Source of the DNA: Isurus oxyrinchus
Lineage: Eukaryota
Assembly: GCA_026770705.1 (NCBI GenBank)
Contig: JANJGN010000026.1
Location: 37,820,001-37,884,000 of the forward strand
Length of the DNA stretch: 64,000 nt
Direction: 5' to 3'
Shown: positions 1-64,000 of the stretch, one piece after another
Layout of the letters: each line of letters opens with the position of its first letter
How positions within the stretch are numbered: position 1 is the first letter of the stretch
Program-made: the position numbers and the translations under genes
The notes under the pieces: model-generated
What the model was told of the DNA's origin: nothing
Database searches by the model: none
The model's input: only the letters and a program-made list of their open reading frames with translations

Positions 1-730
1 CACTGGGGCAATGCAGCAGGTCAAAGAGGGACATGTGGGTATCAGAGAAGGATGGTGTGTTGAAATTGCAAGCGACAGGAAGGTCTAGGTCATGCTTGCA
101 GATAGACCGAAGGTGTTCCTCAAAGCGGCCTGCCAGTCTGTGTTTGGTGTTCCCAATCTAGAGGAGACTGCATTGGGAGCATTGAATGCAGTCAACCAAA
201 TTGAAGGAGGTGCAATGAAGCGGTGCTTCACCTGAAAGGAGTGTTTGGGCCCTTGGACGGTGAGGAGGGAGGAGGTAAATGGGCAGGTGTTGCATCTTCT
301 CTGATTACTTGGGAATGTGCCATGGGAAGGTATGAGGTGTTGCGGATGATGGAGGAGTGGACCAGGGTGTCTCGGAGGGAATGGTCCCTGTGGAATGCTG
401 ACAGGGGTGGGGGTGGAGTGGTGAGGGAAGGTATGTTTGGTGGTGGCATCATGTTGGAGTTGGCAGAAAAGTCGGAGGATGATCCTTCGAATGCTGGAGT
501 GGTGGGATGAAATGTGAGGAAAAGGGGGACCTTATCATGATTCTGGGAGAGAGGGGAATGCGTGAAAGCAGAGACACAGAAGAGTGGTCAGACACGGTTG
601 AGGGCCCTGTCAACCGCAGTGGGAGGGAAACCTTGGTTAAGGAAAAAGGAAGGCATGTCAGAAGCATCATTTTGGATAGTGGCATCATCGGAACAGATGC
701 GAAGGAGGTGAACAAATTAAGAGAATGGAA
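1..730 (-). mobile_element. Penelope-like retroelement remnant (GIY-YIG endonuclease region)
   Basis: Minus strand translates CTSFNLVDCIQCSQCSLL*IGNTKHRLAGRFEEHLRSICKHDLDLPVACNFN, a GIY-YIG-type pattern (VYCIxC..YIGET..RF.EH). It is preceded by PPLSAFHRDHSLRDTLVHSS. Stops and frameshifts are present. Confidence 0.8.
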
Positions 731-1404
731 TGGCATTTTTCCAGCATTTTCTGTTTTATATTACTGCATTGAACCCTTCCTCCGTTGACATTAGTCTCAG
801 CCCTGTATAAGTAATTACTTCATTAGACCCTGTCTCAGTTTATATCAATCTAAACCCTGTATCGGTAATCACTGCACTAGGCCCTGTCTCAGCCTATAAT
901 AATCCAGGCCCTGTATCAGGAATCACTGCACTAGACCCTGCCTCAGCTTATGTCAATCGAGGCCCTGTTTTAATAATTCCTATACATCCCCTGTTCAATT
1001 TATTTCACACCCTCATTTGTAACTGTAAACGCTAGATTACACTTAGCTTAAGTTATTGTTGTACAGGTGAACGTCACTGTTAATGGTACTATGGGCCTTA
1101 TCTTATTTATTATTACAGCCGTCCATATCTCTACTTGTGTTGCAATTGGTCCTTTCCCAGTTATCACTGCACCTGACGCTGCTGCTGTTTATATCATGCA
1201 TATCATGCGCCTGTTATTACTACATTAGGTCATGCTTCTGTGCACACTCCAATTAACCCTTTTCCAGTTCACACTGTAGTACAACCATGTTTTAATTTAT
1301 ATTTCACTGCAAATTGTGTTTCGTTATTTTATACTGAACCATGCTTCAGTTATCACTGCCCTTGACCTGCTGAACTTGTCTCACTGATGACTGTACCGGA
1401 CCAT

Positions 1405-2065
1405 ACGAACACACGAGTATACGAACAATGAGCATGAGTAGGCCATTCAGCCCCTCGAGCTTGCTCCACCATTTAATAATATCATGGCTAATCTGATAGT
1501 AACATGAAATCTGCATCCTGCTGACACCCGATAACTTATCACCCCCTTGCTTAGCAAGAATCTATCCACCTCTGCCTCAAGGCTCTGCTTCCACTGCCTT
1601 TTTAGGGAGCGAGTCCCAAAGACTGACAACCCTGAGAGTGAAAATATTCGCCTCATCTCTGTTTTACATGGCCGACACCTTATTTTTAAACAGTGACCCC
1701 TAGTTCTAGATTCTCCCACAAGAAGAAACATCCTCTCCACATCCACCCTGTAAAGGCCCCTCAGGATCTTATATATTTCAGTCAAGTCACCTCTTACTCT
1801 TCTAAACCCCAGAAGACATAAGACTAGCCTGTCCAACCATTCCTCAGTAGGCAACCCACCCATTCCAAGTGCTAATCTAATTAACCTTCTCTGAACCTCT
1901 TGCAACACATTTACATCCTTCCTTAAATAAAGTGACCAATACAGTGCACAATACACCAAACATGATCTCACTGGTGCCGTGTATAGCTGAAGCATAACTT
2001 CCATACATTTATATTCAATTCCCCTCGCAATAAATTATAACATTCTATTAGTTTTCTCAATTACT
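1405..2065 (-). mobile_element. CR1 LINE 3' fragment (ORF2 C-terminus and 3' UTR)
   Basis: ORF 1447-2004: LYTAPVRSCLVYC...RRVRGDLTEIYKILRG...SRTRGH, typical of the CR1 ORF2 end. Confidence 0.85.
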
Positions 2066-2339
2066 TACCATTTCTCCTTTAATCTTTCTCTCAGCATTGT
2101 ATCAGTGTATATAATGCTATCTGCAGTTTAACTTATTAATGCACTGGACCATGCTTCTATATACACTACAATTGACCTTTTCTCAGTTATTACTGCATTA
2201 GACTATGCCTCTATCTCTATTACATTATATGATGCTTCATTTATTAATGCACATATCCATGCCTCTATATATACTGCAAGTGACAATTCCTGAGCTGCTT
2301 TGCATTGCACAAAGCTTCCGTTTGTATTATATTAGGATT

Positions 2340-3505
2340 TATCTGACAACCAAATTGTGAGAAAAGTTATAGCTCATGGAATAAAAGGGACAGAAGCAAT
2401 GTGAATACAAAATTAGCTGAAAAAGTGAAAGCAGGGAGTAATGGTCAATTAAAGCTTTTCAGGCTGGAAGAAGGTTTGTAGTGCAGTTCCCCATGGGTCA
2501 GCAGTGGAACCCTTGCTTTTCCTGATATATATTAACCATCTAGGCCTTGGTGTGCAGGGGACAATTTGAAAGATTGCGGATGATACAAAGCTTGGGAGTG
2601 TTGCAAACTGCCAGGGGAATGGTGTGGAACTTCAAGAGAACACAGACAAGTTGGTGGAGTGGGCAGATAGGTGGCAGATGAAATTCAATGTGGAGAAGTG
2701 TGAGGTGATGCATTTTGGTAAGAGGAACATGGACAGGCAAAATAAATAAGGGGTGGAGTTTTGAAAGGAGTGCAGGAGCAGAAAGACTTGGGTATAGATA
2801 TGCATAGATCATTGAAAGTGGCAGGACAGGTGGAGAGAGCAGTTAATAAAGCATATAGTATCCCGCGCTGTATTAATTGGGACATAGAGTACAAGAGCAG
2901 GGAGGTTATGCTGAATTTATATAAGGCCCTCGTTAGACCTCAGCTGGAATATTGTGTACCGTTCTTTGTACCATATTATAGGAAGGATGTAAATATATTG
3001 GAGAGAGTGCTGAAGAGGTTTAGAAGAATGTTCCCAGGGATGACAAAATTCAGTTATGAGGGGAGATTGGTGAAGCTGGGATTGTGTTCCATGGAGAGGA
3101 GAAGGCTGAGAGGAGATTTGATTGAAGTTTTCAAAATCATGAGTGGGCTGGACAGAGTAGAGAGGAATAATCTGTTCCCATTCGTAAAGGGATAAAGAAT
3201 GAGAGGGCACACGTTTAAAGTGATTTGCAAAAGAAGCAAATGTGACGTGAGAACTTACTTTTTCACACAGCGAGTGGCTCGGCCTGGAATACACTGACTG
3301 GAAGTGTGAGGAAGGCAGGTTCAACTGAGGCATTCAAGAGAGCATTAAATGATTATTTCAATAGAAACAAAGTGCAAGGGTGGGGGAAAATCCAGGGCAA
3401 TGGCACTAGGTCAGAATGCTAATTTAGAGAGCCGATGCAGACAAGTTGGGCCGAATGGCTTCCTTCTGTACCGTTAAAGTTCTGTGATTCTATGATTCTG
3501 TGATA
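2340..3505 (+). mobile_element. CR1 LINE 3' fragment (RT to 3' tail)
   Basis: VPHGSAV / ADDTKL-like RT motifs; LYKALVRPQLEYC...RRLRGDLIEVFKIM; ends in an (ATTCTRTG)n tail near 3480-3505. Confidence 0.9.
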
Positions 3506-4115
3506 TTACTGTTTTAGGCTGCTTCATTCATCACTGTACTCTTCTATGTCTCACCTTATATTATAAAGGTCCAATCCCATTTATTAATACACTAGACCAA
3601 GTTTCAGTTATTACTGCACTACAAAAGGTCTCTACTAACTGGATAGAGCTGGAGAGAGAGCCAGGTGGACAGGTGGGTATTAATTTTTAAAATGTTATAA
3701 TATCCTGTAGGTAAAAATGTGTTGAAAGAATACATTTAGTCTTGTTAATAACTATTAGGCGTTGTGTGCAATTTCTAATTGCTCTAGTGTGATGTGTGTA
3801 ATGTTTGTGCTGTAAGGTTGGGCTGAATCTTGTAACATTCCCTTCATCAATGAGATTGAGGAATAGAAATAAAGGTGAACCACATTGCACTGCACACTGC
3901 ACAACTTAGTCACAAACTGCATTGTGTTGGAGATGACTGATTCATACTTGACTTTATCTATGACAATTGCTTACAGGTTTCTATAATTTCCAGATATTTT
4001 TCCCTCTTTCAACAGAAATTTCTGTTTGCTTTTGGCGTGGTCACTGATTGTGACAGACAGGGTCTGAAGCTGCATCCTCAGGCGAATGGGCTGCTGCAAG
4101 CTCCTAATAACCAAT

Positions 4116-4263
4116 NNNNNNNNNNNNNNNNNNNNNNNNNNNNNNNNNNNNNNNNNNNNNNNNNNNNNNNNNNNNNNNNNNNNNNNNNNNNNNNNNNNNN
4201 NNNNNNNNNNNNNNNNNNNNNNNNNNNNNNNNNNNNNNNNNNNNNNNNNNNNNNNNNNNNNNN
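4116..4263. other. Assembly gap (N run) next to (TG)n-rich sequence
   Basis: 148 N. Confidence 0.99.
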
Positions 4264-5649
4264 CGTGGCTGAGTGTGTGGGTATGCCTGTGCGTGTGTCT
4301 GTGTGTGTGGCTGTGTGTGTGAATGTGTGCAGCTATATGTGTGGTGCGGGTACATCTAGAACATATCATGTTTCATTGCTTTCAAAAGACATCATAATTA
4401 TTTTTCAACATGTTACGATAGTTTATTGAGAATATGTCTATATGATGCCTATGCTGCCGTTAATATTTATCGGTAATGCATTGTCTTGAGTGCTCTGGAA
4501 AGTAATGTCAAGCTGGCCATTCCGTTGTCAAGGAAAATGCATCTTTCAAATGACTCACTGAACTTCTTCCCTCTCTTCCTCTGTCTCAGACTGCACCTAA
4601 AACAGTTAACCTCTCTTCTCTCTCTCAGACTTCACTTTACTCACTTACACAGAATCACAAGGGCCGGATCTGGCAGCTTCGAGGCACCAATGTTTAAATC
4701 TTTTGCTTAAGGCACATTATCACTGAAAAGATTAAGCGCAAATACCTCATCAGAGGAAAATTCAGTGCCATAACGACACCAGCTCACTCACTTAACCTCT
4801 CTCCTCTTTTTCGCTCAGGAAGCACCAAACCCTCTTAAAACTTTCCATTTTAGAATAACCCCCTGTGAGCGGTATTATTGTTTTAATTTCCCCTCATTTC
4901 TCCCAGTGATAACCATCAGTCAATCTCACCTTCAGTTAATATGTTATAACCAAAATAACCTCGTTTATTTAATTTTTTAAATTGGGAACGGAGGTGAATG
5001 TAATACCGAGACCGGCAGCAATCTGTGTGGTTGTTCTTGATGCTGTCAGAGTGAGTTCACCCTCACAGGCAGGAAGACTGTTCACGGTGATAACATGAAA
5101 CTGATGCCTGCTGTTTCATTCTCAGGTAACACAACTTCTTGTTTCTCTGCTGCCGGTTCCAAACCACACATCTCACTTCTGAGCAGAAAATAAACCCAGG
5201 GGCCACAATCTGGTGAGAACATCTGTCAAGGCGGCCTATATCTGGCCACAGAGTCAGCGCAGAGTCACACAGATCACATTGTGGTGACATTTACAAATGA
5301 GACTGTGTGATCTGTTTAGAGCTTCCATTTCCAGGACATAACTGGCTGGTCAGTCACTGAGCTCTCTCGAGTCCCTGTAGCTGGGAAATGAGATCTTGCT
5401 ACCTTTCATTTTTCGTTGTCATGCTCCACCACCCGCCCCCACTCTAGCTCCCCCTCCACACCCCACCAACCCCCCTCTTCATCACCCGCCACGCACACAC
5501 ACACTCCCTAAACATACATTTTCCCTCAAAACTTGTTTCCTCTGTTTCTGTACAACATCTCCCTTTTTCAATTTAAGTTTCCTTCCATTAGTTTTATTTC
5601 TGTCTTTCTCTCTCTCTGTATCTCTCTCCACCTCCCTGTGTGTCAATTA

Positions 5650-5935
5650 AATAGAAGCGTTCAAAATCATGAAAGGTTTGTTAGTGTGAATAAAGAGAGA
5701 CTATTTCAACTGGTAGGAGGGTCGGTAACCAGGAGACGCAAATTTATTTTTTTGAACAGGAAGACGGGAGGATAATTGTTTATTTTTTTCACAGGGCGAG
5801 TTGTTCTGAACTGGAATGCACAGCTTGGAAGGGTGATGGCATCAGACTAATAGTAACTTTGTAAAATGAATTATATAAATTCTTAAAGGGGTTAAAATTT
5901 GAAGGATTACGGGGAATGGGGTCAATTGAAATGCT
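5650..5935 (+). mobile_element. CR1 3' fragment
   Basis: Similar to the 3' end of the 2340-3505 copy (gaagcgttcaaaatcatgaaagg...ctggaatgcac). Confidence 0.65.
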
Positions 5936-6111
5936 CATCTATATCATTGTCCCTGCACCTTTTCTGTATCTACCTCTGTCCCTCATTGAGCCCAAATAAA
6001 ATGCAATAATTATACAGCTTTCGCCTTCTGCTAATCGTGTCTTTTGACAGAGCTTGAGTGTATATGTGTCGATAATTGCCAGGAATCATTCAGAAGTTCA
6101 CTACTGTTTAC

Positions 6112-6566
6112 AAACTACTATTTTGCACAAAATAATAACACTGAATAGAGCTCGTTTAGTAGAAAGCACGATTATCTTTAACATTTTCTGCTCTGATTTT
6201 TCCTCTGGTGTGGTTTTGGTGTTCAATCCTTTCAGTCATCATGTGCCTCAAGCTGAAGATTTAAGCATTGGATTCTACAAGCTGCCGGGCCCGGCTCTTG
6301 CGTGTCTGTGTCAATAGAGAACTGTCGGTAAGAATGAAAGGGAGCAGATTATTTTCTGTTCCTCTGACAGATGCAGCATTGACCCCTCAGATATCAGAAA
6401 TCTTTGGAGTCCGCCATGATTGTCCTCCCCTTGGGTACAACAGCTCTCAGCAGATGGAGTCTGTCACACGGGCCTCTGTCATGATGTTTCTGCTCCGTTT
6501 GTACCACACAAATCCCTGGGTCACTCACCATAACACAGAAGCCTGCGCTAAGGCCCGAAACATCAT
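6112..6566 (-). pseudogene. Possible heavily decayed V gene segment
   Basis: Minus strand shows a leader-like MMFRALAQASVL with a GTGAGT donor (6529-6566). Then ICSLSFLPTVLY*HRH (C...LYWxR), GKIRAENVKDNRAFY*TSS and YSVLLFCAK appear in different frames. No clear RSS. Confidence 0.3.
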
Positions 6567-7074
6567 TGCTTCCTTACACTTTCACACCCAATTACAGTCA
6601 GATGTTTATTAGAACCCCTGCCTCTCTTTATGTAAGATTACCAGCAGCCTTTGTTACTGACACACTGGAGTCGGCATCTGTGATTATTATTGGACCAGGC
6701 CCCAGTCTGGCCCGGGCCCGGCAGTCAGAATTCCCTTTGCAAATCCAAGGAGGGAGATGTTTTGTATTTTTGGAGAGGGCGGGAAGGTCAAAGCAGCAAC
6801 AATGTCCCAGGAACCCGTCCTTTGCTGGATGGAGAAACTGTCTGGAGTTTCTCTGTCTTTAATTCCTCCTCCTGAGTGTAAGAAAATAATGGATAAAAGA
6901 ACAGAAAGGCTGACACATAAACTCTCAGAGTGAGCACTGGGCGTTTTTAAATGGTCAGCTCTGGATCGAGGCTTCAACCCACAATCGTTTGACCCAGGGG
7001 TAAGAATGATGCTAATTCGTCAATGCTGACATGATGTATCCCCAGTTCCCATTGCATTAGTACAACGGCAACAT

Positions 7075-7495
7075 ATGACAGATGCTAGAAATCTAAAATA
7101 AAAACCGAATGTGCTGGAAATCCTCAACAGGTCAGACAGCAGGTGTCGAGCCTGTTTGTTTTCCGGGTCGTCATATACTTTGCAGCCTTGGGGAAAGTGT
7201 GGAGAGGCCGAAGGATTTTGAAGGCTGATTAAAAACCGGCGTCCGTCACACCAACACACTTCCCGTGGTCAACGGAGCCGGGCGTGGAATCTGAACATAG
7301 ATCTTACAGCTCAAAAGCAGGAGGACCGCCAACTGTACCGCTCGGGAGTGCAGTGGCTGTGGAGAGAAGCAGAGTTAAAATTTCTAATCGATGACCCCGG
7401 TTCTGCTGAAGGGTCATCGCCATGAAACGTTCACTCAGTTTATCGCCGCAGATTCTGTCTGACCTGCAGAGTAATTCCAGAATGTTATGTTTTAT
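7075..7495. mobile_element. Penelope-type inverted terminal hairpin repeat, degenerate and interrupted
   Basis: gatgctagaaatctaaaataaaaaccgaatgtgctggaaa... and its inverted partner ctgctgaagggtcatcgccatgaaacgtt...; same family as 43595-43837. Confidence 0.65.
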
Positions 7496-7499
7496 TTGC

Positions 7500-8430
7500 T
7501 ATTACACTAGGCTGTGTCGGTATTATTGCACCAACTCCATCCCATTCATATTGCAGTGGTGCTTGACTCTGTTATTGGGCATTAGGCAAAAGATTTGCTA
7601 TTGTATCAATTGGCGCTGTCTCACACACACTATTATATCAGACACAACTTCGATTTGAGTGGATCAGGTGCTGACTGTGTCGTTATCACACTGGACCCAG
7701 TGATGCATTCAATGATGCTCTGCAACCTGCTATCCTCTGTTATCATCAAACATTACACTAATTACACAGAACTTTACCGTATTTAATCTGTTCCCTATAA
7801 CCAATCTTATTGTATAAAACGCTGTCTCTGCAATGGTTGCATGAAGAGCCTACATGTCATTCAAATTCTAATGCAAGCCTCTCTCATTATTTCTGAAAAC
7901 CTTGTGCCGATCAATTTTCAATACTAACCTGATTCTGATATTGTTAACGTTGACCCTGTTTCTGCTAGTGTTTCGCCATGACCTCTTTCAGTTGTTATTT
8001 TATAGAAAGTGTTTTTGTTATTATGATCACACAAATATTGGTTCATTCAATGTTATACCAAGTCCTCCCTCTGTCATATTCCTGAACTAGGCAATTTCTC
8101 TGTTTATATGACTCCTTGGACCAATTTGTGTTATCACCGCACGAGCACATGCCTCTGCCTGTGCTATACTAGGTATTGTGCCTGTTACTACTTACACTAG
8201 CCAGTACTTATATTTATATTACACCAGGTCCTGTCTCTGAAATAATTCCCCGGGCCCATATCCCTGGTTATAAAACACCAGGTCTTGTCTCTGTTATTAC
8301 TTCATTAGCCAATATCTCCTTTTATATTAAACTAGATACTGTCTCTGTTATTAATGCAGTAACCCATATCTCTGCTTATGTTACATCAAGTTCGGTCTCT
8401 GTTTAGGCTCGACTAGGCCCTGGTTTATTT
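7500..8430 (+). repeat. Degenerate 27-bp satellite array
   Basis: Units such as ctgtctctgttattaatgcagtaaccc. Confidence 0.65.
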
Positions 8431-9054
8431 TCGTTAAGATTACATTGAATATACAACCTGCAGTTAAACCAATCCGTCCAAACATGATTCGAGTGGTTGT
8501 GGTGGAATTTGTGAAGATAAGAGTTAAAAAAGTGGAAATAGAAATAGTGAAAGTCTCTGGAGAGCAGCCGGAGTTTCAATCCTTCCTATCAACAAATAAA
8601 TCGGAGAATTACAGGTGTATTAGTCTCAAGTCAGGTGTAGGTAAAGTTTGATATTTGCCATCACTTGCACAAATCATCACACATTCGAGATTATCAGGAG
8701 CTTCTATGAGATATTGAGGTGATCATTTATTAATAAACTGCTGGTTCTTCTGGATGTGATTTCCTCTGCTTTCCAACTGATCAGCAGAGACAGATAAAGC
8801 ACCTTAGAAACGAAATGGTCAGTCTGACATCACTTTATAAACAAATGCGCACAACAGACAGGTTATCAATAAAAATTTACAGTATCAAACAATCTACAAT
8901 TTAACTAAATGCATAGTTTTGGATTTGAACCCAATCACTGAAGGCAGGAGTGGACTGAAAGTTGTCACTGGGAGAAATGAAGAGAAATTGCGAAAAAAAA
9001 TTCTCCAAAGAGTTTTATTAGACGTCAGGAGATTCAAAATGAATAAGGGACTGT

Positions 9055-9057
<3 letters not shown>

Positions 9058-9090
<33 letters not shown>

Positions 9091-9093
9091 AAT

Positions 9094-9135
<42 letters not shown>
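9058..9135. repeat. (GA)n microsatellite
   Basis: Direct observation. Confidence 0.95.
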
Positions 9136-9589
9136 GTTCAGTGAGTTAGACGCTGCCTCAGACAGAGAAAGGAGGGCCATTCAATGAGTTTGGTGATAAA
9201 CATGTTCAACTTAGTGACGAAAATGTCAGTATGACATCACTTTCTAAGCAAAAGTACACAACAAAACATGCTATTAATAAATGTTTACAGCACTAAATAA
9301 TCCGCAGTGACAGTTTGAGTAAAAGAAAATTAAATATTGAAACACTCGGGTAAAGGTCATTATTTATCTTTGGGAAACGGCGGTATAAGCAAGAGGCATG
9401 ATTTTTTTCTATACGGCACACATAACTGGCCATATCTGATCTATAATTTCTTTGACTAAAACTAAATGAAAATAACTATCAGGTGCTGCAAAGAACGGGC
9501 CATCCAATACCACCTGTTTTAGGTCAACACCAGGGAACAATTCCCACCTCAACATCTTTGTGTACAATATTATCTCTCCAACTCAGTTG

Positions 9590-11230
9590 CAGGAATCACA
9601 GAGACATGGCCAAGCATAGAAATAACTGAGGCGGGGTTAGCGCACTAAGCACTGGGTCAATTGATATTAACCCTCTCTTGGGGCCAGAACAGTAATGATT
9701 GATTCGGCACATGGATTAATAACACCCTAGAAAGGGTCTTGTGCAATAATAACTCAGATTGTCTATAGTGTAAGACATGATCTAGTGGAATAAAAACAGG
9801 GACAGGGAGAATGTAATAAAAGGAGATGTCTGGATTAGTGCAGCAGCAACTAAGACAGGGTTTAGCATTGTATATACAGACGCTGGCCCAGAGAAGTAAT
9901 AACTGAGACTTTTCCGCATGTAATACAACCAGAGCCATGGCCGAATTCAGGAGCAGCTGTGGCAAGGCCGAGCACTGAAATAACTGAGGCAGGAACTGGT
10001 GTAATGTTATCATAGACATAATCCATTTCAATATAAACAAAGTCAGGGTCTGGTGCAGTAATGCTGAGACAGGGCTGAGTGCACCAATTATTGATACAGC
10101 ATCCACGGTAATACTAACAAAGGCTGGGCCTAGTATCAGCAATTATTGAGCCAGGATCTAGTGCAGTGATAACAGACTTGGCCTTGTGTAGTATAAACAG
10201 AGACATGGTTTACACAGAAATAACATTGACAGGGCCAGTTTTAATATAAACAGAGACAATGTCTAGTGTAATATAAAGTGAGACAGGGTCTAGTGTAATA
10301 TAAACTCAGACAGGGTCTATTGTAATGTAAACACAGATGTGCTCTGGTGTAATATAAACCAAGACGGGCTCAGTGTAATATTATCTGAGACAGGGTTTAA
10401 TGTGATATAAACTGAGACAGGGTCGAGTGTTATATAAACTGAGATTGGGTCTAACAGAATATAAGCAAAACGGTGACCTGGTGTAATATAAACAGAGGCA
10501 TGATGTAGTGGAGTAAAATGTAAGGCAGTGCTGAGTGCAGTAATAATTGAGATAATGTCTTGTGTAATATGAACACCGACATGGTCTAGTTCAGTAATGA
10601 CTGAGGCAGGATCTAGTGAAAGGAAACTGACACGGGGTCTCCTGCAGTTTCATCTGATATAAGACCTTGTCTAATATAAACTGAGGCAGAGCCTAGTGCA
10701 ATAACTACCAACATAGGACCTGGATTAATATAAACAGAGATGTGGGCAAGTGCAGCAATAAGAAAGAGGCACGGTATTATACAATAATAAGTGACAGGGC
10801 ATCGTGTGCTTTAAACAGAGACATAGACCGGTGCAGCGTTCGCCAAGACATACCCTAGTTTAATATAAACATGGCAAAGTCTGGTAGTGCAATAACTGAG
10901 ACAGAGCCTCGTGTCATGTAAACAGGGACATGTTCTGGTTTCGTATAAGTAAAGACAAGTACCAGTGCAGTAACAACTGAGACATGGACTATTGTCATAT
11001 TAGCCAAGACATGGTTTAGTGCAGTGATAACTGAGAGAATGTATAGTGTAATATGGTCTTTGTCCTGTATATTGACTGAGATTGACCTATTATTTAAACA
11101 ACTGAGACACAACCTGTTGTAATATGATCAGAGACATCATTGAGTGTAATATATACAGTCAAATGTCAAGTTTAAAATGAACAGGGAAAGGGTTCAGTGC
11201 AGAAATGATTGAGACAGTGCTTGTTTCATA
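9590..11230 (-). repeat. 27-bp satellite array, opposite orientation
   Basis: Best-preserved units at 10261-10450: GTCTAGTGTAATATAAAGTGAGACAGG / GTCTAGTGTAATATAAACTCAGACAGG. Confidence 0.85.
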
Positions 11231-11329
11231 TAAGGTCAGTACTCACTGTTTCACTGCCATCTACTGGACGGACCCTACTATTGCAGATGTTGTGAAAATG
11301 CCGATTTTCGTTGCTGCTTCCGACATTAA

Positions 11330-12575
11330 TGATAGAATCGCAGAATTCTTACAGCGCAGGAGGATGCCATTCGGCCACTTCTGTCCGTGCTAACCCTCTG
11401 AAGGAGTAATTGACCTTGCGCCACAGCTTTTCCCGTAGTCCAGCATCATTTTTTCTTTTCATTTTGAAAGCATCGATTGCCCCTCAATCCACCACACTGT
11501 CAGGCAGCGCATTTCAGATCCTTACCACTCACTGCGTGAAATGTTTTTCCTCTTGTTTCTATTGCTTCTTCTCCAGGTTACTTTAAACCTGAACCGTCTG
11601 GTTCTCAATCCTTCCACCAATGGGAACAATTTCTCCCGATCTACTCTGTACAGAGCCTTCATGATTTTTAATACCCGCATCAAGTCTCCTCTAAACTTTC
11701 TCTCCTAAAACGAGATTAAAGCAACTGCTCCACTCTTTATACATAACTGGAGTTCGTCATCCCTGGAACAATTTTCATGAATCTTTCCTTTGCCCTCTCT
11801 CATGCCTTCAAATTCTTCCAAAAATGTAGTGCCTGCAATTAGATGCAATTCTCCAGTTGAGGCCTAACCAATGTGCCACACACGTTTAACATGACTGCTT
11901 TGCTTTTATACGCTTTTCCTCTGTTAATGAAGTTCAGGATGCTGCATACTTTATGAATCGCGCTCTTTCAACTTGTCCTGCCACCTTCAATGATTTATAC
12001 ACATTAACACCCAGGTCACTCGGCTCCTGCAGCCGCTTTGGAATCACACCCTTTCCTTTATACTGTCTATCTGCGTTCTTCCCACCAAAATTTCATCTGT
12101 CACTTGTCCGCCCTTTCCCCCAACCTCTCGATGTCTTTTTGAAGTTCTACACTATCCTCCTCATGGCCCGCAATGCTTCCACATTTCGCATCATCCGTAT
12201 ATTTTGAAATTGTGCTCTGTACACCAAGGCCCAGTTTATGAATAAATATGATGAAAAGTAGGCGTTGTAACACTGACCCTTGGGAAAATTCATTATAACC
12301 CTTCCCCGAGTCAGAAAAACACATGTTCAAAACGACTCTTTGTTTCCTGACACTCAGCCAGTTCCCAATCCATGATGTTACCGTCCATTTTATTCCAGTG
12401 AGCTCCAACTTTGCTCACAGGTCTGTTGGACGGCATTTTATCAAATGTCTTTCAGAGACCATGTAAACCACGTCAAAAGCATTACCCTCATCAACCATCG
12501 CTGCTAATGTCATCAAAAAAACTCAAGCAATTTAGTTAAACATGATTTGCCCTTAAGAGATCTATGCTGGCTTAA
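11330..12575 (-). mobile_element. CR1 LINE 3' fragment
   Basis: WIGNWLSVRKQRVVLN...SQGSVL...ISKYTDDAK RT motifs plus CR1 3' UTR. Confidence 0.85.
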
Positions 12576-13809
12576 TAGATCAAGAAACCACTTCTACTGA
12601 TGTATCGGCTCATTACCTCCTGTGCGAACTTCCAATACTTATGGTGCAACTGTGGCAGTTTAACATGGCTGATCTACACACTTTAAGCTCACGAGAAGAG
12701 CAAAGTGTCTCAATTCCTATTGATTAATTCTTAATTCTTGTTTCAACTGAAGAATGTGGACCAAGGCGCACGTTATGGGAATGATGGGAGTTTTAATGAC
12801 CAACTCAACCGGTGTGAAGAGGGGAGAGATTTTTTCTTCATGGAACCACCTGAAATGTGGTGGCGGTGATTTTCTCCGATTCTTCAGGTGCTACAGAGCC
12901 TCCGAGGTAGGAAAGATGGGATCTTAAACTGAAATATGTGTGTGTGAGTGAGTGAACGCATCAGATTTCGTGACAAGTGAAGTCCATAAAGATAAATGGC
13001 CAATTTTACCTGTTATGTTCCAGATTTTATTTTATTGAAAATGTATTTGCTGTTCGTTTAATGTCGTTAACATTGATTGAGAAGACACTGAGCATTCCCT
13101 TACAAAGGAACACATCTGTTCCTAGAATTCTGTTGGAAAATGGACTAAATTATTCCAAGGATGGTGAGCATATACCCACCAGTCTCTGCGGTTCAGTGTT
13201 AAGTGCTTCACTCAGCATTAAATAGAAGCTTCTTACATAAACGTTGAGAGTGTGATAAGTTGTGCAAGTGATACTACCTATATCTGACATAAATTTACTG
13301 AGTTTTAAAATCCCGATTTATTATTTCCCTCGCTTGGAAAGGAATGAAACACTTGCTGCTCTTCAGCAAGTTTCACACTATTTCTGTTGTCACGTTATGC
13401 CTTCTTACCCCATTACATTCATCATTTCCGCCCCAATGTCTTCCAAACCCTCGGGTTATGATGGAGCGAAATAATAGTTAAAAAAAACAGCTTTACATAA
13501 TATAAAAGGCCCCATGCTCCAGAGCAATATAAGTGGGACAACTGGACAGAGTCTGATACATTATCAACGAACACATGGTCTCCAATGGGCATAAATTTGC
13601 GGGCGGTGGTGGTGGTGGGGGTGGGGGGCTGGTGAGAGTGCATGAGATAAATTCGATAGTTTTTTCCTAAAAATGCTGGTACAATCCCGAGGAGCTGAAT
13701 GACCTCCTTCCTAGCCAGAGGAGCACAGGTTCATTCTAGAGGCCTATGACTTATTGGCTCAATCCAACACTTTTCATTTTGCACCTATAATTCATAAAAA
13801 GGAAAACGA

Positions 13810-14178
13810 TTTTATATATATATATATATATATATTACAGCGCCTTTCACGATCACTGGAAGTCTCCGAGTGTTTAACAACCAAAAATGCATTTATGATG
13901 TATATTCACAGTTGTAATGTAGGAAACACCGCAGCCTGTTTGAGCACAGCAAGTTCCCACAAACCGCAACATGATAATGACCAGGTAATCTGCGCCTTTG
14001 AGTATTTTAAAATGTTTATTAACTGATAAATGCTAAGGCACCGGGGATAACTCCCCTGCACTTCCAGACAGAATAGTACCATGGAATCTTTCACATCGAC
14101 CTGAGAGGGCAGACGGCCCCCAGTTTAATGTCAGAGGGGAAAGTGCTACCAACTGAGCCACTGCTGACAACCAAAGTC
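13810..14178 (-). mobile_element. tRNA-derived SINE (SacSINE1/DeuSINE-like), internally deleted
   Basis: Minus-strand head TGTCAGCAGTGGCTCAGTTGGTAGCAC (A box); tail ...GTGAAAGGCGCTG followed by (TA)n. Confidence 0.7.
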
Positions 14179-15374
14179 CCTTGTGAATGAATATGACATA
14201 AATAAGTATAAATCCAGGCATCCAATGGCTCAACTTTATACTTAGGTACATAGTTAAATCGGACTGAACCTGGCCCCAATGGTACCACAAACCCTAATGC
14301 AGAGGTCCGCTGGTAGTACAGGCACTGACTGTGGGTGTGATCTTGAATCTGGCAACAGAATAGCTCCTTCACTGTGTGAGGTGTACTGTAAGATCCAACC
14401 AGTTTGTAGGTTAGCCAGAACTTCACAGTAATTCAAATGATTTGTGGACAAACTAGCTCATTTCCTTTAACAAAAGAATATTCATTAGACCTTGAATCGT
14501 TACAGAATTGGAGACCATTAATAGATTGTGAAACACCAATCGATTAGGAGTGGTGAAAGGGTTGAGGATTATTGATACAGTGGGAAACATCATTCAGTTG
14601 CAAGCCATCGATTGTATGGCAAAGTTGAAGATTTGGAACTATCAATAGATTAAACCATTAATGGATTGAGGCACAGCTGATGTTTATTAAACACGATCAA
14701 TGGCAAAAATACCAAGAAATATAAATTGTTTTGCAATATGACAGTCTGGGAACACCTATTCTAACAAAAGTATAATAATTTCATAATATTCTTCTGGTTT
14801 ATAGTAAAGTAGGTTTATGGGAGTGAGTCTAGTTGGTTCTGTCTGTGTGATTTAAATACATTTGGAGTCAGATAGACTGCAAGCTTGGAATTATCAAAAG
14901 AAGCTATGTGTAGAAATGTGTTTGAAATGCTAATGAATAAATATGGGTGCTGGCTTAGCATGCAGGGTGGGAAGGGAGTTTGCCTTTTTAGATAAATGAA
15001 AGGATTGTATGGACTTTAAGTTCACAAGTAGCCAGCTAAGCAAGGCTAAGGAGTGTGTTTATTTTTCCCAAAGGTTACTGATAATATTAGAACATGATTT
15101 TTTCTTTATTTTGAGAAAGGTACCCTCCAAAGTCATATGGAACACTAGAATTTACATATTAAACAGACATAATTACATAAAGGAGAATGAAAGGCTATGT
15201 GAGGCAAGGGGCATGAAAGATCTAACAGGAGTCTGTGAAACAGCTTTCAAGAAGCCTCCAGCCTTTTGTGCATAAGTTGGCTCTGTCCAGAAACTGAAGT
15301 TGGAGCAAACCATTTGCAATTCCACTGCCAAGTGATTACTGGGTTAACTTGCTGGTTTTCTTTGAAATCTAAAA

Positions 15375-15595
15375 ACACCCTGCCTGGGAGGGTGGTGGAG
15401 GCGGGTTGCCTCACATCCTTTAAAAAGTACCTGGATGAGCACATGGCATGTCATAACATTCAAGGCTATGGGTCAAGTGCTGGTAAATGGGATTAGGTAG
15501 GTAGGGCAAGTGTTTCTCACGTGTCTGTGCAGACTCGATGCGCCGAAGGGCCTCTTCTGCACTGTGTGATTCTGAGATTCTGTGATTCTATGATT
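15375..15595 (+). mobile_element. CR1 3' end with (ATTCTRTG)n tail
   Basis: ctgcctgggagggtggtggaggc...gggcctcttctgcactgtgtgattctgagattctgtgattctatgatt. Confidence 0.85.
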
Positions 15596-17159
15596 TTGGA
15601 CTGCTGCCTTAAAGGGGGTGTGTAACTGAGAGTCAGGTTAATTCAGAATTTTAGGATTTACTACAGTATTGTGTAATAGCAGTATTATGTATATTTTTGA
15701 AATCTTTTATTTTGTCAATATATATTTTAATTTAATTTTTAAAATCTCTAAATGTCTTAGTGGCCTCGTCACCTCTGAAGACAGTTCACTCGTCTTCTCA
15801 TAATAATTACAAATTGAAAAACTTTGTGATGGCGTGACCACGTTTCCCTTGTGGATTTGGTCCGCCTGGCCACATAGCATCTGCTACGCCATAACACATG
15901 GATCTGGAACTGTCTCTCCATTTGTCTGTCACTGTTTCTGTTAGTTAGCACAACGACAGTTACTCCTGATAGTGGGACATTGAACATGAATGGCAGTGTG
16001 CACAGAGCAGGTAATTATCCTCGTTAAATGTAGAGATCATCTTCTGCAATGAGGGAGGATCAATTGTGTATTAAGGAACTCCGTGCTGTTTACCTAAAAA
16101 CATTTCCCCAATATAATAATGACTATATTAATAATATTAATAATTCATTTTGCCGTAGTTTTGAACATTCGCAAAGGGTTTCAAGGTATAAATTCGGAGC
16201 AGAAATTTGTGTGGAAAGTGATTACTGAATATTCCCACATTGATTCCTCGTTGGAGGCTTCATATCACAACACCATTTCTCTCCGATCCTAAAACGTCTC
16301 ACAATGCAACTGCAACCGTATGAAAAACATAAGTTTGGATTCATATCGTCCCATAGAGCACTGACCCTGTATTCATGTTCAAACTGTGATTCAAATCACT
16401 TCAGCCGCTTCACCGACTCAGTTCTGTCCAGTTCATGCACCATGTCCGATCTAACCAGAATCTGCATTGCGGCGATCCTGAGCACCTCTCATTGGAGTAA
16501 TGACCTCACCCATCCAACTCGTGAAGAATTGATTCCCTGCACGAATGTACTGAATGGAAAGCTCCTCGGGACTGTGGTAAAAGGCGTTAAGGGCTTTTGA
16601 ATTTGCGACAACAAGCTGTAATACCCATCGGATATGTTTCATTGTGACAATGGTTTTCAATCAATATTTTGGGTAAAGAAAGTTACAGTTCATGCACGTT
16701 TTTCCTGTGATGTTCAGAATGGTGTGACTGCATCAGAATCACAGAGCAGCAAGAAATTACAAGGGAAATGGGAAAAAAATGCATGTATTCAACCATCTTT
16801 TATGTTTCTGCTGCGATTGAAGTAATTTGGTTGAGGATATGCTGAGTGCTTTGTTGTACGTGAAAAGGCCGCAAGTTGCACATGGTATAATCCCCATTTC
16901 TCATCACAGTCATGAAACGCTTTCTAACTTTGAGATGAAGATTCAGCATCACCAGAAAAGGATCATCAATGCCGTAGGGATATCTTCAGGTTGCTCTTGG
17001 TGACGTTCAGCTCGTCAGTTGTGAACAGCCAAGGAATTGGAATGATCCAGAAAATCGGGAAGGACTGAAAGCACCAGACGGACGCAAATGGAATAAAGGG
17101 CCTGCTGCAAGTTATGGAGCAGTCAATCGTAAAGATGAAAACGTGGAACAGCATTTTTC

Positions 17160-17296
17160 AGGCACATCCACCCACATTCTACCGACCCATCTATCCATCT
17201 GATGAAGAGTCGTACGGACTCTAAACCGTTAATATTGTCTCTCTCTCCACATATGCTGTCATACCTGCTAAGCTTTTCCAGCATTTTCTGTTTTTA
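17160..17296 (+). mobile_element. Penelope-type terminal repeat with a mutated hammerhead-like core
   Basis: CTGATGA (17199-17205), stem GAGTC/GACTC, then TAAAC (GAAA changed to TAAA), then the family tail gcattttctgttttt. Confidence 0.65.
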
Positions 17297-17392
17297 CATC
17301 TTTGTTTATCTGTCTGTCTATCTATTAATTCATCTATTCGTTATCTGTTGTTCATTGTGTTTACATGGTTAACCATGAAATAATTTCTGTAG

Positions 17393-17716
17393 TAGTGAGT
17401 TCTGGAAGTTCAGTCTGACAGTGGTCAACAGAAGCCCAATAACTGAAAGGAATCTCGATGAGCATAAATTGCATCTATTCAACTTCCGATGTAAATTATT
17501 TTTTGCAGCTTCATCGTCAAAACCGGAACTCGGCACCAGCTTTCGGGCACATTCTTGTGGGAAGTACATTAAAGGCCGCTTTTCAGTCATTCGAAAAATA
17601 TCCAATAATATAGCTACTTCTACCTTGACTGGGCTTCAGGTCGCTGACAACCCCATATATGACTGTGTGCTGAGACCCTCAGTGAGAAAGCCCTCGGGGC
17701 AATTCGCACCAATAAA
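17393..17716 (+). pseudogene. TCR V alpha/delta pseudogene with degenerate 23-RSS
   Basis: Acceptor tttctgtag. VSSGSSV*QWSTEAQ*LKGISMSINCIYSTSDVNYFLQLHRQNRNSAP, frameshift, then GRFSVIRKISNNIATSTLTGLQVADNPIYDCVLR. RSS: CTCAGTG (17678-17684), 23 bp, ACCAATAAA. Confidence 0.85.
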
Positions 17717-18391
17717 GTGTTTCGTGAGATCAGTGAAAATAAGCTTAATAAATTTGGCCATCAGGCGGCGCATCAGGCCGTGGATTCCCACCTCCTGACA
17801 AATACTTTCTTAAAAATACTTGAGGAAAAATTGCGTTTGATCTCGTATCTATGCCCATTAGTGTGACGTTTCCTTAGAGACCCATAATTGGGAAGTTTAG
17901 TTCAGTGTTAATCAACAGTCCAGCTCCAGTACATTGGGATGGGATGCCCATTTGTTCTGTTCCCCACGTCAGATTCAGACTCCTGTTTCAACTGATTTCA
18001 ACCATAACGGTATCTGTAATTACAGAATAATACAGCAATCCTCTAATTCCTGTCGCCAGACTGTTTTCCCCAGATTTGAAATGACTATGAACGTAACCCA
18101 GCCCTTACAGACCGCCAGAATTATATAATTTCTGTTGAGCGCATTAGTCTTGAATTCAGTTCATTATGTTTAAATTTTACGAGTGACAACAGTGTCCGCG
18201 GCCGCCTCCCCCATAGTTCTGTTCGTTTCTCTCGATCTGACCTTCCTTGCCTTTCCTGTGATTTGGAAAGTTGTTTCCCACTGTTCCTGGTTTGACGTTG
18301 GTTGGATCAACAGTACAGTTTGCCGGGGATCTGCACTTCTGCCCTGACAGAGGATTTGGCGGACTGCAGAGTTACAGACTCAGGGAGCATC

Positions 18392-19061
18392 ATGGGGAAT
18401 TACATCACACCCGGACCTCGTCATTATATCACTTCTTAGCAAGCATTTCCTTCCCAGAAAAAATCCGTTCTCCCCCTGACTGCTGTAACCCACGTGTTAT
18501 TAACTGTAAGGTGATGCTGCTGATGATGAAGCTACTTGAAATGATGATGATGATGATCCTGATAATGATGACATCTACCCGACTACTTTATGTTAGGATG
18601 GAGCCATCCACACACAGTAGTCGGGTCGGTTGCTGAAATGATGCCGAAGCTGAAATGATGCCGAAGCTGAAATGATGCCGAAGACGGCAGTAACACCATG
18701 TGATCTGAATCTTGAAAACATATCTCCACAACCATTCAAACAGTCATACGGACTCGAAACGTTAACTGTCTTCCTCTCCGCAGATGCTATCGGACCTGCA
18801 GAGTTTTTCCAGCTATTTTTATTTTTGTTCCATAACCATTTGTTCTGGTATAGTCAGCAGCCCGGGCAATATCCACAGCTCCGCAATAAACTGATCGATG
18901 TGAATGAAAACAAGAAGACAGACATTGTTGGTCAATTCTCTTCTACATTTAACAGATCCACCAAGATAACGGAGCTGAGCCTCTGATCTGCGACGCAGCC
19001 GAGTATTTCTGCGCACAAACCCCACACTGCGGCAGAGATTCGGCGCATCTCGGTCAAAATG
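18392..19061 (+). pseudogene. TCR V alpha/delta pseudogene disrupted by a 17-bp triplication and a Penelope-type insertion
   Basis: Decayed leader 18392-18438 (..LVIISLL, GC donor); exon from 18597. (GCTGAAATGATGCCGAA)x3 at about 18632-18682; repeat insert at about 18740-18830. NHLFWYSQQPGQYPQL...GQFSSTFNRSTK...DAAEYFCAQT. RSS: CACACTG (19023-19029), 23-24 bp, degenerate nonamer. Confidence 0.8.
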
Positions 19062-20586
19062 CCAGAACGAGCGGCTCAGTTAATGCTCAGCAGAGGGCGC
19101 TCGAACACCGGGAAACAAGGGCAAATATTCAGCCTCAGTGTCAGATTCAGGCGGAGCAAGAAAACCGCAACATTCTGTTGGGCCATGACCTCCGAGCTCC
19201 AAGGCCGTGTTAGTGGGGGATACACCAAAGATGCGCCGGGGAACACCCCGCCCGGTGTTCCCAGGCAAGGTTTACACGGCAATTGTCCGGGAAGTGGAAA
19301 CTTCCCATGGGCAATTGCTCTGTACTGGGAACAAACAGAAAATACAATTGACATTGCAAACCTCGAATGGTTCCGACTGTCCGACATCAAGAGTTGCCCA
19401 GAAAAAGTTAGAATTAAAACCACTTCTAGCTTCTGGGTAACTTTGTACAGAGCCACACTGACGCCCACGAGTCTCCTTCCACATCCCCGAACTCACAGGG
19501 AGTCCCTTCACCTCTCAGACTCCAACTTCCCCCACGGGACACCCCAAACCCCCGAACCTCCAGGGGACTCCCCGCACCTCACGACTCCTTTCAGCCGCCC
19601 AAACCCAGCTCCTTATATAAAGAAAGTCCAGCGAATTCAGTAAATAGACGGAGAATTTCTCACCGACTATTAGCGGGGGATCCTGTGGATTGTAAACGGA
19701 AAGGGGAGACGGGGAGAAAGAAGTATAAATAAAAGCAGAAATTATATAAATAAATCAAGTTAACAAATCCAGGCAGGAAGCAGAAAAAGAGAGAGCGGGT
19801 TAAAATTATTGAATCGTGCAATGGCAGTGATTGAAAGGAAGATCTGAACATTGTCCCTGTGCACGCGAGTGCCGCCTGCTCCAAGGTGCATCAGCCCCAC
19901 ACTTTATACCGAGTGTTTAAAACCTGAACAATGTTCCGGTGACGCTGAGTGAAACCCCCTCCTTCCGCCGCCGCCTCCATCCCGTCGTATATCGGCTCAG
20001 TGCCTGTCTGGCCTCAATGGTTAAAGGCCTGAGAGATTTACCTGTGAAGATCAGCGAATGAGGTCCCCATGGTGAATAATTTCAGTGCCGTCTGCTCTCA
20101 CTAGTTAAAGATTTGAAACATTGAGCTGTGACAGGCGAATGTGTACCTAGTCTACGGATTAGCCCTGTTTCTGTCTGTATGCTTTCAGACACCTACACAA
20201 TGCCGAATATAAAGTTGAGACTAAGAACGATGGGCGATGAATAGGGAGTTTGATAAAAATGAGAATCATTTCTCTCAGTTCTCCTGGTGTCCTGGGCTCA
20301 CATTCCATCTTTAACAAACACCACCCAATACAAACACATGCACCACCTCCCAGTTCATTACTGAGGGGAAAGGAAGGCGGCAGCACAACTGGCAGAAAGA
20401 AAAGCTCCCCTCCCCCACCCCTGTACACCAGAGTATTGTGGGAGGGGCTTTCACATCCGGATCACAATTCAAATGAAGAGGCAGAAAATTGCAGCCTCCT
20501 TTTATAACCTGTCTCTTATTCACACAGCACTTAGCCAGCGACCCGGGAACCGTGCGGCCCTTCAATAATCTCAACAACTCTGCCCT

Positions 20587-20688
20587 GTGCAAATAAACTT
20601 GATCCCGCGAAAGTATTTCCGTCCAGCTCTGAGGCCCGGCCTCCCAGTGCATTCCAGGGCTGCAGTCACCAGCTCCCCGTCATATAAA
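20587..20688 (+). promoter_or_regulatory. Putative NAR-TCR V promoter (octamer-like GTGCAAAT and TATA-like CATATAAA)
   Basis: Motifs at 20587-20594 and 20681-20688, just upstream of ATG 20713. Confidence 0.45.
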
Positions 20689-20712
20689 CCCTCAGCTCCA
20701 GGAAGCAGAACG

Positions 20713-21186
20713 ATGGGAATCCTCCTTGTTTTCACCCTGTGTGTCTGTTTACCCCGTGAGTACCGATCAAACAAACCGACATTGTGTGGGTTTAATATAA
20801 AGCTGCCCGAGTCCATCCCAATTACAGACACTGTCTGGGGTTTTAACCCCGTTCTCTGGTTCGGCTCCAATGGTCCATTAAAGTCTCTCTGTTTAATTTC
20901 CAGGCTCCTTCAGTCAGTCAGTGACACAGACCCCGGCAGCGGTGACCAGGAAGGAGTGCCAGTCTCTCACCATCACCTGTGTTTTCTCCGGTGCTTCGTG
21001 GCATTATTTCCGAACGGGACATTTCTTCAAACAAACCCAGACCGGGACAGAGTGGGAGCGGATCTCCAGCGGGGGAAGATTTGTTGTGTCGGTGAATGAA
21101 GCACAAAATACATTTTCGCTGGAAATTCGGGAATTGAGAGTTGAGGACACCGCCACGTATTACTGTAAAGCTCAGTACTGGAGCAG
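20713..21186 (+). CDS. NAR-TCR V gene segment (IgNAR-like; leader 20713-20755, V exon 20904-21186)
   Basis: Leader MGILLVFTLCVCLP with GTGAGT donor; phase-1 acceptor tttccag. RSFSQSVTQTPAAVTRKECQSLTITCVFSGASWHYFRTGHFFKQTQTGTEWERISSGGRFVVSVNEAQNTFSLEIRELRVEDTATYYCKAQYWS. CDR2 is deleted as in VNAR (ERISSGGRF, YYCKA), with an extra FR1 Cys at 20957. Frame is open. Confidence 0.93.
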
Positions 21187-21224
21187 CACAGTGATGGGTC
21201 TCGGCTTCCCGCGATACAAAAACT
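21187..21224 (+). promoter_or_regulatory. RSS of NAR-TCR V (22-bp spacer, 23-class)
   Basis: CACAGTG, 22 bp, ACAAAAACT. Confidence 0.95.
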
Positions 21225-21551
21225 CTCACTGCAGATTATCACAGAAACAAATGAAAAAGCGGAGTTAGCCTGCAGTTAAACCCCCACCGTTCTGCCTTAC
21301 ACCGTCTGCCCCACAGTCCAGTTTATGATGAGATTGGATTATTGCTGTTAACATCTTGAGTTTTATAAATGCCGAATGTGTGCGGATGGTGATGTCTTTC
21401 CCGGGATTGGTGTCAATGAATGGGGATTGGGAATGATTGAGCCCAGTTACAAACCCCTAACACCAGATGTGATCCTGGTCTAACAGCTGGAACGGGGAAC
21501 CACAGTCCCCGGTGTTTAACTAATGTCCCCACAACTTACCAAGTACCCAGG

Positions 21552-21624
21552 GGGTTTTATACTGATTTGTAACACTGTGTGGCAGGCTGGGGAAGTCACA
21601 GTGGGAAAGACCTGAGCAAATACC
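21552..21624 (+). other. NAR-TCR D segment (21580-21596) flanked by 12/12 RSS
   Basis: GGGTTTTAT-12-CACTGTG | TGGCAGGCTGGGGAAGT | CACAGTG-12-GCAAATACC; open in all three frames. Confidence 0.92.
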
Positions 21625-21938
21625 TCTGTACGGTCACAATATAAATTCTCCTGGTCCGGATAGTGAATTGTCGGTTTGATGTTATTATCGCTGGAATCTA
21701 GCTACATTTCATTGTAATTTCCATCATTCAGTTATCTTTTTTAATATTTTTCTTGCTTTATATGAAGCGAACATCTCGTTCCCGGGACCATTTCCTCAGA
21801 GCTCAGGGCCTCACAAAGAACTGTTTGAACCGACAGAGACTTTAAAACTTGGAATATTGTTTATTTATTTCAATCCGTTGAATAATTGGGCAATTTCTAC
21901 TGTCTGATGATGATTTCCAGGCAGGTTGAGGTGTCGGT

Positions 21939-22027
21939 GGTTGTTGTATCGGGGACACTGAGAGCGGAGTCACTGTGGAAATATTATTATGTGGATGGAT
22001 CCGGGACGGTGGTGACTGTCACAGCTG
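21939..22027 (+). CDS. NAR-TCR J segment (21978-22027) with 23-RSS
   Basis: GGTTGTTGT-23-CACTGTG; KYYYVDGSGTVVTVTA; phase-1 donor G|GTAAGT. Confidence 0.93.
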
Positions 22028-22949
22028 GTAAGTGACTCCAAACCCCACCGGGTTACAGCCTGTCTTGGGTAATGTTCACTGTCAGTTTATTATTCATATC
22101 AGTGGGGTTTGGGGGGATGTGAGAGTTGACGGAATCTGGGGCATTATCGGTTTAAAGGGAACATTGGGGACACGATCAACATCACGGACTCTCACACTCT
22201 GAATCGCTTTTATTGAGCACAGGTTTTCGACACTCGGGACTCCACACCTAGTGTTAACTGTGACCGAGGGAGCTCTGTCTGTCCCTTAGAGCCCGGGAGC
22301 GGGATAACAGAGCTCTCCCCTGGGCAGCAGATTGCAGTTCGAGCCGCGCAATGTGAATGAGATACCGGGTGAATAAACTCAACACAACTGCGGCCAGTTC
22401 GGATACCTGCAGCAGCTCGTTCCAGACCTGACGCGGAAGAAAAATAGGAGAGTGACACAAGGGGCCTCAGATATATGAGATCCTGATGTGGGTCCAGGTT
22501 GAATTCTATATTTGGACAATCAGTGACTAAAATTAGTAAAATTGTCCCCGCCATTTCTTTCAATTGCCTTTATAGAACCAATCACTTTCCTCCTTTTCCG
22601 GCCTCAGAACGAAATGTGAAAGTTTGGAACAGCAGACACTTCTCTATATTGAATGTAGCTGTTTGAGAGATGTGACTGCTGTAATTTATCTGTATCCCTG
22701 ATTATTGTGAATTGAAACAGCACAGTGCAGTGAGAGAGTGAGGATGATGTATTAATCTTATAAAGGAGAGGAGGGTCATTAGGAAACAATTATAAACTAG
22801 GAGAATGCTCATTTAGAACCAGCAAGAATGAACTAATCGAAAGGGAGAGAACGATTGGATGATTTCTGGGCGATTTTCAAAGTAAAATCCGACTCGGTGG
22901 TTGGTGAGGTTTATGGAGGGAAGGACTGAAATAGACTCCAGTCCGGAAT

Positions 22950-23485
22950 GCTGTGTAAAGTTTTGGTCCCCTTATAGAAGGGAGATCAATCTGGATTGGA
23001 AGGAGTGCAACAAAGGTTCATCAGACTGATTCCAGAGATGAAGGGATTGTCTAATCGGAAGAGATTTAGTCGTCTCGGTCTATATTTCCTAGAGTTTAGA
23101 AGAATGAGAGGTGATCTCATGAAAACATATACTATTCTGAAGGGACTTGACAGGGCAAATTCTGGGTCGGTGTCTCCCCAGACTGAGGAGTATATAACTT
23201 GGGGTCACAGCTTCAGAATAAAGAGTCATCCATTAGAACTAAGAAGGAAAATAAATCTTCAATAGAATCACTGTTGTTAATCTGTGGCATTCTGTAACTC
23301 AGAGAGCGGTGGGTGTTTATAATGTGTGCATTCAAGACAATATTCGATAGGTTTTCGAACACTAAAGTGATCATGGATATGGGGAGAGTGCAGGAATGTG
23401 ACGTTGCGGTTGAAAATCAGCCAGGATATTACTGAATGGCTGAGCAGGTTTGAGAGCTGATATGGCGGCTCCTGCTTCTATTGAT
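22950..23485 (+). mobile_element. CR1 3' fragment in the NAR J to supporting-V intron
   Basis: EGVQQRFIRLIPEMKGLS...FRRMRGDLMKTYTILKG. Confidence 0.85.
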
Positions 23486-24544
23486 TGGATTCTCTGCTTT
23501 GATTTCTTACACTCCTGAGGGAAGAAATCAGCAACAATCCGCATCTCTCTGGGAAGATTGAACAGGCCGGGTCTCTTTTTTCTGGAAAACAGAACCACAA
23601 GAAGAATCCATATAAATCTTTTAATATTGAATGAGTTTAATCTGGACAAACTGAGTCCAAAGCAATAGCCGTCAGCATATGACAGTAAATAACAGAACAA
23701 ATTTACGAGAAATGAATTTAAACAAAGGCAGGTCAGAATGTGGAACTTTCTGCCACAGGGAGAGGTTGGAGTTGGTATTGATATATTTATTGAAACACTT
23801 GAAAATACAGGAGGGAGAACGGAACAGACCAACACAGGGAGCTGGATGTAAATGGCCAATTAGATTTCTGGTGAAATTCGGCTGGAATTGATTACATACA
23901 CAGGCTGAATTGTCCATTCCTCTTCCGCTTTCTTCTCATTCGATAATGTAAAAGTAAGAGAAAATTCCATCCAGTGATCCCCGGAGAGATCAGTCAGTGG
24001 GCGGGAAGAATTGAAATTGTCAGAGGGCCGGAAGAGGCAGTTCGCAGTGAGTAACAGTAAAACCACTGCGGAAACTGAACAGACTGAACCCAACCGACAA
24101 CTGAGAGACTTTGGGGCAAGTTCCCACGATTGCAAAAAGTGCAAACAGCACAAATAAAATATAAAATAAAGAGAATGTGAATTTAAAGAAATAAAATGAA
24201 ATTAATAGTACATATTTGAAAATAAGCTGAACTGGAGAAAACAGGACCCTAATGATGGAAAATAGAGAAATAGAGCAAAAAGCAGAGAGAAATTTCCGAG
24301 TATTTTTAAACCGCAGTAAATGATTGACCTTTGACCACAGGGGCTCACTCTCAGTTTTGCCCAGTCGGTGCTGATGATCCCCATCAGTTTGTGCTGGATC
24401 TTGCTGCGCATGGTGATGCCACGCAGCTGTGTTTCTCTCCAAAAAACATGTTTTGTTGGAAACTGGTTGCCTCGCTGAACATAAAGTGTCCCCTAGGGTT
24501 TGTTTCTCACCCAGGAAAATAGAAACGGGAATGTAATATAATGC

Positions 24545-24795
24545 ATAGAATTATCCAGCACGGAATCATGATATTCGGCCCCTCATGTAGGCGCTGACCC
24601 TTTAAAAGTGCAATCCAATTGTTCCCACTGCCCATGAATTTTTCCCATCGCTCTATATTTGTATTTACATTTCCAGCACAGATCCATTAACCGTTTGAAA
24701 GTTACAATGGAATCTGTTCCCAACACTAATTCAGACAGTGCAGTCCTGATCGGAAGAGTTCGCCATGTAAAATAAGATATCACCTCATTCCCCAC
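24545..24795 (-). mobile_element. CR1 3' UTR remnant
   Basis: Degenerate inverted CR1 tail (atagaattatccagcacggaa...ttcggccc...cagtgcagtcctgat). Confidence 0.6.
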
Positions 24796-24948
24796 TTCAT
24801 CATATTTTCGTAAGAGTGAACATGGTTCAAGCAGGCTTCCAGCAAGTAAAATTATTGCAAAAAGCAGAGCTATTCACGCGATTGACATATTTACCTGGAC
24901 AAACAGTGGCAAAACTAAAAGATAATGTTCATTTCTTTTATCTTCCAG

Positions 24949-25254
24949 ATTCCAGTTCCATGATATCCCAGAATCGGCCTGTACAAACCTCTCCTGCTGG
25001 TGACACCGTTACTTTAAGATGTGAATATTCAGGGCTCTGTCAATACACAGTACATTGGTACCTTCAGTCCCCCGGACAGGCTCCAGAATATCTGCTTCAG
25101 AGACACACTTCAGGAGAGGAGAACAAAGAAAACGCTGCCGGGGGGAGAATTTCTGCTTCTATTGATCCTGCCGAGAAAATCAGCTGGTTAAATATCTACA
25201 AACTACGACTGAGTGACTCCGCTGTGTATTACTGCGCCTTGAGTTGGCGCACAG
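24949..25254 (+). CDS. TRDV: Leaderless supporting TCR V-delta exon of NAR-TCR
   Basis: Phase-1 acceptor tcttccag matches the NAR J donor. DSSSMISQNRPVQTSPAGDTVTLRCEYSGLCQYTVHWYLQSPGQAPEYLLQRHTSGEENKENAAGGRISASIDPAEKISWLNIYKLRLSDSAVYYCALSWRT. Extra CDR1 Cys at 25038; no intact leader upstream. Confidence 0.93.
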
Positions 25255-25293
25255 CACAGTGATACAGAGCAGGCAGAGAGCTGTACAAAAACC
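25255..25293 (+). promoter_or_regulatory. Proximal consensus 23-RSS of the supporting V-delta
   Basis: CACAGTG-23-ACAAAAACC. Confidence 0.97.
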
Positions 25294-25316
25294 TGAACTT
25301 GGTGGGATTACAGACA

Positions 25317-25355
25317 CACAGTGATACAGAGCACGGAGAGAGCTGTACAAAAACC
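25317..25355 (+). promoter_or_regulatory. Second (distal) consensus 23-RSS, tandem duplicate
   Basis: CACAGTG-23-ACAAAAACC; spacer nearly identical to the first; 62-bp period. Confidence 0.95.
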
Positions 25356-25379
25356 TGAACGTGGTGGTTGTACACGAAC

Positions 25380-27775
25380 AGGCGAGAGACCTCATCCTGA
25401 GTGAAACACATCCGGAGTGAGTGTGGGATTGGCAATTTGGTGCACAGTGGGAATTGAACAGGTAAGTCTTTCTCTTTAATTTTTCTTTATTTTTTGTAAT
25501 GACAGTAGTCTAGTTAAACGGTTGGTAAGAGAGCTGATTCAACTGACTGTGTGACAGTTAACTGTCAATCGCCTGATTAGGGACTTATTAGGTGTTGATT
25601 ACTATTTAAAGCTTAACTAGTGTGAGTCATCTCAGCTCACCTCAGCTCCAATTAAGAAAGAGACTATTTAGAAGCACATTACAGTGTGCTTACACACGAG
25701 GAGGGGAGCCACTTCATCCCGAGGGAGACACAGCCAGAGTGAGTGTGAGTATTGGCAACTTGGTGTACAGTGGGAATTTGGCGCAGAGGTGAAGAGGTGT
25801 TCTTTGCAGTTTATCTTTGCTATCCAACTTCTTAAACCTGCAGAGTGTGGCCCTACCCTGCTGCAGCAGTGAAGGCTACAAGGGAAAGGAATGACTGGTA
25901 AGTAATGGATAAGGTCGGGTAAGTATCGCTTATGGTTTAACGTCTTTATGTGGTTTGTAGTTTGTATATTATGTAGTATCGAGGATCAGGAAAGAAGGGC
26001 CCGAGAGTAATTGGTTCAAAAGTTTTAATTTAAAGGGATATAACATGGCAGGAGTGCTGAAAGCCGTTACGTGCTCCTCGTTCTCCATGTGGGAAGCCGG
26101 GAACATTTCCAGTGCACGGGACCAGCATGTGTGCAGGAATTGTGTCCAGCTGCAGCTCCTGGAATCTCGGGTTTCAGACCTGGAACGGCAGCTGAGGACA
26201 CTGTGGAGCATCCATGAGTCTGAAAACATTGTGGAAAGCACGTTCACAGTGGTGGTCACACCACTGCTGAAGGGACTAGGAAGGAAGGGAATGGGTTACC
26301 AACAGGCAGTCCAGGCGAAACAGGCAGGTAATTCAGGAGTCCCCTGGGGTCCCACTCGCAAATCAGCATTCCATTTTGGAGGCTGATAAGGACACTGGTT
26401 CCTCAAGGGAATGCAGGCAGAGACAAGCTTTTGGAACCACAAGCAGCCTGTCTGTACAGGAGGGGAGGAAGGGAGGAAGAGCAATAGTAATAGGGGATGC
26501 TGTAGTCAGGGGAACAGATAGGCGCGACTGTAGCCGTCAACATGACTCCAAGATGATGTGTTACCTCCCTAGTGCCAGAGTCCGGGATGTCACTGAACGG
26601 CTGCAGGGCATCCTGAAAGAGGAGGGGGATAAGGCAGTGGCCATGGTGCATGGTGGCACCACTGAAATCGGTAGAAAGAGCGATGATATCTTGCATCAAG
26701 AATTCAGGGAGTTAGACAGTGGACTAAAAAACATGACCTCTCGGGTTGTAATATCTGGATTACACCCAGTGCCACGTGCTGGCGAGCTCAGAAATAGGAG
26801 AATAGTGTGAATGAATACGTGCTGTAAGAGTTGGTGCAGGAGGAAGGGTTTTAGATTCCTGGATCACTGGGAACGTTTCTGGGGAAGGTGGGGCCTGTGC
26901 AAGATGGACGGTCTACATCTGAACCAGAGTGGAAATAACATCCTTGTGGGCGGGTTTTCTAGCGCTGTTGGGAGGTGTTTAAACTAATTCGACATGGGGA
27001 GGGAACACACAGTGTTAGAAGAATAGGGATGCATCATAATACAGTAATTCAATCAAGTCAGAGGCAGAACAGCTGCATTAAGCTTCAAGGGAGTCAGGCA
27101 AGGCTGGATGGCCTCTACGTTAATGCCAGGAGCATTACAGGTAAAACGGGTGAATTAAAGGTGAGGATTGACAGGTGGAATTATGATATAGTAGCCATGG
27201 CTGAGACGTGGTTGAGGGAGAGGCAGGATTGGCCGCTCAACATTCTGGGATATAGAATCTTCAGGCAAGACATGGGAGGGGGTAAAAGAGGAGGAGGCAT
27301 TGCATTATTAGTTAAAGTCTCAGTTACTGCAGTGAGGGGAGATGCTATCTTGGAGGAGGCATCGAATGAAGCTTTGTGGGTAGAGCTTAGGAATAAAGAA
27401 GGGGAAGTCACATTGTTAGGTGTTCATTATAGACCACCAAATAGTCAGCAGGACATTGAGGAGCACATATGCGTGGAAGTTGCCAAGGTGTGTAAATAAA
27501 ATAACAATAGGGTAATTGTACTAGGTGATTTCAACTTTCCCAACATTAATTGGGATAGACATAGTGTTAAGGGCTTGGATGGAGTGGATTTCTTGAAATG
27601 TGTACAGAGAGCTTTTTAGGTCAATATGTGAAGTGTCCAAAAGGGGACGGCGCAGTGCTGGACCTAATTCTGGGGAATGAAGCCAGACAGGTGGCTGAGG
27701 TGGTGGTGGGGGAGCATTTTAGTGATAGCGACCACAACATGGTACAATTTAAAGCTCGTTATGGACAAAGAAATA
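25380..27775 (+). mobile_element. CR1 LINE 5' half: UTR, ORF1 (zinc finger/leucine zipper plus SGNH esterase-like) and ORF2 endonuclease
   Basis: VTCSSFSMWE...HVCRNCVQLQLLESRVSDLE; AIVIGDAVVRG...MVHGGTTEIG; LYVNARSI...DIVAMAETWL...HYRPPN...GDFNFP...SDH. Frameshifted and 3'-truncated. Confidence 0.88.
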
Positions 27776-28035
27776 GAAATTGTGTCGGGTTGGTTGGGCG
27801 CTTACGAGAATGACTTTCATAAAGAGATGTGCCTCACCTCACTTCCCTCCACCCGGAGCGCAAGAAGCTGCTGGTCTTCAGACAACTGATCGGTTCAGAT
27901 GTGAACCACGGGGGAAATGAACAGCGGACCAACAACCCGCCTTCTTATATCCGGCGAATAATATCAATTTGCAGCCAATTAGGAGCGGGAAAATAAGCAC
28001 GTGGCGGAGATATTGAATATCCATCACTGACTTTA

Positions 28036-28595
28036 ATCAACCAACATTTTAATCTCTTCACACGATTCATTTTCTTCTGTTGTAAGCTGTGTCCTGTTTT
28101 CGTACTGACATTCTCATAGCAAACATGTGTTGCGCAGTTAAAGCTATTATCCGTCATCCTGGCGATGCGAACAGGTCGACTCAGGACAGTGACCCAATGA
28201 CCCAGATTGAGTTTTTCATTATTATTCTCGTTATTCCAGTGTTTCATGCCCTGAATATTTTTCCAGGTCGATGTTTCTCGGACCGTGTGCTTCAATCTCC
28301 CGCTTCGGTAATAGTCCAGAGCGGGGATTCGGGGCAGATTGTCTGCAGCTAAGAGGTGTCCGACCTCTACGCGATGCATTGGCACAGACAGAAATCTGGT
28401 CGGGACTGGAGTAGATTATAATGTAAGATATCGACTAGCAAAGAGAGAAGCGGGCGATTTGAACTGAATCTTTCTGAGTCGGAGAAACGCGGCCAATTGC
28501 TTATTGTAGACACGGGGAACGCCGATGCCGCGGTTTATTACAGTGCGGCTGAGACCCACACTGAGACAAAACGCGGCAGTCACTGTACAAAAACC
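28036..28595 (+). pseudogene. TCR V alpha/delta pseudogene with intact 23-RSS
   Basis: 46-nt leader 28036-28081 starting ATC (lost ATG) with GTAAGC donor. Exon from 28267: DRVLQSPASVIVQSGDSGQIVCS*EVSDLYAMHWHRQKSG, frameshift, then GRFELNLSESEKRGQLLIVDTGNADAAVYYSAAET (second Cys changed to Ser). RSS: CACACTG (28557)-23-ACAAAAACC. Confidence 0.9.
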
Positions 28596-29084
28596 TTGCT
28601 CCTGGTTACAGTTCCGGGAGAGCTACAGCAATCTCTCTGATAGCACAAGGCGGGCCAGGCGGCTCGGGGCAAGAACAGCTAACGGGAGAGACGGGCAGGG
28701 TTGCCGCGGGTTGTCTAGTAAATACTAATCCAGAGGATCTTTCATCAGAGATACTGACGGTCACGGCAGAGAGTGTCGGACTGAGGGGGCAATTGGTCAG
28801 TGAGGTCTTTGCTACGTGCGGAGCTTCATTGTCTGATTGTGTCCCAGGGAACCGAGAGAGATCCTGAGTGTTTATTTTATACCGTTGTGTGAAGATTCTT
28901 AAGGAACATTAGTATAATTATAAAGCAAAATCCGCCCTTAAACTGAGTGTCCGCAATGTGGGCATATTTACTCTCGGCCCAAGTTGTGACCAAATAGTTG
29001 TCTAAAAGAATGCGCCTGCGATTGTCCTGCGGGTGATGTTACTCCCTCCTCTCCTGTGTCCAGCAGCAGAAAGTTAACCAAATT

Positions 29085-29282
29085 CGAATAACAAACTGCA
29101 AATGCTGGAAATACAACCGGAAACAGAGTGAAGGTTCCAGTCTGTGACCTTTCACCAGAAATCAGCAAATCCTCAGACTGAGTTCAGGTGAAATGTCGCG
29201 GACATGAAACTTTCACTGTGATTCGCTCTGCACCGATGCTTCCCGGCCTGCCGAGTATGTCCAGAATTTTCTGTTTTTATGC
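29085..29282. mobile_element. Degenerate Penelope-type hairpin repeat
   Basis: Inverted halves similar to the 43595-43837 family. Confidence 0.55.
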
Positions 29283-29429
29283 CGTAAACTGGTACTGCCC
29301 TCGAAAGGCGACTCGTTGTAAAGGTTTTTAAAGCCAGTTGAGAAGAAGCGGGCTATTTTCTTGTTTGGAAAAAGATACTTAATTCATAAAATTACAAAAC
29401 ATTCCAAAATGGCCATCAGAAAAAGTGCA

Positions 29430-29800
29430 ATCATATTCCAGTTTTCCATAGAGATCATGAGGTGCTTCCATCCAGTCAATAAACAGTGCATACATTTGAA
29501 CATGGTTATTAGAGAGAGTCAGACAGTGCAATGGTATTTACTGTGCTCATGTCTGATCTGGCTGTAACCTGCTTCCTACCCTCGGCTTTCACTCCCTTGT
29601 TTATCAAAAATTGATCTACCTCTGCCTTGAAAACATTCAAAGACCCTGCTTCCCCTGCCCTTTGAGGAAGGGAGTTCCAAAGACCCACGACTTTCTGAGA
29701 GAAAAAATATTCTTCTCATCTCTATTTTAAATGGGAGACTCGTTATTTTTAAACAGTGACCCCTGGTTCTAGATTCTGCCGCAAGAGGAAAGATCCTTTC
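29430..29800 (-). mobile_element. CR1 3' fragment
   Basis: Near-match to 1440-1740 (ttatttttaaacagtgacccc...ttctagattct). Confidence 0.75.
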
Positions 29801-29929
29801 TATGTGAGATTTATTTTTTGTGCAGATGGTTAATCTATATGTTATAGTATTATGGAATAATAAAAAACTTCAATTAAATTACTCGGATGATAACCTGCTT
29901 TTTTTTTGCAAAATTGCTCCCATGAAACT

Positions 29930-30140
29930 ATTGTCAATTGTTGTAAAAACCCATCTGGTTCAATACTGCCCTTTCCTTCCTTTCGGGATGGAACTCTGCT
30001 GTTCTCACCTGGACTGGCCTACACGTGACTCCAGATTCATAGCAACGTGGTTACCTCTTAAATGCCTTCTGAACAAGGGCAATTAGGGATGGGTAATAAA
30101 TGCTGGCCTATCCAGCGATGCGTACATCCCAAAAATGAAC
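29930..30140 (+). mobile_element. SINE 3' half with L2-like tail
   Basis: ...gggcaattagggatgggtaataaatgctggcctatccagcgatgcgtacatccc; same family as 63140-63510. Confidence 0.7.
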
Positions 30141-30149
30141 AAAAAGAAC

Positions 30150-31360
30150 ATAATATACAGATCAGCATCTAGTGTAACATTAGCAGAGATGGGACCATGT
30201 GTAGTATGAACAGAGATAGATTCTAGTATAGTAGTAACTAGGCAGGGTATCAAGTATTATAAAGACTGGCTTGATTCAGTCAAATAATAACGAACACAGG
30301 GCCAAGAGTAACATACGAAGAGTCAAGTTCTCGCATAACATAAACCGGAACAGCGTCTTCTTTAACATAAAACAAGAGATGGCCGACTGCACGAGTAACT
30401 GAATCAGCCACTAGTGTAATATGGCGAAAGCATAATTTAATGTCTTAATATCTAAGACCTGGCCTATTGTAATGTCAACAGGTATATGTTCAACTGCAGT
30501 AATAATTGACGCCGGTTCTCCACTCATGCACACAGCGACATGGTCGAGCGCAGTAATAACTTAGAGAGCCCCTGTCTGAATTTACAAAGACACATGTTCT
30601 AGAGCAGAAAGAAATGAGACAGACGTTAGTGCAAAGAGGCCAGAGACGGGGTCCAGTGAAATATGCACCGATATGTCATTTAGTGCAGTAATAACCAAAC
30701 AAGGACCTAGTGCAATACAAAACTGAGACACGGTCTGTAGAAATAAAACAATGTCATATTGTCAAGTAATATAAACAGAAACGTGATCTAGCGTGAAATG
30801 AGGTGAGACAAAAGCCTTGGGTAAAATGGACAGAGAGAGCATCCAGTGTAATAATAAGTGAGACAAAGCTTGGAATAATCTGCAAAGAGACATTCCTTTA
30901 GTTTACAACTAACAAAGGCAGGATGTAAATTAAACAGAGCTATAACCTGGTGCAGTAGCAAATGAGGCCAGGCCGAGCGTGATATAAGTAGAAGCCAAGT
31001 CTCGTGCTTTAATACCAGAGGACTCTGTGCAATATTAACAGAAGCATGACCTGTCCTTAAATTATCGGAGCCTTTAATAATAAATAAAGACAAAAAATAG
31101 TGGAAAAATTCTGCAGGTCTCGAAACTCTACGGACTCGAAACATTAAATCTGTTTCTCTCTCCACAGATGCTGACAGACCTGCAGAGTTATTCCAACGTT
31201 TTCTGCCTTTAATTCAGATTTCTAGCATTAGCGGTGTTGTGCTTTTGATTGGAGTCATTGTCTGGTGCAGCAAAAACTGAGAAAGGACCTCCTTTAAAAA
31301 CGAGCAGCATGGTTTAGTGCTTTTTTAAATAGAAAAGTCCTACTGTAATAGAAACGGAGG
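30150..31360 (-). repeat. 27-bp satellite array with a Penelope-type insert at about 31080-31250
   Basis: Units such as ctagtgcaatacaaaactgagacacgg. Confidence 0.7.
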
Positions 31361-31679
31361 TATTGCTGATAAAAGCGACATGCTGTCGCAGCTTTTCACC
31401 TAGCCCTCATCAGGACAGATACGCAACAGGAATCTGTCCTGCTAAATGCGAGACCAAAAGCTTCGACATCATTTCCCTTTTTCAGCAATGTTCAAGGCCT
31501 ATTTAGTTTTCCAAGTTACCTTCCGAACGCGCTGCAGTTAAAACGTGCTTTGCTAACTCTATTCTTGCATTCTTCTCTTGTTGTTTGTACAACTGGACAG
31601 GTTTCTCAAGTTCTGCACTAAGAAACAAAGGTATGGTCCACTGGCACCGGCTGGACGCAGATTACAACGAAACTGGTTA

Positions 31680-32460
31680 ATTTACGTTACAAGTTAGCTA
31701 GAAAAATAAGTAATGAGGAGGACGCTAACATTTTGAGAAGGAACACCAACAGATTACGTGAGTGGAAAAACCATAGAAGATTGACCAATTGTGAAATTAT
31801 ACACATTAGGAGGGAACATTTGAAAAAAAGAACAGGACATTGAGAATTGTGAGAGACTGGGAAATGTTGGCAATCAGTGGGAGCTGTGTGCTCTGTAGGT
31901 CACAGGAAGTTAACATGCTTCCATAGCAATACATTCGGGAACCATAAGGTGCGTTAGCTTTTGTTAACATTGGATGATAGTTCAAATGTTAAGCAGTCTT
32001 TCTGCAATTATATTGGGCCTTGGTGAGATTACCTAGAGTACATTGTACAGATTTAGTCTCCTTAGCTAAGGAAGAATATGCTAGTCTTGGAGGGAGTGCG
32101 ACAAAGGTTGACTGGATTGATTCGTGACAATGAATCCGACTGTGCGCATATTCGATGGAAATTCTTAACGGTATTGATAGAATAGATACTGGGAGGAATT
32201 TACCCTGGCTGGGGAATCTAGAATTGAGGTTCACATTCCCAGAATAATGGGGCGAACATTTAGGACTGAGGTTTCTGCACTCCAGTGACTGTTCAGTGTT
32301 TACATATATAAAAGGTAAAGATCGATACACTTTCGATCGATACACAAAGGATACAGGGAAAGTACAGGCTTGTGGAATTGATATAGAAGATCAGCCATGT
32401 ATTTATTGCTCAGTGGTGAAGACTTGAAGGATGGATAACCTCTTTCTTAAGTTTTTATGT
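31680..32460 (+). mobile_element. Old CR1 3' fragment
   Basis: Degenerate LQLYWALVR / gggagtgcgacaaagg / gaagatcagccatg landmarks. Confidence 0.65.
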
Positions 32461-32779
32461 AGAACTGCCTCATTATTTCTCCATCAAATAGAGGGCGTAG
32501 TTTGGTACAGTAATTAATGTTACAATGTCTCGTAAAACATAAAAACATTATATGATGCGGTGCAACGGAAACAAACGGTGACATACTCCAGTGCAGTAAT
32601 AACAGAAACAGATCCTCGTGGATGATGAACAGAAACAGCGTTTAGCTGCCATTAGGTGTTTACAGTTTTCCATAGCACCAGTACAGATCTGCCTTGTCAT
32701 TTCTACACGTGCGCTTGTTGTCAGCACTGATCCAAAGTTTGCCGCCTAACCATTGTGAAAATGGTGATGAAAGTTATTG

Positions 32780-33170
32780 TTTGTCACGATATGAGATCAG
32801 CAAACACTGACCTACCACCCCCTCACACTCTGTGGGAGGTCAAAATGGATTTCGAATACAACTAATTGCAGATAAACGTTTCTGATTTGAGCACAGAAGT
32901 TTCAGCGGTGGACCAAATGGTCTCGCATCAGAATAGTGTATCTTTGATTATTTTGGTTGAACGAAGGAATGTCGACCAGGATATAGAACAGGCCCCACCT
33001 CAACAGCCAAGGGGTGAAATGGGATTATTGGTTCATGATGTCCCGAAAAAATAATGACCTTTCAGTATCCCGATTACAAGTCTGGTAATTATATTCAGAT
33101 TCTGAAGTTGAGTTGCGATCCACAATCTACTGATTTTGAAATCAGAGTCAAATCATTTTAGCTACTAACT
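32780..33170 (-). mobile_element. Degenerate SacSINE1-like SINE
   Basis: Collinear similarity to 13810-14178. Confidence 0.45.
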
Positions 33171-33289
33171 GCTGAAACGGTTCATGTAATATGTAATACC
33201 TACAATTTTACCATGACATTCGGCAATGCAGTTGCTTTTAATAAGAAAAATAACAACGCCATGGTCAATGATTAATGCAATTTCAATGC

Positions 33290-33960
33290 CTAAAATCATG
33301 GAAGCTTACAGCAAAGATAGAGACTGTTCATTCCATCAGAACTGTGCCCGCTCTCCATGAAATGCTCTCCAATTAGCTCCGATCTCCTACCCTTTCTGTA
33401 AAGCCCTGCGCATTCTTTTCAATTTCAAGTATATATAAGCTTCCCTTATAAAAGTTACAAATAGAAATGCTTCTATCTCCTTTTCCAAAAGTGCAATCTA
33501 GCTCATACCAATAGCTCCATGAAAAGATCTAATATCACTTTACATTCGCTTACGAATTGTCGACAACTCTGGTTCTTCTGCCTATAGATTCTCCTGCCAG
33601 TAGAATTAATACCTCACCAAAAACTGATAGATAGGTTCTTGATTGGTAAGGGGATCAACGGTTACGGGGAGAAGGTGGAGAATAGGGTTGAGAAACTTAT
33701 CAGCCATGATTGAATGGCAGAGCAGACTCGATGGGCCGAATGGCCTAATTTCTGTTCCTCTGTCTTATGGTCTGATGGTCTAACTCTGTCAAAAGCCTTC
33801 GTAAATTTAAACACCTCTGTTATATCACCCTTTGACATTCTCTGCTCCAAGAAGGCCAATCCCAGTTTTTCTAATATCTTCATATAATTGAGGCTCCTCA
33901 TCCCTGGTACAATTCCGGTAAATTTCTTCTCAACCTGTTACAAGATTGTGAAAATCTTTG
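33290..33960 (-). mobile_element. CR1 3' fragment with a nested younger plus-strand CR1 tail (about 33625-33778)
   Basis: LEKLGLAFLEQRMSKGDITEVFK; insert gatagataggttcttg...cctctgtcttatggtc. Confidence 0.75.
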
Positions 33961-34599
33961 GAAAGTGTCGATTCAAGTCAATTCAAAATGTATATCTCCT
34001 TCAGATAATTTTTGACTAAACATACTCAGTTCATATTAAGATGAGCAGTAGCATATATGATATTACGTTCTACTGTATGTTGAACAAATTGGTTCTCTCT
34101 AATTCAAATGTCAGTAAGATCACTGTGGCCACTGATGAACATATTCTGCTACAGGCCGCGGAATTTCTCGAAAATGACTCAGAATTCTCTCCGCAACCTT
34201 GTCCACTTACCGAGTGATTTTCACTCAGAGGAGTGGCTCAGAGCAAACCACAAGCGGTAAGACGTCAAGCGGAATTAAGTGCGGTAGAGCCAATATTAAA
34301 GTTAAAAATTCTGGGAAGCTTTCAATGGGAAATTGTTAACTTATTTAACAAGAAACTGGCAATGAAGAAAGATACCAATATGCTTCTGCTGGTGGAGTGG
34401 TGTGCACAGCTATATTGAAGTTACTTGTGGCGGCGATTCACTTGCTGATGCCGTATTAAAAGTTGCTGTAATGAACGCTAAGCGATTCGAAACGGATCAC
34501 ATTTGACAGATATTTTCAATACACGATTGCAATGTGGCGACTTTCTTCGCCAAGAGACCGAATTTCCCCTTTTACACATATTTCCAGAGACAGACACTC

Positions 34600-35960
34600 G
34601 TGCGATCGAATCAGGAGAATGGTCTGGTGTATGGACACAGGGTCTGGCGTATTATAAATCGCGACACAGCATCTGATGTAATGTAAATAATGACATGTTT
34701 TTATGCAGTAAATCTGGCACAGGGCCTCATGTAGTATAAAATATTCTAACGAAAATAAAGATACTCTTATATAATCAACTATCGAAGTCTTAATCGCTGC
34801 GTCTCTGGTGCAATGGACAGCGCGTTGGACGTCTTGTCTTTAATGACTAAGATATTCAAAAGTCATGGGTTCGAATCCCACCAGAATCGAATTTTACGGC
34901 AAAATTAAAGACAAACTCGTCAATGATCTAAACCGAGAAATATCCTGCAGCAGGAATAACTCAGGCAAGATTTGGTGCCGCCGAAAGCGAAACGAGCTCA
35001 ATGCTGGAATAATTTAGGCCAGCTCTTCTGTGATATAAACAAATAATTCACAGTAATAACGGAAGCCGTGCTTCATATTATATTAACAGAGAAAGAGGCC
35101 CGTGTTGTATACAAAGAGTAATGCAGAAATTACTGCGACAGGGAAATACGTATTATAAGCAGAGCTGGCCTAGTGCATTAATAAGTGGAGAATGAGAATC
35201 CTAAACATACAATCGACGGATGAAAGTGATGCTGCTTCACCTGTCTATAAATCTCGCCAGTCAAATGAAGCCAAATTAAAATCACCAATGGATCAGTCTA
35301 CCTGGAACCACTATCTTCCCCCTGAACCACCTCAAATGTCAGGATTTGGCTTCCCTGGTGCGAAGTTTCATGGCCCACCACCTTTCCTACCTGGTTGGTT
35401 ACCAACAGTTCCAGCCGGACTACCGTTAATTCTTCCTCCACCTACAATGGGTCCAGATTCAACTGATGAGGATGATGAATCTTTAGGAAGCATGCTAATA
35501 GCATGGTACATGAGTGGCTATCACACTGGTTATTATTTGGGTCTCAAGCAAGGGCGAATGGACGGGGGCATGGGGAAGAGTCCCCGTTCTTAGTTTGCCA
35601 GAATGTTGAATGTTTCCCTCCCAAGGAGAGGAGGGCAATGTTTTAGCAATGGATTATGTTTAAAATGTTACCGGTATCTGTATGAATAAGCCATTAGTAC
35701 ATTTTTGGGGATCCTTGGGATTGAATATCTGCTTTGTATTAAATAGTGAATAAAAAATTCTTCTGTTTCAAAAAAAAAAGTGAGACAGAATCTCGTGAAA
35801 TAGAAACAGAAAAATGGAGTAGTGCAGTGGTAACAAATGGAGGGTCCAGGCCAGTATAAACTCAATTCCTTTATTAATCTAATAACTAATCGGGAGCAGT
35901 AAATATAACTCAATATATTCTTTGGCCTAATTCTGCCAGAACATGGTCCGAGATAAGGTT
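34600..35960 (-). repeat. 27-bp satellite array hosting the SMN retrocopy and a SINE head
   Basis: Satellite units flank both sides of the retrocopy (ctagtgcattaataagtg ... aagtgagacag). Confidence 0.6.
35188..35779 (+). pseudogene. SMN1: 5'-truncated processed pseudogene (retrocopy) of survival motor neuron
   Basis: Intronless Pro-rich region plus YG box [21 protein letters not shown] (ORF 35192-35593). 3' UTR with AATAAA at 35749-35754, A10 at 35770-35779, and a flanking AAGTG duplication. Confidence 0.93.
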
Positions 35961-36039
35961 TCCTTTTTCCTGACATATCGAATCACCCCATTTATCAACA
36001 ATCTAGTAAAATACAATTATCTGAGGTGAGATTGATTAT

Positions 36040-36545
36040 CTCCATTAGGGGCAGCACGGCCACGTCCACTTGACATTCAATGGCATGACCTACCGTGAAT
36101 TCTCCACCATTAACATCCTGAACTGAGCCTTCCACAACAACACGCCACAGCGCCATGTTCTGCGTCGAATGGCCCACCTGCAGGCTCCCAATCGTGGCTG
36201 GAGTATGTGGAGCCTGGAGGATGGGCTGCAGGAACACACCAAGCCTTCTTTGGAAGTATCTCCCAAAGTAATGATCTCAATCACTCAGAAGGGCAGCGGA
36301 TGTCTGGGGAGGCATCCGCTATCCCCTCCAAACCATATTCCATTCTAACTTGTAGATATGTTGCTGGTCCTTCATTGTCCCTGGGGTCTAATTTGTAACG
36401 CCTGTGCTAAAGACACTATGGGTACACCTTTAGCTGTTGTGAATCGTGAAGGCTGCTCACCACCACCTTCTCAGTGGCAACGAGAAATTTGCACTAAATG
36501 CCAGCCTTATTCACAATTCCCACATCTGAGAATGAATATGTAGTA
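36040..36545 (+). mobile_element. L2/CR1-group LINE 3' end
   Basis: Reverse-complement similarity to 60790-61550 (ccttgacattcaatggca; ggctgctcaccaccaccttctca). Confidence 0.7.
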
Positions 36546-37213
36546 ATGCGAGAAACAGCGGGCACAGAATGACAAACACCAAGTGCTTTCTTACTTGATT
36601 TCTGTCATTCGTTCTTTCCTTCACTTATACTCCATATTTGTACTCTTCCCTTTCGTTTTTCTTCTTTCTCTATATCAGTCTTTCTCTTCTATCTCCCATT
36701 TTCTCTTGTGCACTCTCATACGTTAATTCTCTTTCTGATTTTGCAATATGAATGGTTTTCAACAGTTGTCTTGCATGACACGAGTATTATTGTTTGAGCA
36801 AGAGGGATGAGGCAGTGATGATGGGGTAAATTATCAAACACAAACCCCGCCCAGCGTAGTGGCCGTCATGGGAAGAGTGCTGTTTTGGTTAGAGATAGGA
36901 CCCAAGTCAGTATGTTCCATCAGCAGCTCCACTTGATGTAGACACAAAGATTGGTTTGTGGAGAGAGGGCATCGCAGAATTTGCAGCCAGCTCTTCGCCC
37001 AAGTGTCTAATGGCATCATCCACCTTGCCAATGTTACGAATGGGGGGCATAAAACTGGGTTAATCTGTTTGTTTACTGAACTGTAGCTAAGGCGCATATT
37101 GTAACTTAATTGCCTCTCTGGAGACTCTCATTCGGAATAAATGAGGGACGCTTTGAATGCCTCACAGAACTGAAGTATACAGTGTCGGGAATCCATTTCG
37201 TTTCTGAGACACG

Positions 37214-39708
37214 ATGCACGGGCCAGCGAAAGGCCTATTCTTTGCCATTTGCTATCCCATTCTCGCTGTTATTGGTGCCCCTGGTAAGTGATGGATCTCA
37301 AATAAGTTATTGATGATTGTTTGCAAATCCACAGAAAGTTTGTCTCGTCCCTTTCAGGGTCGGGATGATGTTTTTCTCTAATATTCAGTGCTGTCAGAGT
37401 GTTAAGAGCCTCAACCGGGTTCCGATGCCTTATATGGGATAATACTGTGTTATAGTGAATTATAGAGCATAACTTGTACTTGCATTGTGCAGCATTACAA
37501 GGTAATATTCAATTCATTTATAGGAATACCGTTTATTGGATTGCTGAAATATGAATTGCAATGTGTGGCTTTGCAAGAACATTAACCTGTTATATCGCTG
37601 AACACATATTTTAAGGTCGTCAAATACAATCTAGTGTTTTAAGTGTGTGGAATAATAGCATGTCACAGTGTAGTAACATATTTTCGTGCACGTATCTTAT
37701 GGCAGCATCAGAAAATGAATTACAGTGAAATCATTATAATTAAATGAATTGCAATATAAAAATAAGTTCAGTAATTATACTAATGTACTTTTCAACCTGT
37801 GAAAGACTATAATAGTTACTGTACAGTGAGTTCCCACTGGACAATCCCGATTGTTAATGTAGCCTTAGCAATTCATTGTGGAAACGTTTGAAAGATGTTC
37901 GTGGAGGTTTGAAATTGTTTATTATGTATTTTCTTGTTGCTAGTTAGTTTTGCACATTTTGAATAATGATATGTTTCAATCATCCGCGGGATGTGGGTGT
38001 AACCGGCAAGGTCAAAGTTTATTGCTCATCTTATTTCTCGCTTGAAAGGTGGAGTTGCGCTTGTTTCTTCAGTCACTGCAGTGCGTATGGTGGGGATGCT
38101 ACACAAGAGCCTGAACAAATACATTTAATAACAAACACCAGGAAGAGATATTTATCCCAAAGTTTGATCAAAAATTTTGGTTACAAGGAACGTCCTAAAG
38201 GAATGAGAGAGGTAGCCGTTGAGAGAGGGAATTAAAGAGATGAGGGCCGCAGCAGCTTCACGCATAACCGTTAATAATTAAACGGTTAACTTCAGGGATA
38301 CACGAGAGAGCAGAATAGAACGGACACTGAGATATCAGATAGTTGTAGCTGTACATGGATTGGGAGAGGTGAGGAAATGGAGGGATTCCAAAATTGAATG
38401 GGGAGATTATTAAAACTGAGACTTTGTCTGATAATCAAACTTTGTTAGCGAGCACAGGCTTAATGGATGGACGAGTATTGCTTTACTTAGGTGATGGGCA
38501 GCACATATTTCGGATGATCTTAATTTGGATAGCGATGCCCTGGGATTGACTCAGTGGCCAGAGAGCAGAATTTGTGGCGGGGACCGACTGAAATGCCATC
38601 TGCATTGACAAGTGTTTGGTGCAGCATTGGATACCGAGCACTGAGCAAAGGCTTTGGAACAGCTGGAGTCTGAGGAAGGCAGAGGGACGGACTGGGGGCA
38701 TTCAGTAACTGATTGCTTGAGGCAGTAGCTGGTGTTTGGAGTCTGCTCAGTAACATCTCTCTCTCCTGATCTCTCACAGCCAACTTGCTGGGGATCATAA
38801 TCTTATCCCGAGGACGGTGCGGACTTTCCCGGTGCATCAGCTACTACCTGGTGGCTATAGCAGTGAGCGATTTCCTGGTCATCATCACCGCCATCATCGT
38901 CAACCGGATCGGCCGCATCTACTTTCAGGACAGTGTCCTCTCTACCACTCCCGCATGCGCACTCAGCAACCTGCTGGTCTTTGTCACCCGGGATGGCTCA
39001 GTCTGGCTGACTGTCGCCTTCACAATCGACCGTTTCGTGGCCATCTGCTGTCAGAGCCTGAAGGTCAGATACTGCACTGAGAAAACTGCGTTGCAGGTTA
39101 TAGGACTTGTCAGTGCCATGAGCTGCGTGAGGAACATCCCTTACTATTTCACCTACCAGCCTTTGTATATCCAGGATGGGGTGCCCTGGTTCTGTGACCT
39201 CAAGTCCAGCTATTACACTTTGCCATTCTGGCAGGTCTATGACTGGCTGGAACACATCTTAACCCCATTTCTCCCGTTCCTCCTCATTCTGCTGCTCAAC
39301 GCCCTGACCGTAAGGCACATCTTAGTGGCCAGCAGAGCCCGCAGGAGGCTCCGGGGTGCCGAGAGTCATGGAGACGCAGAGATCACCAACCGCAAGAGGT
39401 CCATTGTCCTGCTTTTCGCCATCTCGCTCAGCTTCCTCCTCCTGTGGGCCATCTATCTCGGACATTTCCTCTATGTGCGGATCACAGGCGAGGGCTACAT
39501 CATCAGCCTGGATTTCAATGACCCGCAGTACATCCTCCAGGAGACAACCAACATGCTCCAGTTAGTCAGTTCCTGCAACAACATATTCATCTACGCAGTG
39601 GCCCAGAGCAAGTTCCGGGAAGAGCTGAAGAAGGTGCTGATGTGTCCCATTACCACGGTCACTGGTTGTTTCAAACAGTTAAAACACCGTAAAACATCCT
39701 CGCACTAA
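37214..39708 (+). CDS. GPR139/GPR142-like class A GPCR; exon 1 37214-37283, exon 2 38780-39708 (332 aa)
   Basis: Exon 1 MHGPAKGLFFAICYPILAVIGAP with G|GTAAGT joins in phase to ctctcacag|CC. ANLLGIIILSRGRCGLSRCISYYLVAIAVSD...SVWLTVAFTIDRFVAIC...LLLNALTVRHIL...SSCNNIFIYAVAQSKFREEL; seven hydrophobic segments, no stops. Confidence 0.92.
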
Positions 39709-39829
39709 TTCACTTCCAACACTGTCGTTCAGTATGTAGCAACACTCTCTCTCGCTCTCTCTCTCTCTCTGTCACTCACTCTTTCTACCTCACTTTATCC
39801 AGGACCAGAAAGTCCTGAGCTGTAGCTCC

Positions 39830-40095
39830 CTTACTTGAGAGATGTCAGGTCCATATTTCAGTGCCAGCAGTGCCCCTATGGCCCTGAATGAATATTGACC
39901 TATCGCACTTGCTGCTTTCCTGTTTGAGATACTAAATCACAGTGAGTATCTGCCCTCATTTAACATCACTGAAACCAGCGACCTGATTATTGTTTCCCAT
40001 TAATTGCTCTGTGCCCATTTGCTGAAGTGTTTCCTACATTGTGATGGGAAAATGCTTAATTGGCAGTAAAGCACTTTGAGAAATCCTGAGTTCAT
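39830..40095 (+). mobile_element. Degenerate SacSINE1-like SINE 3' part followed by a (CTTT)-rich tract
   Basis: taacatcactgaaacc...gtttcctacatt...gtaaagcactttgagaaatcctgag. Confidence 0.5.
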
Positions 40096-40629
40096 TTCTT
40101 TCTTTTTTCTTTCTTTATTTCTTTCTTTCTTTCTTTTTTCTTTCTTTTTTCTTTCTGTCTTTCCTCCTTTCCTCCCCCCTTTCTTCCAATCATTCTCCTG
40201 CTTCGCTGACACTCATTCTCCACGAGCGTAAAACAAAGTATTTGATTGAATGGGGAGTTATGTTTTAAGCAGTGAATTGTGAACTGAATTGTGCTGCCTG
40301 AAAGGGAGCTGAATGCACGTTGAATAGTAAATTTGAAAAGTTAATTTAATAAATACTAAGGGGACATTTTGTTAAAAGCAAATAACTGTAACTGACGGGT
40401 TTCTCTTTCAGAGCTCCGCCATACAGGCTGTGACCAGGTCTGTTCCTTTGCCTTATAGTTATAGACAGTGGTATTCGCGACCCCAGGCCACCCGAACGGT
40501 CTTTCTCGGTGAATAAAGTGTTTTCTGAGAAACGCTGAAACAAATTTGCGCTGTGGCAGATCCCTAATCTCATTCTCATCATTGAAGAGCATTCATCTGC
40601 TCATCGTTGTTTGGGATGAGGGGTTTATT

Positions 40630-41070
40630 TTATGAAGAAATCTTAAATAGTTTGGATCAATAGCCAGTAGATTTTCGAAGAATAAGAGGTGAAATTACTG
40701 AAGCGTATTGGAGATGAGGGGGGCTTGACAGGGTGGATGCCTGGGGAATTATTCCACTTGTCTCTCCTGGGGCACACAGTTTCGGAATAAGAGGCCTACC
40801 TTTAAGACAGATTAAATTTTTCTTCTCTCAGGGGGTCATTCACTTGTGTGGAATTCACTTTCCCAGAAAGCAGTGGAAGCTGGGCAATGAATTTATTCAA
40901 GGGTTAAGTTGTGCTAATACCATGAGCTAGACAGATTTTTGATAAGCAAGGGAATCAAGAGGCAGACGAGAAAGTAGAGTTGAGACCACAAGCAGATCAG
41001 CCTTGAACATATCGAATGGTGGATCAGGCTGTAGGGGCTGAATTGTCTACTCTTGCTTCTAAGTCTCATG
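40630..41070 (+). mobile_element. CR1 3' fragment
   Basis: gaagaataagaggtgaaatt...gggcttgacagggtggatgc...cagatcagcc landmarks. Confidence 0.75.
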
Positions 41071-41124
41071 GTCGTATGCTTGGCGAGACAGTGCGGATGG
41101 GTGTGGGAGGACTGAAACACAGAA

Positions 41125-41520
41125 TGACAATGATATGTTCTGGTGTAATATAAACAGCTTTACAGGATGGTCTAGTGTGACAGAAACGAAACAATTGTCT
41201 AGTGTAACATGAACACCGAGCCAAAATGTGTCTTCCCATAATCACAGAACAGGATCTAATCTCATGAAAAGTAATGTGATTTAATGTAATAGGGACAAGA
41301 TCCAATCAATTGATAGCAGAGACAGGAACTTATCTGATATAAACATGGACATTTTCTACTTCATAGAAAGCCGAGAAAGGGACTTGCATTATATAAACAG
41401 GGACACGCTCAATTACAACAATGATTAACAACCGATCTTGTGTGACTCAAACAAAGTCATTGCCTTGCACAGTATGAAATAAGACAGGGTCTGTTGTGAT
41501 ATTACCAATGACATGCATTT
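41125..41520 (-). repeat. Degenerate 27-bp satellite
   Basis: tctggtgtaatataaacag-type units. Confidence 0.55.
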
Positions 41521-42707
41521 CCAAATATTCAGAGTGATGTGTTTTGTGCTTTGTACACACATGTACTCGACAAAAGAAATATGCAATCGTGCATAATGGT
41601 ACACATGCATATATGGATTACTTTCACACACACACGCACACACACAGAATTGGTAAGGCACAACACCAGCATGAATTAGTAAACTTTCACACAACACAAT
41701 TTGCCCCAAAGAAATGCAACATACAGTGCTGACAATTAGTCCGGTCCTTCAATCCCGCCCCCCTCTTGGAAGTTGTTACAAGATCCACCCAACTTTTCAA
41801 CCAAGTATCACGTCCTCAGGATCTCAGAAGGCGTTAAGTCTGAACTTGTTTCCAAGCATAGTCGATAAGTAGTGCAGGAAATATTAATTAGACATCGGCG
41901 TGCGGGAATGTGCAATTATTCAGCAGAAAGATTTATCAATCTGAGTTTAATAGAATGGCGAGATTCAGGAAGTTTCTGCAAAATTTCAATTTGTGTCTAA
42001 CAAAAATAATGTCATTAAGTCACAAGATTATCAAAATATCTCAGCATCTGTTTATGAATCTTGAGGAACTAATTTGGATGAAGAAATTACTCGTCCTTTT
42101 CTCCGAGCCACCCGGTGCCATTGGACCATGAAATACAATGATTCCCAGCGCTCACTTTCTAACTCCCCTTTGATATAGCACCTGCAATTTATGCACAAGC
42201 TCTTGCCCTCAATGTACCATTGTATGGAATGAAGTATCACGGAAGAAAGATATTTCCTGTAATCTCCATCTGTGAGAGTTGACACCGGTAAACTGACGCT
42301 ACTGCAAGTCTTGGTCAAAGCTGAAGCTGAGCGCTATACATGCGCAAAATGACGACTTAATTTCTAGCCGAATTTGGTGCATAATTTTGCTGAATTGTTA
42401 TTACGTCAGATTAGTATGAATGTTATTACTTTAATTTTATTTTTACTATAGCTGACCACTTTAGTGTTTTCTACTTGCTACAATTGCTCTGTTGCATCAA
42501 CTGTAAGATTATTCCTCTCAGTTCTCGAGTGTGCCGAATTCATTAATACATGCTCATTTACATTGACATTAATAATTCCACCATTCATGAGGTTGGATTG
42601 AAATTTCGTATAAATGCTGTCTTCCCACCTCACTAATCATCAAATGCAGCACAAATCAAAACTGGATAGGTCCATGAATCAAGTGTGATGATTATTCAGC
42701 TATATCT

Positions 42708-43115
42708 CTGTGTGTGAATGTGAATGTGTGTGAATGTGTGTGTGTGTGTGAATGTGTGTGTGGATGTGTGTGTGAATGTATGTGTGTGTGAATGTGTGTG
42801 TGAGTTGCGAATGTGTGTGTGTGTGAATGTGGTTGAGCGTGAATGTGAGTCTGTGAATATGTGTGAGTGTGAATATNNNNNNNNNNNNNNNNNNNNNNNN
42901 NNNNNNNNNNNNNNNNNNNNNNNNNNNNNNNNNNNNNNNNNNNNNNNNNNNNNNNNNNNNNNNNNNNNNNNNNNNNNNNNNNNNNNNNNNNNNNNNNNNN
43001 NNNNNNTGTGAATATGTGTGTGAGTGTGAATGTGTGTGTGTGTGTTTGTGTGAATATGTGTGTGAATGTGTGTGTGTGTGTGGGTGTGGGTGTGGAGTGT
43101 GAGTGTGAGTGTGTG
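42708..43115. repeat. (TG)n/(TGTGAA)n simple repeat spanning an assembly gap (N 42877-43006)
   Basis: Direct observation. Confidence 0.95.
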
Positions 43116-43594
43116 TCATCAACCATATCAATCAGGGATGTCATTGGTTACTAACCGAGAAATGCTCCTTCTACACACCCTATCAAACACTGTCAGGACA
43201 GGTGCATCGCAGTTGTGATGGAAAACATATCTCCTTCACTGTCACTCCTATCCAAAGTCAATACTCCACGGGTTAAATCCCAGACAGATAGAACAGGGAT
43301 GAACTGTAGGGTGAAACTCCCTCTACACTGTGCCAGCAAAGACTCCTCATGCAGCTGCAACACGAATGAATGCAGAGAGATTCTGCTTCGATGAGCGCCG
43401 ACTATGCAATAAGTTGTGAAAGGAATCAACTTTTAACTTCTAAATAAACGGAAATAATATTCTCAGATTACACAGTTGGTGTAATTTGCACATCTAAATC
43501 ACATTTCTGAAGATTTTTACTTGTGTGCTTTTCACTTCTGAAGCCCGTGGTTTGTTGCCTCCTCAGTCTCTGTGCCCAGTAAGTTCTCATATAT

Positions 43595-43837
43595 TTGAAA
43601 ACAAAGAAAACTGCGGACGCTGGAAATCCAAAACAAAAACAGAATTACCTGGAAAAACTCAGCAGGTCTGGCAGCATCGGCGGAGAAGAAAAGGGTTGAC
43701 GTTTCGAGTCCTCATGACCCTTCGACAGAACTCAAGTTCTGTCGAAGGGTCATGAGGACTCGAAACGTCAACCCTTTTCTTCTCCGCCGATGCTGCCAGA
43801 CCTGCTGAGTTTTTCCAGGTAATTCTGTTTTTGTTTT
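43595..43837. mobile_element. Young Penelope-type palindromic insertion with a 14-bp TSD and hammerhead-like core
   Basis: Perfect 103-bp inverted arms 43630-43732 and 43735-43837. TSD AAGTTCTCATATAT at 43581-43594 and 43838-43851. Core CTGTCGA-stem-GAAACGTC. Confidence 0.85.
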
Positions 43838-43838
43838 A

Positions 43839-44106
43839 AGTTCTCATATATGCTCCTGATCTCTTCGTTTCACGGTACCTCAATGCAGTGTAACGCAAAC
43901 CAGAGTCTGACAGATGGCAGTATTAACAGTGAGAGCAGTGGAGCGTTTCTCGCGGTCCACTTCCCTCAACTCATTCATCTCTGTATGTGAAAACAAGATA
44001 CTCGGAAGCTTCTTTGGAGAGCTGCCAATACCACGATATGAGTTCTGGTCCGAAAGTTCTCCGATACATCGATAGCTGAAATGCCTCTGAGTGACCAGAG
44101 CAGCTG
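43839..44106 (-). pseudogene. Inverted TCR V pseudogene with a dead 23-RSS
   Basis: Acceptor ttgttttag. AALVTQ.., SWYWQLSKEASEYLVFTY, VDREKRSTALTVNTA, HLSDSGLRYTALR, with frameshifts and deletions. RSS: TACCGTG-23-ATGAGAACT. Possible leader at 44407-44451. Confidence 0.7.
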
Positions 44107-45989
44107 CTAAAACAAGAATAACATTAACATAATGACACATGCAAGCAGGATTAAATAAAGTGCTTGCAAATATCAGCAATAAAAACGGACCTATCTATCT
44201 ATCTATCTATCTATCTATCCATCCTCCTGCCTGTCTGCCCGTCTGTCTGTCAGTCTTCTTGTTTATCTATTTTCTGTCGCATCTCTATCCATCTCGGTAC
44301 CTTAGAGCCAGAGTTAGTTTTCTGTCTATCTCTTTATGTTGTATGTTGAACAACCAAACATACAGAACTTTACAGACTATGATTCTATACTCTGTATCTG
44401 TAATACCAGCAACAGGATGTTAAAAATTTCTCCAGATGAAAGTTTAAACATGGGAAAGTAACATTTCTGAATATCACTAACATTTCTAAAGGCCCTGGGT
44501 TGGGGAAAGATTAACAGAGCAGCGGACACACGACAGTGAGCAACATATTGTACATCCGAATCCGTCTTTGTCTCAATGTGCCCTTATGGCACAGTGGTAA
44601 ACTCTTACGCCTTGGGCCGCAGTGTTACCTATAGACTATTGGAATTCTTCACTGTGTCAAAGGGCAGTGTGTAGCGTCCTTTTCTCACATTCCCCAGGTA
44701 AATGGGAGCGATAAATTTTGGAGCCCCTGTCAGTATTTGTCCAAGGCTAAGGAATAACCAAAATCAACCGAGCGCCGACAGTCCACTTCAACCCGTTCTC
44801 CTTCTTTGTGGGGGTTTCTGCTCATGACGATGAAGATGGACAAAAGGCGGATCATTCAGGGTCTGGCTTCCAGGCTGGGGGTTGCTGCTAACTCCAGGAC
44901 TCTCAATGGTGGGGAGCGGGAAGAGAGGGGGGAGATTTGCATTCTCCTCATACAGTGGGAAACTGATGAGCGACACTATCACCGATTGGCCTGTTCTGGG
45001 ATGTCGTTATCTGATGTAACTCACTATGCTGACTAATTGATGGTTTCTCAAACTGGAGACCACTTGATCCGTCACAGCTCTTGAATTTCTTTGCTTCCGG
45101 TGTGTCAACATGTTAAATTGTCTCATAAGGTTTGTTCTCCTTTGTCTTTCTAACAGAAAAGAGCCATTCGTCATCTTAGACTCATAGAGTTTTAGAGCAC
45201 AAAGAGGAGCAGTTAGGCCCACCAGCTATGTACTGATTCTCTGAAAGAGTTATCCATTTATTCTTAATTACCTATCTGGGGTCTGCATATTTTGCCTTTT
45301 TAAATTTCCTTTTAATGGACAACTAGTTATCCACTTGCCTTTCAAAATTACTTATAGATTCTGCCTCCATCACTGTTCCCCATGGACAACCATATCCTCT
45401 AATTGTCCACTGCTCAAAATACAAAAAGGATTGACGCCACCCCCCCTCCCCCACATTATAATAGACATAACCTGAAACGACGCCATCCAGTTACCAATTG
45501 AGCGACCAGCCGGATTCACTCTGTTCCGTTTCAACCTTTTAAATCATCCCTTGATTGGGCATAAGTCTGTCAGACCACTCCTTAATATTCGCGCCCCTGA
45601 TGAAAAATTGCTCAATTATTTGGATTATCTTCTCTCATCCCCCGCTGTACATTCCTCAGCCTGTCCTACTTGGAGGTTAACACCAAACCAAGGAAGAATC
45701 TTAAAACTGGTACAAATGGTTGAATTGTGTTAACAATGATGTGTGCAGCTTTATCCTTGTCCCTTAGTGTTATACAATCCGCATGTCTGTTTATAACTTC
45801 AGATTATTTCGTTATTTAAGGCAATTGGCAGCTTGTTCCCCACTTTCACCACCTGAATCCTGAGTTCTTTCTCCCCATTTCTGGTTTAAATTAATATTTA
45901 CTTTTTTGGCCCTTCCGCATAATTTACCTTTTTTATGAGACAAACAGACACGGAAATTTGTAATGGTACTTGGACCATTAGCTCATTTT

Positions 45990-46280
45990 ATTATTATTTG
46001 GATGTGGGCGTGGCTGGCTGGGCCAGCATTTATTGTTCAAGGGCCATTTAAGACTCAACCACATTGCTGTATGTCAGGAGTCTCATGAAGGATTTCATTC
46101 CCTAAAGGAACCAAATAGGTTTTTACAACAATCGGCAGTAGCTTCATGCTTTTACTTGCAGATTTTTATTGAATTCAAATTCCACCATCTGTCATGGCAG
46201 GATTCGAACGCGGGTTCCCAGAGCGTAACTCTGGGTTTCTGGATTACTCGTCCAGCAACAATGACACTATCCCTCCCCAT
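45990..46280 (-). mobile_element. tRNA-headed SINE with L2-like tail
   Basis: Same family as 63140-63510; another partial copy at about 48880-49050. Confidence 0.7.
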
Positions 46281-46449
46281 CAAGTCACATGTGGGTAGAA
46301 TATGCAGTAGAGAAGTGAAGAACGCCAATGGAATGCTTAGCATTAAGCTAACAATGGTACAAATCAGCGGAAGTCCTGAATGAAATGTAGAAAGCGGTAA
46401 ACTCTTTTGAGTCAACAAAATAAACTAAATTAACAAAATTGTGGACATT

Positions 46450-48572
46450 TTTTTTAAAAGTAGCCTCTTAAAGACCAAATTTAAACCAAAATGTGGTTAA
46501 GAGGTTCAATAAAACACCCCAGTCGCTGCAGTGCCCACCGAGCACGGAAGGCCTCGACAATGCTGGCAGAATCCCTCTCCAGGGGCACCCAGTGCAAACA
46601 TAGCCATGAAAAACAGGTAAACATTCGGGTCGGAGGACCTGCTCGATTGCCCGCTGCCTGGGCCTGTTAATGATCAACTTGGCCAGGCCCAGAGGCAGGT
46701 TCATGAGGTGGTCCTCCTCCCTCCTGTCCCCACTCCAGCCGGGTGCCCATAGATCAGGAGCGTGGGACAGAAGTGCAAACAAAATAAATGCAAAAAGATT
46801 TCAAGTAACTAAAAAGGTTATGCAACCCACAACAGCTCACGTACGCAGGGGGTCGACGGACTCCACAAGGCTGCAAAAAGCACAGGCACCTTAGGAGTCC
46901 ATGAACTGACTCATCCTCTGGTTGTATGGGACTCCCGAATACAACACCCGCTATCCCAGGACCCCGATGGAACATGGGAGGGCACCCCCGTAGAGGGCCT
47001 CCCACTGGGGACCTGTACCATCGATGGTGGACGAGCGCAAGGAACCAAAGAGTGTGCAGCAGCAGCTGATGCAGGATGCCCCTCCATGCCATGCTAAAGG
47101 ACATGGGGATCATTTCCGCGAGGTGACTCAGGTTGTGGGCGTGGGCTCCCGAGGGAGATTTCCAGGCTTGGGGACAATGTGGAATTCCGTTCTAACTGGG
47201 GTACAGTCAGGTGGAAGGCAACTGTGCAACTGCACTACCTCTAGACCCAGAACAACGTCAGGCCTTGATTGGCATTGGCTGTGAGCCAGACGTCCATCGA
47301 CACACGATGCACCAAATCCTGTGGCAGCATCCAGCCCATGCCTCCACCACCCAGCACGCCCCCGATCCTGGTCACCCCGGCATCCACTGCCGTCCTCTCT
47401 ACCAGGCACTGAAAAAGGCGGAAGTGTGGATTTCTGAACACCGGCTCTCTGACGATAGCTGCAACTACCTCCTGACTGCAGAGAGCTGCGTAGCATGGAG
47501 ACCATGTTCTAGACGTTGATCAAGTCCTGATAAAAGATGGCAACGCCTGCTAGAAGCCACGAAGGCCCCGCAGGCCTATAAACAGGGGCTGCCCGTCATA
47601 ACTTAGGCCATGCACCTGGCAAAAGAAATATGTCAACAGGGAATGCCATCTTGGAAGGGGCTTGATGTAAAGGTCCAGATGGCAGAAAGTCACCACCTGA
47701 GTGCAGAGGCACACCAGCGCCTGACCACCCTCCCTAAGTGCGAGGCTCAGAAGCTCCACAGTGAACCAGTGCAGCCTTTCATCCAGAAGAAGTTGACGAG
47801 CGTCCTCTGGACTTCTGAGACAAAATTTGGGGGAGGGGGCAAATTGACCAGCTGGTGCCACAACATGGCGGCAATCAGCTGGTTTATGACCAGCACTCGA
47901 CCCCGGTAAGACAGCACTCAGAGCTGCCCTGTACAGCACCACAGGCGAGTGGTGACTTTGGCCTCCAGTTCCTGCCAGTTAGGCAGCCAGGATTCCTCGG
48001 GAGGGCAAAGGTGGACCTCCAGGTAGAGGAGGCTGTTCCCGCTCCAGGTGAAGGGCCTGAGCTCCTCGGGTAGGGGTTCCAACTGCCGACCTGGGGCCCA
48101 GGACTCTTGCCAAGCTGATCCTGGCAGAGGACACGACAGAGCAGACCACCTGGCACTTGCACATCCTCTGCATGTCAGCCGGATCAGTGAACATGAGCAG
48201 CACGTCATTAGTATAAGCCGATAGGACCACCCCAATGGCCAGCCCACGCAGAACCAATCATGACAATCTCCTCCACAAGAGGTGCAGTAAAGGCTGCACA
48301 CATAGAATACAATTCGCCAGACAGGGGGCGGTCCTGGCGCACTCCTATTTCTGAACGAAGGGACGCTGTCAGGGACCTGTTAACCTTAACTAGATATTCT
48401 GCGGCAGCATGCATAAGTCGGATCCGAGCAACGAAATGCGTCCCGCACACGAATGCTCGCAGAGTCCCGATTAAATAACCGTGATCCACGCTGTCGAACA
48501 TCTCCTGGTCAAGAGGCAGGAAGGCGCGCGACAGACCAGTCCTCTGGGAAAACTGGATGATGCCTCCAGACC
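46450..48572 (-). mobile_element. Tx1/L1-clade LINE ORF2 fragment (RT to C-terminus)
   Basis: LDQEMFDSVDHGYL...VKVNRSLT...GVRQDRPLSGELYS; VVLSAYTNDVLLMF; NLPLGLAKLIIN. Confidence 0.85.
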
Positions 48573-49669
48573 AGTAAACTGGTCCAAGTGTTTTAACTGT
48601 GTTTTGAACAATGGCATGTGCAGCTTTATCCTTGTCTTTAGGCACTCCACAATCCACGTGTCTGTTTATAACCTCGGATTATTTTATTATTTAAGGCAAT
48701 CAGCAGCTTGTTCCTCACTCTCAGCATCTGAAGCCTGAATTCTTTCTCACTCTATCTCGTTTGAATTAATATTTACTTCTTTGTTCCTTCCACACTCCGT
48801 CTGCCTTACTTTGTTATGTATGAGGCAAACAGACAGGGAACGTCTTGGTGGCACTTTAGACCATTAACTCGTTTTTCAAATTCATTCATGGGATGTGGGC
48901 GTCGCTGGCTAGGCTAGCATTTATTGCCCATGTCTAATTGCCCTTTTTCAAAGGACGTTTAAGAATTCAATCACATTGCTGTGGGTCTGTAGTCACATGT
49001 AGGCCAGGTCAGGGAAGGACGGCAGATTTCCTCCCCTAAAAGACATTCCTCCTTCTGACGATTACCAATTGTCTTTTCTGTCCTTTGTCTGTAGGAATAA
49101 ACCCAACGGGCTAGGCGCGCCGTCTACTGGTGCATTCTGGTAAATTTGGTTTGTCGAATCTGTCAGACTGGGTTTCACTTCCTGAAATGTTCTGTTTTTC
49201 AATTTATTTTACTTGTGGGGTGGCTATTGCTGCGTGGAGCAATGAGCTGAACACGGTTACAAACATTGTAGATATTGCATTTTTGTTTATTTGATTTTAA
49301 GTGAGAGTAAATGATAAAAAGTGATGTTTAACTGACAACCAAAAAACATACATTCTCGGAATTTGCGCCTCATTGGTAATTATGGTCCTTATTGTCCATC
49401 TGTAAGTGAATCTTGCAACGCCTGTTCTTCCCGCCTTGACGCTTTAATAATGTCGCCCGCCATGTTTGGTGCGTCGAACTGAAATCATGCCATATGTGGG
49501 CAGACAATTCAGTCGAGGAGTGAGCAACACCTATGGGATCCTTCTCATTGAGCCAACAAGGGCACAAGTCAGAGGAAGTCCTGAATGACTCGTAGCGAGG
49601 TGTAGTCAGACCATACTCTATTATCACTGCTTTTAGTTCTCGCCGCCAAGTAAGAATGAGGTCATTGAA

Positions 49670-50200
49670 GCTTGGCGGTAGTGCAGCGGTAATACAAGAG
49701 GCTGATTCTTCAGTTTGAAGTGTTTGAGTTGAGAGGGAAAACGAAAACTGTGCTTTCCGACTGTTACCAACTGATTGTTGGTCGCACAGAAAGTGAACGC
49801 CGTTGAGCAGGTCTTCGGTCTAAATTAGAATCAAAACCAGGGAATGTCCTGAGCAATAATTAGGGGGAGTTGTAGGGGCGTTGGGATGGCTGGAAGGACA
49901 AATTGAGATGGGACAAACGGCTTCGTCATCCATCAGTACCTCATGACATTGAAAGTGGTTTGCGGCAATGAAAACACGAAAATCGTGAATGAGCCTCTCG
50001 TGACGATGTGAGGTAAACTGCGGTTCCACGGTTTCTGCAACTTGACTAATATGAAACAAAAGGACAACTCTTGTGTGATGATTTACTGTGGTTTTGTGTC
50101 TGCGTACCCTTGTGTGCAAATGTGTGTTTATCTGTCTGCATCTGTTCGGATTTCCAGTGTTGTAGGTGAGGCTCGTGCTGACCAGCAGAAGGCGCTCCAT
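49670..50200 (-). pseudogene. Inverted, decayed V pseudogene
   Basis: 46-nt leader MERLLLVSTSLTYNT (50155-50200, donor mutated to GA); acceptor near 50045. AETVEPQ..IVTRGSFTIF..; FSLSTQTLQTEESA / LYYR (Cys changed to Arg). No intact RSS. Confidence 0.55.
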
Positions 50201-50249
50201 GATTTCTGGAACTTGTAATCACAAAGTGAAGATGCGAGGGAGCTTTAGC

Positions 50250-50350
50250 ATTGATTGGGCGTGGAGACGCTAATGCGCTTGCGTCAGAGCATTTGCCTTG
50301 CGACGTCAGCATGTTATCTGTGACATCACTAAGACTTCTGTGGGACGTCA
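50250..50350 (-). promoter_or_regulatory. CRE/ATF-like motif cluster plus CCAAT and GC box upstream of the V leader
   Basis: TGCGTCA (50280), CGACGTCA (50301), TGACATCA (50321), GGACGTCA (50343) and ATTGGGCGTGG (about 50254). CRE motifs are known from TCR V promoters. Confidence 0.5.
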
Positions 50351-50409
50351 GTCAACCTGGTTTGAAAGTTATTTGTGCTTCCTCCGAGAAGACAGGCCTA
50401 CAGTAATTG

Positions 50410-50557
50410 TTAAAGTTTTAAAGCTTCTATAAATATGCAAAGAAGAAAACGCGATTAGTGAAGACAAATATAAGCCTTTTAATGTCCGAAACGGGAGAAT
50501 TTAGAATAGAAAGCAAGGAAATGGCAGAACAATTTAAGTTTTTCTACAGGATGGACA
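50410..50557 (+). mobile_element. CR1 ORF2 internal fragment replacing the RSS of the adjacent V
   Basis: RLVKTNISLLMSETGEFRIESKEMAEQF. Confidence 0.65.
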
Positions 50558-50573
50558 CGGAGCTGTGTATCTG

Positions 50574-51015
50574 GGAGTCTCAGAGCGCAGTCATGCACGG
50601 CAACCTCTGGCAGTTCCACCCAGAAACTCACAGCTGAACCTTACTCTCTGTTCTCAGTTCTTCTATAAGCCCCTTCTCGGTGAAGTCGGCTGATAAGGTG
50701 ATATATTGGCCAATTAGCAACAGGTTGACTGGAGCCGACCGGAAAACTGCCAGCACATGAAAAGGCAATGGACGATAACTGTTGCTTTAAAACGACAATC
50801 CATCATTACTGTTTCTCCTTCCCGCATTGTCCTGTCCAAATATTGTTTACACACAGAATCGCCGCTGGAACTGTTGTCTGGAAGAAAAATTGAACATTTA
50901 GAAACATTCGTCCCTTAACCGAACCTAATAGTTTTTTTTTTTCACTCGGATCCCACATGTGCATACACAGCACAGAGAACGTTAAAACCAGACTGAAAAA
51001 CACAGGGAAACACAT
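50574..51015 (-). pseudogene. Inverted TCR V alpha/delta pseudogene (leader 50967-51015, V exon 50574-50877)
   Basis: Leader MCFPVFFSLVLTFSVL with GTATGC donor; acceptor ttcttccag. SSSGDSVCKQYLDRTMREGETVMMDCRFKATVIVHCLFMCWQFSGR, frameshift, APVNLLLIG..DFTEKG..VELPEVAVHDCALR. RSS destroyed. Confidence 0.85.
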
Positions 51016-51979
51016 CACTGTTCGCGGGTCGCAACGTGAGGACCGACACCTTTTCCACTGTGGCAAAAGCCTCCACCAGCACAGGAGCAAAATGAACTAT
51101 TTCACCCTAAGACACATATAGGAATGGAGCTGTCTCTGCCCCATATCATATCCTCTTAGGACAATAACACACTATCAGTGATAAGAGGGAACTGGCCTGG
51201 CCTCTGTGAGTTCACTCGGCCGGCATTCCCGCCGCCGGCACAGACGCACGTGCATTTATTCCTGACGTCTTTCCAGTAGGCGGCAGTGGTATCAGTGAAG
51301 TTTAAAAACTCCTCGAGGTGTCGCTTTTAAAGACCAGGAGAATTATAATTGCGGCAGGGTGTGTGAGTTTTAAAAATGTTAACAGGGTGCGTGATTGTGA
51401 GTTTTAGAGGGTATAGGATTAAAGTCAATTTGCAGAGTCCGTTATTTTGGAATATGAATAAAGTCTTAATTCACGGACTTCTGCTGCCACCTGAGCTGAA
51501 AAAAAACTTTGTGGTTGGAGCTCCGACAAAGTCCGGCTCAATCGATTGATGTGTAATAGAACTTTAAATCCCGATCCTCAACTTTGAGTTTAAAGTTTTT
51601 TTTAGTTTTAATCATGTTTTATTTTTGTCTAAAACATTGAAGGAAAGTATATCAATAGAATGCACAGTTGCTAAGGTAACACATTCTATGCCGAAGAGAG
51701 AATTAAGGAAACATTAAAGCAGTAGTCCTCTGATGTTCACTTTCTTTATAATCATGTCTTCCTTTGAAGCTGAATGATGACGGGAATGGAGACTGGGAGT
51801 TGTTTGAATCAGCGGCGTTAACCAGAGTTCGACGACAAATACTCTGAAAGAAGTATGAGCTTGTGAATGCATTTAAAACACAACCGACAACTTACTAAAA
51901 TTAAACTGTTGATGTAGAAGTTGGGAGATGGATTGAAAGTATAGCAGCTCACTTTAGGACTGGCAACACGAAATTCTTC

Positions 51980-52172
51980 ACAGACATGCAGGTGCAGATA
52001 CATACGCACTCACGCAGGCGCACACAGGCACCACCAGACCACACACGCACAGACACACGAACACACGGACGCAAGCAAACACACACACACACACAAACAC
52101 ACACAGACAGACGCGCATACGCACACGCACACCGACACACAGAAACACACACACACACACACAAACATACAT
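51980..52172. repeat. (CA)n-rich simple repeat
   Basis: Direct observation. Confidence 0.9.
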
Positions 52173-52589
52173 TGATCAATGAAGCGGAGGAAAGTAGATT
52201 GGATTCCTTTAAGGAATTGTTGGAAGTTACTATTGCGCGTGGAAGTTAGGATCTTGCCGAATAAATGAACAAAGGCGGGCGGAAAGGCAGCGCTTATCCT
52301 TAATGATCATGTGAACTATAAAAAGACGGCATGGTACTTTTGCACCTCGGAGTTACATGAAGTCTACACGAGTGTTCACTTTGCTGGTTTCCGTGTGGGA
52401 GGAACTGCAGACGGGAGAATGTCGTTCAGTTACATTTTTGTATAAAACTAATTAAAGAAACGGATTCGGAAGTAATGGCATTATTTGCAAATGGAAGTTG
52501 TGTTTAGTTTATATTGTCAATTATTAAAGTATTATCAATGAGATGTTGGAAATATTTTCTATGAAACGTTCAACCAGTATCTACTTCCA

Positions 52590-53060
52590 ACTATCATAGG
52601 AATGTGCAGCAGGGGTGAAGGCCATTGCCGATTGTATAAGCAGCAGCCGGTAATTAGCCATCCAGCCTAAACTTATTGCTCAAGGTTTGATCAGTCGCCT
52701 TATGTGTTAAGACACGAAGGTGCATATCCTTTTTGTTAAAAATTATGAAAATTTATGCCTCTGGCATTCGTTGCCCTGTGAGTTACAGACGCCCACCGCC
52801 TTCTGGTTGAGAAAAAATCTCCTTGTTTTCCCTTTTATACCTCCCACTTCTTAACCTAGATCTATTCCGCCTTAGTTGTGGACCACTCAACAGAAGAGCT
52901 TAGATCATCGTAGCCACTCGTTATTTGATAAGCTTCCTTTAGGTCTCCCCTCAACCTCCTCTTTTCCAACGAAAAGAACGCAAGACTGCCCAATATTTCC
53001 TCATAACTATTACTCTTCAGTCCAGGAAAGACCCTTTTAAATATCCCCTGTATCCTCTCT
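52590..53060 (-). mobile_element. CR1 3' fragment
   Basis: FPGLKSNSYEEILGSLAFFSLEKRRLRGDLKEAYQI. Confidence 0.8.
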
Positions 53061-53769
53061 CGTGTAATCACATTAATACTTTTTACAAAGTATCCCATTC
53101 TGTTCAAACCTATTAGACAATCCTAATTTCAGTCAGATAAATGAAGTATCGCATTGTTGTGTTCAAACTCCTTGGGAGTCATTGTCTGCCTGTATCCCCT
53201 GTGTATCGGTTGTGAGTAGTTCTAAAGGGAAGTGAGAAAGCCATTCAATGGAAGCAGCCGGCACTCATGCTGAAGCAGCATTAACAATTTCCCTTCAATG
53301 TCCCAGTTCTCCAGGTTGCACCAGTTTATAGAATTTAGATTCTCTTGTAGCTGAAAACACAATGGCCTCGAGTTGCTGCCCAAGGGTCCTGCGATCTGTT
53401 TCTTCCAGGGACTTGCATTCGTCAGTTAAAGACTGGGAGTTCACACTGGCGGAATGACGGCGCTGAGCTGACTGTTCAGAATGAGAAGTGAGAAAGAACA
53501 AAAGCACAAATGTGACTCAGGGACGAGCAGATTCAGCCTCCCAAATGGTCCTTACTAATTTTTTTAACTGGCTGAGAAAGTCTCCTAATGCATTGTTGGG
53601 TGACAGAATGAATCAAATTCTGGAATAGTTTCATTGACTATCTTTGAAGAGGACTGCGGTGTCATTGTGCACTGTGTGGTGAGCTTACAAACAACTCTTG
53701 ATTTCTTCAATTCTGCAAACAAGAGATTCGCCTGCCCTTGAAGTTTTCCAAAACTAAATTCAAATTTCA

Positions 53770-54420
53770 ACTCATATCTGGCCAGTCAAGTATTCTATCT
53801 GCCATAAATGTTGAAGGAGACAATCCAGAATAAGCGGCAGCCAGCTCTCTCAAAAGACCACCACTGACGAGGATATCCAACACCAGATCAACTGCGCCAG
53901 CTTCGCCTTCTGAAAACTACGACAGCGAGTGTTCACAAAAAAGACCTGTGCAAGTCAACAGAGGTCCGAATGTACAGAGCAGTTGCCATCAACAGGCTCC
54001 CGTACCACAGTAAGACCTGGGATGGTTATCAATGAAACCTAACAGCTCGAGAGGATTTCCATCAGCAATGACTCGCCACACCATTTGGTTTCATGATAGG
54101 AGCATTGAACAAGCAGTCGTGTCCTTCTTGGAGTCAGCTCCATAAGCATTCAGGAAAAACTTGTGCAAAATCAGTTACAGTGGTCTGGATACTGTGTCAG
54201 GATGGCCTAACTGCGTCTCCCCCACCAGGTTCCTTTCTCTCAACTTTCCAATGGCCAACGCCCCAGAGGAGGGCAAAGACAGCATTTCAAGGGCACCCTG
54301 AAGAGCTCCTTGAAGTATAGGGAAGATCTCGCACTGTACACCCGGGTATGAGGAAACTTCCTTGTCCGAGGGCCACATCTGGGTATGGATTTCGTTTGTG
54401 TACCGCAAATGCTGCTGAAC
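53770..54420 (+). mobile_element. RTE-clade LINE fragment
   Basis: GSQLSQKTTTDEDIQHQINCASFAF*KLRQRVF...MYRAVAI..LPYHSKTW...FHQQ*LRH. Confidence 0.75.
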
Positions 54421-54489
54421 AATTAAAACAAGTATTGATTTTGGTACAAATAAACATTATACATTCGCTATTAGAATTGTTAAACCATC

Positions 54490-54850
54490 ACAGAATTTAT
54501 AGAAGTATTCAAATTCACTAGAGTCTGGATAGGGTATATTGGGAGAAACGCCTCCCATTTGTGGAAGGATCGATAACCAAAGGAGACAGCTCTGAGATAA
54601 TTGGCAGAAGAAGCAATGGCGACATGAGAAAAAACTTTTCCATGTAGCGAATGATTAGGATCTGGAATGCAGGTTGATTGGTACCTTCAAAAGGGAACTG
54701 GGTCGTTATCTGTAAAAGGTAAAAAAAAAGACACAGATTACGGGGAAAATACTGGGAATAGGATTGGATGAGTTTATCCCCCAGAGGGCCAACAAAAGCA
54801 CGAAGGACCCAACGGTCTTCTGCTATGCTCTTCTGACTCTATGAATCTAT
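54490..54850 (+). mobile_element. CR1 3' end
   Basis: gaagtattcaaattc...ggatctggaatgca...ttctgactctatgaatctat tail. Confidence 0.75.
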
Positions 54851-55867
54851 AACGATGCATTACAATAATTTAACCAAACTTACTGGCTTCTCACACTCTC
54901 TTGACTTAATGTGAACAGCATAGCTTGTCACCCCTCATTGCTATGACATCAACGTATGGTGTCAGACATGTTCTGGAAATACACAAGAAGTAATTGCGAT
55001 GCTGGTGATTTAGCTGGGATCTGTAGTGCGATTTGCTGCATTTCAGCATAGAAAAGGTTTGTGTGTGCACATCAGTGGAGCCTAACATAACAGGGATTTT
55101 CTCTGCCGACTTGAAGATAATTGGGAGCTCAGGTTCTCTCAAGGAAGCAGAAAACCTGTCAAGTTATTCTGGATTGTTGTTTTCCATGAAAGTTTTATCT
55201 TTATGCTGGAAAAGCTTCAGGTTGTCAGCCTTCTCTGTCACATTCTTCTGCCCTCCAGAAAGTTTGCAGTGTTATGACAATAATGTGATTATGGGAAATT
55301 TATCTCTTACTTTGTCCTTATGACAGGATGTTAAGGAAACTGGCCGACAGCCACAAAAGTTTAAACAAATCAAAGAACGAAGTCAAAAATTAAGATAGAA
55401 AATCCTAGTCAGTCAGCTAACTGCATGACAGCCAACACAGCTTCTGATGTTCTGATCTAATTAACTATTTTATCTGCATCCCATCTGAAAGGCTTATCTC
55501 CAGAACTGCGGTGATCCCTCAGTTCTGCACTGCAGAATCAGCCTGATTGACTGGGACTTGAAGACAGAACCGCCTGACTTCGAGGCAACAGCGCCACCAA
55601 GTGACTCATCGTTGCCGCGGGACACGTAGAATATAAGTTTGGGTAACTTGGATTATTCATGGTTAATTTTTTACCATTTAGAAAACAGCGGCGTTTAAAC
55701 AGGAAATGAAGGAGGAGTCAGGTTTCTGAAGGGGAAGATGGTGAACTCCAGCCTAACATTGGGTTCCAGCCAGTTTAAAAAGTGAACGGTTCAGCTTGAA
55801 GTTAACAATCAGGAAGCGGTATCGGGGAGTCTTTACAAGGCTGGGGAAACTTCTACCGAAAAAGCAA

Positions 55868-56336
55868 ATGATGGCGCGGTTCCTGTACCTCAGTTTGTTC
55901 CTAGTTAGCTTTACTTGTGAGTGCTGAGGATTTATTGATCGCAGAGTCATTAAGATTTTAAATATTCTGGTTTAATTTGTTGCATTTTGAACTGTCTCTT
56001 TTCACGTAGATTTGCTCCTTTATAATTTGCTCGTAGGTATCCGGGCCAGCATTCTGCTAACCCAACCGGATTCCATCTCCAAAAACATTGATGACTCTCT
56101 CCAACTGTCTTGTGCGGTGAGTGGGTACGATATCAACCAACATCATATGCACTGGATTCGAGAGGTCCCCGTGGAAGGATTAGAATCCATACTCGCTGAT
56201 AGGAAAGGGTACAACACCGATTACGCGCCTGGAGTTCAAAGTCGAATCACTTTTTCAACTGAATCTTCCACAACCTATATTGAGTTGAATAATTTGAAAA
56301 CCGAGGACACGGCCACCTATTACTGTGCGAAGCAGT
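55868..56336 (+). CDS. IgH-like V gene segment (VH or TAILV-like; leader 55868-55916, V exon 56037-56336)
   Basis: Leader MMARFLYLSLFLVSFT with GTGAGT donor; acceptor ctcgtag. CIRASILLTQPDSISKNIDDSLQLSCAVSGYDINQHHMHWIREVPVEGLESILADRKGYNTDYAPGVQSRITFSTESSTTYIELNNLKTEDTATYYCAKQ. Frame is open; both canonical Cys and the Trp are present. Confidence 0.92.
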
Positions 56337-56377
56337 CACGGTGAGAGAAACCAAGGCTGGACCCAGGAAAAAAAACA
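56337..56377 (+). promoter_or_regulatory. 23-class RSS of the IgH-like V (variant nonamer)
   Basis: CACGGTG, spacer agagaaaccaaggctggacccag (23 bp), then GAAAAAAAACA. Confidence 0.8.
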
Positions 56378-56711
56378 GAACGTGGGGGAATCTAGATGCT
56401 CCAGGCAGAACACCTCGTTGAGAAGCAATGTTCGTAATGCAGTCTGACTCTGAACCTAGAGTTACCCCTTAGCAAATGAATTGTAGCAAAACAATTGTGT
56501 GCTTTCTCATGTGTATTATTTATAGCAAAAATGTTTGGAGACCCAGGGGCTAACGTTTCAACAATGCGCTATTGGAGGATTTTAGAAGGACTAGCGATAC
56601 ATTCCTATCGGTTGGAATGAATCTATCCTGCACACCTTCTCATCATTGACAGTAAAGCAAACGTTCGCGAGATGGAGTCTGAAAGTCAGGATTTGATCAG
56701 AAAGGGAATGC

Positions 56712-56786
56712 AGTATTTGTGCGGGCATGGGTTACTGTGATACTATGGGGTGGAGTATCACATTACTAACTGTCAACACAAAAAAC
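56712..56786 (+). other. IgH-type D segment (56740-56758) flanked by 12/12 RSS
   Basis: AGTATTTGT-12-TACTGTG | ATACTATGGGGTGGAGTAT | CACATTA-12-ACAAAAAAC; open in three frames (YYGVEY, ILWGGV, TMGWS). Confidence 0.88.
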
Positions 56787-57100
56787 CCGACAGAACTTAT
56801 AGGCTCAGTCTGGATCACTGGCCGGCGAGTATGAGTTCGCTATACATGTGGTGAAGTAGTGTTTATATTGTCATCCAGAACTGAAACCCTTGCCAGATTT
56901 AAGAGAGAGAGAAATGCTAGATAATTACTCAGGAATCAGTTGGTGATTGGAAGAAGTATTCAATTTGAGCAATCAAATGAGGAAAGACTGATGTATAAAC
57001 ATGAAAACTGTACATTTGTAATGATTTAGAAATCTATTGTTAGTTGTGCGATGTTACTTTCTAAAAGAATGGCCTCTTTCCTCAATTTTATGCAGGACCC

Positions 57101-57193
57101 ATTTATTGTGTGGCCCATTGCAGGGAAATGTAACACAGTGGTACTTATATCTTGACTACTGGGGACAAGGCACCAAAGTTACAGTGACGGCAG
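57101..57193 (+). CDS. IgH-type J segment (57141-57193) with 23-class RSS
   Basis: ATTTATTGT, 24 bp (22-24 depending on nonamer register), CACAGTG. YLYLDYWGQGTKVTVTA carries the heavy-chain WGxG motif; phase-1 donor G|GTAAGA. Confidence 0.93.
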
Positions 57194-57784
57194 GTAAGAA
57201 ACTTGCACTAGCTTAATAATTAGGTTATATTTCTGTCTTTATAATAAATTATGTTTTTTAAAAATTAATTATTTTGGCCATCCATTATAATTAGTGGGCT
57301 CTCTAAGTTTGAATGCAATGTTACTTGTGATTGTGCTCAAGATGCTGTTAAAATAAAGCGAGAGTTCCAAAGTGTCGGCCCGGGATTGAACCTTAACTAA
57401 ATTGTTGGTGTTATACGGACAGAATCTAACAACAGTAAACAAATGTGTTCTGTGACTGTCTATGTCTCTGGCCCTTTTCATGATATTCTTTGAGATGATG
57501 TGATACCGTATTATTGTGATAGAGTTGAACATTCGCGAATCTTCGCTGTGAAACACAGAACTATTTCAAATAGACCATTGTTAAGTCCATCATTTGAAAT
57601 GCACTCCGAGAACAGGTCGGGTTTATGTCATGTTATTATGTTTTACAATGTGGAGAATTTACCGTGAGCGTGTAGTGAGAGAAGAATATTAGAATCACAG
57701 ATCATTTCAATGTGATTTTATTGAAGAAAGAAAGGCATTTTCCGGATGTGCGCAGCTTTTGGAACAATACACAATATGTTGATA

Positions 57785-57955
57785 TAAAAGCAAAATACTG
57801 TGGATGCTGGAAATCTGAACTAAAAACAGAAAATGCAGGAACAACTCAGCACGTTTGGCAGCATCTATGGAGAATGAAACAGAATTAACGTTTCGAGACC
57901 GAATGACTCTTGTTCAGAGTTCTGACTCGAAACGTTAACACTTGTTTCTCACTCA
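57785..57955. mobile_element. Penelope-type terminal repeat, partial hairpin
   Basis: aaaatactgtggatgctggaaatctgaactaaaaacagaaaatgc...aacgtttcgag / ctcgaaacgttaac. Confidence 0.7.
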
Positions 57956-58589
57956 ATTCGTTAATATTGATTAATATTGGAAGCTCTAAATTGAACCGCG
58001 TGATGGGGTGGAGTGTGATAGCCTCTAAAACACAAAAGTTATCAGACACAAACGATGCAAATTTAACATTTTTTCATCTTATTAAAATACAGCAAATATT
58101 TACAAAGTTCGGAGGTGTCGTATAGAACGATTTAAATTCGTTTATTCCTAACGTGTGAAATATGCCCTGAGAATAGACGGAGTTTATGCTATATCATTTT
58201 GTTCAAAAACATGTAATGTTTACAAGGGGGCAAGCAGATAGTAAAACTGCTCATTTTAAATCAATGAAGTTGGATTTGCTTCAAATAAAATAACATTAAC
58301 CAAACATATTCATATATTGATAGGACACTTAATATTTTAATATTGATAAATATTCTGTTAATCTAACTCGAACGCTAAAATCTCCTGAATTACCGGGCAG
58401 GAACAGGATTGAAATTGATATTAACTAATGTCTTTATAATACAGTATACATGAACGAATGGATATTATCCTGCACGAATATTAACTGACAATAATTCGAA
58501 TTTGTTATCGCATCAAACATAAACAACCTTCTACAATTTCGTCGTAAACTGACCAGGATTACCATGAGTGCGAATTCTGAAGGGTTGGA

Positions 58590-60690
58590 GAGAATATTTA
58601 ATGATATGATAGAGCCCTGGAGCAATAGAGTCGTTGTGGCACAGGAAGACATTTGGATCACCGAGTGCATGCTGGACCTCTGTAGAACAATCCCGTTAGT
58701 CACACTCCAATGCTGTACCCTCGTAGCCCTGGAAGTTTTTTTCCCCTGTAGTGTCAATCCAATTTCCTTTTTCAAATCATTGATAGTCTCCACCTTTGCC
58801 ACCATATTTGGCAACGAGTCATAACATGCGCTTCACAAAAGACTCTTCCTCACATTGCCAGTACCTTTTTGTCAAAAACTTTAAACCACGTGTCCCAAAA
58901 CTCTTGAACTATTACTTAATGAAAACATCTTTTCTTTACCTATCTCTGTGACACTTTCATATTTTTACACATCTTATCAAATCTCCCCTTATTCTCAATT
59001 ACTCCAAGAAGGACAACCCAGCTTCTCCAATATAACATTGTAGCTAAATTTCCTCAAGCCTAGCAGCATTCTGTTAAATCCCCTCTGCATCCTTTCATGG
59101 ACAGTCACAACGTTCCTAAAGTGTGGTTACCAGAACTGGATGCAAAACTCAATTTTATGCCTCACCACTGATTTATTAAGGATCAGCATAACTTTCCTGC
59201 TTTTGTACTCAATTCCTCTATTTATGACGCTCAAGATTCAAATACATTGCTAAATGATCTCTCAATATGTCCTGCCACATTCAAAGGTCGATGCATACGG
59301 ACCTCAGGTCCCTCTCCTATCGTGCATTCTTTAGAACGGTACCTTTAAATTTTTATTGCCCCTCCCAGATTCTACTGAGAAAATGCATCACTTCGCAATT
59401 CTGTATTAAATTCTTGTTTACACCTCTGCTAGCCCATCTAGTTTCTGTTGCAGCCATTCGTATCACTCTCACTGTTTGTGACACCTCAATCCATGGTATC
59501 ATCCACAAATTTTGAAACTTCATTCCGCATTCCAATGTCCAAGGCATAGAATCTCAATTTATTGCATTTGAACTGCTTTTTCCTTGAACATTTTTGCTGA
59601 TATGCATTATACACACTCTACTTTGTTTAATCATACATACTATCTCCCCCTTCAGCCAAGGAGCACTGCCTTTGGTTTACGTTTTACTCTTATTGCACCG
59701 AAAATATCTCGTCCTTAAAATCATCCATTGTTCCGTTGCTGATTTTCTTCTCAGTCTTTGGTTCTATTTTAACTAAATCCACTCACATTACATTAAATTT
59801 AGTCCTCTTCCAATTTAGAAGTTTTACTTTAGATTGTTACATGCTGTTCTCTATTAGTAGTCAGAACCATATGACACGATGATCACTTCTATTCAAATGT
59901 TTTCCACAGACATCTAGCCCATGTGATTCATGTCATTCTGCAGCACTAATTCCAGTAACTCCTCCTTCCTTGTTGAGCCGGAATCAGACTGGATAAGGAA
60001 TTCGCCCTGAATACATTTCTGAAGATCCCCCCACTCCTTATACTTACCTATAACATTATTACATCGACATTTGGGTAGTCAGAGAGTCCCAAAATAACCA
60101 CAAGTATTTACATCTCTGTGATTTCCCTACAGATTCGCTCTCCATTTTTTTCTTTCTCTGTCATCCCCACCTCTCTTTCTCTCTTTCTTCCCCCACCACC
60201 CTCCCCCGACCCCCACCCCCGCCCCCACCCCCGACTCTATCCCACTCATCCCTCTCTCTCTCTCTTTTGGACTCTCCATTTGGCCAATAGAATACCCTTC
60301 ACAGCGTGGTCATCCCTCTTCTACTTCTCAGCTCGAACCAAATTGATTCTTCTCTTGTTGCTTCAAAGACATCCTCTCATTCCAACACTGAAATGTGTTT
60401 CCCAGTCAACACTGCGACCCCAATTCCTTTTCACCCTCCCCTATCTTCTTGCTTACCATATCTAACCCAGGTTTCCCTCATTGTTACAAACGGATGTCCA
60501 AACGGATATTTGTGATTGCAACTCACCAATTTTATTCACCAGACTCTTTGCTCTCACATACCCACATTTCAAACCTATCTTTGGATTGCCCATCAACTAT
60601 TTTAGCCCATTGTATCTGATATGATGCTATTTCATTCTCTATTAATGTTCAACACTCTACCTCAATATGTGTATTTTGTTAACATTTTCT
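58590..60690 (-). mobile_element. Old CR1 LINE, internally deleted (3' UTR and RT end, plus endonuclease remnants)
   Basis: Inverted match to the 2340-3505 copy (cagcataactttcctgcttttgtactc; aaatgcatcacttc). Endonuclease-like remnants at about 59800-60130. Confidence 0.7.
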
Positions 60691-60789
60691 CCTACGATAT
60701 GCTGATGTCCAGCCGCCCCCACCCCCCACCGCCCCCCTCCACCCCCGCAAATTTAGTTCAAAACATCTCCAGCAACTCTAGTGAATGTT

Positions 60790-62995
60790 TTTCTTCATTC
60801 TTTCATGTGGGTGGCGCTAGCTAGGCCTCCGTTTATTGCCTATTCTTATTGGCCTTAAGAACCTGGTTATTAGCTATCTCCTTGAACCGCTGAAGTCCAT
60901 GTGGCCTAGATACACAAGCAATGCTGTGAGGAAGACAATTCCAAGGTTTTAACCTGGTGCCAGTGAAGGAACAGTTGTGTAATACCAAGTCCGGATAGTG
61001 TGTCGTTTGCAGGGGAATTTGCAGGTGATGGTGTTCACATGCATTTGCTGCCCATGTCCTTCCAGGTAGCAGATATCATTTGTTTAGAAGGTGCTGTCGA
61101 AGAAGCCTTGGTGAGTTACTGCGGTGCATAATTTAGATGAAATGCGTTGCTGCCACCATGCGTTAGTGGTGGAGAGAGTGACAGCTAAAGGTAGTGGATA
61201 GGGGACGGTGGTCGCAATCAAGTGGGCTGCTTTTTCCTGGATGGTGACGAGCTTCTTGAGTGTTTCAGGGCTGTACTCATCCAGGCGAGTGGACAGCATA
61301 CCATCATACTCCTGACTTGTGTCTTGCAGATGGTGGACAGGATTTGGACAGTCAGATAGTAAGCATCTCGCTGCCAAATTCCTAGCCTCTGAACTGCCTT
61401 GTCGCCAAAGCACTTCTATGCATTGTCCAGTTCGGTGTAAGGGAAATGGCTACCCCAACTATGTTGATAGTGGAGAATTCTGCGGTGGTAGTGCCATTGA
61501 ATGTCAAGGGGAGATGGTTGGATAACCTCTTGTTGGATATGGTCGTTGCTTGGCAATTGTGTAGCTAAAATGTTATTTGCCACTTATAAGCTCAAGCCAG
61601 AATGTCATTCATGTCTTGTTGCAGCATTTGGACATGTACTGCTGCAGTGCCTGAGGAGTCGTGGATGGTGTTGAGCATTGTGCAATCATCAGCAAACATC
61701 CCCACCTTATAATGGAGGGCGGCTCAGTGATGATGCAGCTGAAGATAGTTTGGCCTAGGCCACTACCCTGAGGAACTCCTGCAGTGATATCCTGGGACTG
61801 ATATGGTTGAACTTCAAAAGCAACCATCTTCATTTGTGCTAGGCATGGCTCCAGTCAGTGGAAAGTTTTCTCCTGATTCCCATTGACTCCAATTTTGCTA
61901 GGGCTCCCTGATGACCTAATCAGTCAAAAGCTACCTTATAGTCAAGAGCCGTCATTCTCACTTCATATCTTCCTTTCTGCTATTTTGTCCTTGTTTGAAC
62001 TAACGCTGTAATAAGGCCAGGAGCTGAGTGGCCCTGAAGGACTTCAAACTGAGCACCAGTGAACAGGTTATTGCTGAGTTACTGACGCTTGATAGCACTG
62101 TCAATGACACTTTCCAGCGGTCTGCTAATGATCGAGAGCAGACTGATGGTTCGGTAATTGACCTGGTTGGATTTGTCCTGCTTTTTCCGCACAAGACACA
62201 ATGGGAAATGTTCCACATTGCCGGATTGATGCCACTGTTGTGGCTGTGCTGGAAAGGCTTGGCTAGCGGTGTGGCTCGTCCTGGAGCACAAATCTTTAGT
62301 ACTGAATCTTGGCAGGCCCCATAGCCTTTGCAGTATCCTGTGCCTTCAGCCGTTTCTTGATATCACGTGGTTTGAATCGAATATTGTCTGAAGACTGGCA
62401 TCTGTGATGCTGGATATCTCAGGACCAGGCCGAGATGGATTACCCACTCGGCACTTCTGGTGTAAGGTTGTTGTAAATACTTCAGCCTTGCATTTTGCAT
62501 TAATCTGCTGAGCTGCTCCGTCATTGAGTATGGGGATATTTGTGGAGCCTTCTCCCCATATTTGCTGTTGAATTGTCTATCGCCAGTCATGGCTAGAAGT
62601 GGCAGGATTGAAGAGCTTAGATCTGATCCATTAGTTGTGGGATTGCTTAGCTTTGTCTATAGCATTTGATTCCGCTCATTGGCACACAAGTAATCCTGTG
62701 TTGTAGCTTCACCAGGGTGATGCCTTATTTTTAGGTATGCCTGGTGCTACTCTTGGATTGCCCTCCTGCACTCTTCATTGAACGAGGGTTTATGCCCCGG
62801 TGTGAAGGTAATGGTGGAGTGGGAGATATACGAGGCCATGAGGTTACAAATTGTGATTGTGTACATTTGTGCTGCTTCTGATGGCCCAGTGCCTCAAGGT
62901 TGCACAGTCTTGAGTTGCTTAATCTGTTTGAAATCTATCCCAATTAGCGCGGTGGTAGTGGCACACAACACGATGGAGGTGTCTTCAATGTGAAC
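60790..62995 (-). mobile_element. L2/CR1-group LINE ORF2 (RT) with 3' tail
   Basis: KKQDKSNQVNYRTISLLSIISRPLESVID; DITAGVPQGSGLGQTIFSCII; tail AATAAACGGAGGCCTAGCTAGCGCCACCCACATG. Confidence 0.85.
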
Positions 62996-63139
62996 ACATG
63001 TGCATTAAGTTAAAATGTGAATTAATTGAGAAAACATTTCCTTTGGAAGGCGTTCGAGTTTATAACCTGTGATTCCAGATTTTAATGCATTAACTTTCTG
63101 TTAGTTCCCTTGATAGTTTTAGAGGTTACATTTAAAAAA

Positions 63140-63510
63140 AAATATTTCATGCAATGTGGGTATCACTGGCAAGGCCAGCACTTGCTGCCCACCCCAAATT
63201 GTCCGGGACTGAATTGTGTCCCCTACTATTTCAGAGGGCAGTTATGAGTCAACCACATTTCTGTGAGTCTAGAGTCACATGCAGACCAGACCAGATCAGG
63301 ATGGCAGATTCCCTTCCCTAACGGACATTAATAAACCAGATGGCTCTTTATGACAATCGATGGTAGTTTCATGGTCACCATGACTGAGGCTAGCTTTCAG
63401 TAGTTGAATTAATTCCACTATTGCCGTGGTGGGATTTGAATCCTTGTTCCCAGTGTATTGCCATGGGCCTCTGGATTACTAGTCCAGTGCCACTAAACCT
63501 CCATCTCACC
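63140..63510 (-). mobile_element. tRNA-derived SINE with L2-like 3' tail
   Basis: Minus-strand head TGGACTAGTAATCCAGAGG...GGATTCAAATCCCACC (B box); tail shared with the LINE at 60790. Confidence 0.75.
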
Positions 63511-64000
63511 CTAAAATTGTTTAATTATTGAAATATTTAATTATATTTTAAGCCAGTGGGCAATCTGGTTACAATGTAAAGGTCTCCTAATTTGTTAACT
63601 TCTTCCACCTCAGCAAGCCCCTCTTCCAGACAGCAATCCCGCTGACTGTGAATGACTGGATACAATTCTTTTTACAGAAACTAGATTTTACTCGGTTTGC
63701 AGCATTATGATTAGGGAAGGAAACGTTATTCGACGTCGAAGGGAGGGTTTGAAATGAACAGCAGCTGAATTTAAGTGCTTTTGAACTTAATATTGTCGGA
63801 AATTTACCATTACCCAATTAAGATAAATTGCCTTGTTTAATCTGACAAAGAATAGAGATTTATCTGCTGAGAACCAGATTGTTGCATGGCTGATATCTGT
63901 TTCTGTGTGTCTGCTCTGTGTGCGGGTCAGGAATCCACCCAGCTGGTTATAAACCTTTTAGCTCATTCTCGTGTATTTCAGAAAGTGCAGTTCGACACAT

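Follow-up and report, generated by a model that had tools for sequence, protein, structure and literature searches.

In the NAR-TCR, a doubly rearranging TCR-delta of cartilaginous fish, a leader-bearing NAR V with its D and J is followed by a leaderless supporting V-delta that has a CDR1 cysteine and a 23-RSS, and both this supporting V and the diagnostic cysteines of the NAR V are set out in the available text of PMC1845163. According to the accessible part of PMC2193808, the canonical 23-RSS consists of a consensus heptamer, a 23-bp spacer and a consensus nonamer, with the CAC at the start of the heptamer as its critical part. One such signal per segment end is the normal state. The locus described here shares the NAR-TCR arrangement, and its signals share the heptamer, spacer and nonamer of the canonical RSS, but it differs in that the RSS behind its supporting V has become the unit of a minisatellite, a tandem array of variable length of which no mention was found in the available text of PMC1845163.

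The NAR-TCR and RSSs are known already, whilst a variable tandem RSS array behind the supporting V-delta is probably new. We did not find one described in the literature, although a prior mention in the primary NAR-TCR papers or their supplements is possible; the available texts of PMC12227049, PMC1845163, PMC9248892, PMC3457774, PMC5931798 and PMC2193808 mention none, and the elephant shark genome supplement gave no match for the terms searched.

The NAR-TCR cassette and its tandem signals

The window, the whole stretch of 64,000 nucleotides that was analysed (G000:C26:37820001-37884000), contains a cassette on the forward (+) strand that begins with a NAR-TCR V leader exon (20713..20755), comprising an ATG, 14 hydrophobic codons and one further base ahead of a GT donor, with an N-terminus as in shark gene models. 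The NAR-TCR V exon (20904..21186) has an open frame with a cysteine in the a-b loop region and a WYRK motif that lacks its W, features which, with the leader, agree with the NAR V of a NAR-TCR cassette, and it is followed by a single copy of its RSS (21187..21224), with a 22-bp spacer. A D segment (21580-21596), to which no strand was assigned, has a 12-RSS on either side (21552..21624 in all), and the J (21978-22027), with a GT donor and a 23-RSS on the minus strand (21939-21977), completes a feature at 21939..22027. As in a NAR-TCR cassette, D and J lie between two V genes and the RSSs are complementary (a 22-RSS on the V, 12/12 on the D and a 23-RSS on the J).

The supporting V-delta exon (24949..25254, +) starts 2.9 kb downstream of the NAR J, has an open frame and a CDR1 cysteine, and could be spliced in phase to the NAR J, the splice phases being compatible; the cysteine and the phase were read from the sequence, and the absence of a leader was judged by eye. 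Both this V and the NAR V match the Pfam V-set. The 56 longer homologues were mostly shark and ray gene models that fuse a NAR V and J to a supporting V-delta, and in these relatives the NAR J is spliced straight onto the supporting V-delta. The first-pass annotation had named the gene as an NAR-TCR supporting V-delta, and this is borne out by the cysteines, the phase and the gene models of relatives: judged from its sequence, the gene at 24949..25254 is the leaderless supporting V-delta of an NAR-TCR.

Directly behind this exon lie two repeat units on the same strand. Unit 1 (25255..25316) consists of a perfect 23-RSS (25255-25293) and a 23-bp linker, and the terminal unit 2 (25317..25378) of a second perfect 23-RSS (25317-25355), which agrees with the consensus in heptamer, 23 spacer and nonamer, and a linker that diverges past approximately 25366. 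These are the only two exact CACAGTG-23-ACAAAAACC signals in the window, whereas 100 shuffles of the window gave an expectation of 0 perfect 23-RSSs. Over the 62-bp period the copies share 47 of the first 50 bases and 6 of the last 12, and hence represent about 1.8 copies; of the claim that a 62-bp duplication had given two perfect 23-RSSs, the two signals proved exact, but the duplicate is not a complete one. Alignment of the copies confirmed that their differences are confined to two spacer bases and the flank. Both spacer changes are private to copy 1, and the whole RSS of copy 2 equals the family majority. Tandem Repeats Finder reported no repeat for the two-unit array. The V frame ends in RTAQ and a stop, the TGA sitting within the first heptamer, which upholds the earlier reading that cutting at the distal RSS would put a stop in frame while the first RSS stayed intact; this heptamer stop after the supporting V is common to the whole family and not peculiar to the window copy.

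Several further elements were recorded in the window. A broken TCR-type V, with stops and a near-perfect 23-RSS, lies at 28275-28595, 3 kb 3' of the array, and additional broken V remnants occur at approximately 17455-17666 and 18846-18983. An IgH-like set at 56039-57190 comprises a V, with a frame open across the aligned part and an RSS with a 24 spacer, a D (56740-56758) between two 12-RSSs, and a J with a WGQG motif. A near-perfect (99%) palindrome of 208 bp is located at 43630-43837, with related single arms at 18743-18829.

Distribution of the array within the genome and among sharks

Thirty paralog loci were picked by BLAST (the best 40 of 606 DNA-search candidates were scored, giving 30 loci), and all 30 harboured 2-10 units. 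A larger set combined BLAST-picked and place-chosen loci, with L090 left out as a duplicate of L012, and comprised 68 loci with 57 distinct arrays, a V being directly upstream of the array at 64 of the 68. The first-pass annotation had raised the question of whether other supporting V-deltas carry the duplication, and a multi-unit array was found at 65 of these 68 loci (2-10 units) and one unit at the other three, diverged terminal units being included in the counts. Loci L104, L105, L115, L117, L119 and L120 were fetched later and stand outside the statistics. Single-RSS cassettes with an open V frame do exist (L037, L045 and L115).

A genome-wide search for a perfect 23-RSS with a heptamer closely 3' retrieved 62 matches, all of them the 62-bp array unit, compared with 0 for the control. 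C26 accounts for 39 of these, at 23-39.3 Mb; the other 23 are spread over eight small contigs that may include haplotigs. Within the fetched DNA, a copy of 70% similarity was present within 200 bp of 111 of 116 unit RSSs versus 0 of 57 other RSSs. The searches demonstrate, at the level of sequence, that the tandem RSS array is restricted to the NAR-TCR supporting V-delta family, in nearly all of the members examined.

Head-to-tail units of tens of bases, numbering 1-10 across the 68 loci with the variation lying among paralogs, correspond to a minisatellite. Unit length itself varies, and the variants of 50, 56-61 and 63 bp speak against helical phasing, according to which 62 bp would approximate six turns. 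In the 50-bp variants (L004, L033-L036, L039, L042, L044 and others), and also in the 56-bp variants (L020, L021 and L024), a linker deletion reaches precisely to the heptamer that follows. Six ‘truncated’ terminal units were put to the test, and five proved to be old diverged units (their score was reached by at most 7 of 500 shuffles); for the sixth, a terminal tail of the L050 type, 465 of 500 shuffles reached the score, and it is unrelated to the unit. Two arrays were orphans, one (L048:7903) lacking a V anywhere in the 10 kb retrieved and the other (L105:1422) fused into the middle of another, broken V. A palindromic heptamer-heptamer 14-mer also occurs in many copies in unrelated tandem repeats of the same assembly (C7:7.11-7.15 Mb, C18:25.5-25.6 Mb and C23:13.2-13.3 Mb of G000).

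The same question had been raised about other individuals and species, and tandem units are also present in another sample and in other organisms. A 167-nt contig (X18) from another sample of the same organism covers two units and enters a third, the V exon lying outside the coverage of X18 and of X21 (RNA, by guess). Tandem units were present in contigs of organisms B, C, D and E, and a 668-nt contig of organism C contains a V and then several units. In Hemiscyllium ocellatum (epaulette shark), gene model P0041 translates consecutive units past the V end (E 1e-14 over two units), and P0023, P0026 and P0038 include translated units that are more degenerate. Model P0020 of Pristiophorus japonicus (sawshark) holds one unit and the beginning of another, whilst ENA record P0048 holds about five units, counted by eye. 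The gene models of rays do not extend past the V, and the cross-species evidence for the array from gene models comes from sharks. Sawsharks and carpet sharks are members of the two main shark lineages. The array is old, and since tandem units occur in a second sample, in four other organisms and in the gene models of two sharks, it is neither an artefact nor private. The two circumstances in which the first-pass reading was to be abandoned, an assembly artefact or a private duplication, both fail in view of the paralog arrays and the contigs from the other sample and other organisms.

Tests of selection on the first and inner units, and an inherited joint

With CpG columns excluded, substitutions per site among unique first units were 0.007 in the heptamer and 0.013 in the nonamer, versus 0.080 in the spacer and 0.090 in the linker, and the corresponding values among unique inner units were 0.052 and 0.066 versus 0.085 and 0.079. 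Mutation events were counted on minimum spanning networks, comparing RSS columns with spacer and linker columns combined. For first units the ratio of RSS to other events was 0.25 (p 0.0015) in the 30 BLAST-picked loci and 0.23 (p 2e-5) in all loci; for inner units it was 0.83 (p 0.17) and 0.89 (p 0.22; 95% interval 0.66-1.15), and first and inner units differed with Fisher p values of 0.025 and 0.0008, respectively. Part of the larger locus set was chosen by perfect RSSs, and the p values of these selection tests are optimistic because the units are related (paralogs, possible haplotigs and conversion).

Purifying selection on the heptamer and nonamer of inner units was hence not detected (ratios of 0.83-0.89), the interval of 0.66-1.15 being compatible with weak constraint. 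The critical CAC and nonamer A columns of inner units changed like the others (4.4 vs 4.9 events per column). Inner units behind the 36 strictly intact Vs gave a ratio of 0.73 (p 0.08, 95% interval 0.50-1.09), under a strict integrity rule that classes L037, L045 and L004 as broken despite their open frames.

Among 113 unique inner units, 105 retain the 23 spacer, 78 look usable by our own rule (a CAC start, a spacer of 22-24 and no more than two changes in the nonamer) and 32 are perfect. The V-linked loci have at least one usable-looking distal RSS in 55 of 64 cases and a perfect distal RSS in 33, and all 36 strictly intact Vs are accompanied by two or more units. Unit number showed no relation to V integrity (p 0.44), nor to how far a copy lies from D-delta on C26 (rho -0.25, p 0.12, n 40), and was slightly higher in deletion-oriented than in inversion-oriented copies (p 0.03, the copies being non-independent).

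At C26:29964820 (L032:1820-1821), the 5' 12-RSS of a NAR D and an array RSS meet head to head with nothing lost between them, and the NAR D, the J and the supporting V are deleted. A copy on C242 (L104, about 380.2 kb), in a cassette approximately 88% identical to that on C26, has the same signal joint with one changed base, and two such diverged copies point to an inherited event. Of 95 genome-wide matches to the signal-joint pattern, one was in the C26:29964820 region and 94 fell in unrelated repeats or at isolated sites; the C242 copy was missed due to its changed base. The joint demonstrates that some array RSS was cut once in what would be a RAG-type reaction, although the cut unit, first or inner, could not be assigned for want of diagnostic sequence. 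It constitutes direct sequence evidence for germ-line RAG-type cutting within a TCR locus, and germ-cell rearrangement has been reported in the nurse shark (PMC2193156, available part). NAR Vs apparently pre-joined in the genome to D or D-J were also observed, at G000:C242:539859 and in L117.

The two V-less cassettes, on C26 and C242, encompass arrays of 4 and 7 units, indicating that array length changes without a V to serve. The first-pass annotation had cast the distal RSS as a decoy, a second chance or an aid to recruitment, and such a role is unsupported: selection on inner heptamers and nonamers went undetected, array length does not follow V integrity or distance from D-delta, single-RSS cassettes have open V frames, and V-less arrays behave alike.

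A C-delta exon query returned 2 matches among 28 candidates, one on C26 (minus strand, 29.90 Mb) and one on C242, and ahead of each C-delta lie a single D with 12/23 RSSs and a set of J-like motifs, 10 on C26 and 11 on C242. The further downstream 12-RSSs that had been presumed earlier are present, as one D and 10-11 J-like segments per cluster. The two clusters (G000:C26:29.90-29.93 Mb and G000:C242:590-619 kb) are either paralogs or very divergent haplotypes. Given a correct assembly and no missed C-delta, the window V is approximately 7.9 Mb from the C26 D-delta and in the opposite orientation, and inversion is required for 23 of 40 C26 copies to join. Geometrically, a distal join would be non-productive yet possibly rescuable, by deletion or inversion.

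Explanations for the array and related systems

We consider it rather likely that the window holds the two-unit form of a variable-number array, the 62-bp unit of which is a 23-RSS plus linker, and that this array is a selectively near-neutral minisatellite. Since clear conservation is seen in the first copy alone, the others are likely to be hitch-hikers, which could still misdirect or delay gene assembly. Unequal crossing-over or slippage would re-copy the selected first unit into inner positions, with older units becoming stranded at the 3' end of the array, and such re-copying would account for arrays that persist for long while their units steadily decay. An inner RSS is probably cut by RAG at times, giving a joint with an in-frame stop, after which RSS1 would adjoin the 10-11 J 12-RSSs and may rearrange again; rescue by RSS1 would keep the cost small, so that selection would neither maintain nor remove the surplus units. 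If selection acted on how many usable signals a locus has, constraint on any one redundant copy would be relaxed and the outcome would resemble this near-neutral pattern, and confinement to one V class and presence in distant sharks would also be predicted by a function.

A functional account in which several strong RSSs raise the odds that the D-J recombination centre catches a cassette megabases away is unlikely, but is the best placed of the alternatives. A silent distal join, carrying the stop, would bring the cassette beside the J array, RSS1 would then join a downstream J, and the delay would let the NAR V-D-J step finish. The RSS stack would in that case, and with the same low chance of being correct, be a tunable antenna and ratchet, whereby any distal copy captures the cassette, the stop keeps RAG on and RSS1 completes on a later J, repeat number setting the frequency and the delay with which each NAR-TCR is produced. 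The remoteness and opposite orientation of the window V (approximately 7.9 Mb), with inversion needed by 23 of 40 C26 copies, suit such an account, but arrays do not grow longer with distance, and those of inversion-oriented copies tend, if anything, to be the shorter ones (p 0.03, the copies being non-independent). Usable-looking distal RSSs are retained at most loci, and one D and 10-11 J 12-RSSs would allow repeated tries, but selection on inner RSSs was undetected, the assembled contigs of the public runs showed no somatic joint, and single-RSS cassettes with open V frames occur (L037, L045 and L115). In mouse lines, strong RSSs permit capture on a scale of over 2 Mb (bioRxiv 10.64898/2026.10.10.757971, available part). 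Because each redundant copy would be under less selection and such distant capture is helped by strong RSSs, the account retains some plausibility.

We regard as improbable a local throttle or suicide decoy, in which the surplus 23-RSSs act as competitors for the 12-RSSs of the NAR D, 3.7 kb off, delete the D, J and supporting V, and limit NAR-TCR output in the manner of the kappa-deleting element. The very product that it calls for occurs as a fixed, precise signal joint of an array RSS with the 5' 12-RSS of the NAR D, both at C26:29964820 and in the diverged C242 copy, but this is a single ancestral event in which the cut unit is not identifiable and for which one RSS suffices, and inner-unit selection was undetected.

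Little more can be said for a RAG-made origin, which we hold to be just as doubtful and which bears on origin and not function; the first duplication and some length variants would stem from germ-line RAG cuts, an intact signal end having been rejoined to a trimmed neighbour. The 50-bp and 56-bp variants (14 and 3 loci) end exactly at the heptamer, the 50-bp form without microhomology, but these are probably two independent events only, and other linker indels are located elsewhere. Germ-line RAG-type joining is evident at the inherited joint and reported in the nurse shark (PMC2193156, available part), but the V end and the linker end share an ACAG microhomology before the heptamer, which suffices for ordinary slippage.

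An assembly artefact or private duplication is already refuted for the array family and is exceedingly improbable, as, although none of the contigs listed bridges the exact unit 1-unit 2 junction of the window copy at full identity, units differ in family-specific ways at 57 distinct arrays, the other-sample contig spans two units, and organisms B-E have tandem units.

The usual view is of one RSS per segment end; an array of up to ten that is family-wide and shark-wide offers a natural experiment in how RAG chooses among adjacent signals and in what a locus tolerates. If the array is neutral, surplus perfect RSSs would be cheap to carry where many J segments permit rescue, and it would matter to the annotation of shark TCR loci; if functional, it would be a new means of adjusting V usage and of putting two rearrangements in sequence.

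Minisatellites (VNTRs) are made up of head-to-tail units, with variable copy number, higher-order duplications and diverged terminal units, and the array is alike in each of these respects; unlike an ordinary minisatellite, its unit is a functional recombination signal and its first copy is selected. The kappa-deleting element and deltaRec are RSSs without coding sequence, the use of which leads to a non-productive or deleting product. They are single conserved elements, whereas the array units are many, variable and not detectably conserved (inner-unit ratio 0.83-0.89). VH replacement is a second RAG reaction via an embedded cryptic RSS. As could happen here, that reaction replaces a failed joint by way of a remaining RSS (cryptic RSSs, cRS, are tabulated in the available part of PMC2193808), but it brings in a new upstream V, whilst here the same V would serve again. 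In successive V-J rearrangement at TCR-alpha (PMC5931798, available part), a remaining RSS also lets a second RAG reaction replace a failed joint, but a new upstream V is used, whereas here the same V would be reused and the first joint would fail by design.
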